Part shown: positions 1 through 64,000 of the stretch, in pieces
Position numbering within the stretch: position 1 is the first letter of the stretch
Layout of the letters: the number at the start of each line of letters is the position of its first letter
The notes under the pieces: generated by a model
Databases searched by the model: none
What the model was told of the DNA's origin: nothing
The model's input: only the letters and a program-made list of their open reading frames with translations
Source: Auanema rhodensis
Taxonomy: Eukaryota; Animalia; Nematoda
DNA length: 64,000 bases
NCBI GenBank assembly: GCA_964057225.1
Contig: OZ059897.1
Coordinates: forward strand, 16,678,001-16,742,000
Direction of reading: 5' to 3'
Translations under genes and position numbers: made by a program

Positions 1-58
1 TTGTGTTCTTTTCAATACTTTTTTATTCAAAATTAGAAAAAAGTTTTAAATAAACAGG

Positions 59-1795
59 ATGCCATCTCTGGATGACTCAACTGTAGCAGCATTTTGGTGG
101 CGTCAAAAGCGACATCCTAGGGTTTTTCATGTTAGAACTCCATCACCAAGAAGTCATTCGTATGATAGTCCACATAGGGTATTATACAAAATAAATATTT
201 AATTAAAAACTAAAAAACTTAAAAATATAATAAATAAAAAAATTATTTTAACTTAAAATTCATTAACTGCATATTTCAGGGTATGAATTTCATTGCTAAA
301 CATTTTTTTGAATACCAATCATTTCAAAATCTTCCACATAAAGCTGTTCAACTTCACAAAACGGTGAGTTTTTATTATAAAATTTATTTATATTTCAAAT
401 TATTCTATTATAAACTCGTATGTTGGAATAATTTGTCAATTTTTAGCCACCACAGCAAGCTGGAACAGATCCTTCTATGGGATGGGCACCAAAGAATATG
501 AATAGAGCCGGAAAAAACCAGCCAGCTCCAGCTTCAAGAGCTAATAGAATTCACAGGTAAATTTAAATATAAATTACTTTTAATATAAATATATAATTAT
601 ATTTTTAATCTTTTCTTAAAAATACTTTGTTTGAAGAGATCCAAGACCGCAAGGTACAAAGCATGGACGAGCTGGAAAGCATGAGCATAGGGATTGGGGA
701 GAAAAACACGGAGGTAAATAGAAATTTTTATAATATTTTAAAAATTAATCATAATGAACTTATTTTGTTCTTAATCATAATATTTAATAATAACAATATT
801 ATTATTATAATGAAGAAATATTTAATATTTGTTTTGCAGAATTAAGAGATGAAAAGGTTGCTCCTCATAAAGATGCTTGGACAAAATTCTTATCAAATGA
901 AGATCATGGGCAAAGAACTGTATTTGAATGTGAATTTGAAGATAGAATATTAGCTGTAAGCTTACATCAAGAAAATAATATTTTCTAATTTTTTTATTTT
1001 AAAGACTGAAGATGAAACATATCCTGAACGTATAGCTAGGTTAAGTCCTGAAGAAAACTTAGATTTTCATATGGCATATAATGCTAATAAGGTAAATCCT
1101 TTTCTATAAAATTTCAAATATTTTTAAATTTTCTTTGTAATAATATTTATTTTTTAGAGTTCTTGTGATAGTGAATGTGAACTATTAACTATATTAACAT
1201 ATGCATCAACAGTACAATTTGTAACAGCAACAGTTAAAAAAGCTAAATGTCTTCCTTATAATAATGGTAAATATTTTAAAAAATAAATAATTTTTCTTAT
1301 TTAAATTTATTTATTTAAGCTCCATTTGCTCGAATAATGTTATTTGATGGAAGACGATTAGTTGAACAAAAACAAACAACTGTAAATCCAGCTGTTCGTC
1401 ATAAATCATCAATGGAGTAAGTATTAATTATAAATTTTTCTTCTATTAAAATCTTTTTTTTCTTAGATCCTCATCTAAACCATCATCATCTTCTGTTTCA
1501 TCTTCATTATCATCTTCATCTGGTGATGCATCTTTCTCAGAATCATTCTTATTCCACATAACACCTGATAAATTAGATAAGTGCCATATAGTTATTGAGG
1601 TTAGTTATAATATTATTTATAACTTATTTATATTTTATTTAGATGTTCGATCATGAAGACAACGGACAAGCCACTTCCGTTGGTCATTGTGTTCTAGGAC
1701 GTCTAGGTCAAGGAACAGGACAAGCTCATTGGGTTCATATGCTGAAAAAACACGGATTGCCGGTGTGTATGTGGCATAAAATTGGAATCAATTAG
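59..1795 (+). CDS. Single C2-domain protein, synaptotagmin C2B-like at the C-terminus, 10 exons; 5' end may extend outside the window
   Basis: Phase-consistent GT-AG exon chain from ATG 59 (MPSLDDSTVAAFWWRQKRHP...) to TAG 1793-1795. The C-terminal part reads ELLTILTYASTVQFVTATVKKAKCLPYNNAPFARIMLFDGRRLVEQKQTT...FSESFLFHITPDKLDKCHIVIEMFDHEDNGQATSVGHCVLGRLGQGTGQAHWVHMLKKHGLPVCMWHKI, a typical C2B pattern. No transmembrane segment seen. Confidence 0.8.
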
Positions 1796-2814
1796 GCTTT
1801 TATCCTGTACCTTCACTTTAGATTTTCTAAAATTCATTGTTAAAAAAGAAAAATAATGATATAATCATCATATTCTCATCCATATGTGGAATAGGAAATA
1901 TTCAAGAAGAGGATATGCTATTCATTTGAAAAGCAAATCATCTTCATCATTGATTTTCTTTTTTACTGTCATGTATTGATCTCTTATACTATTATATTTT
2001 ATATTTTTGTGAATATATGTATGTATACTATGTATTATGTAAATGCGGTTATATATTTCAAAAACAAAAACAAATTATTTGTTACATATGCCATGCTCGA
2101 ACAATCGTTCCCAACACAGGTCATCACTATTAAATTTCTTTAAGAAATTTTTGTGAATTTAAATTTGGTCATTTTATAACAAAATATTTTGATTCGATAA
2201 GTCATTTTTATATTTTTTTTTTGTTTTTCTTTATTTTTGATTATTATTTAATTATGTATAAAAGATATAGAATATAATATGAACGATGGAAAAAACGGGA
2301 ATAAATCTTCTATCATGTATATTTTTATTTATTTTTATATTTTAAAAAATAAAAAAAATAAAATAAAATAATAATTTTTATTATAAATTTAAAAAAAAAC
2401 ATATAAAGCTGAGGTACAAATATAATTATATATATATAAAAGTTATTTATATATATATATTTATTAAAAGTAATATTAAAAATGAAGACAAAAATTGGTC
2501 GAATATACAATGTTTTTACTTCAAAATCAGAAAAATTTTTATATTGAACCTGTCTGAATTCGATATAATAGCCGAGTAAGTAGAGCACAATACTGTGTTT
2601 TAATAATATATATTATATATATAGAATATATATAAATGGTAACCTAATGAATAATGAAAATAAAACATTTTGAAACTGTGAAATTATTTTTTAAAAGTTT
2701 CATCTCACTAAAAATCAAAAAGAAATAAGAAGTAAGTGATGAAAAGTTATCTTTAATCTTTGTTTTTAAATTATTTAAAATTAAAAAAAAACAAAGAAAA
2801 AAATTCAATTCAAT

Positions 2815-3576
2815 TCAAAATTGACTAATTAAATATATTAATATTGTAGTTATAATATTTAAATAATTAGTTGAATTACAATAATCAGCATCACGACAAT
2901 AGCAGATTACAGCATCAACACCAAGAATTTCTTCTACACGGCAATAGCTTTTCTGTTTATATTGAGGATCATATAATTCGGAATTGACAGTTCTCCTAAA
3001 AATATTTTTTTTTACAAAATAAGGAAGCAATAAGATGAAACTTACGTTATGTTTTCACATCCTTTCACAACGTAAATATCACTTGCTGAAATTATTTTTA
3101 ATATAAATATTTTAATTTTCTTTTCTATTTTAAACTTTTTAAAATTTTTCAAATATTAGTTTGGCAAAGTTGAACAACTAAACTTTATTTCAAAATGAAA
3201 TGTAAAAGGTCACATGAATAGCATAGCCTATTTGATATAACTCTTATACATCATAAGCTGAAGTTTAAATGAAATTTTCTCAAAGAAAAATGATAAAACT
3301 TGAATCATTAAATTTGAAAAATTAATAAAACTTACCAATAATTTTCATACATAAATCTCCATAACATGTTCCAGTCTCACATTGATATGATGTTGTACAT
3401 GAAAAACATCGAAGTTTGAGACCTGTAACTACAAATATTTATAAATTTATAAATAATTATATTATTTATAATATAATTAATAAAATAAATATTTTACCAT
3501 GTCTAGAATAATCCGATCTGTGTGCAAGAACTATCTGCACAAGATAGCTAAAGATGACGAGCAGCGAAATCCTCAT
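2815..3576 (-). CDS. Ly6/uPAR three-finger-fold secreted protein, probably GPI-anchored (ODR-2/HOT/sleepless-like), 4 exons
   Basis: Signal peptide MRISLLVIFSYLVQIVLA, then LRCFSCTTSYQCETGTCYGDLCMKII / ASDIYVVKGCENIT / ...SYCRVEEILGVDAVICYCRDADYCNS: 10 Cys with the terminal CYC..YCN motif and a hydrophobic tail (YLNIITTILIYLISQF*). TTTTCCAG acceptor just upstream of the ATG. Confidence 0.85.
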
Positions 3577-6500
3577 CACATCGCCTAACTATCTGGAAAA
3601 ATAGAATTATAAGAAAAATTTATTATTGAAGTTTAAGAACAAAAACTCAAATAAAACGAGAAAAAAACGATTTGAATGTTAAATGAGAAGAAGAGAAAGA
3701 GAGAAAGAGCTTTGGGTTTGTCTTTTCTGGTCCGGTACCCTTCCTTCCTTTCCTCAGCTCCAACAATTTGTTCACCTTTACTGCATGAACCAGAATGAGA
3801 ACAGAATTATTCCAGTCGAATGACTTTTGCACTCAACCAGATATGTACTTGGATATGTAATTTCTAAAGTTTTACTTATTATAATGTTTCGACTTAAATA
3901 ATTTTTTGTTCAGTTGGTCAATGACAAACTTTTTTTTTTAATTCTAAATATAGTTTATAAAAGATATTTTAAATATTTTAAAATAAACAAATATTTGTAT
4001 TAAACATATATATATATATATATTCAATTAAATATAATTAATATCTTTTTTTTAATATTTTAAAATATAAATTAGAAGTACAACATGATTTCCAGATGGA
4101 TAAGCTTTCACACTTATCTTATCTCATATGCACATCACACATGTTACATCCTCTTCATTCAACTATATCATATAGTATATAGTATAATTGTAATTATTAG
4201 TTTTTTTTTTAAACAAATATTAAATAAAAATCATCAAAAACATTCAAAGAAAATATAAAAATAAGTATATTGGCTTTGTTAAAGATTTCTTTTTTTAATT
4301 TGTATAAGACATATAAGGTAAATATACATATATAGAAAGATTATAACTTGTCATTCGCAATGGGGCTAAATATGAATGTTCCAAACCGATAAATGGTGTT
4401 GTTACTCCTCAAATTTCAAAAAGATGAGAAGCATTAGTATTTCATTACTTAAAATCAACTAGTTCCATTAAAATTATATAAAATAAAATATTATTTTTAA
4501 ATAAATATAAAATATTTAATTGAAAAATAGAAAATTATAGTTTTTATATACAAAGTATAAATATATATAATATATAGAAAAAATATATTCTTGGATTGAG
4601 AAAGAGAAGTGAAAGACAGAGAGCAGAAATGAAATGTATGTATGTATGTAGGTAGATAGATAATTGAACTTTCTAAAAATTCAAAAGATTTTTGACAGAT
4701 TTCTTTAATATTTATCCAACTTAAAGAGAATTTGATAATACAAATAGAACATTCAATTGAAAGCGTCAATTCATTCATTTATTAATTTCTCTTATAACTA
4801 TTTATATTTAAAATAAACGACATGTTTTAAGTTTAAGAAAATTTCTTTTTTTTTTAGAAAATTACAAATTTCCGAAGAAGGAAATAGAAATACTTCATGA
4901 AGTAGATGAATGGACAGAAAATGAGTTGATGAGTTTCCTTAAAAATTGACGAAGGCAATGAGACAATCGCAACAACTCAAACTTAAAATATAATTCAACT
5001 AATTATAATCCTTTCATTATTTTCTATATAAATATATATATTATATAGTAAAAGTTATATATATATATATTATATGATATAGTTAGTAAAAATGTATTGA
5101 AAGTATATAAAGGAAAAATATTGATAAAGAATGAATTTTATGCATATTAATAATGAGGAAAGCAACGAAAATTACACCTGACTATCATGAATTAATTTTC
5201 AAATAAGTAATCGAAAATTAGAAAAAGATAATAAAAATCAAAGTAAATATTATGTTTCATAAATATCAAATAAATAAATTAAAATTATTATACTGAATAA
5301 TAATAATAATAAAAGAATTGTTGAATCTTTATTAATAACATATGATTCAATAAGAAAATAAATGAATATTTATATATATAATGAAAGAAAGAAAGAAGAT
5401 TATGAATGAAATAACTCTACCGTATATATGTTTTTAACTATTTTTTTGTTAAAAATAAAAGAAAAAATAACTAATAGTCATTTATAAGTTTTTTATGAAT
5501 GTTTCTTTATTTTAATTTATAACAATAGTTTATATATATATATTTGTATTTGTAATATGTATGGTAAAAGAAAGAATATAACTAAGCTTTAAGCATAAAA
5601 TGAAACTTGCTTTCATTCGTAAGTGATTTAGAAAATAGATTCAAGTTTTCTCCTTAAAAAACTCTTCAAAAATGAAAAACAATTGTTGTGCAACTAAGTA
5701 TTGAAGAGAGATTAAAAGAGAAAAAAAGTAAAGAAAACTCTTGAGAAATGAAGGTGGTAGAAGCAGTTGTGAAAGCTAAGGAAGACACTTTCTTAGATTT
5801 CACACAACTCTAGTGTGCCAACAACCAATTCCGTTAAGAAGGTACGAAGAAACAAAAAAATGTTTGTTGTTTAGTTATGTATAAATACATACTATGTATA
5901 TATAGTTTTTTTTTTCATTTCTTATAGTGATGAAATGAAAAATAAGTTTGATTGAAAGGACTTTTAATGGCAAGCTAAAACGAACGACGACAATATATGA
6001 AAGATGTAAAATTAAATGATTCTTAAGAATCATTATTCATGTACAAATTTACTAAATTTTAATTTATAATGAAGAATATATAGAAGGACTTATAGCTGGT
6101 TTGTGCTTCAAAAATATAAAGAAAGCTTTGAAATAAAGGTGAAAATTTGAAGGAAAAAAACAAATCAATTGTAATTGACAACAAGTCAAAAGCCTCTAAT
6201 TGCCATATCATTTCAAGATGTGAACGAATTGCTTTAAGCTGATTTTGTTTATATTTATCATGCAAGCTGGTAATATTTATAAATTTTATATTTTTTATAT
6301 TTCTATATAAATTTTTAAAAGAAAAAAAAAGAAAAAATAATAGTAACGAAGAAAAGGTTTGTTTGAATAAATATTTTGAGGATGAAAGGTACGCTAATAG
6401 AAAAAAAGCTTGAAGATGTGACAAGATGATGGATAACATTCATTTTCAGCCATCTTTTAATGTGAACATCGCGTGCCTTGTGGCAATCCGAATGAAATGA

Positions 6501-9368
6501 TTTCAAACCTCAAAATCTTCACACCTGAGGCTTAATTCTTAAAATTTCTCAGTCTCATCTCACCATTTATCTTCTTTATCTTTCATTTCTCTCAATTTTT
6601 ATCTTCTTCGTAAAGAAACAAAATATAAAAAAGGAAAAGATATCAGAAAAATAAAAAAAAAAGAAGAAGAAGAAGAAGAAAATTGAAATGAATAAGCAAA
6701 TAATTTGCTTCCGGAATACGAACTTATAATCATATAATATTTACATGTTATCTATATGTTATTCTATATGAATAGGTACAAGAGTAAAGTGCTTTCTTCA
6801 AACTTTTTCTGATTTTTGCATTTATCTTTTACTAGTTTTTCTATGAATCTTTAAAGTAAAAACTATTTAAAACATATGTTTATATAACTTCAATTGCTAT
6901 TCTATCCCATATGATCGTTTTTAAAAGAAAAGACAAAATATTTTCTTAGAAAGAAGAAAAAAAAATTAAAAAGAAACTTAATCTATTCTTCTTTTTTAAA
7001 GATTATTGTTTATTATAATATATTTTTATATTAACAAACATTTTAATTAAAATGAAAAAATAAAATAATTTACAGATATTTTTGAGAAAAAAAAGAAGAA
7101 AACGAATTAAACAGGTAAAACGGAATTTCATTTCGGTTTTATGTACATGTTGTCATGTTTCGAAGCAACAGCTTTAAAGACATAAGCCTAGGTAACAATA
7201 AGCTTTTCTCTATTTCCTTTCAACTCGTCTTGAAAGATTCACAAAAAAAAAGAATTTTACATAATAAAAGAAACAAAAATTTAAAAAATTAAAATGTCTA
7301 AAGAGTAAAACAAAATTAAAAATATTAGAATATGTGTAAGTAACAACATGTTTCATATATTTTGTTTACACAATTCTATATAACTTTAGTTTATTTCCAA
7401 ATAAAATGACGTCTGTCTACAGTTGCAATATGAGAAAATGTTTTAGAAATTGAAATTTTATTTAGATTGTCATTGAAAGTTGTAAAAAAATTTCATTTTT
7501 TTCTCAGAATTCTCCAGATCTATGTAGAAGAAGAACATTTAGTGAAAATACAGATGAAGATGTTAGTTATACTACTCGCTTATATTCATATCTAATATGA
7601 TGATTAGTAAACATAACAATAAGTAATAAGTATAGAGAAAACATGCATGTTGATCATTATAAACATATAATATATAACATTAGACTATATCATGTATATA
7701 ATCTATATAAATATAAGAAGAACGCTATTTGATCACACTGCAAGCTTTCTGGAAGTAAGAGGAGAGAAGAGACTTCGAGAAAACTTCAAGGGAATGAGAA
7801 AGATAAAGAGAGAAAGAGAGAGAGAGAGAATAGGCGATAAATACAGAGAGTATAATGGAAGAAAACAGAAAGAGAGAGAGTAACTAAGGGAAAGGAGATG
7901 TTAAAGCATAAGGTCCCAGGGTTATTTCCGTATATGGCACATGAATATGTCCGGCTTTTAAGCTTTTTCTCTTCGTCTGTACTCTGTATACATATAAATA
8001 TAAATGTAAGAGGGAAAGAAAAAAGTCAGAGAGAGCGAGAGAGATGAAATAGAGAGAGAAAATTCATATATGGATAGAAAGATAGAGGGAAAGAATTGGA
8101 TAGATTAGGAGAGAATAAGAGTAAGAATGTTTACGCTTCAATTACTAATTCTAAAAGAGATTGTTCAAATATATTATAAGACCTACTGAGAGTAAAACAA
8201 CAAAAAAATTTCTTCATTTTTCCCTTCATTCTTATCCTTTTCACCCTCTTCCGCCTTTGACTTCAATGTATTCAACTACTTCTTGCGATTGCTTCCAAGA
8301 AAATTAAAAATTAAAAAAAGAAAAATGAAAATCTTTTTTTTTGATCTCATTAGCTAAATAATATTTTTATGAATAAAATGACAAAAAGAAAAAAGTTTTA
8401 CTTACATTAAACTTTGAATTTCCCTCTTTATCTAGACCAACTAGTGAAGTTAACATCATAGACAAAGATAAATTTGGTTGACAAACTTTAAGAAAAAACT
8501 TGATTCAACTAGGTAATCATTGCTTAAACTTATGGTATTTTAAAGTTTTTCTTATATATTTTATTATTATATACAATATATTTTAAACACATACATGTAT
8601 ATCTATATATTTCTATATATAACTTGAATATTTTACTTTTTTCTAAAACTAGTATACTAGATGGAAATACTGATCTAAGTGTTGAAAGATGAAAGAAAAA
8701 AATGCGATAAGTATTAAGATTTCTAAGCATATGAATAGAACGAATGTTAAAATATTTCAAATATACTATATGTATATAGTTAGTAGAGTTCGTTTTAAAC
8801 GATATATTTTGGCCGACAAAGAAAATACGTAACAGGATGACAATGAGGTGCTAAAAACATAAGAAAATACACAGAGACCAGACACAGAGCTTGTTCGTCT
8901 GGATGAATTGCAAATGTGGTTTTCGTGTTGGCAATGGTAGTAGTGATGGCAGTTGCGGTGGTAGTGTTCTTCGATGCTAACTGAACTCTACTGACTGCCT
9001 TGTTCGACCATGATGACGACTACATAGGTCGACTGTTAAATAGAGAGAAAGAAAAAAATTTGGAGAAAAAAGATGAATAAGATAGAAAAAAAGTTTTTCT
9101 GTTTGTAAATTTGGAAGACAAACAAGAGCCTTCATCAGCAAATAAGATTGAGACTTTTTTTGAAAAGGAAATTGCATTCTATTTAACAACTTCATTTATT
9201 GTATTTTATAGTATAATATATATTTTTTATTTAAAAACTATTCAAATAAAAAACATGTTAATCTGAATTTTTTTTCATAATTATCGTTAAATCTCTTTCT
9301 CTTTCTTTCACACTTTCATCTTCTACTTTTCTAGTTAGTTGTTGCCGGAAATTGAAAATACGATTTTT

Positions 9369-9716
9369 CTACCAAAGTCTGAAATTGTTATGAAAATTTG
9401 AAGTATTCAACTGGTAAAAGAGTTTGTAAGATGACGGAAAGGATTGAAAAAAGTTGAGTGAAGAGGACAAAAGAGCCAAAGTGGCATAATAATGAGTGTC
9501 AACTGGGGAGAACTGAGACATCTGTGTCAGATCGAAAAGAAGACGAGGGGCATAGAGAGAAGAAGAACCGGAATGGCCTCTGAAAGGAGGGTAGAAGTCC
9601 TGATTGGACCCCTGAGAATAGGCTGAGAATGAGCCCTCAAACTGCGGGACTGCCGGCTGCTCTTCATGAAGAGGAATCTCATCGTTTCTACATGACTGTC
9701 TTCGAAGAATTGCCAT
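9369..9716 (-). CDS. Candidate orphan ORF or exon (115 aa), function unknown
   Basis: GC-elevated island in very AT-rich DNA. AAAATG start context with an AG acceptor about 11 nt upstream. No recognisable domain. Confidence 0.3.
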   Translation of the reverse strand: MAILRRQSCRNDEIPLHEEQPAVPQFEGSFSAYSQGSNQDFYPPFRGHSGSSSLYAPRLLFDLTQMSQFSPVDTHYYATLALLSSSLNFFQSFPSSYKLFYQLNTSNFHNNFRLW

Positions 9717-12700
9717 TTTGATATGGCCTTATAAAGAAAACATTGATAGAGTCAACGAAACAAAATTGGAATATCTAAAGTAATAATATTAATATTCAAA
9801 TTATTAATTTAAAAAATAAATCAAAAACAAATAAAATAAAATACTTCGTTTATCAGTTCATCGCTAGTTTTTTGTCTATTTTCGCTTATTTCGGATAGTC
9901 ATTTATCAACTACACATAGAGAAATGACTGGATAAAGCTAACAACTATATGTTAGAAGGAAGATGAAAAATGAAAATTTTGTGTTGCGATTCTCTACTCT
10001 ATGATGTCTCCAGCGAACTTGAACGAAGACAAAATTTGAAAAAATCAAGCACTTGTACAAAATAAAATTAATAAATTGATGTGTAAATATACATCTGTAT
10101 GTATATAGTTTGATATAATATTAGTTTTCTTTATATAAATTTATATTTTAATAAGGTTTACAGATGATTATATAAATAATTATTAAGAAAAACCAAAAAT
10201 ATAGAATTAAGTTTTGAAGTAGAACGAATGTTATATGATAGGATAGAAGCAGTATCACAGCAGCTTTTCAATTGATAGAAGCTTCATGCTAGAATTTATC
10301 AAATTATTCGAAAAAAAATTGATTTATGCTGTGTTAGAATCCAATTAATTCAATTATATGGTCTGACTAATAAATATATTGAATAAAATTCACAATAACT
10401 TATACAGTATATAAAAATATTTTATAAAAAATAAAAAAAATAATTATTGAAATAAGATTTTTAATTAAAAAAAAGAAATATTGAATGAATGACTCATAAG
10501 ATTAGAAAACTGTTATTAACTTTCTATAATATGTTGAACTGTATCATAATACAGTTACCAGTATTTCTTAATACATTTGATTTAAAATTCAAATTATATA
10601 AGAAAAATATTTAAATAAACATATATGTATTTAATAGAAAATTATATAAATTATTATGAAAAAAAAGAATTAAATTAAATATATTTAATAGTTGTCTTAG
10701 TTAAATTGTAGGAACATTGATTAAAAAAAAAATTTGTCCTTTGGCTTTGAAGACAATTTTTAAAAAAACTTTCAAAGAATTATAATTATCTAACAACAAT
10801 AATAATAATAAATAAATAAAAATTAGAAAAAAAGAGTTTCAAAAAGAAATAAAGAAAAAAAGTATTTTTTGTTGCTTTTTTTTTGTTTTTTTCTTTGTTG
10901 CTCATCATCAAAAAACATTATGTAATGATCCTCTGGTGGATTCGGATGCATCAAACGAATAATAAAGGAGAAAGAAAGATTGAGAGAGAGAAATAGAAAG
11001 AAAAAGATGAAGAGAAGAGAGACTATAGAGAGAAAACAAAAATTTAATTATTGACTTGAACAAGCGGAAAATTTATAAGACAGAACTTGAAAAGAATCTC
11101 TGTCAATCAAAGCAATCAAATTAGTTTTTTAACTTATTGGTATAATTAGTTTTTCAATGAACATATTGATAAAGAGAAATTAAAAATTTTATATTTGTAA
11201 TACAGAAAATATATTTTTTGAATAAAATTCTTTCTGATTCCGGCATTTTCGAACATTCTGACGATTTTAAAAATTTTGGTTTTCAACTTTAAGATATGAA
11301 CGAGATGATTTAGACTGTCAACGTGAAAAAAGAAAAAGTAAATGAAGAGTTTTTCAAAATCTTAAGTTTCAACTTGTATTTTCATTAATTTTAATATTTT
11401 TCTTAAAAATTGAAAGATTCTAAACAAATTTAAAACGAATAAAATTATTTATTTATAGATTAAGTAACAAGAAGTCCGATGAGAGAGTAATTTGTAGAAT
11501 AAAATTGACAATGATGTCAAAAATTTTTCAAAAAAAAAAAGAAAAAAGGAAGAATACTGAAACGTGTGTGACAACTCAATTTTCAATTTTATATTACATT
11601 GTAATATTAATCAATCATCTTTAAATATAAATTTTGATTTTAAATTTTATAAAAAAAATATTTATTTATATATATTAATTAAATAAATAAAAATATATAT
11701 TATATAATATATATATATAAATATTAAAGAATTGTTCTATTGAAAAGGAATATTACGATTGAAGAAGAAAATGTGCATACACCCTAGAAAGACAAATACA
11801 TCACATTCGATCAGAAGTGTGAAAGCTCTTGGGAGTTTACATGCAGACAGAATATCTTCCAATTTTCAATCAGTTATAAAAATGTATTTTTGTATTTAAA
11901 TTCTTTTAAAATTCTTTTATTTAATTTAATAAATATAATTGTAATTTATGCTTAAATAATGTAATAGTATAATAGTAAAATACGGATAAGAAATGTATCT
12001 CATTTTCATTTTGTTTTTAAAAATCCAAATGGCATGTTTCCTTTAAAGAAACAAATGTTTAAACATGTTTTTCTTATAAAAGACAAATATATTTTTTATT
12101 TCTTTTATTCCCTAACTATATTATAATATATAAATTTAGTAACTATATATAAATATAGTTTATTATAAAAGAAATAATTAAAAATTAATAAACAAAAAGA
12201 AAATGTCTCTATTTAAAAGTAAAACAAAAATATAAAAGTTGAACTTTTCTGATTTTACGGGAACGAAAATTGCAAAATTAGATATTAAAAGCTTCAGAAT
12301 AACAAACGCTCAATCACATTCGTTAATGTTAAATGAAATTTTTACGTGTAAAGAGTAATACATGACATAGTTTATGGAAAAATAATTTATAAGCAATAAA
12401 TAAACTAATTATAATTGAAATTATAATAAATAATGATACATATATATAAGAAATAAAATGAAAAATTAAATGAGAAGATGCTCATGTTCAAAGACATCTG
12501 CTTTTTCTTTTTTCTTTCTTTTTTAAAATTTAATTTTTAATTTTTTTTTGACTATTCACTCAGCTGTATATGTATATATTATATATTTGAAGTTAAAATC
12601 TTAAGCCGCTTTTCATAATAATTCTTCTATAGCTTTTAAAAAGGATGAAAAACATCTGACCTCTCGTTAGCATTCTCATTAGCTATAGCTATGATGTTTG

Positions 12701-13447
12701 AAAAGAGCTATTGGATGGGCATTAGCAGTCTTTAAGGAATGATATTCTTTCTCTCTCTCAAGTTTTCTTTATCTCTCTCTATTTCAGTTGTCTTAGATGC
12801 TTTCTTATTCTTCTCTTCACCTACATACCTTTTTTCCTTTCTCTACACCTGTAATACATAGATTGTACAATAATTATTTATTCTATTTAGAATAAAATTA
12901 TTTTTATTAAGTTTATATGAAAAAATATTGAAAACTACAACCGTGTCGCAAAATCTTTACAAATTAAAATTACTGTATTATTGTGTATGTAGACTACGTG
13001 AAATACGTGAAATACAAGTATTTTGCATATAAAGTTTGGAGCATTTTCATTTCATTACTAATTGGCTTCAAAATTCTAAAACAAAATATTATTATACTGT
13101 AAATTATAATATATTTATCATTAAAGAAATAAAAAGATTATTTTTATTTTAAAATTATTTAAAAATGAAAAGATAATTTTAAAACTTTATTTTTAATACA
13201 ATACAAACACACTCAAATGAATATTATATATTGAGATAATAAATTGAAAATCTTTCAAATTAACATATGGATTATAAAAAAAATTCTTATTCAATCAAAA
13301 TGTTATTATTTATGAATAAATAATAATGTTTTACTTATATAATCAATACACACACACACACACTCTCTCTTGAAAAGGATTTATATGATGTAAAAGCTTT
13401 GTTTTGCAGGTAAAAAATATTTTTCCATGATATTTCAGAAGTTCAAA

Positions 13448-15505
13448 TCATTTTTTGAGTTTGGATAGAAGTCCCAAATATTGTGGACTCTGTAGAAAAC
13501 GAACATATGGATCATTACGAAGAACCTGAAAAGAAAATCCATTTGTTCCTATAATTTCAAGGGTTATATAGAAATTACTTGTTCGACATGCTTGATAGCT
13601 TCATCAAAAATGGATATATCTACATCCTTGTCTTCAATTCTACGCTCAATAACCTGACGAACTCCAAATGGCAGGAATACCTAAATCAATGTTTCAGTTG
13701 AATACAAACGGAGCAACAACAAAAATGAAATAGCTAATATATTAACCTCATTACTAGCTCCTTCAACTAGATATGTATTGAGTATAATTCTTGCCAAGTT
13801 TACCATAGCTGGACTTTTATTTTTTGTTGCACGGAATTCAACAACAGCTTCCCAAAAGCGAAGATTCTCTTCAGCATGAATCCCACGTAAAAATAAACGA
13901 AAATGATGGCGACCAACCTGTAACAAGATACAGCAATTATATTTGAATTTACTTTTTTTTTAATAAAAAAACTACAAACTTACATGATTGCCTAACAATG
14001 CTTCAAATGATGTTGTCCATTTCTCAGCATATGAACGAGGTAAAAGCTGCTCCAGGAAATCTAGATAGATTTCAGATCGTCTGAATCGAGGAAACTGGTC
14101 ATTTTCCAATAAACGACGAATCTGAAAAATTGAGGGTATGCTCTGAATTTTGGAAAAGATGTTTCTCTCAGGGAGCATGAAATTCTTGGAATTTCAAACA
14201 TACTTCTTTCATGGCTGGAGCAAAATCATCAGGATCAAGGACATCAGATTCAGCAGCATCTCGAAGTTTCTATAATTTAAAATTTTATCAACTTTTTATA
14301 TTTTTTAATATATATGTATATGTATATTTGATTAAATCAGAAGAAATATCAATTGTTCTACCTTCATTGCTCCACTGCTCAGATTAACGTATGGGGAATA
14401 TTTTTCAATTACTTCTTTTGCATAAGCCTTAAATCAATTTAAATAATTATTATAAAATTATTCTTTGATTTTACTTTCTTTTCATCACTGCTTTTCATTT
14501 TTTTCAACTTATCTAACTCTTCTAAGAATGTTAGATTTTCTTCAGCCAAAGCGTCAAATAAGAAGCATCGGAAAAGTTGACGACCTTAACATATATTTAA
14601 TCTGATTATACATATATTATGAAATAATTTTAAACCTTTTTCATCAGCCAAAATATTGGCACAACTTCCAGATGCCCAACTAGCTGCTCGAACATATTCA
14701 ATTCCAGCAGTATCTGGCAAAGGAGGAGGAGAACGATCCACCTTAGCCATAGGATCAAACATAGCCATTGTCTAAAAATCTTTTGATTAAATGTCATCTT
14801 AAATATATGTTTATATATATATATTATATACTAATCTTGATTATATATATTATATAAAACTAAAATAATAATTAAAAATTTCTTTTTTTTTTGAATAAAA
14901 AAAAGAATAAAGTTATTGGTATCCGCTAGTGAACATATATGAAAAGATAAAATATGGTATATTATACTATACTATATTTATATCTAACTATATGATATTC
15001 AGATTTGTTCATTATTCAAAATAACAATTTTTTAATGAATATTATTGAGAATATTACAGAAAATAGAATCAACCAAATAGGTATGAAAGCCGATCATTAA
15101 ACATTATTTTTATTTAATTTCAAAAATGAATAATAAAAAAGAATATTTGTAAATAAATTATTTCTAATGAATTTGGAAAAAAAAAGTTTTTTTTTCAAAA
15201 TATAATAATAATTTAAAGAAAATATACATATAGCTAACTTGATAGATATAGCAAAATGAAAAGTTATCTAAAACTTTTTATGCGAAAATGACAGAAAGTT
15301 CTTTGCTTATATATGAATATGAAAATTAAAATTTTATTTATTTGATTAGAGAAAAAAGTTTTTTCCATGTTGGAAACTAATGAAGTAAATTCAGGTTGAT
15401 TGACTTGAATATTACAATATCTATTTCAATAAAGATATATGTATAAATAGAAAAAGAAATTATATATTCACCTTTCCTTTTCGACATTCTTAAAACATTC
15501 TAACA

Positions 15506-15540
<35 letters not shown>

Positions 15541-18500
15541 TCTTTCTCTATCTATCTATCTCTCTTTCTCTATCTCTTTATCTCTCTATTCTGTAATTCT
15601 TCTAACTTTCTACTCCCACTCTTTCTTTTCCGCGCTCTCAAATTTAACATTTTATTCAATTCAATTGCTCTCTGATTTTCAATTAAAGAATTATTATATA
15701 GTATAAATCATGAGAAATATATAAATATATTCTAAAATTCAAATCGTATAAATCTAATCTTGATAGCTATATGAAATTAAAAACCTTTCACATACAGCTA
15801 TTTCATTTGTAAACTTAAGATTTGAAAAGAATTTTTTTTTTTTTTAAATTTAATTTTATATTGAAATCATTCTAAATAATAAGAATGTATAGTAAATTGG
15901 ATGATAGCATTTTATTAAAAAGTAGAGAAATAGAAATCCTGAGCTGATCCATATTTCTACGGAAATCTACACTGATTTCAGAAAACGGGTAAGAAAGAGC
16001 TTATGATTGTTGTATATGCCTGATCTTTTTTTCTTTTTTTCTTTCTCCCTCCCCTCCCCACCTATTTTCCAACGTATAACACTCTTTCTCTCCCTCCCTC
16101 CCTCTCTCTCTCTCTTTTCTTCTCCTTCTCTATGTTTCTATTTTATCATAGAGATACATAGATACATACATAAAGATATAAATATATTTATATTATTCTC
16201 GTATCTATAGCCATTTTACCATTAAAAAATCTGTTTTTTTAATTTGCAGGCTACCTCTCGTTGTCTACATTTCTCTTTCATCACAATTCTCTTTTATAAT
16301 GATTATTATTGCTTTTGTTGCTTAACTCAATTCATCATTTCATGCATATGTATCTGAATGTATCTTATTTCGTTGCTAGGTTGCCCGTTTCCAAGGTAAA
16401 TGAATCTAGTCATGCCTTTTGTTCCTCAATTTTATCAGTCTAGTATGTGGAATCATATTAAATGTTTTGAATAATTCTCAATCTCACGCAACAATTCTCC
16501 AAAAAATGTAGTAATTCAGTAGTTTCTTGGGATATTATGAAAAAAACAGGAATCATTTTGTGAAACTTACAAAAGTAGAATGAGCTTTTTTAGGAACTGG
16601 AGACGGATTTGGTGAAATAGGTGAACTACTGGTTGATCCAGATGGCAGTGTTAGCTCTTGAGCTGGGTTAGATGAATTCGACGACACAGAAGCTACGGAA
16701 ACGGATCGTGATGTTCGACTGCAATCAGAATTCAATAACATTAACTATATCAAGCATTTTACAATTATATATTTTAACTTCAACATTAGTTTGAACTTGA
16801 ATTATATTTAAATATATTTTAATTAAAACATTTATGTTAAAAACTAAAAATATAAATTAACATATTAAAACAATAAAAAATAGTTTTAATAATAAGAAGT
16901 TAATGATCAAAAGTGTATCAATGTTGTTTCATTTGAAATAAAATATTTATTTTTCTATTTTTTGTGAAAAATATTAATTTATTACAGTATATCCTTCAAA
17001 ATATTTTTTTATATACTATAATTATAAATTATAACTGGTAATACTATAATTAAACTTACCCTGGATGTAAATAGCAATAGTTATCTTCCTCGGATGAGGC
17101 CAGATCATAAAACTCTTTATCACTTATCAACATTATTTACGTTTTCGAATTATAATTTTTCAAAATAAAAATCATGAAATAGAAGAGAAAAATGAAGTTC
17201 TCGTTGTAAACGAATTCTTCTGAACAAAAACTTTAAGTTGTTGCTCCTTATTTAAGAAATCACCATCAGCTTCATCATTATACAACTTAATAACAACGTA
17301 TTGATATCAAAATATTATTGTTTAAGATCAATAACGATTAGAAATATTCAAAAACATATAAGAAAATTACAAATTCAAAATAAAAACAAAATAAATTATT
17401 TTTTTGTACAACTTTATCAAAAAGAAATTGAATATAATGATACAGGAAGAAGAATTATATGATATACCGCTTTTAGAAATCTCTATTCATTTCTAAAAGA
17501 AACGAAATACTTTTGACCAAAAAATGACGTCAAATGAAGATGGTCGGGAAAAAAGCTACGCAAGACTTGAATTATTATAATCTAATTCTGATTGATAGTC
17601 TAAATGAGATAACAAACGAACGTCATTTCAATTTTGGTTAAAATTAGAAAAAAATGTTCTTTTTTTGGTTGAATACCTCTGCATATTCTTTTTTTTTCTA
17701 TTTCTTATAGAGGTATTACAGAGATATAGAAGCAGAAAGTATTATATTCATTATCTTCTTTGATTCTTCTTCCCCCACCTCTCTCTGTCTCTCTTTCTTT
17801 CTCTCTTTCTGTCTGTCTCTCTCTGTCCTTCTGTCTGTCTTTTTCTCTCTTACCTACACACTCAATTCTCTTTTTTTACTGTTTCATAACTTATCTTTCA
17901 TGATATTTATAGAATCAAAATATCATTTACAGTATTCCATCAAGAATTCCTGTTCATCTTTCATACAAGAAAAGTCGAAATTTGTATTCAGATTATTTAT
18001 AATCAGTATGAAAAAAGAACTTTATTTATCATACAATTCTGAAAACAATAAAATTCTTTTAATTATTCTTTTTTTCTTTTTTTTATATGAGCATCTCGTA
18101 CCTATTTCAGATCTTTCATTCTAAGATATTTTAAAATTAAATTCTAAACTAAATAAAAAAAATAATTTTTTGAAATGGCTAACTAACTGAGTAGCTAGTT
18201 ATAGTTATCCAGTTTATCTGTTAACCGAGTAACATCTTTGCAACGTTGCCATGGCAAATACAACGTCATCTTCCATCCATATTCATTTTATAATAATGCT
18301 ATCAGATTCTATACTACAGAAACAAATTTTAGTTGCCACTGTACTTTCTGAATCTTTTTGATTCGCTCCTCTCCATATACCTACTAGATAAAAGCACTAG
18401 TCGATTAAAACGTGAGAGGCAAAGAAAAAATGAAATATTCTGTATACCATGTATAATGTGTCGCATCTCGTATGGGTGTACAAATTAGGGTTTATATGAA

Positions 18501-19285
18501 ATCACGAAGTTCAAATTTTCTTGCAATATTGAATGTTTTGATAGTTATGAATGATAATAAAATAAGTATATGTTATAAAAACCTATAAATTATTAAACTT
18601 TGAACAAGATTCAATGTAATCTATCAATCATTTAGTAAAAATTGTAGCATTCTCATCATTTTTCTTTGCAATATTATATAATCGATATTGGTTAATATAA
18701 TATATTCCGAACAAGTTTATTTGAATATCACGTAACAAACGTGAAAAATTTTTATTGTTATTTCAATTAATAATAGAACGGTTGTACCAAAATATTTTTT
18801 TCATTTGAATAATTTATTTATTATTAAAATTGAAAAAAAAATAAATTAGCCTTTGTTATCACATAAAATATTTCAAAAATTGTATGATCTCAAGACAGCT
18901 AGATAAACAAATACATTGCAGATCTAGTAGTACGAGATCAAATCCCTATGTGCTGGAATTTAACCATAAGTAGATAGTACCACGTTACAGTAAGATTATT
19001 CCAGCACAAAACTAAACACTCATCGCAAAAGTGGGAATTTGAAGTGCGCCGTATACTTTACGAGTGTTTATGAGAACAACTAATCTAATGCTAGTTTAAC
19101 CAGAAAGATCGGAAAATTACACACAAAAAGTTGGGAAAATCGCCAGCATTATTCGAAATCTTCCATTCTACACGTATAATGCTTCTAAAAAAAGAGAAGT
19201 GAACTAACTCGTTAACAGGATTAGATAATGGAGTTGAAATTCTTGTTGCAGTTGAACCGTCCGATTCCTTAAAGCTACGCCACAT
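13448..19285 (-). CDS. rgs-3: Regulator of G-protein signalling with two tandem RGS domains
   Basis: Exon 19285-19121 (MWRSFKE...FRSIIRVEWKISN), exon 16744-16571 (Ser/Pro-rich), then core exons from about 14771: MAMFDPMAKVDRS...RAASWASGSCANILADEKGRQLFRCFLFDALAEENLTFLEEL...RRLLENDQFPRFRRSE (RGS1) and GRHHFRLFLRGIHAEENLRFWEAVVEF...VLRNDPYVRFLQSPQYLGLLSKLKK* (RGS2). Splice phases are consistent, and it matches recalled C. elegans RGS-3. Confidence 0.92.
15506..15588. repeat. Compound (CT)n/(CTAT)n microsatellite in an rgs-3 intron
   Basis: ctctctct...ctatctatctatctctctttctctatctatctatc seen directly. Confidence 0.9.
18245..18258. promoter_or_regulatory. X-box (RFX/DAF-19)-like element in rgs-3 intron 1
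   Basis: GTTGCCATGGCAAA, a 13/14 match to the palindromic X-box GTTGCCATGGCAAC. Confidence 0.5.
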
Positions 19286-21511
19286 CAGTTGGTCATCAGA
19301 ACAAAATTAAAGCAATTCTAGCTTCTACAATCTGGAAAATATTTTAGAGGTAAGAAAGAAATATTTAATTCACTATTTTAATTTTAAAATTTACATAAAT
19401 ATAGAGTTAAATTTAGAATATAAATAAATACAATGTTTAAAAGTTAACTACATTATAGAATTTTACTAGGTCAGTTGAAACTACAATTTAGTAATAAAAA
19501 TGAGAAAAAATGTTTCATTTATTCTTATTTGAACATTTCTTAAAATAAACTAAAAATATATAGTGTGACATACGTATTGATGACAATACTTATTGGTTGC
19601 AATCAAAGGTGTAATTATGAATATAGAATTTTCATTTTAAAAAAAACAATAGGGATATTAGTATAAAAAAATTATATAGAAAAATTATTTATAGTAATCA
19701 ATATTTTAAGCTGAATATGAGATAATATTGGAGACAAATGAATAGAAAATATTTTAAAGATGAATTATCATAATAACCTTTATACTAAAGATATTTAGTT
19801 ATAACACTGATATATTTATTTTGAAAAAAAATAAAGAAAAACATTGTTTAGCTAATAATATAGTAAATTGTGATATATATATATATATATATATATAGTA
19901 TAGAATTATAAGAGTTTTATCAACAACATGAAATGAAATACAAACATATCTGTTTATAATTGAATATATTCGAAATATCAAATATAACTGTTCAATATTC
20001 ATATATATTGATATAGTTAACTATATTAAAAATAAATGAAAAAGTTAATTTTAGTATTTTGATTTTCACGTTCAATCATAAGCTCAGATTTAGTTGATTT
20101 AAGAAACACACAAATATTACCTATATTCATGTACATGAAAAGGTAATTGAGAAGAAAGAAAACGAAATAAAAAAATATTTTCTTTGTATAACTATACGAC
20201 GAGAAAAATTTAGTTGAAAAGAAAACTATATCAAACCTAATTTTTGCAATCAGGTGTGAGATTTCCTTTTTTGTTTGAAACACGCACACAGACATACATA
20301 CATGCATGTATACATAGAAATAAATAAAAAATTACATTGATACATTTTTTTACACGAAAAATATATATTTTAATAAGAAAAAGAAATGTTTTTATTCTTT
20401 GTTGCCTTTTTTATTCAGAAATCAAGAAAAAAGAAAAGAAAAAAACCGATATTCGTATAATATATTTAGCATATAATTTAAATACTTTCAGGTTAAACAA
20501 CTATGTTGTAAAATTGTTCAAAAAGGAAATTTTGATGTAATCGTCTATTATATTTCTTAAATTGTTAGTATTTCTAGTAATCTATGTTTTGAAGCATATA
20601 AATATACATTAATATATTCTTTCTTGAATAATCTTTTTCAATCAATGATGTATAAACATGGATTTTTGAGTAATATCTTGTTAGAATATATTTCATATTG
20701 AATAACAGCTTTTACCTATTCGTTGTCATAGAAATAAGTTAATATTCATTGGAAATTATGAAGAAAAATCAGTAGCAATAGGATATTTCGAAGATAATTG
20801 AGCAAAAGTAGTTAAATGATCTTCGGATTCAATGGTTAAAACTCATTTAGGATCAGCTAATCAATTTACATTAAATATTAAGTTTTATCAATCGAATGGT
20901 TATACATATGTTTATCACAAATAATTGTCTAGACTTTCAAAGACTAACAACTCAGAATATTCTCTGATTTTCCAGACCAACCATATAACGTTGTCAATAC
21001 TTTGAATTGAAACAAAACAAATATAAAAATGGAAAAGAATGAGCTTTTAGTTGTGTTAGATAGACACATAGGAGGTCTGAGTGTAGAAGATATTGGTAGT
21101 AGAGAAGTAAGAGTGAAATATCGAGAAAGAATGTGAATCTAAAGAGAAGTAAGACAAAAAAAAGATTTTGATATGAATTGAACATGAAGAAGAAATTGAA
21201 GAAGAAAACTCAAAAATGATTAAAATACTAAATCCTGGAGAAAAGAAAAGTAATAGGAATGTTCCGAAGTATGAAATCAACGACAATATTTCTCTGATTA
21301 GAATGGGTTTTCGACTAAATTAACACCAGTTATGGGAAACGTTTCGCATTATGTCTTCAAGTTCTATGACATATGATTTTTTTTTGAACAAACGAAATTA
21401 AAATATCAAATATTTATTTCCTCGCTATTTACATACAATTTGCACACTTTTAATATATAATACGATAATATAAGTAATGTTTGTTTTAAACTTATTTTGT
21501 TTTGTTTTAAC

Positions 21512-22297
21512 TTAGCAGCTTGAAGTGGGATGATCAAGATATGGGAAGAGAACTGTAAATATTAAACGGCTGATAACTTCTCCGAATACAACAGCCAAGC
21601 ATAACCAAAAGTTGAAAGTCATGAACACGAGCATAAGACAATAATTCAAGAATAATTGGAAGAAATGTAATAATGCATCAAAGACATTATTTAAAGAAAA
21701 TTGTGGACTGAATCTAAAATAAAGACAATGTTTAACTTTCTTTTGTTTATAAAAAAATAGTTAACTGTATAATAATTTACCTCAAACGTTGTTCAGTTAT
21801 AACTTCTCGTGATAATGAATTCTGAACTGTTCGATACTGTCTGAGCCAACGAATTGTTTCCATGATAAAGCACATAACCATCACAGCTATACAAGAGAGG
21901 AACATACCTAAAATTAAATTTTGTTAAAAAAAACTAAAAACTAAAATAGAAAATGTTAATGTAACATAAAAAAATTTGTTTATATAATTTCCGTTGTTTA
22001 AAACTAAACAAAAAATCTACTTTAACACGGTTATTCATTGATGAGCAAGAAAAGAAAAAATTTAATCAACAAATGTATTGAAGTATGTTTTTATTAAAAT
22101 TTGTATACTACCAATTCTTTTGTATTAAACAAATTTCTTCATTGATTCTTACCTCCATCACTATCTGGCATCCAGAAATCAAAAAGGATTGTTTCCATTT
22201 TTCCAAAATGGAAAGTCATAGCATGTTTCATTGTCTGTGATGTGGATAACATATCATGTGTAGGCATAGCACCGTGATGATGAGCAGAATGATCCAT
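21512..22297 (-). CDS. CTR/SLC31 family copper transporter, 3 coding exons
   Basis: His/Met-rich N-terminus MDHSAHHHGAMPTHDM...MKHAMTFHFGKMETILFDFW; TM1 GMFLSCIAVMVMCFIMETIRW; TM2 with MxxxM (YCLMLVFMTFNFWLCLAVVFG); ends DHPTSSC* (TAA 21514-21512). Confidence 0.92.
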
Positions 22298-24176
22298 CTT
22301 TTCCTGAGAAAAAAAAATAAAATAAAAGTTTTAATAAAAGAATATAACATATAGTTAAAAATAATTAATAAAAATGAAACAGATGCGTAGTTTGGAAAGA
22401 AAAATTGAAATAGAAAACTTATAATATGAACAGTAATACGGTTCTACTTTCAATTCTAATATAATCGCCGACAACAATCTGAGGAAGAAACAAAGAAATC
22501 GCATACAATCTAGTAATATCAAACGTCATCCTAGTTTTCCGAGACCATCAATACTATTAATTAAGATAGGGAAAATATAAGAAAATCTGTTTCGTACATC
22601 GACTACAGATCGAGCAATGGCCAAAATAGAACATTGAAGAGTAGAGAGTTCAAATGAACCTTTTTATGGCCAATACTATTGCGGTGGGAGGGGTACGAGA
22701 ATGCCTACGTGAGAACTATCCTAGAACAATATGATGTTGGCCATGATGATGGATGTAGATTTGATAAGATACGTTCTGTTCTAGACAGTATAGCTTGAGT
22801 GAAATAGATGACACAAGAACTGTTGGCAGTCACCTCCAACCATGAAAAACAGGATTACAGACATACACACACATACATGCGTGCATTTATTTCCACTCTC
22901 TCATTCTTTCTTTATATTTCTTGTATCCTGTCTCACCTCTTCTTTTTCTCTTCTTTCAAACTCTTCGTATCCTCTACTTTTCCATTTATTTTCCATCTCT
23001 TTCCGTCGTTTTTTGCCTTGTTTTCTTTTTCTCCAGTTCTAGGTTCCCTTAATCATTTCTGCAACTGTTAGAAGAAACGAGTTCTACTGGCGGATATTGG
23101 CAGCGCATCTTCTTAGAAAAACGTGATATTCTTAACATTGTGTGGATAAGAAACTATATAATAAAAAAAATGAAAAACAGTCCAAAAGAGTTTTACCAAA
23201 CTTCAATCTCAAAATTTAAAACTTTGAATAAACTAGCATTTGCTTAAAAAATTATATTGCCTATGGAAGTAAAATAGATTGTTGAATGTACAATGCGCAT
23301 ATAACTAGTTGAGTAGATCTACAAGATTTTAAAAACTTTCTAGTTAGGAACGACCTTGAAACGATTAACTTGGCATTCCGTTCAGAAACTTTTGATGAAT
23401 AATGGTTTACATATAGATAAAAAATGAAGTTGGTCATAAATAATACTAACTTTCGAGCGTAAAAACCGTTCTCTTTATAAAGATTCGGCTAGCTGATCCT
23501 TTGTTTATTGCACTCAGGGGCTCAATGACAGTCAAACAAATGAGGACGGATTGGCTGTTTTAAAGTTGGACAATAAACTAACAACAGTTTTAAACCGTGA
23601 TTATCGTTATTCCCTTTCCGAGTATTCCCAAAATTTTAATGTTTTCAAAAAATATGTAGAAAAGAAGCTTTACTGTATCAAGTATAATCATACATACATT
23701 TTGTCGTTTCTCTGAAAACGGTATCATGCGACAAACTGCGAATTAAAAATTACATGTGACCACAACTTAAGTTTATGATGGGGAATATTGATAACGACGA
23801 TCATTATGATTACTATTACTACAATATTTAGTTCATTTAATAATTAACTATAATTTATTAAGAATATGATTAATATTGTCAATACCTTTTTGGACCATAA
23901 GTAAATGTTGCAAGCATAATATTTTGCTTATATTCTTTTCAAGCTAATTATTAATTTATATAGCATCTAACCTTCATTCTATATATTACTTTTAAAAAAT
24001 AAATTTCAACTATATATTACAATCTGTGTTTCATACGCAACAAAGTACGCAATCTGTTGTTGTTTTTTGCTAACTTTATTTTTATTTATTAATCTTTAAA
24101 CAAATCTGAAGCTATCTTTCATTTCTAATACGCATTGATGCTTATAGCCAAAGTAAATGTGTTTTAGTAGAACATT

Positions 24177-27100
24177 ATGACAGAAGTGGGACCTGTTGTC
24201 ATTAATTATGCAGATTTTTTCTGGGTAAGATCTTACTCTATTTGTGCTATGTGTGTATTTCCTTTGCAGGGAGATAAAAATCATGGCTTTCACATCTTAT
24301 ATGAGAACATGAAAAAAGGTGAGGAAGCTGTTAATGAGGTGGCTCAATTTGTTAAAGAGAGATTAACAGTAGAGGAAGAATATACCAAGTTATTAAATAG
24401 AACTGTCAATAGAGTATGTTCATGCGGATAACTAATTGTTTAAATGAAATTCTAAGTTTAGGTTGGATCTGTATTATCTAATGGAACTGCTATCGATACT
24501 GCTTGGTCTTTGACTAAAAGTACTTTTGAAATTTTACTAGATGTACAAACTATGATGGTTAAAAACTTACAGGTGAAAAATAATTACTCGTATAAAAGAA
24601 ATGTGCTTTTTTCAGGATCTTTCTAGGGAAGTTACTAAATATAAGGATGACGTTTCAAAAACAAGAAAAGAGGCAAAAAATCAAGCTATCGTTGATGCTG
24701 TTAATCTTATGCAGACAACTACCACATGTCTCCAAAAGGTATTGTACTTTGAAAAACGTAGAAATGATCAAATCGCTTTAGGCCAAAGAAACTTATCAAT
24801 CCCGAGTTACTGAACTAGATAAATTGAAAAAAGAAGCTAATCAAAATCCCAAGGAAATTAATAAAGCAGAAGCAAAGTTGTTGAAGGCGCGAGATGAATA
24901 TCGTGCTTATATTGATAAGTATGAGGTTGTTCGTCTGGATTTCGAAGAAAAGATGACCAATGCCTGTGAAGTTTTCCAAAATCACGACAAGTATTCATTG
25001 ACTTCTTTGAAAATATTTGAAATTTTGTTATAGATCTAACTTCACTATGCTTCACAGCTTTCTTGAACAGTACGCTACACACCACCAAGAAGCGTTCTGT
25101 AGTGCTCAACAGGTATTATAAAAATTTTTGAAGTTTACATTTTTTATTTGCTTCCCTCAGTTGTGTGGCCAATTGCGAGAGTCGCTACAACAGATAAAAA
25201 TTGATGATTTGCTCTCACAGTTCGTAAATGAAAAGGGAACTGGAACAGATAGGCCATGTTCGCAATAGGCTTCGTATATTATCACTAACTTCAATATTTC
25301 AGTACCTATTGCTATTGAGGAACTGGATGCTCTTGATGCTTTGCAAGTAGCTCCTAGTGTAACTATCATCCCTTCTGTGTCCATTACCAATCCCTCGTCT
25401 CTACAGGTATCTATATTTTTTCAATGTATATTAACTACTATTATTTGCCAGCCAAGTATGTCACATCCCCCAACTTCTATTGCTCCCACTGATTTCTTAA
25501 GCCTGGGTGAATTGGACAACTGGGCGAACTCCGAAAAAAAAAATACTGCAACTCAAGTAGTTTGACTATGCTATTTATAATATTTCAACGTTGTTGTAGA
25601 ATTCTCCTACTGATTCTCATAACAGTGACTCCACTGTTGGTGCTCCAGCATCTATTTTCTCCTCATCTTTAGGAGGAAGTGGACAGAAGAAACTGTCAAT
25701 GTTCTTACCTAAGCGGAAAAAAACAGTATCACAAAGTAGCATTGGCGATGATAGCGAAACAACGGGAGGTTTCACAAATTCAGCAAGATGAGCAAATTTA
25801 TATTTTTTATAGGATTATTCAAATTTCGGCAGAATAGAAGGTCGAAAAAATCAACTACTGATCTCACCGCAATTGATAGAGCTGAAGCATTAGGGTATGC
25901 ATTTCTGCTTTATAACACATCTTTCAAAGTATTCTCGTTTGATATTTGATTAGATATCGTTTATCGTTCTTCTCATCGGTATCCGTTTTCAAGGATTTCG
26001 CTTTCATTTTTGGTTCTCGCTATTAGTCCTTGCGGTTAACTAGAGAAAATATTCGATTGCTATGAAATAATATTTAATTTATAAACATTATTTTAAGAAT
26101 GGATGATGCGCATAGTACGGCAAGCAGTTCTAAGAGTGATGATAAGGTTTTAATTTTTTTTTTGTTTCATTCTTTTTTCTTTCTTAGCATCACAATGGAA
26201 CCATAACTCTATTAGATACACCTGTTAATAAACCTGTAATTGATGAAGAAGGATTTTCTATTCCACAAACAGATACTACTGAAAAAGAAGACACAAACTG
26301 GTCAAGTTGTAGTAGTGATGAGGAGGTTTATTCACTTTTTGAACTACTTTTCAATCTTTTTATTCTTACAGGATGAAAATGAAATGCAACAGTCAAAAAT
26401 TAGAGCAATTACTATCAAACCAGCAGAATCTGTTAAGACCATGAATGCTTCGGTTGATGAATTACGGGATGCCATTGGGCTCATTACTATTGGTCGTAGT
26501 AGTACATTTGAGAAGGTTTTTTAATTTTCTTTTTTCGCTCTTGACTTGTTATTGTTTTTAGGATCCTTGGGGTACTTTCAGTGGTAATAAACCCCCGATT
26601 TTCTCACAGTCTTTGTCCGGGGGTAGTCTAAAGCCTCTTCGACAAGCTCATACGGGAGATGGGAGATTTCGTTCTAACTTTAGTGGTAGGTTCTTAAATT
26701 ATTTTATGGCATCAATGTTTTTTTTTGCAGAATCTGAGTTTAGTCGTAGCAACGTACCGTTGAATTTTTCTGCTTCGTGTGGACCGGTTGCTGGAATGGC
26801 TAGAGCTCGTCCACGTAGTAATACTCCTACACATAATTCAACGTTTGCTTTGTCGTCTCAACAGTCTCTTTCTAATGTTAATAAGGTAAGAGTTTGGAAG
26901 CAGATTTTTCATAAAATGCTTATTTAGGAAATTAGTGTTAGCCAAGATTGGGGATCATCTTTTGCCATAAATAGCACGGGTTCTCAGCATTCTTTAGCAG
27001 AATCTTATTTCAATTTGTCTCAATCTACTGCAAATCTCATGCAGGTTTTTCTGAAAACTTACTTGTACATACTTTTATATATTTTCTTTTTTAGGCTACT

Positions 27101-28211
27101 ATAAGTGAGCAACGCGTTCCAATTGCTATGGCGGTTAATGAGTATGCTCATGTATGGTTCAAAGGCACGGATTTATCAAAGTAATTTCTGAATATCTCCT
27201 TTAATTTTTTAAGTTATTGTTTTAGTAAAACTCAGCGTAATTTTGGTACTGTCATGATATCGTTTGCTTCTTCATCTTTACCATTACTAACTGATGTTCA
27301 TAATGATATTGAACCTCTACAATTTTCTTTAAATAATGCTGCAGGTATCAAAGCTGTTCTTCCTAATAAACAGGTAAATTATATTCTTTACCTTTTCTTC
27401 ATATTATCAGAATGGTTATTTAAGCTTATACTTCCACCTTCCGCTAATACCTCTCCGGAATCTACTTCCTATACGTATATTTTTGATAAGTTAGGGCTAG
27501 CTAATTGGCTACTTAGTCAGCAAAAAGACAAACCATCGGCCCCATTCTACAATGCTGAGGTTTATTCCATTTATTTTTATGTAATTTTTTTTGTTTTGTT
27601 TTTTAGGTTTTACGATATGAACTACTTGAAAGTGTAGGCCAACCTCCGTTGCAATTGACCACTTATTGGAAATGTGAAGACTCACACACTGGTGAAAAGC
27701 TTAACACATTGTTCATCTATAATTTTTCTCTTTAGATTTACGTATAGACTACACACTTAATGAAGAGGTTGTTAATACCCTTCTCAACGTTTCGTTCACA
27801 ACTAAGATTTCTGCAAAAGTTTCAACTCTGAACTCCGATCCCACTGCTAGCTGGTATTTTGTTATGACTATTATTGTGCTAATATTTTTTCCAGGAATCC
27901 AGAAACTTCGGATCTTTCGTGGTCTATTACAGAAGTTTCAAAACATGGTGATTGTTCAGGTTCATTGAAAGCAAGATTACATCTACAGGATGGAGAAAAG
28001 GCAACTATACCTGCCCAAACTTATGCGCAATTCAATGTATGAATCTTATTTTCCAAAACAGTAAAATTTTTCTGTTGTTTAATTTCAGAGTGCTGATATT
28101 TTGTCCGGTGTGAATGTTGCTTTGGATTCATCTGATACCTATCATTTGTCAATGGTTCGAAGGAAGCTGTTATCAGGAAAATACTTTTGTGAACCTGAAG
28201 TTCGAAAGTAA
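24177..28211 (+). CDS. fcho-1: FCHo/muniscin endocytic adaptor (F-BAR, AP2-activator linker, mu-homology domain), about 20 or more exons
   Basis: F-BAR start YADFFWGDKNHGFHILYENMKKG...FVKERLTVEEEY; linker motifs IDEEGFSIP, KIRAITIKP, ASVDELRDAIG, DPW; muHD start RVPIAMAVNEYAHVWFKG; C-terminus YHLSMVRRKLLSGKYFCEPEVRK* (TAA 28209-28211). Confidence 0.93.
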
Positions 28212-29011
28212 AGTGCAATAAAATAAACTAATATGCGTTTTTCACATCTGTGAAATGTTCAAAATATTTATTTACCCTTTTTAAATTTGTTCGTATTGTT
28301 TCTTATTTAATTTGGTGCTAGGCATATTCAGATTTCTATTGTACAAATTATCCTTTTATCATGCATTTTTCTAATTTTTACTCAAATTTGTCTACATTTC
28401 GTACGAGTGCGTATTACCTATTTAAGCTTCTCACATTACGTAAGCACAATAACCCTGTGATATTTTTCTCATTGTTTGGATGATTGGATAATTGAAAAAA
28501 ATCTAATTTATTGATTTTTCTGAAGTCTTGTCAGGTTTATGCCTGCTTATTACCGTAGTGGGAATGTGATGATGTTATTGATTTAACTTGGATTTAATCA
28601 CAAATTTGAAACCTTTGTCATGTTACTACTGTTTGGCAAGGTGGCAAGGTGGTAAGAGAAGCAGAGACCGCGAGAGATTGTCCGGAACAAGTGAAATATT
28701 GATGCACAGACAGAGAGATGGGTGTGTGATTTGCGCTGAAAGAGCATGGCTAGAATTTGTTTGACGAAAATATGGCTGAACTACTGCAACATTTCTGTAT
28801 TTCTTTGTTGTTGAGTACTCGTTCATTAAGTTTTCAATTGACTGAAACTAATCGATGAAAGATGTTGGCGCGCATTTACTCTTACAAACAATTTTCCTTT
28901 CCTTTAGAAAATATATTTTGCTAGTGTACCACTTGGTGACAATGATATTGATAAGAGAACAGCATCATTTTCTCTCGTCATTGACTCTTCCTTATATTCT
29001 TTATTTTTAGA

Positions 29012-29056
29012 ATGTTTCTTCAAAACGCCTTCAATTCTTTTGTATCATATTTCCAG
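29012..29056 (+). CDS. sod-1: Alternative first coding exon of sod-1 (N-terminally extended isoform)
   Basis: TTTTTAG|A-ATG, 15 codons MFLQNAFNSFVSYFQ, donor CAG|GTGCGA in phase 0. Joins acceptor TTCAG|29155 in frame ([12 protein letters not shown]). Confidence 0.75.
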
Positions 29057-29172
29057 GTGCGAGGTGTGATACAAGTTGCCTGTTTTTTAATATTTTTTTA
29101 ATCTTAACTGTTTTTTTAATAACTAATTAGTTCATAACATCACTTTCCATTCAGCCTTCGGCATCAACAATT

Positions 29173-29814
29173 ATGTCTAATCGCGCTGTTGCTGTTATCC
29201 GTGGAGATGTTGTCTCCGGAACTATTTGGTTCAAGCAAGTAAGGCATGCTTTTTGAATATTTAGATTATCATATTTTCTGCAGGATAAGGAGTCGGACCC
29301 ATGTGTTATCGAGGGAGAAGTTAAGGGCTTGACCCCTGGTCTTCACGGGTTCCATGTTCATCAATATGGTGATTCTACTAACGGTTGCCTCTCCGCTGGA
29401 CCTCACTTTAACCCATTCGGAAAGACCCATGGAGGACCAAATGTATTTTCTAATATAAAAAATTGGACTATTTTTATTTGTCGTAGGAGGCCGTTCGCCA
29501 CGTTGGTGATTTGGGAAATATTGAAGCTGGAGCTGATGGAGTAGCCAAGTTCACCATCACCGATGAACAAGTTAAAATTCACGGCGTCAATACAGTCATT
29601 GGCAGATCTCTTGTTTGTCATGCTGGCACAGATGATCTTGGTATTTCTTCACTATAGTTTCTTTTTCTAGTTTTATCTATTGTCATCAAAAACATTTCGT
29701 AATATTCGTTTTTCAGGTAAGGGAGTCGGTGATAAGGCTGAAGAGTCTTTGAAAACTGGAAACGCCGGAGCACGTGTTGCTTGCGGTGTTATTGCCATTG
29801 CTGCACCTCAATGA
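29173..29814 (+). CDS. sod-1: Cu/Zn superoxide dismutase, cytosolic type, 4 coding exons
   Basis: [22 protein letters not shown] / ...[39 protein letters not shown] / [12 protein letters not shown]...[13 protein letters not shown] / [32 protein letters not shown]. The metal-ligand His/Asp, both Cys and the catalytic Arg are present. Confidence 0.97.
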
Positions 29815-29850
29815 CTACTACGATATGATAAGCCGTCAAGTTCTTTATAA
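29812..29850 (+). other. Putative stop-codon readthrough cassette (TGA CTA) encoding X-LLRYDKPSSSL* with a PTS1-like end
   Basis: TGA CTA CTA CGA TAT GAT AAG CCG TCA AGT TCT TTA TAA read directly after the codons for AAPQ. Confidence 0.6.
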
Positions 29851-30753
29851 AAAAACATAAAAAGTTTCGTTTTAATAATTAGTTTAATGAATAAATTTAA
29901 TTAAATGAATGTATTTCAATATTTACTATGTATCTAGTATTTACAACAATTTAAATATTTTTTTGATAATCTTTGATAATATAAGTATGGCTAAATTTTG
30001 ACATTGGCACTAGAATTTGAAAATGGCACGCAGAAACCCGTAATTCTTTCTTCCCTTTTCGGCTGTAATAATGCAATAGTTTCAAAGGAGTCCTTACGTA
30101 GATCCTGAAAAAAGAGTATTGATTCAAGGACTTCAAAAAATCCATAAATATAACACTAACAACACATAACATTCAAAACAACCAAGTACACATTATTCTT
30201 CATTAAAATTTGGTGCCAATTATAAACAGTAATGTTTTGTACATACACAAAATTTGAAAATGAAAAATGGCGAATATAGTTAAATTAAAAGCGGAAGGCA
30301 AGATTATAGCTTAAGTAATGATGGCAGCAGATACTATATAGCATAAATTCTTAATGTTAAAAGTTTTATATTATCTATTCTGGCAAGAACATGGGCTATG
30401 ACCAAAACTAAATACAAAAAATACTGGATCAAATAAAATCTCGACATCTATAAGATGCCAAATAAGAAAAAACAGACAAACTAATAAAAAAATAGAAAAA
30501 AAACGAAAAAAGCTACCAGTATAACCGAATATAAATCAAAGGCACTGAGTGTGGAAGATGCACGAACATAAAGTCCGCAGGCAGGCGAGTATAAGAAAAT
30601 TTGACAGATAAGGACCATAAAACAAGAGTGCAGTACTTATTCTATACGACACCTACAACGACTACAACAACATTCAGACACATAACTTCTAAAGACTCTT
30701 AAAACAATTTTTGGACGACAAGAAGCGCAGCCATGCAACACTTCACGAACCGT

Positions 30754-33700
30754 TTAATTTACTTTAGTATATGGGTGGGTTCGCTTGTTTTTCAATTGAA
30801 CTTTTAATCTCTTAGAGCCTATCTGAAAACCATTCATAGCTGCAATAGCGTTCTGTGCACTAAGAGCATTATCATATGATACAAAACCTGAAATAGTAAT
30901 ACGATGAAGGAATAAAATAAAGAAAGCTTACCAAAACATTTAGATAAATTTGTAACTTTGTCTATAAATACTTTAGCTGATAACACATTGCCAAACGGTG
31001 AGAATGTGCTCATTAAGTCAGAATCACCAAAATCCTGAACGAAAGCCAATAAAATTGTTATTAATTGTAAAAAAAACCTGAGGTAGATGATATATAAACA
31101 GATTAGAACCATCGGGCCCTTTCACGTCTCCGTTTCCCACACCAGCAGAAGATGCAGTTTGAACAGCAATATTTGGGTTTATTGTTGTTACTAAATTTGT
31201 TAATTTTAAAAAAATTCATTAACTGACTTTTAAAACAAACTCAAAAAATATTTCTTTTTTTTTTAAAGAGAAATATAAATTTCTTTTGATGTTCTCATAA
31301 AATTAGTGAAGCAACAGATGTGTTGGACATATTTGTTGGGAACAATTTCTTTTTCTCTTTTCGATATTCTTTTATCTGGTTTATGTAGAAGAATAGCAAT
31401 AATACTCACAAGCATATTGTTGGATGGCTTGTTGCAAAGGATCTATTGCTGTGGCACTTTGGCCCAGATGGGCGGCAATAGTCGGAGTGGTAGTAGCAAC
31501 AGGAGAAGCTGTTTTTAGACCATTCTGAGATAACACGCCTAGAAATAAATATTATAAATATAAATCCAAATTTAAATAGTGAAATACCTCCAGCTGTTTG
31601 GTAAATAGGATTATGCACAGCATAAGCATTAGCGCCAGTAGTTGTAGCAGCTACAACATGAGCTCCCTGATATGATTGATAAGCAATATCTAAAAGGAAA
31701 CATTACTACGTAAACTACAAAACAATTAAACTCACTATTTGCCTGTGTCTGTTCTTGGGTTACAACGGCAGCAGCAGCGGCGGCTTGCTGTTGTTGTTGC
31801 TGTTGGTTGAGCAAGGCTAGCATTTGCTGTTGCTGTTGAGCTAGATGTACTTGTTGTAACTGGGCAAGCGCATCTATGCCTTGCGGTTGGCTCTGTTGCA
31901 ATAAAGCAGCTGAAAAAAAAAGTAAGAAAATGGAAATTTATTATGGATAGAGCATGCTTATCCATACTATAAAAATATTATTTAGAAACAGAAGGCACGC
32001 GGTAGAAATATTTCTGGTCAGAAAACTACAGGTCATGCTATACTAGCGAAACACTAATGATAGAAGTAACAAAAAGCAACGAAGAACTGAAGAAAGATGG
32101 TCACAGAACCAGCACGACACCAGAAGTATTAACCAAAACTGCCAACAATATACCTAATTGCGGTAGCAAGCTCTGAAGTGACGATGAATTGCCACAACCC
32201 TGGGATTGATTAGCTGGCACAGAGTTAATGGAGGAACTATTTTCTCTGTCAGACAGCTTACCCAGAGCAGACAGTACTAAAAGTTGCAACTCTCAACTAA
32301 CGAAAGGCTTTTTACAGTCTTTTCCAGAAACTTTTAAAACAGAACTTTACTCACCGCTCCCAAGCAATCCTAAAACATTTTGCTGCTGACTATTCGGTTG
32401 TAATAAAGCGGCGATAGCGGTCAATGTTTGTAAATTTATTCCACTGCCGTTTAACTTTAAAAAAAAAATTAAAACAAAAAGAAAAACAAAATTCGAACCT
32501 GCTGCAAAATATTGGTTTGTCCAGTAGCTGGAGGAGTAGTGGCAGCTGATCCGGTGACTTTACCTTTACCATCTTTATCTCTCTGTGTGTCAGCGAACTT
32601 CACAACTAATGGAGCAGTGCAACCCTGAAGTATAGGCGATCAAAGGCGGAAACATATTTTTCTAAGCGAATTATGAAAATTATGCAGCTCATGCAAGATT
32701 AACAATGAAGCTAGAAATTAAAATAACTTTCACAATTCGCCATTAAAAAAATTGAATATGAATACTAGAAAGGACAAAAAAAACATAAAAAAGCATAAAA
32801 TATACATTAATGATCTTTTAAAAGAGCTAAACAGAGAGAAACAAGAGACACTACCTCCATAGTTTGTGAATGATGCATTTCCTTCGTGGCATTAATGGCA
32901 CAATTACGTGTAGCAAACGTGACAAAGGCACATCCTGAAACAATCGACGCTGACATGGACATCAACTACAAAGAAACATTTGTAGGCAAATTTTCTATTA
33001 ACAGACTAAAATTATCAAAGCACGATATGAATTGGTAATTCTTCAGAGCCAAAATAGTTTTAAGGTGGTATGGCTGTCTCCAAACAAGCAATGTACATAT
33101 ATGGCGTGACAATTACAAGCTTGAATTATACAGAACACAGAAATAAAAATTTCAACATCTAGGAACTAATGATTATAAGCCATATTCACAAAAATTATGT
33201 TGAAAAAAATTGCTGAGATAGTGAAAAAGAAGAGCTATGAATTGCATCTTAGCCATTGAAAAGAAACATAATATTGAATTGAAATCAAAACATCCTAATA
33301 TGAAATTAGGATCATTTCTTTTTGAATTTCACGCACATATAACATGCATAATTTTTACATTTAGGGGGTGAACGTTGCTAAACATAAAAGTGGAATAGAA
33401 TAGACTTACCTCTGCTTCTGTTGTCAGCATCTCTTAAAACACTGCAATCTTCAATGTGTCCAAATCTAGCAAATAATGCCCGCACATCATCTTCAGTATG
33501 CTTTTTAGATAATTGACCGACAAACAATTTCCTCTCTGAATTTGATTAAATTAGATAGTATTAAGAAAGTGTGAAATACCATTTCTATTTTCAGTATCAG
33601 CAGGTTTCATTTGAACAGGATGATGCATCCCTTCAATAACTTCGATATTATGAAGAGCAGCTTGAGCGGAAATCGCATCTTTTCTATGAAAATATGTCAC

Positions 33701-36700
33701 AAAACAACATCCTAAAAGTAATAAAAATAAAAGAATAATAGATATACAAGCACCTCTACTGCTTTGTGAAGCTTTATCTCTCAAAATATTAAGAGAATAA
33801 ACTGGACCATACTTTTCAAACAATTTTCTACATTCGGGTTCATTCCAATGACGAGGGATCTGAAATGAGTGAAAATATAGAAAACATTTATCACTTCTTT
33901 GACTAATTGAGGAATTGTATTGTCTTCCCTTATGACCAAAGACAACCTAACAAGGAGCCCAGCATTAATTCTCTCTTTTGAAACGGGTAGCTTAACATAA
34001 ATTCATGAAAGAGGCCATGGCTTATATGCAAAGAGCCAAACCAAAGGACTTAGTTGAGTCTCACACGAAACCAATCATAAGCTTCCTTCAGCTCACACAA
34101 AAATACCCAAAAGACTAATTCAATGTGAGAAAATTATTATATACAGCTATCCTTCAGCCGCCAACCATATTTTGAAGTAAAGTACATTAGTTTTTCACAA
34201 ACCCGAGAGCGATGCTATTTCAATCCCTCCAGACTTGTTATAACTTGACCCAGTTGTCGTTGACTACGTTGTCACGATGCGGATTGGGGCATCACTTGAC
34301 CTTATTTCTGATCAATCGTATTCTTCAAGGACAACCTTTTACTACTATCAATACTGTTAAGATGTCCAGCTAGTTGTACAATGATAACTAGCACAAAACT
34401 CAAAATCATATATATTCTCGAAACGGTTATGACAATTTTTTTTGCGTAAGCTATAAATCTAAGTTATAGCATATGCACAAAAAGACCGCGCCAGATATTT
34501 TAGTGAACAGAATTGTGCTCTCCCTCTATGCTTCTCTTTTCTCTTTCCCTCCGTAATGTTGTAATAAGAATGGCTTTCAAAGACACGAAACGTAAACCAG
34601 TAGTAAAGAAGATATTTGTACCGAAAAATGTGGAATAAGCTCGTTTTTCATTGAAACAAATGCTGTGGATAAACGAGGAATAGTAGTTTATCCGTTTTGA
34701 TATTGAAAAAAATTAAACGAAACAACCAATACAAATAAGGTAGACCAGTAGTAATTAGATTACAATTCACAAACTGGAATGGATTTAAGAGAATGAACCA
34801 CAAATGAGATTCTTCTAGGAAGCTCTCTCAGCCAAAAATAAAAAAACGGAATGTAGGTTTACTAGTAGAGCAAACTTAAAAGTTGAAAATGCTAACCTGG
34901 CCTACAAACATCTTGATTGTATCCGGATCCGGTTCGGTAGAGCTTGGCTTTGCCTCTTCCATATCTTTCTGAAAATACTTACTGTGTAAAAATAAAATAG
35001 AATAGATCGTGAGTATGTATAGATATATGTAGAGAAAGAAAGATTCCACGTTTATGTTGTGAAGTTTGCCTTAAATGGAAGCCGGCTGCAGACCTACGTC
35101 CCTTAGGACTTGTAATGGCTACGCAATAATAGAAACCGCTGTTCGCGGAATGTGAGAGGACAAAACTAAGGAAGATGTTTCTCCTACTGCGCAAAACTCC
35201 GCCTCAACAGCTGGCACCCTAACACCAGGCACAAAACTTTTCAATGGATAATAGAATAATCGATTGGTTAAAAGGTCTACTGAAACAACAAATCAGTCTT
35301 ATGAAAAAACTGACAGAGCCTGAAGGTAAAACTGAATAAGAAAAAAATCGAATATTAGAGACTACCCTGCAAAAGATTACAAATTGAATAAAAGATTGCC
35401 GGGACCAGCAAAAAGAGATAGGTAGATGATAGACAAGGTGGGGCTGTGCTAAAGGACAATCAACTGGAGAAGCATTGCCTACAAATTACCAAATAGAAAA
35501 ATTGAGTAGTACAAGTACTCCGTTTAGGGCAAGCCGAAATAAAATCAGTTAGGATGAGATCTAATGCGCGGATGCGAGTGCATTGAACAAATTAGGAAGC
35601 TACAACGGAAGAATGAAGAGGGTGGAGAAGAGACGTAACAAAATAGATTTTCACAAAGAAATAGGACTATTGACCTATGAAGCCATACGTATGATACAAC
35701 AGAAGTTGAAAACGGCTTAAGGAGACGGCCATATCTACATGAAAAGGCAGAAAAACGGGGGCAAGAGAACCAACATCATAAAGCCAAGGAATCATGATTC
35801 TTGGTATTCAGATAGTAAAAACGACTCAATAGTACTAAATCGTATTATTCGCTCCCATGCTCTGGGCATACTTAAAAGGCTACACCGCTAGTTAGTTAAG
35901 AAATCGACGACAGAAATGACAGGTTAGGGAATATGGGATTAAGAAAGAAGATACACAGGTCATCGATAGTAGTCGATAAAAAACCTGAAAGCTATCAAAT
36001 TTGTGGAAAGCAGTACAATGCATTAAACTAATGATCATGATCATGATGATGACTGGGATCACTACCAAATAATTTCGACAAAATGAATACAAGGGATAGA
36101 AAGAGTTTATGGTGGCAGATCAGAAAATGGTAAACCAGCCAGGTGCGAAGGGTAAAGGCACGTTATGACTGTGTTGCTTATACCAAAAAAAACTATAATG
36201 AGCATAAAAACACATCAGTCCAGAAAAATGAGAAAAGGATGGAATGGTATCCTTGTATGAAATGACATCGTAGGCGAAGAGAAGAACATTAGAGACGCAG
36301 AGGGGACGATATAAACGGGAGACATAAGCGACCCCTCAGATGTTAGATAACGTCAATCAATACTCAATCAGAATAAAGAAAGTTACATCTCGATATGTAT
36401 ATAGTACAATATTGATATTTTTTAATGAAATGCTCCAATTAATAAACGCGTATTCGTAATTGAATTTAGCATACAAAAAGCCGGCGCACACAAACAACGA
36501 AATCTCAGCTGATGCAAAATATTGCGGACCTAGGAGAATTTCAATGCATATCGTCGCATCATAGAATTGAAAGAATGGATAAGGAACACAGTTTTACACA
36601 TTTACTTTGACCTAAGAAAGAGAAGATAACAGTTCTGAGGATGGATTAAATAGAAATTAGAAAAGCAAATAGAAAGAAAAACATAATGTAGGGCTGGATT

Positions 36701-37363
36701 AGACTTGCATATTTATGGTATTTAGGGTGAATGTAGTGACGATCAAAACTGATTTCAGTGGCGCTCTGTACAGACGCCTACAGAAAAGTATCGACAACTA
36801 GTCTTATGATGGCCCAAAGACTAGTTATATTGTAGACAATTATAACTATTCCTCCCATTAGGAAAAAGAAAGAATTTCGGAGACTAAAGAAGAATTTCTT
36901 TCCTATATATTTTATAACATAACTATTTTTATAATATATGACTGTAGGAAGAATAGTCACATATAACGTATATAGATGAGAAGAATTTCATGCTTCTATC
37001 AATATTACGATTATTCATGTTACAGTGTTGTATAGTAAAAATACGGCCTATTCTTGTATAGAGGAGCATCTCTTCAACAAAAGAGAAAGGAGAAACATGG
37101 CTAAAACCTATAAACGAAAAATGTTCACTTTCTTTTTTTAGAAATGATGAAAAATTATGATTTACAACAAGGAAACATGAATAAAATAGGACTACGGTTT
37201 TGTAATCAAGAATTATGTCATTTCACAATCAAATAAGGGGAACAAAATAAAAGATGGAATGAGAAAGAAGCAAAGTGAATCAAAATGTATAAAATAGAAG
37301 ACTAACCATTTTCCCAAGTATAACGGCATTTGCCTCGTCAAGGTTAGTAAGAGCGAATTCCAT
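30754..37363 (-). CDS. etr-1: CELF/Bruno-family RNA-binding protein with three RRMs and a Q/A-rich linker
   Basis: Putative exon 1 at 37363-37307 ([19 protein letters not shown]; alternative start at ATG 34962). [16 protein letters not shown]...GCCFVTY...[28 protein letters not shown]...GCAFVTF...[20 protein letters not shown]; linker [12 protein letters not shown] with poly-Q/poly-A; RRM3 [28 protein letters not shown]...[23 protein letters not shown]...[27 protein letters not shown]. Confidence 0.92.
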
Positions 37364-38306
37364 GCTTTAGTTAATAGTGACTAATAAGCTCTTTTATTTC
37401 CATTTACATTACCTTGTTACCTCAATTGAAATTTCTGAAAACAATGCATTACTTTGTACCATCTATACTTGGAGAATTGAAGCGCACAAATTACAACAGT
37501 ACAACTGACTGTTACGCATAGATAACAAATAAAAATAAAAATTATAGCGCGCGGTGGGACCCTTTTTGCTAATATAAGTAAAAGAGGGATGGGTTCTGTT
37601 TATTCTTATTGTTCAAAAATAGTTCGAAGTACGATTATTACTATTTGATCTTCTGATGAAGTTAAAATTCTGTGTTTTCAATAAATAAAATAACTAATTT
37701 TGAATAGTATGTTTAAGAGTTTTATTGAAAATGTTTCTAACAAGTTTGTAACTACACAGATTAGAAATGGTTTAGTTAATCAACAGGACAGCAGTATGAT
37801 GAAGTGATTTTTAAATCTGTTAAAATCATTATAAAACTACTTATAGGTCCTTGTGTATAAATTCCAAGTTTTGATTTTTCAGTATATGACCGGATTCTAA
37901 GTAAGATTTGATTTTAAATACCCGCTTCACAACCTTTCTGCCATTTTGCAAATGTTCTGGATATGGAACATTAAAATCAGAGCTTTAAATACGAATCAAC
38001 CTTGTTAACAGAAATATCGTGGAATTTTTACTTTTTCCCTATATCTTATTCAAAAAGTTGAATAGCATGGCGAGCTTACGTCATTCACGTTTTTTTTTGG
38101 CTTTCTTGCTAAGAATCTCTGCCAATCCGATAAAACTGAAATAATTACGAATTAAGCATGACATTAATTGGATGTTGTAACAGGATATAGGATATTTGTT
38201 GAGGAATTCTAAATGAGAAATACCTAAGAAATTACTGCACGCCCTCAGCTCCACCAGGCATCTCCATTTTCTGCATTTTGCAGCTTCATTTCTTTTACTT
38301 TCACCC

Positions 38307-41164
38307 ATGGCTTCAGCTATGAAATTTCTTTACTACTCTAAAAAGCCGGCTCATCGAACTCTAACGAGCACTTTGTGAGTTAAGTTTTTGATTATTTTTC
38401 TGATTTTTACGGGATAGGTCTCATGGCGACACCCGACTGGAAGATTTCAAGAGAAGATTTCGACGAAGTGGATCACTTGGTATTCCATTTGTTCCTGAAG
38501 AGGATATTCATGACTTATTCTCCGATCATGTATGGTTTTTCTAAAGTATGTTGTTTGGTGATACACCAGCTTGTCTTTTCTAGAATGTTTCTGATGTCTC
38601 TTTGGCTGACGAAGAGGGTCATCCCATTTTAACTATTATTGTACGTTGTGGCAGAGCAGTGAATGGAATAGCAGATATGATCAATAGTCTTCCTGTAGAA
38701 ATTCACATTTATTATTCACTGAATATGAGAATTTCCAGGCCAGTACAGCTATTCGACATATGGAAAGTCGTGATTGCGAAGATGGATCAGTTGTTCATAT
38801 GGATATTCTCGTTGAGCTAGAATTACAAAAAGGAATGAACAATCAAGATGCGATGAAAATTATGCAACGCCAGGGACTTAATGTAAAATTTCTTGTTTTT
38901 CAAATGTGGTGATCCTTTTCTTCAAGGTTTATGAAGTTTCATTCAATATCAAGCCTGCAATAACTGAAAACTCAGAAAAGTTCGTTGAACCAGGATCCAA
39001 TGGTATTAATTCTAAACAAGCTTTATTGGAAAAGTGTTTATAGATGCAACAACAGGATCACCATGGTTTCCTAAAAATATTTATGATCTTGATATTTGTG
39101 CTAAAAGGGTTATCATGTATGGTGCTGGTCTAGATGCAGATCATCCAGTAAACTTATATCAAAATTTCTTTTGAAATCTAAAAATCTGATTTATAGGGTT
39201 TCAAAGATAAAGAGTATCGTGAAAGACGAATGATGTTTGCAGATGTTGCCCTAAATCACAAACAGTATATATTAAAAAGTTTTTTGTGCATGTTAAAAGA
39301 AAAATTTAAGAGGAGAACCAGTGCCACGTATTGATTATACTGAAACTGAGAAGAAAACTTGGGGTGTTATATATCGTAAACTGCGTGAACTTCATATGAA
39401 GTTATATAATATTTTATAATAATTATCAATACATCTTATTCTAGATATGCATGTCAAGAGTTTTTAGATAATTTTGAACTACTTGAACGTCATTGTGGTT
39501 ATTCTGAAAGCAATATTCCACAACTGGAAGATATTTGCAAATTTTTGCGAGGTTATTGTTTCAATCATTTGCATCTGAATTCAAATTCTTTTTATTTTTA
39601 AGCTAAAACTGGTTTCCGTGTTCGTCCAGTAGCTGGATACTTATCAGCTCGCGATTTTCTAGCTGGTTTGGCATACAGAGTCTTCTTTTGTACTCAATAT
39701 GTTCGGCATCATGCTGATCCACTTTATACTCCAGAACCGTATGAATTCTGAATTAACTTATCATTTCTGAATAGTTTTCTTTTCTAACTATAGGGATACA
39801 GTACACGAGTTAATGGGGCATATGGCATTATTTGCTGATCCAGATTTCGCTCAATTTTCTCAAGAAATTGGATTGGCTAGCTTGGGTGCTAGTGAGGATG
39901 ACCTCAAAAAGCTTGCAACGGTATTACTATTCTTAAATACGTGTTAAAATATATTTTATAAAAATATATATATAATTTATTTATTATTTCAGTTGTATTT
40001 CTTTTCAATTGAATTTGGATTATCATTTGAAGGAACTGATTTATCTGGTGATGATATCGAATTAAAAAAGAAATATAAAGTTTATGGTGCTGGACTACTA
40101 AGTAGTGCTGGTGAATTACATGTAAGATATTAAATTTTAACCAAATTACTCTCTACTTTTGAATAACTATTACATTCATGTTACGAATGTTTGAATCTAT
40201 ATAAATGATTTCTATTATGAATTATCATCAGCTTATATTGATCTTCCTCTATCTATATTCCTCTCTTTTCTCGTTCTCTTCATACATATATTCTTCTATT
40301 TCTTCATCGGTTTCTCAGATTTCCTACTCCTCCCACTTTCTTTCACCCTTTTCAGCATTTTATCTATCTCTTCCTTCCCCTCTACCTCTCCCCATCGTCT
40401 ATTCTCACTCAATCTCCTTTCTAATCATTTTATTTCTGTAGCATGCTGTGGAAGGAAATTCAACAATACTTCGCTTTGATCCTGATCGAGTTGTTCAACA
40501 AGAATGCCTAATTACTACGTATCAAGAAGCATACTTCTATACACGTAATTTCGAAGAAGCACAACAGAAGCTAAGGTTACTTATCTTACCTTTCAAAATA
40601 TTTATTTTTACAAAATCTTAGGAAGAAAAAAAATTTCAGCATCAGTCACTTTTTTCACAAAATAATCTTTTCTCTTCTTGCAATTCTTTTTAATGTTTAA
40701 GCTTTCAAGTCAATCCGTTCGCCCCCTCTCACTCGTCAAAGTTGCTTTGCCATGTTAAGATTCGAGTAGCATTTTCATGACTGGTCTTTGTTTTTGCAAA
40801 AATCAATTTTAAAATCTAAATAAATTCAAAATTTTGAGAGAAAAACATTAAAAAAACTGATAAAATCAGATAAAATAATGAATCATCAATATTATCTTTT
40901 GAAGAATGTTCACGAGCAGCATGAAGCGACCATTCATTGTACGATATAATCCATATACTGAAAGTGTAGAGGTCAGCATTATTTCATATGAAAAACATGA
41001 ATAAAAAGATTATTTGAATATAATTCTTTTTAAATATTAAATTTAAATATTTTTTTAATTTAAAAGTTAAGGTTTTAAACAATAAACGATCACTCATGTC
41101 TGCAGTAAATACGCTCCGTTCGGATATAAATCTTCTTGCTTCAGCACTTCATTATGTGATTTAA
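38307..41164 (+). CDS. tph-1: Tryptophan hydroxylase (serotonin synthesis)
   Basis: [13 protein letters not shown]...[24 protein letters not shown]; [38 protein letters not shown]; [32 protein letters not shown]; [10 protein letters not shown]; ends [16 protein letters not shown] (TAA 41162-41164). The Fe-ligand His/His/Glu are intact. Confidence 0.97.
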
Positions 41165-43432
41165 ATAAGAAAAAAAAACGGAAAATAAGTAGAATGAAAT
41201 AAAAATTTTGTTTTTTTAAAGTCAATTACTATGTAGTAGTTTTTCTTTTTTTTCTTTTGTACTTTATTAATGTTTTAAAATATAATAGTTTTAGTTAATA
41301 TTATACTATTTAAAAATAATTTTTATTTTGAATAAATATTCGTAATCTTATTCGTTTTTATCAGAATATTTTCTCAATTTCTTTAGCTTTTCTCAAAACT
41401 AACATATGCCAAATTTCTAAGGAAAAGGGAAAGCAAAGGAATATTTGTTGTCATTTGATTACAAATCGAAAAAAAAAGAAAAAAAATATGAACTGATATT
41501 TTCCATACCAGAGATAGTTTTTTGTGAGTTCGTGACTACACTAACCTCAATATCAATCAACATGCAAACATAATCTGGAAATAATCATTTATTCAGTAAA
41601 GTCTTCGATCTTCTTCAATATCCCTACATATATAGTATTTGAAAATAATTAATTATTTTTACCTTATACTTATATATATATATTTTTTTTAATATATAAC
41701 TCTAATTTATTATTTTTTTTAATTCTCTCATATATAATCTTAGATATATTTAATCTATTGGAGAGGAAGTTTCTGAAATTACTTGTCAGCTCACTTGCAG
41801 CTGTGAGTGATGAGGATGTGTGCTACTGACTAGTTCTGTACTTTTCCTCCTGAGAGAGTTTTTCCAATTCTTGAGCAAAAATCTTCAAAAAATAGTTAAA
41901 GGAATACGATTCTATTAATCATCTTAAGTTATTCGTTTTCTTTTTTTTTGTCAAAAATAATCCCAAATTCGCATAAAATCAAAATCTTTCTGTCATGAAA
42001 TTTGCAATTATTAAATAGTTATATTCATATACATACTAATTGCAAGATTTAATATTCGAAAAAAGATCAAAAATTTAAAAAGTATTTCTGAGGAAATATA
42101 AAAAAATTATTTTTCTTGAAATCTTTTCTTATTTCTATGTAAGAGCAGTATTTGTATGCTTTGAATATCTTCTTCTTACTCTCGTCACACTTTCTTCCAC
42201 CCCTCTACTTCCTCAATTTTTCTTTCTGGTACTCCTTACTTTTTCTCCTATATTTCCATTCTCTCTCGTGACTTTTGACTTTCATTGTTGAATAATTTAT
42301 TTATTTACTTGATCTTTTTCTTATTTGTTTACTTTCAAACCAATTAATTAGAAGTACAAAGAAAATAAATAAAAATAAAAGATTATACAAAAGTATTTGT
42401 AAAAAGTAATTATACATATAAGAATCAATTATAATAAACAATTTTAAAAAAAAATTATTGAATATTAGCTATATGCTTACACAAAACTTTTTTTTACACA
42501 TATCAGTGATCTCATTAATATTTTGAATAATTGAAAATAGATTCAAGGTGCTTTTGAAATGAATTATAATTTACACATATCTATCTATTTATTTAACTAT
42601 ATCTATAATATATGTATATTATACAATATTTAGTTAATATAAAAAATTCATTTTAATATCCAGATCAAGTTGTTTTAATGCTTTATGATGTTTCGTGTTA
42701 GTATAATACTGAACATTTCATTTTTCGTTAAATTGCTTTGATCAACCAATCGTAAGAGCTGCAATAACGATGATTTTTTTTGAAAAATGTCAAAGTAAGT
42801 TCATGTGATTTAAGAAAAACATGAACATATTTAAATAAATGATGACATCATCTTCATTTACTTCTCAAAAATTCAATATATTTTATTGTATAAAATTGAT
42901 TTTTTGGTTCAAAATGTAATTGAAACCTTTCAACTTATTCTCTATGCTTATTACAATTGAAAGTATTTCTGAAAAAATGACATTTGTACTATTATATGTT
43001 CTATCTATTCATATATAATATTTCATAGATATTTTACGTCTCCCTTTTCATCCTACGTTAAATATATTGAATTCTACATGAATTTTGGGTAAAAGTAACT
43101 TCATTTCATGATGTACCACAACGGTTTTACGTTCCAATGAACTTAGGACTGATTCATTGTTTTAAAGCTTTATGTTTTACCTTATATGCGATTCAATGAA
43201 CTAAATCGGAATCAAAAGTACTTCATTTTATTATTATTAGCTTAGTTTATATTCTTTTATACTTTCTATATCTTACTCATTCATAACAAAAAATTATTCA
43301 TTTTTCTTTAATTATTTTGATAGTATCATGATTAATATAGTTAACTTATATTTTAATAAATAATTATTTTTAATTTAATTTTAGGTTTATGTTTATGTTT
43401 AAACTTTAATTTTCTTATTTTTAGGAATAAAT

Positions 43433-46400
43433 ATGGTTGAGTTACAATATCTAGAACCTGTTCCACTCATTCGAGGTGCTTTAACCAAATCATGTGGAGA
43501 TTTGATGGATGCTTTACTGTATCTTCATCGACCGGTAAGCTTTTAAAAAAGATTATGTTTAAATGCTTTAGACTTTATGGGTAAAACCTTTTTATTTTAA
43601 ACCTGAGATCAATCTTAAAATAGCAATTCAGTGAAAAAAAAATATTCTGTTGAAATTAATAAAAATAAATATTTACAAATAGGTAATTCATCATATAGAA
43701 TATCAAGCTTCTTTTAAAAAAAGTGTTTTGATGCGAAATGGCCATTCACCGTTTAGGCTTACAACTACTAAGATTTCGAAGCTAAATTGAAACTGACAAC
43801 AGTAGGAGAGAGACAGGATGAAAAGAGAAAATAAGAAAAAAATTTTTTTAAATAGTTAACTTCCTTTATGTTCTGAGATTTCTATCCATTTTTAGCTGAG
43901 CGAAACATAGTTAGAAGCAATGACATCAGTATTGAAGGTAAAAGGCCTGAGGGCCATGTCAACATGCTAAATTGACTTTGTCTTTTCGTCTTTCAACCAA
44001 TAATTGTAAAATCTGTGTCGCTAATGTTTCTCCTCCTTCACACTCAATAGAAAAGATTATTGGAATTGAGAAATTTGCACAAGTAGCTCTTCCTCGTGTA
44101 CCATTTTTGCCTAATTTTCAACATTTCCGTCTAAATGTCTCGTATACCTGACAGGAAATATTCGGTATGATTTATGTTTCTTGTTAGGTTGTTCATCAAA
44201 AAAATTGAAAAAGTAAAACAGTTATCAAGTTTATTTTAATATTTCTTTTATAATTTAGAATATTATAACAATAAAAAATATTATTTCTTAAATGAAATAT
44301 AAACATTAAAGTTAATTCATCAAACATTCAGTGTAAGATGTAGGAAGTACATCAAAATAGAATATTTAGTTTTTTGATTTTTAATTAAAAATTACACAAA
44401 TTAATATTAGTTTAGCGAATAAAACAATACAAATATTTAAATTTTAAAAGTTTTTTCTTTAATCTCTCTCATACTATCTCTTTAAAACATCTAACAACTA
44501 ACTGTTCTCATTCCTTTTTTTCTCTTTTTTCCCTCTTATTCCAACCTTTTCTTTTACCATTACCGCCGCAACAGATTGGAAAACCGGCTTATATGGGTAA
44601 TTCTGTATTAGTATTCACTTTATTGTAACATGAACATATTCAAACATTCTCCCAATATTTCTTTTTCAACTCTCTCCTATCATCAAGAGTTGATAAAAAC
44701 GTTTTTTCCAATTTCTCCCGAGATACTTCTATTAAGTTTTTCAATCAACAATTAAAAACAATCTTATAACTATTATATATAATATTTATATTTATTTCTA
44801 TTATGCTTAAACGTCTAATACGAAAGAATAAACGAAAGGTATGCTAGGAATTCATTAAATTTTAATTTATTTCATTTAAAATATAAATTTTATACTAAAA
44901 TATACAAATAGAATATAAGATTATGATTAATCTTTTATTTTATTTTTTTGAACAGATAAAAGAATTGAATTATATTTTTAATAATGATTCTAAATAATAA
45001 TATAAAAAGTACATAATTAAAAAAAAAATATTGTATGAAAATAGTAAAATTTTAACGATTAAATCATATATTTGGTTAACAATCTATTGAAAAATATAAT
45101 TTTACATCATATCTTTTAAATAAAATAATGAGAATAGAATCTTATAAGAGTGTTATCTTTCATCCTAACATATTACCGCCCCCATGATTCACGTACCAGC
45201 AACTCTATGCGTTCAACTTCAAGACAAATTAACAGTAAGACTAACTATATTTATATAGTTAATATCTCCAATTTATATTTTTTATTATTTTCTTTACAAC
45301 ATTTCTTTTTAAATTATAAGATATTTTGCATTATTGGTTAAAATATATTTCTCTTTAATTTGTATTCTTTTACAAAACTTTTCTTACCATGTTGCTCTCT
45401 GATGACATCATATCTTATCAGTTTTCTGTCATAAGAATTGAATATTATCTCAAAATTGAAATTAATTGAAAAAAAAAAGAAAAGAAAAAAGAAATTTAGA
45501 TATACAAATATACATAACATGTATTACCTATACATATAGTTTGGTGTGATAAACGTAAATGTTAACAACAACAAGTTTATTCAATGTATACTATAAGACG
45601 ATTTGGTAAATGTTTTCCTTTAAATAGTTTAAAAACATCAAATAATTTTTCCTTCTTCACTTATAAAAATATTTCTTTAATTTACGTTTTTAGGAGCAAA
45701 TGAAAGAAGTCTCCGAAAGGAGGTCAACTTTCGCTCGAATTCCTGCTCGTTCAGTTTCAGCTCCGCCACGGAAAAAATGGTTTAAACGAAGTAAGTTATA
45801 TTATGCTCATGATTAACGTTTTTTAAACAAAATTATAGTAATTTGTGTTTTGTATAGGTGCAGGAACACTGGAAAGATCTAGCTCAAGTTCTACTACAGT
45901 ACTTTGTGATGAATTTACTCGAAAATTAGTTGGTGCTATTACAACATGGCATGATATTCATAGTAATTTACTTCGATTAAGTATAGGTAAACAGTATATT
46001 ATTACATATTATTAATAAAATATATTTTATTTTAATAAAATTTGAGAATTTGTTTGTAATTTAGATCGAAGTAGTTCTGACAGTTCAATAAGTAGTCGAT
46101 CTACAATACTATCAGATGAGGATGAAGAAGTAATTGGTTAGTATTTACTTATTTATTGAAATAAATAAATAAATAATTTTCTTTTTTAAACATCTAATTG
46201 TGATTTGAAATAATCTTTTAAGTACCAAATTACAATAAAAAAAAACCATCTTGGTAGGATACAATAATTCCCAAATCACATTTAAAATTAAAAAAAAATT
46301 AAATAATTATGTATTTTCAGAAGGAGGAAATCCTAATTGTCTTAGTCCACCACAAACGTCTAGTAGACTTTCAATTTCAAGCCCTGAATTAACTTCTATT

Positions 46401-46441
46401 CAAATTAAGCAAATGTTCCCTGAACTTAGTGAACATTGGAG
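43433..46441 (+). CDS. dgk-5: Upstream alternative N-terminal exon block of the diacylglycerol kinase gene (two alternative first exons plus four shared exons)
   Basis: First exons 43433-43534 (MVELQYLEPVPLIRGALTKSCGDL...) and 44803-44838 (MLKRLIRKNKRK), both phase 0, join 45694 (EQMKEVSERRSTFARIPARSVSAPPRKKWFKR). Further in-phase exons run to ...IKQMFPELSEHW(R) with a phase-2 donor at 46441 and no stop codon, so the block must splice onward. Confidence 0.65.
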
Positions 46442-49056
46442 GTAAACACTTTTTTTTTAAATTTGAAAAAAAGCTTTTCCGGGAAGTTAAATCAATTTTA
46501 AAAGTTATTTAGAAATAATTAAATAATATTATCATTTAAATAAGAAAAAGGTACGTTCATTATTTTTTTTTCTTTTTATTTTATATCTCTGCTTATGAAT
46601 TGGCTATCTTATTTTTATTTTCAATTATATTATAATTAATATTATATATATGTAGATACACATATATATTATAGATAAATTATGTATTTTCTTGAAAAAT
46701 ATTATAAGTTATAAGATAATTTTTTTCTGCCAAATAATCCTTTTCTTCTTTTAAATATATTGTCTTTTATGTTCTTGAAATCCAGAGAAAAGCCTTTTCC
46801 TTGTATTCACACATTTTTTATATTAAAGAAGCCAAAAATGATGTACATATCTATATATATTATGAAAAAGTACATATAATATATAATATTATATCTATCT
46901 ATCTATCTTTTGATTCATTAAATATATAATATTAATTCTTATTAGAATATAAACAAAATTATGAAAAACTAAAATAATATGTACATAAATGTACATGTAT
47001 GTATGTATAATTCCTTACTAATACATATAATTCTTTACTAAATTACTATTATTATTATCATGAATATTATCCGTGATGAATCAAAATTTTCATCTCTTTC
47101 CTATCATCTTAATCTATTTCTTTGATATTAAATTATTATGTGACTCGAAATAAGCTTAGAGACCACTTCAAACTTTATTTTGTTTTGTTTTATGTTTGTT
47201 TTAACAGATTTTTGGAATATTTATCAAAAGAAAATAAAATACAAACTTTTCATATTATCCACCAACAGGTCTTTTTTCTGAACATGTAAAGGTGATGATG
47301 ATTTAGTTATGCTTAGTAATGTTGTTGACAAGTTCTAAAATGCTGCAATGCTTTTCTGCTAATCTCTTGTTGTTTCCTTTTTTTAATCATTCAATTCATA
47401 GTTAAGCAAATATTTTATTTTTTTTTTTAAATATAATGTACTGAAATTATTATAATATCTATGAAATAGTCATGTTATATTGATGGATAAGCTTTTAGCT
47501 CTAAAACTTAATGAGGAACTTTTTGGCTTGTAATCGGCTAAACAGCTCCGCTAGACAAAATGAATCAAAACGACTAGCTATAGAGCTAAACGAAATCACG
47601 AGGGCTTGATTAATGGTTTAAATCTCATTTCGAGAAATTAAGCTTTTTAGATAAATTCTTGTAATTTAATAAGTTTTTTAACAAAGTTTCTATTATATGC
47701 TATCTAAAGCTAACTACATTATTATATATCTTTATATATTAACTAGAACTTTTCTCATTTTAAATTATTGAATGGTTTCAGAATACTAGTAAAGTTATAT
47801 AATAGAAGTTTTTGAAAAATTATTTAAAAAAAATGAAATGAAGAGCGTTTGAAAAGAAGAAAAGGAAGATATAAGAAAAGATATAAGAAGGTAGATGAAA
47901 CATACTAAATGTCATTTTCCTGGAAAATAACCTTATACGTTACTTGAAAAGTTTCTGATAAAATATCTAAGAAATATAATAAAAATTATAATATATAAAA
48001 GAAATTTTGAATATCATATATATCAATATTTCTTTTATATAGTTAACATTTTGGATAACATTTGATTATTTCTTATAAAATGCTTTATATTACTATCATG
48101 ATATCATATAAAGTTTTAGATTTATTCATGAAAAATATTGTATTTACATATATGCATATTATTATTTTATAAATTTCAATTTATATTAAAATATTTTATA
48201 ATATTATAAAAATATTAATTTTTTAGTATTTTATATCATAAAATTAGCTGTAATAAGTATTTTTATTGAATTGAAACATATGTACATATAGTATACATAA
48301 AACTAATTTTCTATTCTATTCTCTTCTTTTCATATTTCTCATAAAAAATTTTATTTTTTTTTCTCATGAAGAAACTAATAGTGTTTTTAATTTTTTTTCT
48401 GTTGAAGCAGTAAAAGTTCAAAGAAATTGAAAATGAGATGAAGAATGGAAAGAAAGAGATAGTTTGTGAGTAAAAAGCATCTGGTATATCTTGAATTGAA
48501 ACGATTCTAAATTTTTGTTTCCGGATAGTTAAATCAGCTTTGTAACTCAGATGAAGATTTTGTCCTTTCATTCTTTTCCTTTTTTTTGCTTGAATTGTAA
48601 AAGCAACTTGAATTCAAGATGATAAGAATATGGCAACATAAGCTTATTTTATAATTATTTGAAAACCAATGAATATTATAATATTATAGTTAGTGTATAT
48701 GATCTTAATTAATTTTGAGTTTAATCGATTACTTATATGTATATTAGACATATATTATATCTTTACATGAATATCAGCGTGATATATCTATATATAAATA
48801 CGTTTTTGATGTTGAAGAATGATCAAAAAGAATTCTACATATAACGTTATCATCTTTTTTTTAGTTTGAAGAAATAAAAAAGAAGAAGAATTTTTAGTTT
48901 TACATATATTTCTTCTTTTTTTTTAAATTTTATATTTTTTGCTAGTTAAGGCTTCATTTGCCACATTTATTTCTCTTTTCTCTCTTTAATTTTCTTTTCT
49001 TTTCCTTTAATATCGTCATACTCTCTTTGATTTTCATTCTCTTTTAAATTGTGTTC

Positions 49057-49121
49057 TACGTGAAGTTCGTTTGCGTGAACTCACGTGAACTGAGTTCTTC
49101 ATTTGCATTAATGCATACGTA
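49057..49121. promoter_or_regulatory. Compact cluster of bHLH/bHLH-PAS and POU-octamer motifs upstream of the internal dgk-5 first exon
   Basis: TACGTG (49057), TTGCGTG (49071), TCACGTGA (49081) and ATTTGCAT (49101) within 65 bp of otherwise AT/CT-rich DNA. Confidence 0.4.
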
Positions 49122-50177
49122 GAGAGCAGTTAAGCTAATTCTTTCTCCTTGTTCATTCTATATCTATGTGTCCTCTCTGTGAACCACACACTTCGTCTAC
49201 TTCTCCCTCAAATACCATGCGTTATAGCTACTTTTCGCACCCCTCTTCCTTCATTCTTCATCTACTTTCCACTTTCTCTCTACAATTTTTTTATTTTATA
49301 CTTTGGTGCCTGAATGAGAAGACATATTGGGCGGAGTTATGTGGTCACAGTGAACCAAAGGTATGAGGAAAAGGCGAAAAAGAAGCAGAGATCTGCAAAG
49401 AGAGTGAGCCGAAAGGTGATGGAGAGGTAGGCAAAGCAGGAAAAGAAGAAAGATAGAGAGATCAGACCAGTCAATTTGGCTTTTCTGGAGCAGCAAGAGA
49501 GAGAGGGGAGAAAACCGGAAAAAGAGAAGGAGAATCTGTGCTTAATCCGGCTTTCTCTTCCTCTCTCTGAGCTGTTCGTCCACTCTTTTCCAGCTTTCCC
49601 TCTTTCCCTTTTCATTGTTTCTCTTCACTTTATATGTTCAGATCCAGCAAAAGAAGAATATATTATTACTTTTTTAGTCTTCTTCTTCATTTGCAATCGT
49701 TTCGTCATCATCATCATATCTCTAAGCTCTATCCATCTATCCATATTCTTACCTATTTCATTACGATACCTTTCTTTGTGTATTTTCAAATATTTAGTAT
49801 AATTAAGACAAATATATAAATTAAATACCTTATATATAATACATATTTATATATATATAGATATATATATTATACATATAATTTTAAATTTTATTTAGAT
49901 TATATAAAAAAGGATAAAAGAATGAGCATTTGTTTTGTATTTTTGAACTTGAATCTTATCTAATACGATCTAGGCTATAATTCTTCTAGTATTACAACTA
50001 TTATTCAGGACTTTCTTCTATTCATTCAATATAACTTAACTCTATTCATATAAAACTTAATTTTCTCATGTATTTCATATATATTTTTATATTTCCATGC
50101 TTCTCTTCTCAATCGTTTCAAGTATTCTTTTACATTTTATCCAGAAGAACGTGTTGGGTGAAACTTGAACCTGAAGT

Positions 50178-51024
50178 ATGATTGCACTACGGAAAAACAG
50201 TGATGATGTATTTTATCGTCAACAGCAGCAACAACAATCATCTTCATCATCTACTTCAAAATCATCCAATACGGGTGCAGCTGGTTCTGCCTCCGGTCGC
50301 ACAGGCTCATCATCCAAGGAAAAAACAAAAATTGAATCACGTCGATCAACTCCGATCTGGCGGAAAAAATCGTCTCCAGTTAATCAGACGCAGCAAACAG
50401 CCAATCAAACAGCATCTTGCTCATCTTCTGCACATGTGGCAGCTTCAACTTCAACATCTATAGGTACATCATCCAGCTGTGCTCCATCGTCATCATCAGG
50501 ATCGGCTGGAGTTTCATCTTTAGCTCACCATCATCACTATCATACTGCAAGCTCTCCGGAAACAAGTTCCCAACGTAAAAAAGCAACGAAGAAGAAATCC
50601 TGGCGTGGAGAAGGAGCAGCACGTAAACTAAGCGAAGCCTTACCCGCTGCCTTAAGAAGTCCAACGACAATACTTCGTCGTAAGAAGACATTAGGGCCCA
50701 GTCTTAGTTGGGATCCAGAGCATAGGTACGTGCTACATTTCTTTTTCTCTTTTTTTTTTATAAAAAAGTCCAAAAACATCAAAAAATTGTATCTTGAACG
50801 CTATTATCCGTTATATCCCGCTAAGTCTATTTTCAATTAAGTTTCACTTATTCGGTCATTTAACTTTGGATATATTGTTTAAAAGCTCATTCATCTTTCA
50901 TTATCGTATTTCATGCATGATTTTTTGATTCGAAGTACGAACATTTTAATTAAAACAAATAAAATATAATCATTAAAAAAAAGATTGTATATCTAAAAGA
51001 ATATACAACATACATCAATTCGCT

Positions 51025-51075
<51 letters not shown>

Positions 51076-53266
51076 ATTAGTGCCATAATCTCCATTTCTT
51101 TCTTAATAAATGTCTTTCTCTCTTTTTAATTTGGGATGATGCTAAATAGAAGTTGAGAAAGAGAAATGACGATGAAAGAAAAAATGGATGAAGTAAATTG
51201 AGAGAGTAGCAGTGAAAATCCTTATTCGGTCAAGCATCATTTCCTTTGGCCGATTGGCTTAATGTACCTTCTAGAAGCACGAGAATGAATATGTTAACGT
51301 ACTTTGTATTTGAAGGTCAATCAAACCGTTCAATAGAATAAGCTCAAGTTAGAAGCTTTAGCAAGATTCAGAAGATGTTTATGAGACTTTCTCCAGTGAG
51401 GTGAAGCTCAATCTATGTAGAGGGAGTTGTTCTAAACCATTACATAGTACGCAAATTATTAAATTTGAAGATAGGGGGAGGGGGTGGGAGGAAGGTATAA
51501 GAAGTTTTTTTTCCAGGAAATAAAACATGGATTAAGATTTTTTCTTCTGTTCGTCAATCACCCGGTTCAGTAAACATCAGTCAATTAAGGCAAATCATGC
51601 GTAATCATTCAAATTTATAAAAGTGCTTTGAAAGAGAAAAGAAAGTTATAAAGAGGTAAAAATATAAAGAGAAGCTAAGGGATAGCAGTTATGTAAATTG
51701 TCATTTAACTGCAGTTAAATGACAATTTTTGATACTTTTTGTGTTTTGAATATTTGGGGGGGGGGGGGAGGTGATGTATGAAGTGAAATGAAGTAAAGCC
51801 TCTTATTCAACATATACAAGGTTCATTTCTCCTAAAGCTTTTGGATTTTCCCCATTCTATTTGATATATTTGACTATTTTCTCTTTTCTTTTTTTCCCTC
51901 TAAAACATATCAATTTATAAAAATGCTAGCAATAAATATAAATCGAGAATAAGGATTTGCTCACTGCTGAACGATTAGTCGTCAGTTCGCAATTTTTCTC
52001 AGAACTCTAATAAATTTATAATGACCTTTTTAGAGGTAGGCTGAGTTCAATGGGTCGTGCATATCCTCTAACATCTCTCCTTCTCTTCCCCATCTCAAAT
52101 TTCATATAATTTTTAATATCTTCTCCCCCCCCCCACTAAAATCAGCCAAAAAAATGAAAGAAAAGGAGAAAATGATAGGAGGAATAAGATATTTTACCCT
52201 ATTCGTTCCAAGACCTCAAAGTTCACGTTTTGTCTTAAATCCAGCAATGAAAATATTCCATGAATCGACATCATTTTCATATTTCATTGTAATGATACTC
52301 ATTACAGATCTCGAAGTCCATCTCAGGTTAGTAGAAGTCGAATCCATTCGGACGGAAGTGAAGAACCGGCTGGACCGGTCGTCGGGACAGCTACTAGTGG
52401 GGCTGAAAGCGACGACGAAGCCTTCGAAGGGCCCCGTTTTGAGCTAGAACTAAGTTGTCCACATTGTGCACTGGTGGCTGATTACAAGTAAGTTTTCCTT
52501 TTTAATATATTTTGGCTTCTATTATGAATTGAAATTGAAAATTTGGGATCCATACCACATTTAGCAGATATTTTTTTGTGATTTTCTTAATAAACTTGAT
52601 GATATAACCTTTGAAATTTTCATAATACAGTTATTTCGTATTAAAAATTTAAAAGTATATAGATATACATTTTGTATAAAAGTATATGAATATATAAATT
52701 TTAATATTCTTTATAATATTTTATTTATAACTTAATATTTATTCCAAAATAAACTTTTTCTTTTCTAAATTATGAACAAAAATTAATTTATTCATGTTTC
52801 CAACGCAATATCTTTTTTTTCAACAATATTGTGAATCATAAGATTGAAATCTCAAACAAAACTTTTTTTTAACTAAAAAAAGGTCAAATTAGATAATTAA
52901 ACTGCTACCGCTGCTGCTAATGCTGTTGCAGCAAGTTTGTTGGTGTTTGATCGAGTTTTTCCTTTCTTTTTTTTCAAATTATTTCAACATCGTTCATATT
53001 AAATATAATATGTACATTATTTATTTTTTTTATCTAAAAGTATTAAAGATAATTTCTAATCAATATGTCGGATTAGTTTATCATGCTCACATGTTATTAA
53101 ACGATAAAAAAGAAGAGAATGATGAAGAAGTGTAGAACTTCTGCCATTCTATTCCACTCCAAAAAGCGAAGATGAGATATTGTGTGAGATAACACGATTA
53201 GTCAAAAGCTTTGCAAACAACTCTTATATATTATATGAGATACATATCTATATATTCTTATGTACC

Positions 53267-53353
<87 letters not shown>

Positions 53354-53947
53354 CATCCTTCCTCATCCATCTTCTGCGTGCCTTCTTCACTATTTTACCT
53401 CTTCTCCTTTCACTGAATATGCTTTGGATATGAAGAGGAATAGATAAAACGTTGCACTGGCAACCATCTGGCCAACTTCCACAACGACACCAACTTTGGC
53501 GTGGGTCCGATAGATGATGAATATTAACTTCGAAATGATGTCCAGGAATATCAGTCCACTACGTTTATCCGGTTAATTACATTATTTCCGATTGAAGCAG
53601 TGCAAGCTGCTCAGAAAGGTGGCATCATTCACTTTTATTTCTCTAGTACTCTCAATCTTTCATGATATCTTTGCTCTTATAACTCCAAAAATGCAAAAAG
53701 GAGATGAACGAGGGACTGCTGATTCTGATTATTATAAAAAGGAAAAAGAAGTAAAATTAAGCTAAAAACTTCATGAGAGCTAAAGAATTATTTCGACATT
53801 AAAAAATGAAAAGAAATAAGCTGAAAGTACTTGGTGATGAAGGAAATATTTTGTCATTTGGAATTCTCTCTTCTCGTAAAATACAACAAAGGAAAAAAAG
53901 ACAAAAATCAGTATTTCTAATTTAAGAAAAAAAGTATTATAGTATAA

Positions 53948-53986
<39 letters not shown>

Positions 53987-56900
53987 TATATAGTATATAA
54001 TACTTTATAAATTGTTTATACAAAAACAGGAGGGTAGTCTATCTAGAAACACTCCAGATTTTGAGGATTTATAAGAGATTTAGAACATTCTTTTCTGTTA
54101 AAGAGATCAATTGCTACTTATAATCATATTCATATTCATCACATTTCTTTTATTTTTTATGAAAAGAAAATATATTTTCTCATATATATATATACAAATA
54201 TACGTATAACATACATACACCCTTCAAAAATATTTTTAACTAAATTATAAATATTATAATTATTCATTTTTATTAAATTTTTTAATTTATGTTTACAGAA
54301 GACGACTACTGAAAACGGAGCTTGAATCTGCCGTTCTTCGCTTAGCACGAAGATTGGGAAACGGTCGACAGCTTCGGGATGAAGCCATGCGAAATGGTCA
54401 ACCAGCTCCTGATATCATTGGTAAGATTTAATAACTTTTAATAAATATTGTTTACAATCTTTTTTACATTATTATAGTATTAATAATAAAAGGATCAATA
54501 TTATATAATAAATATGATGAAGCTTTATTATTTTAGTCTCATCCATTAGTTCCGATGATGAAGACCGTACCTATGAGCGACATACGAGCAGTGAACGAAC
54601 TAGTAGTCTACAGACGAGTGAAACAAAGTAAAAACTTTCTTATTTTTCAAATTTTTTCTTTTCTTTTTTTTCTAATTCTACGTATATATTTACATAGTAT
54701 ATGTTTAACCATGCGCTAGTATTCTCAAGTCTAATATACTATGTAAAACTAGATGTATACAGAGGTTGCGAATGACCTCAAGTTTTCTGTAATTTCTTAA
54801 AATTCTCGAACAATCAAATATGTTCTTTGATATCCATTCTTTTCTTTTTTTAAATAATTTTATATAATCAATATAATTCTTTTTTCAGTTCGCCGTGTAG
54901 CTCATCGTCTCCATCACCACGGATTTCCCGTAATGGAAACGATATAACCCTTGATCCATCCCCTGATACATCATCTCAAGATCTTCTTTTATCACCATTT
55001 CGATTATGTCCACCATCGCTACTCTCACCATATCCGGACTCCAACTCTCCCCCACGGTCGAATTCGGTAGATTTGTCCACTCTTCGACGTGACATCGAAA
55101 TGCTATCCGTGTCGTCGGGAGAATCTGATGGAGCTTCTGATGGAGAGTTTGAGCCACCCACGCCGGCGGAGAGTATCAGAACAGTTCGCTCAAAGTCACA
55201 TGATCCAGCAGCTCCAACATCCGTCTTAAGACGGCCTAGTCGAATTGAACACCTTTCCGAATTATTCAGGTTTTTAACTGGAAACAAGAGAATATGAATC
55301 AATTATATTCAAAATAAGAAATAATGAATATATAAAATTTAAAAAATGAATGAATAATGATTGAACTTTCCCGGAAAAGCTTTATATACATATATATTTA
55401 AATTTCGGTATTAAAACTAATTTTTCGAACATTTACGTTGCAGGAAAGCTTTGGCTAAGTCTCCTGTAGTCCGACGATCAGCTGCAGAACAAGAAATACG
55501 TACAGTAAATAAGCATCGCACAAGCCGGTATTGGCAAGATGATCAAGTTAGTTTAAATATTTATTATGTTTAACTAATAGTGCTATATTTGAAAATAAAA
55601 AATATATATTTATAAATCTAAAAATATAATTAAATACTTTTCAGATGTTACCAGCTGAACACATTTGGCTACCATCATCGGGTCCTGGATCATCTGCTTC
55701 AGCAGATTCGGAATGTTATGTTGGAGAGAAAGATTGCAGAAAGCAAGGTTTTTAATAAAAAAAAGATTCTATTTTTATAAAAAATTAAATGAACTTAAAG
55801 GTGAAAAAAGACGTTGTGCTGCGTGTCATATAGTCGCTCATTCTGGCTGTTCATCTCTTTTATCTAAGGTAACATAATAAATATTAAATTTATTATATTA
55901 ATATAAATAATTTTTTTTAATAAACAAGTGAATAATTTAAAATTATTTTCAGCTTAATTTGAATTGTAAAACTACATATAGAGATCATACAATCAAGAAA
56001 CAACCAACAAAAGAAATGATGGATAATTTAACAATGCATCACTGGGTACATAAGGTAAATTTAAAAAAAAATAAAAAAATTAGTATAGAATCTAAGATAT
56101 TACACGTGTTTTGTACATTTAATAGTTTTCTATAATATACATATATCTTTCACGTGAATTACACGTTGAATTCATTTCTAATTAATATAATATATCTACC
56201 GGTTCAATGCATTCAGCAATATTTATTTTTAAAAATAATATTAAATATTTATAGTGGAGACATGAAGGTAGATGTAATACGTGTGGTAAATCATTTCAAC
56301 AAAAAATGTTTAATTTTCAACAAAAGGAGAAAAAGGTTTAAATATATTAAATTTATTATTATATTTATTTATATTAAATATATTAAATTAGTTTATAATA
56401 ATATAATTAACTTTTAGGAAACAATAGCAGTTACATGTTCATGGTGTAAAGAATCATATCACGTGAAAAATTGTTTCACACGAGATAAATTAGAACAAAA
56501 GTATTCATTTTTGTTTAAAATATATATTTTTTAAATATATAATTTAAGATGTGATCGAGGAGTATTAAGAGATATGATTGTACCTCCTAATTGGATTTTA
56601 AGACTACCAAGCCGTAATAGAAATAAACATAAACAATTAACAAATAGGCAAAGTCGTCGTGTAAGTTTTTTTTTTAAATTTATATAAAATATTTAATTGT
56701 TTTATAATAATATATTTATAGCCAACAAGACAATTTATTGTTAAACCAACAGATATGTGGACAACTGGTCCTACTCAGCCTCTTGTTGTATTTGTAAATC
56801 CAAAATCTGGAGGAAATAAGGTGATTACACCGTAAACAAACAATTCTTGAATTATCATTTTGTATTAAAGGGTTCAAAAGCATTACATACATTGTGTTGG

Positions 56901-58886
56901 TTGTTAAATCCTCGACAAGTATTTGATATAACAACATTAAAAGGACCGAAATTTGGGTAAAACTTTAATTTTATATGTAATTATATTATATAATTTATAG
57001 TTTGGAAGTGTATCGTAAGGTTGTAACACAATTACGACTTTTGGTATGTGGAGGAGATGGCACAGTTGGATGGGTCTTACAAACCTTAGACTCAGTATGT
57101 TTTCAAAAAATATTAATTTTAACTATTTTAATAATTATAGTTAAATTGGCCGGCTTATCCACCAATGGCAATTATGCCATTAGGCACAGGAAATGATTTA
57201 GCTCGATGTATGGGTTGGGGTGGAACATTCTCAGATGAGCCACTTAGTCAATTACTTCAAGCAATCTTACACGAAACAACTGTTACTCATCTTGATCGGT
57301 AATAAACTTTAAAATAATATTTATGATTATTATTATTATAAACTATACAGATGGCGTCTTGATGTTGAACCAAATCCGTCATGTAATATGGATGCTACAT
57401 CTGAAGAAATATCAGATGCTGTTCAATCATCATTACCATTAACCGTTATGAACAATTATTTCTCAATTGGTGCTGATGCTCATGTAGCTTTACAATTTCA
57501 TCATAGCCGAAGTATGTTTTTCTAGAAAAATCTTAAACATTTCAAGTTTTACTATGATATTGCATAGGTGCCAATCCACAAATGCTCAACAGTCGTCTTA
57601 AAAATCGAATTGCTTATGGTGGTCTGGGAACAATAGATTTATTTAAAAGAAGCTGGAAGGATTTATCAGGATATATATATTTAGAAGTAATATTATTTAT
57701 AATATAATATATAACTTTATTCTTTTTTTTAAATTACAGTGTGATGGTACTGATATGACGCCTCGTATTAAAGAAATGAAATTTCATTGTATATTATTTC
57801 ATAATATTTCATATTATGCTGGTGGTACAACTCCATGGGGTAGTGACGCTAATGATTCTCAAAAACAGTCAAGTTGTGATGGGAAAATCGAAGTTTTAGG
57901 ATTTACCACAGCAACTTTGGTAAGTTAGTATCAAACTTGAAAAGACTAATTGAGTTCACTAGGCTGCTCTTCAAATGGGTGGTAAAGGTGAACGTATTGC
58001 TCAATGCTCATCTGTTAAGATAATAACTAGTAAAGCAATTCCAATGCAGGTTAGTTAAATAAAATTATTTTAATTAACTATATGTATATTTATATAATTA
58101 ATTAATTATGATTTAAGGTTGATGGTGAGCCTTGTCTTCTTGCCCCGTCTTTCATTTCCCTTAGCTTTCATAGCAAAGTGAGTATATTAAATATGTTTTA
58201 ATATAACTTAAACATGATCACATCAGGTACCAATGCTAAAACGAGAAAAGAAACCACCTTGTACTCCAAATCTCATGCGACGAAATACACGTACACAACG
58301 TAAAGATTCACGGGTAATATTAATTATTATTTTGTTTACAAATAATAAAATTATTTTAGGTTCAATCAACATCTCTTATAATGCAATTACCAGTTGTAGT
58401 TGTAGGAAAGCATGATTATGATACTTATAAAGATTGTTTTGAACGCTTAAAGGACACAGGTATTATATATAAACTAAATAAAATTTCTTATTATATCATG
58501 TTATAGCATATGAAATTGGCATCATCAGTGTTGAAGCTGAATCTGAACTAGACGATGTTCGAACTCAAATTCATAAAATCATTACTGAACACAATACATT
58601 GCCCTATGCTCCATCAAAAGATTGGCGATTCCTTGATTGTAAGTTTTGAATATTTGACATCATATTTCTTATATATTAATTTATATTATATAATAATAAA
58701 TGTTTATAGATGTTACAAATGCTGAAGAAGGAACATTCCGTGTATCACGTCATCAGGAAAAAGTTCATAGTGTATCAGATATTTGTAATCCGGATGAATG
58801 TCTTCTTATTCTTGATCATTCATTTCCATCTATAACAGCACCAGAAACATCTCAAGATATATCGTTTTCAAGCAATGGGTTAGTTG

Positions 58887-58924
<38 letters not shown>

Positions 58925-59064
58925 CTATATGTATATAATAATAAATATATTTTAGAGAACCATCACACATTACTACTCCACCACCTCGAAAACCATGTCA
59001 ACGAAGAATCTCTGAAACATTACGAATTGTACTTAGTTCTGATGCTCAAGAAACGCATTTGTAA
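50178..59064 (+). CDS. dgk-5: Diacylglycerol kinase, type IV (zeta/iota/rdgA-like): Ser-rich N-terminus, two C1 domains, catalytic and accessory domains, PDZ-binding tail
   Basis: Exons 50178-50725, 52308-52487, from about 54299, 54537, 54889 and 55444 (RKALAKSP); C1A HIW...CYVGEKDC...[14 protein letters not shown]; C1[24 protein letters not shown]...[13 protein letters not shown]; [59 protein letters not shown]; ends DAQETHL* (TAA 59062-59064). Confidence 0.9.
51031..51072. repeat. (TC)21 microsatellite
   Basis: Perfect TC run in a dgk-5 intron. Confidence 0.95.
51756..51768. repeat. G13 homopolymer tract
   Basis: tattt-G13-aggtg seen directly. Confidence 0.9.
53273..53350. repeat. (TC)39 microsatellite
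   Basis: Perfect TC run; source of the spurious SLSLSL ORFs in the track. Confidence 0.97.
53953..53982. repeat. (TA)n microsatellite
   Basis: About 15 TA units; similar runs near 19873 and 58890. Confidence 0.9.
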
Positions 59065-60529
59065 GTTCTATACAACCATGATGAAAATGTTTTTCATCTA
59101 AAAATTATTATTTTTGTAATATTTCGTATATTGTTTTTAATCGAAAATATTAAAATATAATAACTATTTACCATACATTTGTTATAATAGTTTATTATAT
59201 TTTAAATATATATTTAATTGATTATCTTTAAGAAATATATATTCTTGTATAAACTATTTAACCAAAAAAAAAGAAAAAAGTTCAAATTTCTTGTTATCAC
59301 TTCTGTTAAATCGTAATTGGTAGTTCAAATAATAGTTATTTTTACGTTTTTCTTAATCTTTCATTCAGCTGTTCTCAAACATTTTCTTATATTTTCCAAT
59401 ATTACCGGAGAAAGTATCTTATGAAAATCTTATACACATAATGTTTGTTTGTTTTGTTTATTATAATTAAGTTTAAATTCCAAATTTATTTGAATTTAAA
59501 GTAAGAATTGTGCCAAAATTCTCTCTGAGATTCAAAAATTACAATGTTTGGGATATGAATAAACCAGAACTTGGGTATCTGTATTATAAACAGATTAGAA
59601 ATGTCTTTTTTATTATTTTATCGTTTAATATTTTCTGTATATTTTTATTTTATAACATGTATGTATGTAATTTGCAATAAAAATCTTTTTTTTTAAATAT
59701 TATTAAATATATATATATATATAAATGATCAAATTACAATTGGACTTAAAACTAACTTGAAGAAAAATATAAAAAAAAAATTTCTTAAATCTTTGTCATT
59801 TGCTCTGTAATGAACGTAACACAGCTGCTTAGAGTGGGGAGTAAAGATGAGATTGGAGAATTTGGCCTCTTGATGTGAAAAATGCCACCAATAGTTCTTA
59901 GAAGAAAAGTCTCATTTTGACGTTCTTACACCTTATGCATGATCTGTAACCTTTTCATCATTTTTAAACATTTTTTTGTTTCATTTTGTTAAATAATAAT
60001 TTTTTTTTATTTATAAATATAAATTTATAATATATAATATATCATCGTATATAGTTTATAAATATATAATTATTAAAATTATTTTTTTTAATAATTTTTA
60101 TTTTAAAAAACTTAAAAATTTAATTTTTGAACTTTTCTATTTTTTTCTTTTTAGAAATAATCATTTCGTACATATTCTTGTCTATACGAACAAATCTGAC
60201 ACAGTAAATTAATGAGATAGATGATGTTATATCACATCAGAAAAGAGATAAGAACAACGAAAATTGAATTGTTTGAAAAAACAAAAAATATATAAAGATA
60301 TATTATATTTTATGTGAAGAAAGTTATTTATTTATTTATTTTTTATAATAATATTTATAGTTTTCGAAGATTTTGAACACTTTCATATATAAATTTTTAT
60401 TATATATTTGAATTATAATATGGACAAATATTTATTATTTTAATATTACAGGTAATTATTATTTTTATATTAATTGATATAAAAATACTATAATTTAAGA
60501 ACCATACACCATACAAGTATATTTCAAAT

Positions 60530-63500
60530 ATGCCTCGTATGGCAAAAAATCTTGCCAGTAAACTAACTGGATCTTCTGGAGCATGTAAGCCAACAACTAG
60601 AAAGCGATCAGGGTATTAAATGTATTTCAAATATATTTTTTTAATAAATAATAATAGATCGAGAAACAGTTCAGTTATTTTATCAACATCAGATTCAGGT
60701 GAAAGAAGATATACTATAGGTATCAAAGTTATATATTTATCTTATTTAAATTTAAATTTTTAGTTGAAACAGAATCTGGAATACTTGAGTTACAAGAAGA
60801 AAATGTTGGTTTTGTGGATATTGTGTCTGGTACTAACATGGATGGTGTTCAGCATCTTCGTTCAGATAATGCTGTAACAAGGTTTATTTAAAACATTATA
60901 TGTTCTAATTATATTAAAATATAAATAAATAATTATTTAGAAATATTTGGAGAGCTCTTATTATTATTTTTGTATTACTTGCATTAATTCAAATATGGTC
61001 TCAACTTCAATTATATTTCAAACATCCTGTTGCAACAAATATTGAAGCAGAATATCCAAGAACCATTCCATTTCCTACCGTAGCCATATGTAATAATAAT
61101 CAATTTCGGTATGTTTCATATATATATATATATATATGTGTATATGTGTATAGTTAAGAAACGAACGTCAACAATTTAATTTGTTTAAAATGAAATAATT
61201 TATGTTTCTAATTGAACACATATCTTCTATTCATTAAATTATAGCTTAAAATCATTATATTGATTAGATAGATGATAGGGACATGATAGTGATTGAGATG
61301 TACATGAACATCTTTGTAACAATTATTCTGATTATTTTTAGTTTAAAATAAAATAATATTAATTAATTAAAAAGATTTATTATAATAAAATTATAATTAT
61401 AGCTTAACTTATATAACGGGTCCTCGTATATTGAATAGAAGACCAAAGGAATATAGAAATCTTAAAACAGTATTTACTGGTAATTCATCAATATTTGATA
61501 AAGTAATATTTTATATTTTTAGTTTTATATTTTAAAACAATGAATTTAGGTAATTGAGAGAACATGGGATATGGATGCTGTTCGATTTCTGCGCAGTGCC
61601 GCACATTGGAAATCAAGAATGATATTAGGGTTTATTTAAAATATTATATAATTATTATATATAATTAATTATTTTTTTAGTTGTACTTGGCCAAATGGTA
61701 CAAGTTGTCGTTTATCTGATTTTAAGGCAGTATGGACAATGACAGGATTATGTTGGGCTATTAATACAAATCAACATCATCCAGTTGAAGTAGCAGGAAG
61801 TGGTTAGTTTTTAATTTATTTTATATTATAAATAATCTTTTAATATGTTTATATATTTATATTATAGGTGCTGGACATGGTTTAAGATTATTATTGAATG
61901 TGGAAAGCTATGAACGAGTAGATGCATGTACACCACATTTTAGATCAAAATCTTTATCTGGATTAAAAGTAATTTTAATAATTATTATTTAATAAAATAT
62001 AAATAATTTTTAGGTTTTAATATATAATCAAACAAATGTACCAGAAAGTAGTTTAGATGGTGTTAATGTTCCTTCAGGATATTCAATGGATATACCAGTT
62101 AAGATGCAACATGTATGTTATTTTTAAATTTTTAATTTTTAATATTTTATTTTATTTAGAGACATAAAATTCCCGGAGTACATTGTATTGATGAACGAAA
62201 TGAACATATTGAAGCTCGAGATGATTTTAATTCAGAATATAATGTTCGAACATGTTCAATACGTCGATATATGACTGAAATTGAAAAAAAGTGTAATTGC
62301 TCGATGAGAAGAGCATTTCAACCAAGTTCTGAAAGTAAGATTTAAGCTCTACAAAAAGTTATTTCTGTTTGTTTTTAGATTCATATCGTAATTGTAATGT
62401 TGATGACTATTTTGGCTGTGTTCAAAATGTTGTAAAAGCTGTACAAGAAGTTGGATCTAATGCTGATTGTCAACCACCATGCCAAGTAGTTGACTTTACA
62501 GCTTGGCAGGTAATTATTTTAACTTTTTACTTTATCTTTATGTTTTATATAATATATTAAGGATATGAATCGTATGCCTAGCAATTTAATGCCAACTTTA
62601 ATAGAAGAACATGAAGAAGAAGATGAAGCAGACGTTGCACAAGAAGATATTGAAGAAGATGTAATAATTTTCAATTTTTAAATCAAATAATATGAAATAA
62701 TATTTCAGAAATATTTAGAAACAAGAGAAAGTAGTGATGAAACATTTAGTTGTCATGATAGTGCAATTTTAGATGAAAAACAGGTAAAAACATAGAAATT
62801 CTACAAAAAATATTTTTATATTTTAGGTTCAAAGAATTAAAAGAGATGCTCATCGTGCATATGAAAAACAAGCAAGATATCAAGAAGATATATTTTTACG
62901 ATCAAAAAGATTAATTCTTCGATTACGAATGGCTATTGAATCGTTTGTTTTTTTATTTTTTAAAAACTATTTGTTGTTGTTGTTGTTTAGAATAAGTAAT
63001 CTTCAATGGGGCTGGCATGGTGGAGACTTTAAGGGAATATATCAACGATTATTAGATAATGTTACTTGTTTTAATACATTCAGGTTTCTTTTTTTTATAT
63101 TTTATTATAAAAATTTGAAAATTTAAGTGAACGTCATGAAGGAATAGCAAGTATAATGAAAAATCGTCCACCTTTGAGTGAAGAAAAACGTGCAAGTCAA
63201 ATTCATTATGTAAAATATTTTAAAAATTAACAATAAAATAAAAATATTTATAGTTATTAGATGAAAATTCACATAAACGTAATCCCAATCGTCATAAAAC
63301 TATTGGAGATGTTAAATCATATTATGGTGATCGTGTTGAAATAGTTTTAAAAGAAATGCAAAATGTTCTTGAAACTGTAAGTATTATAATATATAAATTA
63401 TATAAATTATAAATAATATTAAAGATTGAAATTATGTGGCAAATATTTGAAGAAAAAACATATTCTTCTCTATTAACAGCTGATTTATCGCCAATGGATA

Positions 63501-64000
63501 GGACAGTTCAATTGATGACTCAGGTTTAAAACTTTTTTTTTCTCATATTTGATAGAAATTTTGCAGTATGAAAGTGGGCAATTACAACGAAGAGCTTGGG
63601 CTGAAAAGATGCAATCAAGAAAAATGAAACATTTCTTTGATGAAGAATTTTATGAGGTAAAATAGAATTAAGAAAGATATATTATAATTATATTTATATT
63701 AAAGGGATATTATTCTCCAATTATACATGATTTAGATCATAGCTTAGTTAAAGTTATTGATCGTTTAGAATCTGAAGAATGGATAACATTAAAGAATAAT
63801 ATTATAAATGGAACTGCTATAAAGGTTCTTTTTTTAATTTTATTTTTAAAATAAATTATTTTTTTAGACTGGAGCGATTTTATTTTTTGAAGATCCATCA
63901 GAAGAAAGTTTAAGGAAATTCCGAGAATTTCTTATGGATGTTTATAACTGTACTACTGGTGAAGTAAAGCAATTTGCACAACAACAACTTAAAGAATTTC
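60530..64000 (+). CDS. del-10: DEG/ENaC family channel with a large extracellular insertion (del-10-like); 3' part lies outside the window
   Basis: MPRMAKNLA...FVDIVSGTNMDGVQHL; TM1 IWRALIIIFVLLALIQIWSQLQLYF; PVATNIEAEYPRTIPFPTVAICNNNQFR; CTWPNGTSC...GLCWAIN; GAGHGLRLLLNVESYE; Cys-rich thumb CSIRRY...CNCSM...CQPPC. The family call is firm; the symbol rests on recalled similarity only. Confidence 0.8.

What the first reader, a model, noticed from the sequence alone, without database searches (positions are those of the whole stretch)
29809..29850. sod-1 has a leaky TGA-CTA stop followed by an in-frame tail ending in SSL: candidate cryptic peroxisomal Cu/Zn-SOD made by readthrough
Seen in sequence: CAA TGA CTA CTA CGA TAT GAT AAG CCG TCA AGT TCT TTA TAA, i.e. 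AAPQ-X-LLRYDKPSSSL-stop. It is the only gene in the window with a TGA-CTA stop. The tail is followed at once by AT-rich UTR and an AATAAA near 29890. Established: UGA-CUA is the classic readthrough context, and readthrough appends hidden PTS1 signals to vertebrate MDH1 and LDHB and to fungal glycolytic enzymes. SSL is a non-canonical PTS1 variant (canonical S/A/C-K/R/H-L), helped by upstream basic residues (R and K here). Mammalian SOD1 enters peroxisomes by piggy-backing on CCS. Inference: this nematode may target SOD-1 to peroxisomes directly by readthrough, and since SOD1 is a dimer, a few percent readthrough could carry normal subunits in. My unverified recollection is that C. elegans sod-1 also has TGA-CTA followed by a short frame ending SRL; if true, this is a conserved mechanism that I do not know to be described.
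Basis: partly seen in the sequence, partly recalled or inferred. Interest (0 to 1): 0.88.

Follow-up and report, generated by a model that had tools for sequence, protein, structure and literature searches.

The report
Leaky-stop peroxisomal tail on nematode SOD-1
The main Cu/Zn superoxide dismutase gene of this nematode ends in a leak-prone stop codon followed by a short hidden tail that looks like a peroxisome address label, and the same arrangement is kept in nine rhabditid nematode genera including C. elegans, so it is probably a conserved way of sending a little SOD-1 into peroxisomes.

Summary
CTA follows, then an in-frame tail LLRYDKPSSSL and TAA at 29848-29850. RNA contigs confirm every splice junction and place the tail in the 3' UTR.

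Nine sod-1 genes keep TGA-CT[AG] plus a short, otherwise unalignable tail:
- window species: SSL
- Auanema: SSM
- C. elegans: SRL
- C. briggsae: SHI
- Necator: AHL
- Haemonchus: HHL
- Mesorhabditis: SKI
- Ditylenchus: SKI
- Diploscapter: CRL, one codon before the stop

Five of the nine fit the broad PTS1 pattern, against about 1.4% expected per gene (p about 7e-8). Genes without the context have no such ending: one Pristionchus SOD gene, Dracunculus, C. elegans sod-5 and 120 non-nematode SODs.

That case is already listed, untested, in Supplementary Table S2 of Stiebler et al. 2014. I found no description of the conservation across nematodes.

C. elegans is reported to have no CCS, the carrier that takes SOD1 into mammalian peroxisomes. 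Readthrough and import remain unproven, and SSL is a weak PTS1 variant.

Verdict: a new, conserved member of a known mechanism.

The parts
29012..29056 (+). Alternative first coding exon (MFLQNAFNSFVSYFQ) of the long SOD-1 isoform (179 aa)
   Evidence: RNA contig joint 29056 to 29155 in all four runs. The same exon is conserved in Auanema at L001 1319-1363.
29155..29238 (+). Exon holding the ATG of the 158-aa isoform (29173) and the linker PSASTI of the long isoform
29284..29442 (+). sod-1 exon (53 codons, metal-binding histidines)
   Evidence: RNA joints. 94% identical to Auanema SOD; PF00080.
29487..29640 (+). sod-1 exon
   Evidence: RNA joints.
29717..29811 (+). Last coding exon, ending ...[10 protein letters not shown]
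   Evidence: RNA joints.
29812..29818 (+). Leak-prone stop context TGA CTA C
   Evidence: Read directly. TGA CT[AG] is kept in 9 nematode sod-1 genes. UGA CUA (G) is the published high-readthrough motif (PMC4207609, PMC12233894).
29815..29847 (+). In-frame readthrough extension LLRYDKPSSSL (11 codons)
   Evidence: G+C is 36% against 15% in the next 100 nt. It lies inside the transcribed 3' UTR.
29839..29847 (+). C-terminal tripeptide SSL, a weak non-canonical PTS1 candidate
   Evidence: AGT TCT plus a hydrophobic codon plus TAA is shared with Auanema. SSL is called a weak PTS1 in zebrafish Pipox (PMC8919083). It is predicted 'targeted' in Xenopus MDH1x (Stiebler Table S2).
29848..29850 (+). 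Second stop TAA, followed by A (a tight terminator)
29890..29895 (+). AATAAA polyadenylation signal
   Evidence: One RNA contig ends at 29925.

Best explanation
This is the sod-1 orthologue of a rhabditid nematode whose closest sampled relative is Auanema. Its stop codon sits in the leak-prone context UGA CUA.

Proposed mechanism, all inferred:
- A small share of ribosomes, likely in the percent range by analogy with LDHB and MDH1, insert a near-cognate amino acid at UGA (Trp or Arg in other systems).
- They then add the tail LLRYDKPSSSL and stop at a tight UAA-A.
- The resulting 170-aa SOD-1x carries a C-terminal PTS1-type signal, here the weak variant SSL.
- The PTS1 receptor PRX-5/PEX5 would bind it and import it into the peroxisomal matrix. 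Because SOD-1 is a dimer, normal subunits could be carried in with it.
- Since C. elegans is reported to have no CCS, the readthrough tail would replace the CCS piggy-back route that mammals use.

Shown here: the sequence anatomy, its presence in the mRNA, and its conservation with co-occurrence of context and signal across clade V and one clade IV nematode.

Not shown: actual readthrough, the residue inserted, PEX5 binding and import.
For: (1) The anatomy is exact and the tail is transcribed, with no splice variant seen around it.

(2) Orthology is supported by 86% identity to Auanema SOD, conserved flanking genes on both sides, and grouping with Auanema in the tree.

(3) Nine sod-1 genes keep TGA CT[AG] and a short tail:
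- window: LLRYDKPSSSL
- Auanema: LVPVNEILTSSM
- C. elegans: LPESRL
- C. briggsae: LIEHSHI
- Necator: LHDAHL
- Haemonchus: LHGLLHHL
- Mesorhabditis: LSAPSPPSKI
- Ditylenchus: LEYPKRSKI
- Diploscapter: LDQQMQVYCRLQ
The linkers are unalignable, but the ends are PTS1-like.

(4) Shuffle null: a [STAGCN][RKH][LIVMAFY] ending arises in 1.3-1.7% of shuffled UTRs. Observed 5 of 9, p about 7e-8. For the strict [SAC][KRH][LM] pattern, 2 of 9, p about 2e-4. The window's empirical background is 11 of 475 tails for the broad pattern and 0 for the strict one.

(5) Context and signal co-occur. One Pristionchus SOD gene (TAA GAG), Dracunculus (TGA AAC) and C. elegans sod-5 (TAA ATC) lack both the context and a pattern-fitting end. 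So do 120 non-nematode SOD loci.

(6) In all nine genes the tail is richer in G+C than the following UTR, and every second stop is followed by A, G or T rather than C.

(7) Literature:
- UGA CUA drives readthrough-dependent PTS1 targeting of LDHB, MDH1 and fungal enzymes (PMC4207609, PMC4359377, PMC5133446).
- Mammalian SOD1 enters peroxisomes on PTS1-bearing CCS (PMC4680570, PMC8919083).
- C. elegans has no CCS orthologue (PMC11083455).
Against: - No measurement of readthrough, no peptide and no localisation exists for any nematode SOD-1.
- SSL and SSM have Ser instead of a basic residue at position -2, so they fit neither PTS1 pattern. Auanema's tail has no upstream basic residue.
- Haemonchus HHL also fits neither pattern, and in Diploscapter CRL is followed by one more codon.
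- The PTS1 predictor scored the C. elegans extension only as 'twilight zone', -2.2 (Stiebler Table S2).
- The window context lacks the +7 G of the full UGA CUA G motif, and three species have CUG instead of CUA.
- The UGA CUA motif has been tested in fungal and human cells, not in nematodes.
- C. elegans sod-5 has a tail ending SNL behind a tight TAA-A stop, which shows that loosely PTS1-like ends can arise by chance.
- The sample is only 11 sod-1-type genes. The lineages are related, so the p-values overstate independence.
Confidence: 0.6

Rival explanations
1. The tail has no function in this species. TGA-CTA and the SS[LM] end are inherited leftovers or chance. Any readthrough product is rare translational noise, and SSL is not recognised by PRX-5.
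For: SSL and SSM do not fit either PTS1 pattern. The window and Auanema are sister taxa, so the shared AGT TCT plus stop may be plain ancestry. Tail length is unremarkable. The sod-5 tail ends SNL by chance. No nematode experiment exists.
Against: The context and a PTS1-type end persist across nine genera, including canonical SRL, AHL and SKI, while the linker and the rest of the UTR diverge completely (p about 7e-8). An abundant housekeeping enzyme keeps the leakiest stop context in all nine. Tail G+C is coding-like.
Confidence: 0.27
2. Readthrough is real and selected, but the extension serves another purpose. It could be a C-terminal S/T-x-hydrophobic PDZ-type ligand, a stability or turnover signal, or a modulator of dimerisation.
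For: SRL, SHI, SKI, SSL and SSM also fit S-x-hydrophobic. The tails are short and not strongly hydrophobic.
Against: AHL and HHL lack Ser/Thr at -2 (PDZ numbering), whereas small/basic/hydrophobic is the PTS1 rule. A peroxisomal pool of SOD1 is documented in mammals (PMC4680570). Every previously proven UGA CUA extension with such an end is a PTS1 (PMC4207609, PMC4359377, PMC5133446).
Confidence: 0.09
3. The UGA is recoded by another route (selenocysteine), or the tail is reached by alternative splicing or editing rather than by near-cognate readthrough.
For: UGA is the Sec codon. Contig data can hide rare isoforms.
Against: There is no SECIS or any other Rfam element in 29600-30300. There is no stable structure downstream (z = +1.6). 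RNA contigs show only the four expected joints and no base differences. From my own knowledge, C. elegans is said to have only one selenoprotein.
Confidence: 0.02

Closest known systems
LDHBx and MDH1x: vertebrate lactate and malate dehydrogenase isoforms made by readthrough at UGA CUA (G), with a hidden PTS1 (Schueren 2014 PMC4359377; Stiebler 2014 PMC4207609; Hofhuis 2016 PMC5133446)
   Same: An abundant cytosolic oligomeric enzyme. UGA CUA context. A short extension with a divergent linker ending in a PTS1 (SRL, CRL; SSL in Xenopus MDH1x). Context and signal conserved together among orthologues. Normal subunits expected to be co-imported.
   Different: The cargo is an antioxidant enzyme rather than a redox-shuttle dehydrogenase. 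The lineage is nematodes. The tails are shorter (6-12 codons). The window's signal is the weak SSL, and the +7 G is absent. Nothing has been tested experimentally.
C. elegans Cu/Zn SOD entry (X77020) in Supplementary Table S2 of Stiebler et al. 2014
   Same: It is the orthologue of the window gene, with the same TGA CTA and an extension LPESRL. It is listed as a candidate for readthrough-derived PTS1.
   Different: It is a single species and was scored 'twilight zone' (-2.218). It is not mentioned in the main text and has not been followed up in papers I could search. The conservation across nine genera and the link to the absence of CCS are not made there.
CCS-mediated piggy-back import of SOD1 into mammalian peroxisomes (Islinger et al. 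2009, as cited in PMC4680570 and PMC8919083)
   Same: The same outcome: a small share of a mainly cytosolic Cu/Zn SOD reaches the peroxisome matrix through the PTS1 receptor.
   Different: In mammals the PTS1 sits on a separate carrier protein. Here it would sit on a minor translational isoform of SOD-1 itself, and C. elegans is reported to have no CCS (PMC11083455).
C. elegans pyp-1 (inorganic pyrophosphatase), TGA CTA plus ...SSKL (Stiebler 2014)
   Same: A nematode gene with the same context and a hidden PTS1, also only predicted.
   Different: A different enzyme with a canonical SKL and a high predictor score.

Membership tests
Readthrough-generated cryptic-PTS1 proteins (LDHBx/MDH1x type) | Stop codon UGA followed by CUA (G), the high-readthrough context | tested here: met
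   TGA CTA C at 29812-29818. The +7 G is absent. TGA CT[AG] is found in 9 orthologues.
Readthrough-generated cryptic-PTS1 proteins (LDHBx/MDH1x type) | In-frame extension whose last three residues are a PTS1 ([SAC][KRH][LM] or an accepted variant) | tested here: inconclusive
   The window ends in SSL, a non-canonical weak variant. Orthologues end in SRL, AHL, SKI, SKI and SHI, which fit, and in SSM, HHL and CRL+Q, which do not.
Readthrough-generated cryptic-PTS1 proteins (LDHBx/MDH1x type) | Context and signal conserved together among orthologues while the linker diverges | tested here: met
   (p about 7e-8). The negatives lack both.
Readthrough-generated cryptic-PTS1 proteins (LDHBx/MDH1x type) | Measurable readthrough above background (reporter, ribosome footprints, peptides) | not testable with these tools
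   Only assembled RNA contigs were available. No Ribo-seq or proteomics.
Readthrough-generated cryptic-PTS1 proteins (LDHBx/MDH1x type) | PEX5-dependent peroxisomal localisation of the extended form, lost when the PTS1 is deleted | not testable with these tools
   Needs experiments. No published localisation was found.
Cu/Zn superoxide dismutase, nematode sod-1 orthologue | PF00080 domain, nematode SOD-1 C-terminus ...ACGVIA.AAPQ, conserved gene neighbourhood | tested here: met
   (86% identity to Auanema, 78% to the cluster holding C. elegans SOD-1). Synteny with Auanema on both flanks.
Selenoprotein (UGA decoded as Sec) | SECIS element in the 3' UTR | tested here: not met
   No Rfam match at E up to 1 in 29600-30300. 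No stable fold.

The most novel reading that the evidence does not exclude
Rhabditid nematodes (clade V and at least one clade IV genus) have, over a very long time, maintained programmed stop-codon readthrough of sod-1. Through it a small share of the cell's main superoxide dismutase acquires its own PTS1 and enters peroxisomes. This route would replace the CCS piggy-back route, since C. elegans is reported to lack CCS. It would be the first functionally assigned, deeply conserved readthrough event in nematodes, and it could be tested directly in C. elegans.
Probability: 0.5. Interest if true: 0.72.

Novelty: new member of a known kind. Interest (0 to 1): 0.62.

Why it matters
Peroxisomes make superoxide and hydrogen peroxide, but how Cu/Zn SOD gets into them has been worked out only for mammals, where it rides on CCS. 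C. elegans is reported to lack CCS and, from my own knowledge, nematodes also lack the PTS2 pathway. A built-in readthrough PTS1 would explain how they solve the problem.

It would also add an antioxidant enzyme to a list of readthrough-targeted peroxisomal proteins that so far holds only metabolic enzymes. It would give C. elegans, the main ageing and SOD1-ALS worm model, a hidden SOD-1 isoform. Standard C-terminal tags and cDNA transgenes remove or mask that isoform.

The conserved UGA CU[AG] in nine genera is also a natural test of whether the mammalian and fungal readthrough motif works in nematodes.

Tried and rejected
- **Metagenome scan.** I scanned for the last-exon coding pattern ([13 protein letters not shown]) to gather more nematode 3' ends. 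It returned 120 loci, none nematode-like (fungal, protist, viral or other). I used them only as a negative control.
- **Nippostrongylus.** The look-up of the Nippostrongylus protein was not on record. All 12 contig look-ups are spent, so the sample stays at 11 sod-1-type genes plus sod-5.
- **Rfam and RNA folding.** The Rfam scan for SECIS or other RNA elements found nothing. The RNA downstream of the stop is less stable than shuffles, so there is no structural readthrough stimulator.
- **Pairwise tail alignments.** I aligned the tails of close species pairs to test for in-frame indels. The sequences are too short and the result is partly circular, so I did not use it as evidence.
- **Protein tree.** It is poorly resolved apart from window plus Auanema. 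It therefore cannot say whether Pristionchus P0126 is the true orthologue.
- **Earlier findings.** Nothing was found near this place or by words.
- **Other TGA-CTA frames.** The Pfam scan of the four other frames in the window was uninformative.
- **PTS1 predictor.** I could not run the PTS1 predictor on the window tail because it is not available here.
- **Literature.** Searches for SOD-1 with readthrough or peroxisome in nematodes found nothing beyond Stiebler's Table S2.
- **CTL-2.** I could not confirm from the library my recollection that C. elegans CTL-2 ends in SHI.

Full report
**1. What is in the window**

Positions 29785-29850 read ...GCT GCA CCT CAA TGA CTA CTA CGA TAT GAT AAG CCG TCA AGT TCT TTA TAA. 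Joining exons 29173-29238, 29284-29442, 29487-29640 and 29717-29814 gives a 158-aa Cu/Zn superoxide dismutase ending ...[11 protein letters not shown].

Assembled RNA contigs from four public runs of the same organism show exactly these three joints. They also show a fourth joint, 29056 to 29155, that adds an upstream coding exon. The resulting long isoform is 179 aa and begins [25 protein letters not shown]. The contigs run straight through the stop and the tail, with no alternative joint and no base differences. One contig ends at 29925, about 30 nt after the AATAAA at 29890-29895.

**2. Which gene and which organism**

The window is 28% G+C. The closest protein is the SOD of Auanema sp. JU1783 at 86% identity. 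Strongylid SODs follow at 82-84%, and the cluster containing C. elegans SOD-1 is at 78%.

The genes on both sides of sod-1 match those flanking the Auanema gene. The two proteins group together in an otherwise poorly resolved tree. I conclude that this is the sod-1 orthologue of a rhabditid (clade V) nematode related to Auanema.

**3. The comparative test**

I fetched the genomic DNA after the stop of sod-1-type genes from ten other nematodes and from the C. elegans paralogue sod-5.

| Gene | Stop and next codon | Tail |
|---|---|---|
| window | TGA CTA | LLRYDKPSSSL |
| Auanema | TGA CTA | LVPVNEILTSSM |
| C. elegans | TGA CTA | LPESRL |
| C. briggsae | TGA CTG | LIEHSHI |
| Necator americanus | TGA CTG | LHDAHL |
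| Haemonchus contortus | TGA CTA | LHGLLHHL |
| Mesorhabditis spiculigera | TGA CTA | LSAPSPPSKI |
| Diploscapter pachys | TGA CTA | LDQQMQVYCRLQ |
| Ditylenchus destructor (clade IV) | TGA CTG | LEYPKRSKI |

Three genes lack the context:

| Gene | Stop and next codon | Tail |
|---|---|---|
| Pristionchus fissidentatus (one SOD gene) | TAA GAG | ET |
| Dracunculus medinensis (clade III) | TGA AAC | NAGFRFFII |
| C. elegans sod-5 | TAA ATC | ILLTGLFFSNL |

Nine genes therefore share the weakest stop context. Each has a 6-12 codon tail whose linker cannot be aligned, yet whose last residues follow the small/basic/hydrophobic rule of PTS1 or come close to it.

**4. Is this more than chance?**

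- I shuffled each gene's own 3' UTR. The broad pattern [STAGCN][RKH][LIVMAFY], which I recall from memory as the PROSITE microbody-signal pattern, ends the tail in 1.3-1.7% of trials. The strict pattern [SAC][KRH][LM] does so in 0.15-0.36%.
- Observed: 5 of 9 fit the broad pattern (p about 7e-8) and 2 of 9 fit the strict one (p about 2e-4).
- These figures treat lineages as independent, which overstates the case. However, the tails differ so much that shared descent of the tripeptide alone is unlikely.
- Within the window, 475 tails follow open frames of at least 40 codons. Of these, 11 (2.3%) fit the broad pattern, none fits the strict one, and only sod-1 ends in SS[LM].
- 120 non-nematode SOD genes pulled from metagenomes show TGA CTA only twice, both in fungal-looking loci where the frame probably runs into an intron. 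None has a PTS1-type tail.
- In all nine nematode genes the tail is richer in G+C than the next 100 nt (window 0.36 against 0.15). Every second stop is followed by A, G or T, never C.
- One caution: the sod-5 tail ends in SNL behind a tight TAA-A stop, so loosely PTS1-like ends do arise by chance.

**5. Weak points for the window gene itself**

- SSL, and SSM in the sister species, carry Ser rather than a basic residue at position -2 and fit neither pattern. The two species share AGT TCT, a hydrophobic codon and TAA at the same place, with one 3-nt indel in the linker. That could be selection or simply ancestry.
- SSL is accepted elsewhere. It is described as a weak PTS1 in zebrafish pipecolate oxidase (PMC8919083). 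The readthrough tail of Xenopus MDH1...KMKSSL, is predicted 'targeted' (Stiebler Table S2).
- The window tail has K at -6 and R at -9, which may help. Auanema's tail has no basic residue.
- Haemonchus HHL has a parallel in chicken pyrophosphatase, ...RRHHL, which is predicted 'targeted' in the same table.
- In Diploscapter, CRL is followed by one more codon before the stop.

**6. Alternatives checked**

- There is no SECIS or any other Rfam family in 29600-30300.
- The RNA after the stop folds worse than shuffles, z = +1.6. Any readthrough would therefore rest on the linear motif, as shown for MDH1 (PMC5133446).
- The contigs show no alternative splicing or editing, although contigs drop rare variants.

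**7. Mechanism proposed**

By analogy with LDHB (about 2%) and MDH1 (about 4%) (PMC4680570, PMC5133446), a small share of ribosomes would decode UGA with a near-cognate tRNA. Trp and Arg were found at this position in human MDH1x.

The ribosomes would then add the tail and terminate at UAA-A. The extended SOD-1x would be bound by the PTS1 receptor and imported, possibly as a dimer with a normal subunit.

Mammalian SOD1 has no PTS and enters peroxisomes on CCS, which carries a PTS1 (PMC4680570, PMC8919083). C. elegans has no CCS orthologue and loads copper through glutathione (PMC11083455, citing Jensen and Culotta 2005). A PTS1 on SOD-1 itself would fill that gap. This link is my inference.

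**8. What is already known**

Stiebler et al. 2014 (PMC4207609) scanned model organisms for UGA CU plus a predicted PTS1. The main text names only C. elegans pyp-1. [quoted passage not shown]

Later reviews repeat only pyp-1. Full-text searches combining sod-1 or superoxide dismutase with readthrough, PTS1, peroxisome, prx-5 and elegans found no study of it.

The single-species candidate is therefore on record, untested. I could not find any description of the conservation across nine genera, the co-occurrence of context and signal, or the CCS argument.

**9. Verdict**

I put about 0.85 on the feature being under selection in rhabditid nematodes as a group. I put about 0.6 on it working as a readthrough-dependent peroxisomal signal in this particular species, where the signal is the weak SSL.

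It is a new, conserved member of a known mechanism rather than a new kind of system. It is readily testable in C. elegans.

Noticed in passing
window 29012-29056 and 29155-29172; L001 1319-1363: sod-1 has an upstream alternative coding exon that gives a 21-residue N-terminal extension (MFLQNAFNSFVSYFQ+PSASTI). RNA contigs support it. The exon is conserved in Auanema (MFLQNAVSSLLSYFQ), where the annotation gives only the 158-aa form. It parallels C. elegans isoform a. The function of the extension is unknown.
   Followed up: partly
window 29993-30067; L001 2280-2354: A conserved non-coding block lies between sod-1 and the convergent downstream gene. It is shared with Auanema and contains repeated TGGCAC motifs (cattggcac...aaaatggcacg). 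It could be a 3' UTR element of the minus-strand neighbour or a binding site.
   Followed up: no
proteins P0015, P0149, P0161, P0147, P0127, P0013, P0133, P0143: Several SOD-1-like proteins end directly in weakly PTS1-like tripeptides instead of AAPQ. Most are from clade IV nematodes: Halicephalobus ANL, Strongyloides and Parastrongyloides ANI, Steinernema ASL and ASI, Rhabditophanes AKV, Acrobeloides HKI. Caenorhabditis bovis (ANI) shows the same. This may be a constitutive alternative to the readthrough tail. Their DNA could not be fetched.
   Followed up: no
L011 (C. elegans sod-5), stop at 2327: The paralogue sod-5 ends in TAA ATC, and its hydrophobic post-stop tail ILLTGLFFSNL happens to end in SNL. 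This is a reminder that loose PTS1-like ends occur by chance.
   Followed up: yes
L007 (Diploscapter pachys), stop at 2642: The tail reads ...VYCRLQ, so a canonical CRL sits one codon before the stop. It may be a recently disabled signal or an allele difference in this parthenogen. The other allele was not examined.
   Followed up: no
window 30076-30105: RNA contigs of three runs break at 30105 and continue with unmatched sequence. This is probably a splice site of the convergent minus-strand neighbour, an RRM-domain gene by synteny with Auanema. Its 3' end overlaps or abuts the sod-1 3' region.
   Followed up: no
window stops at 25563, 32387, 41827 (+) and 53204 (-): Four other open frames of 48-98 codons also end in TGA CTA. 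None has a significant Pfam match, and their coding status is unknown.
   Followed up: partly
L003 (C. elegans Logan cDNA contig): A single spliced RNA contig carries sod-1 and continues into a second called gene downstream. In the genome the next gene is a TECR-family gene. This suggests co-transcription of the two genes.
   Followed up: no
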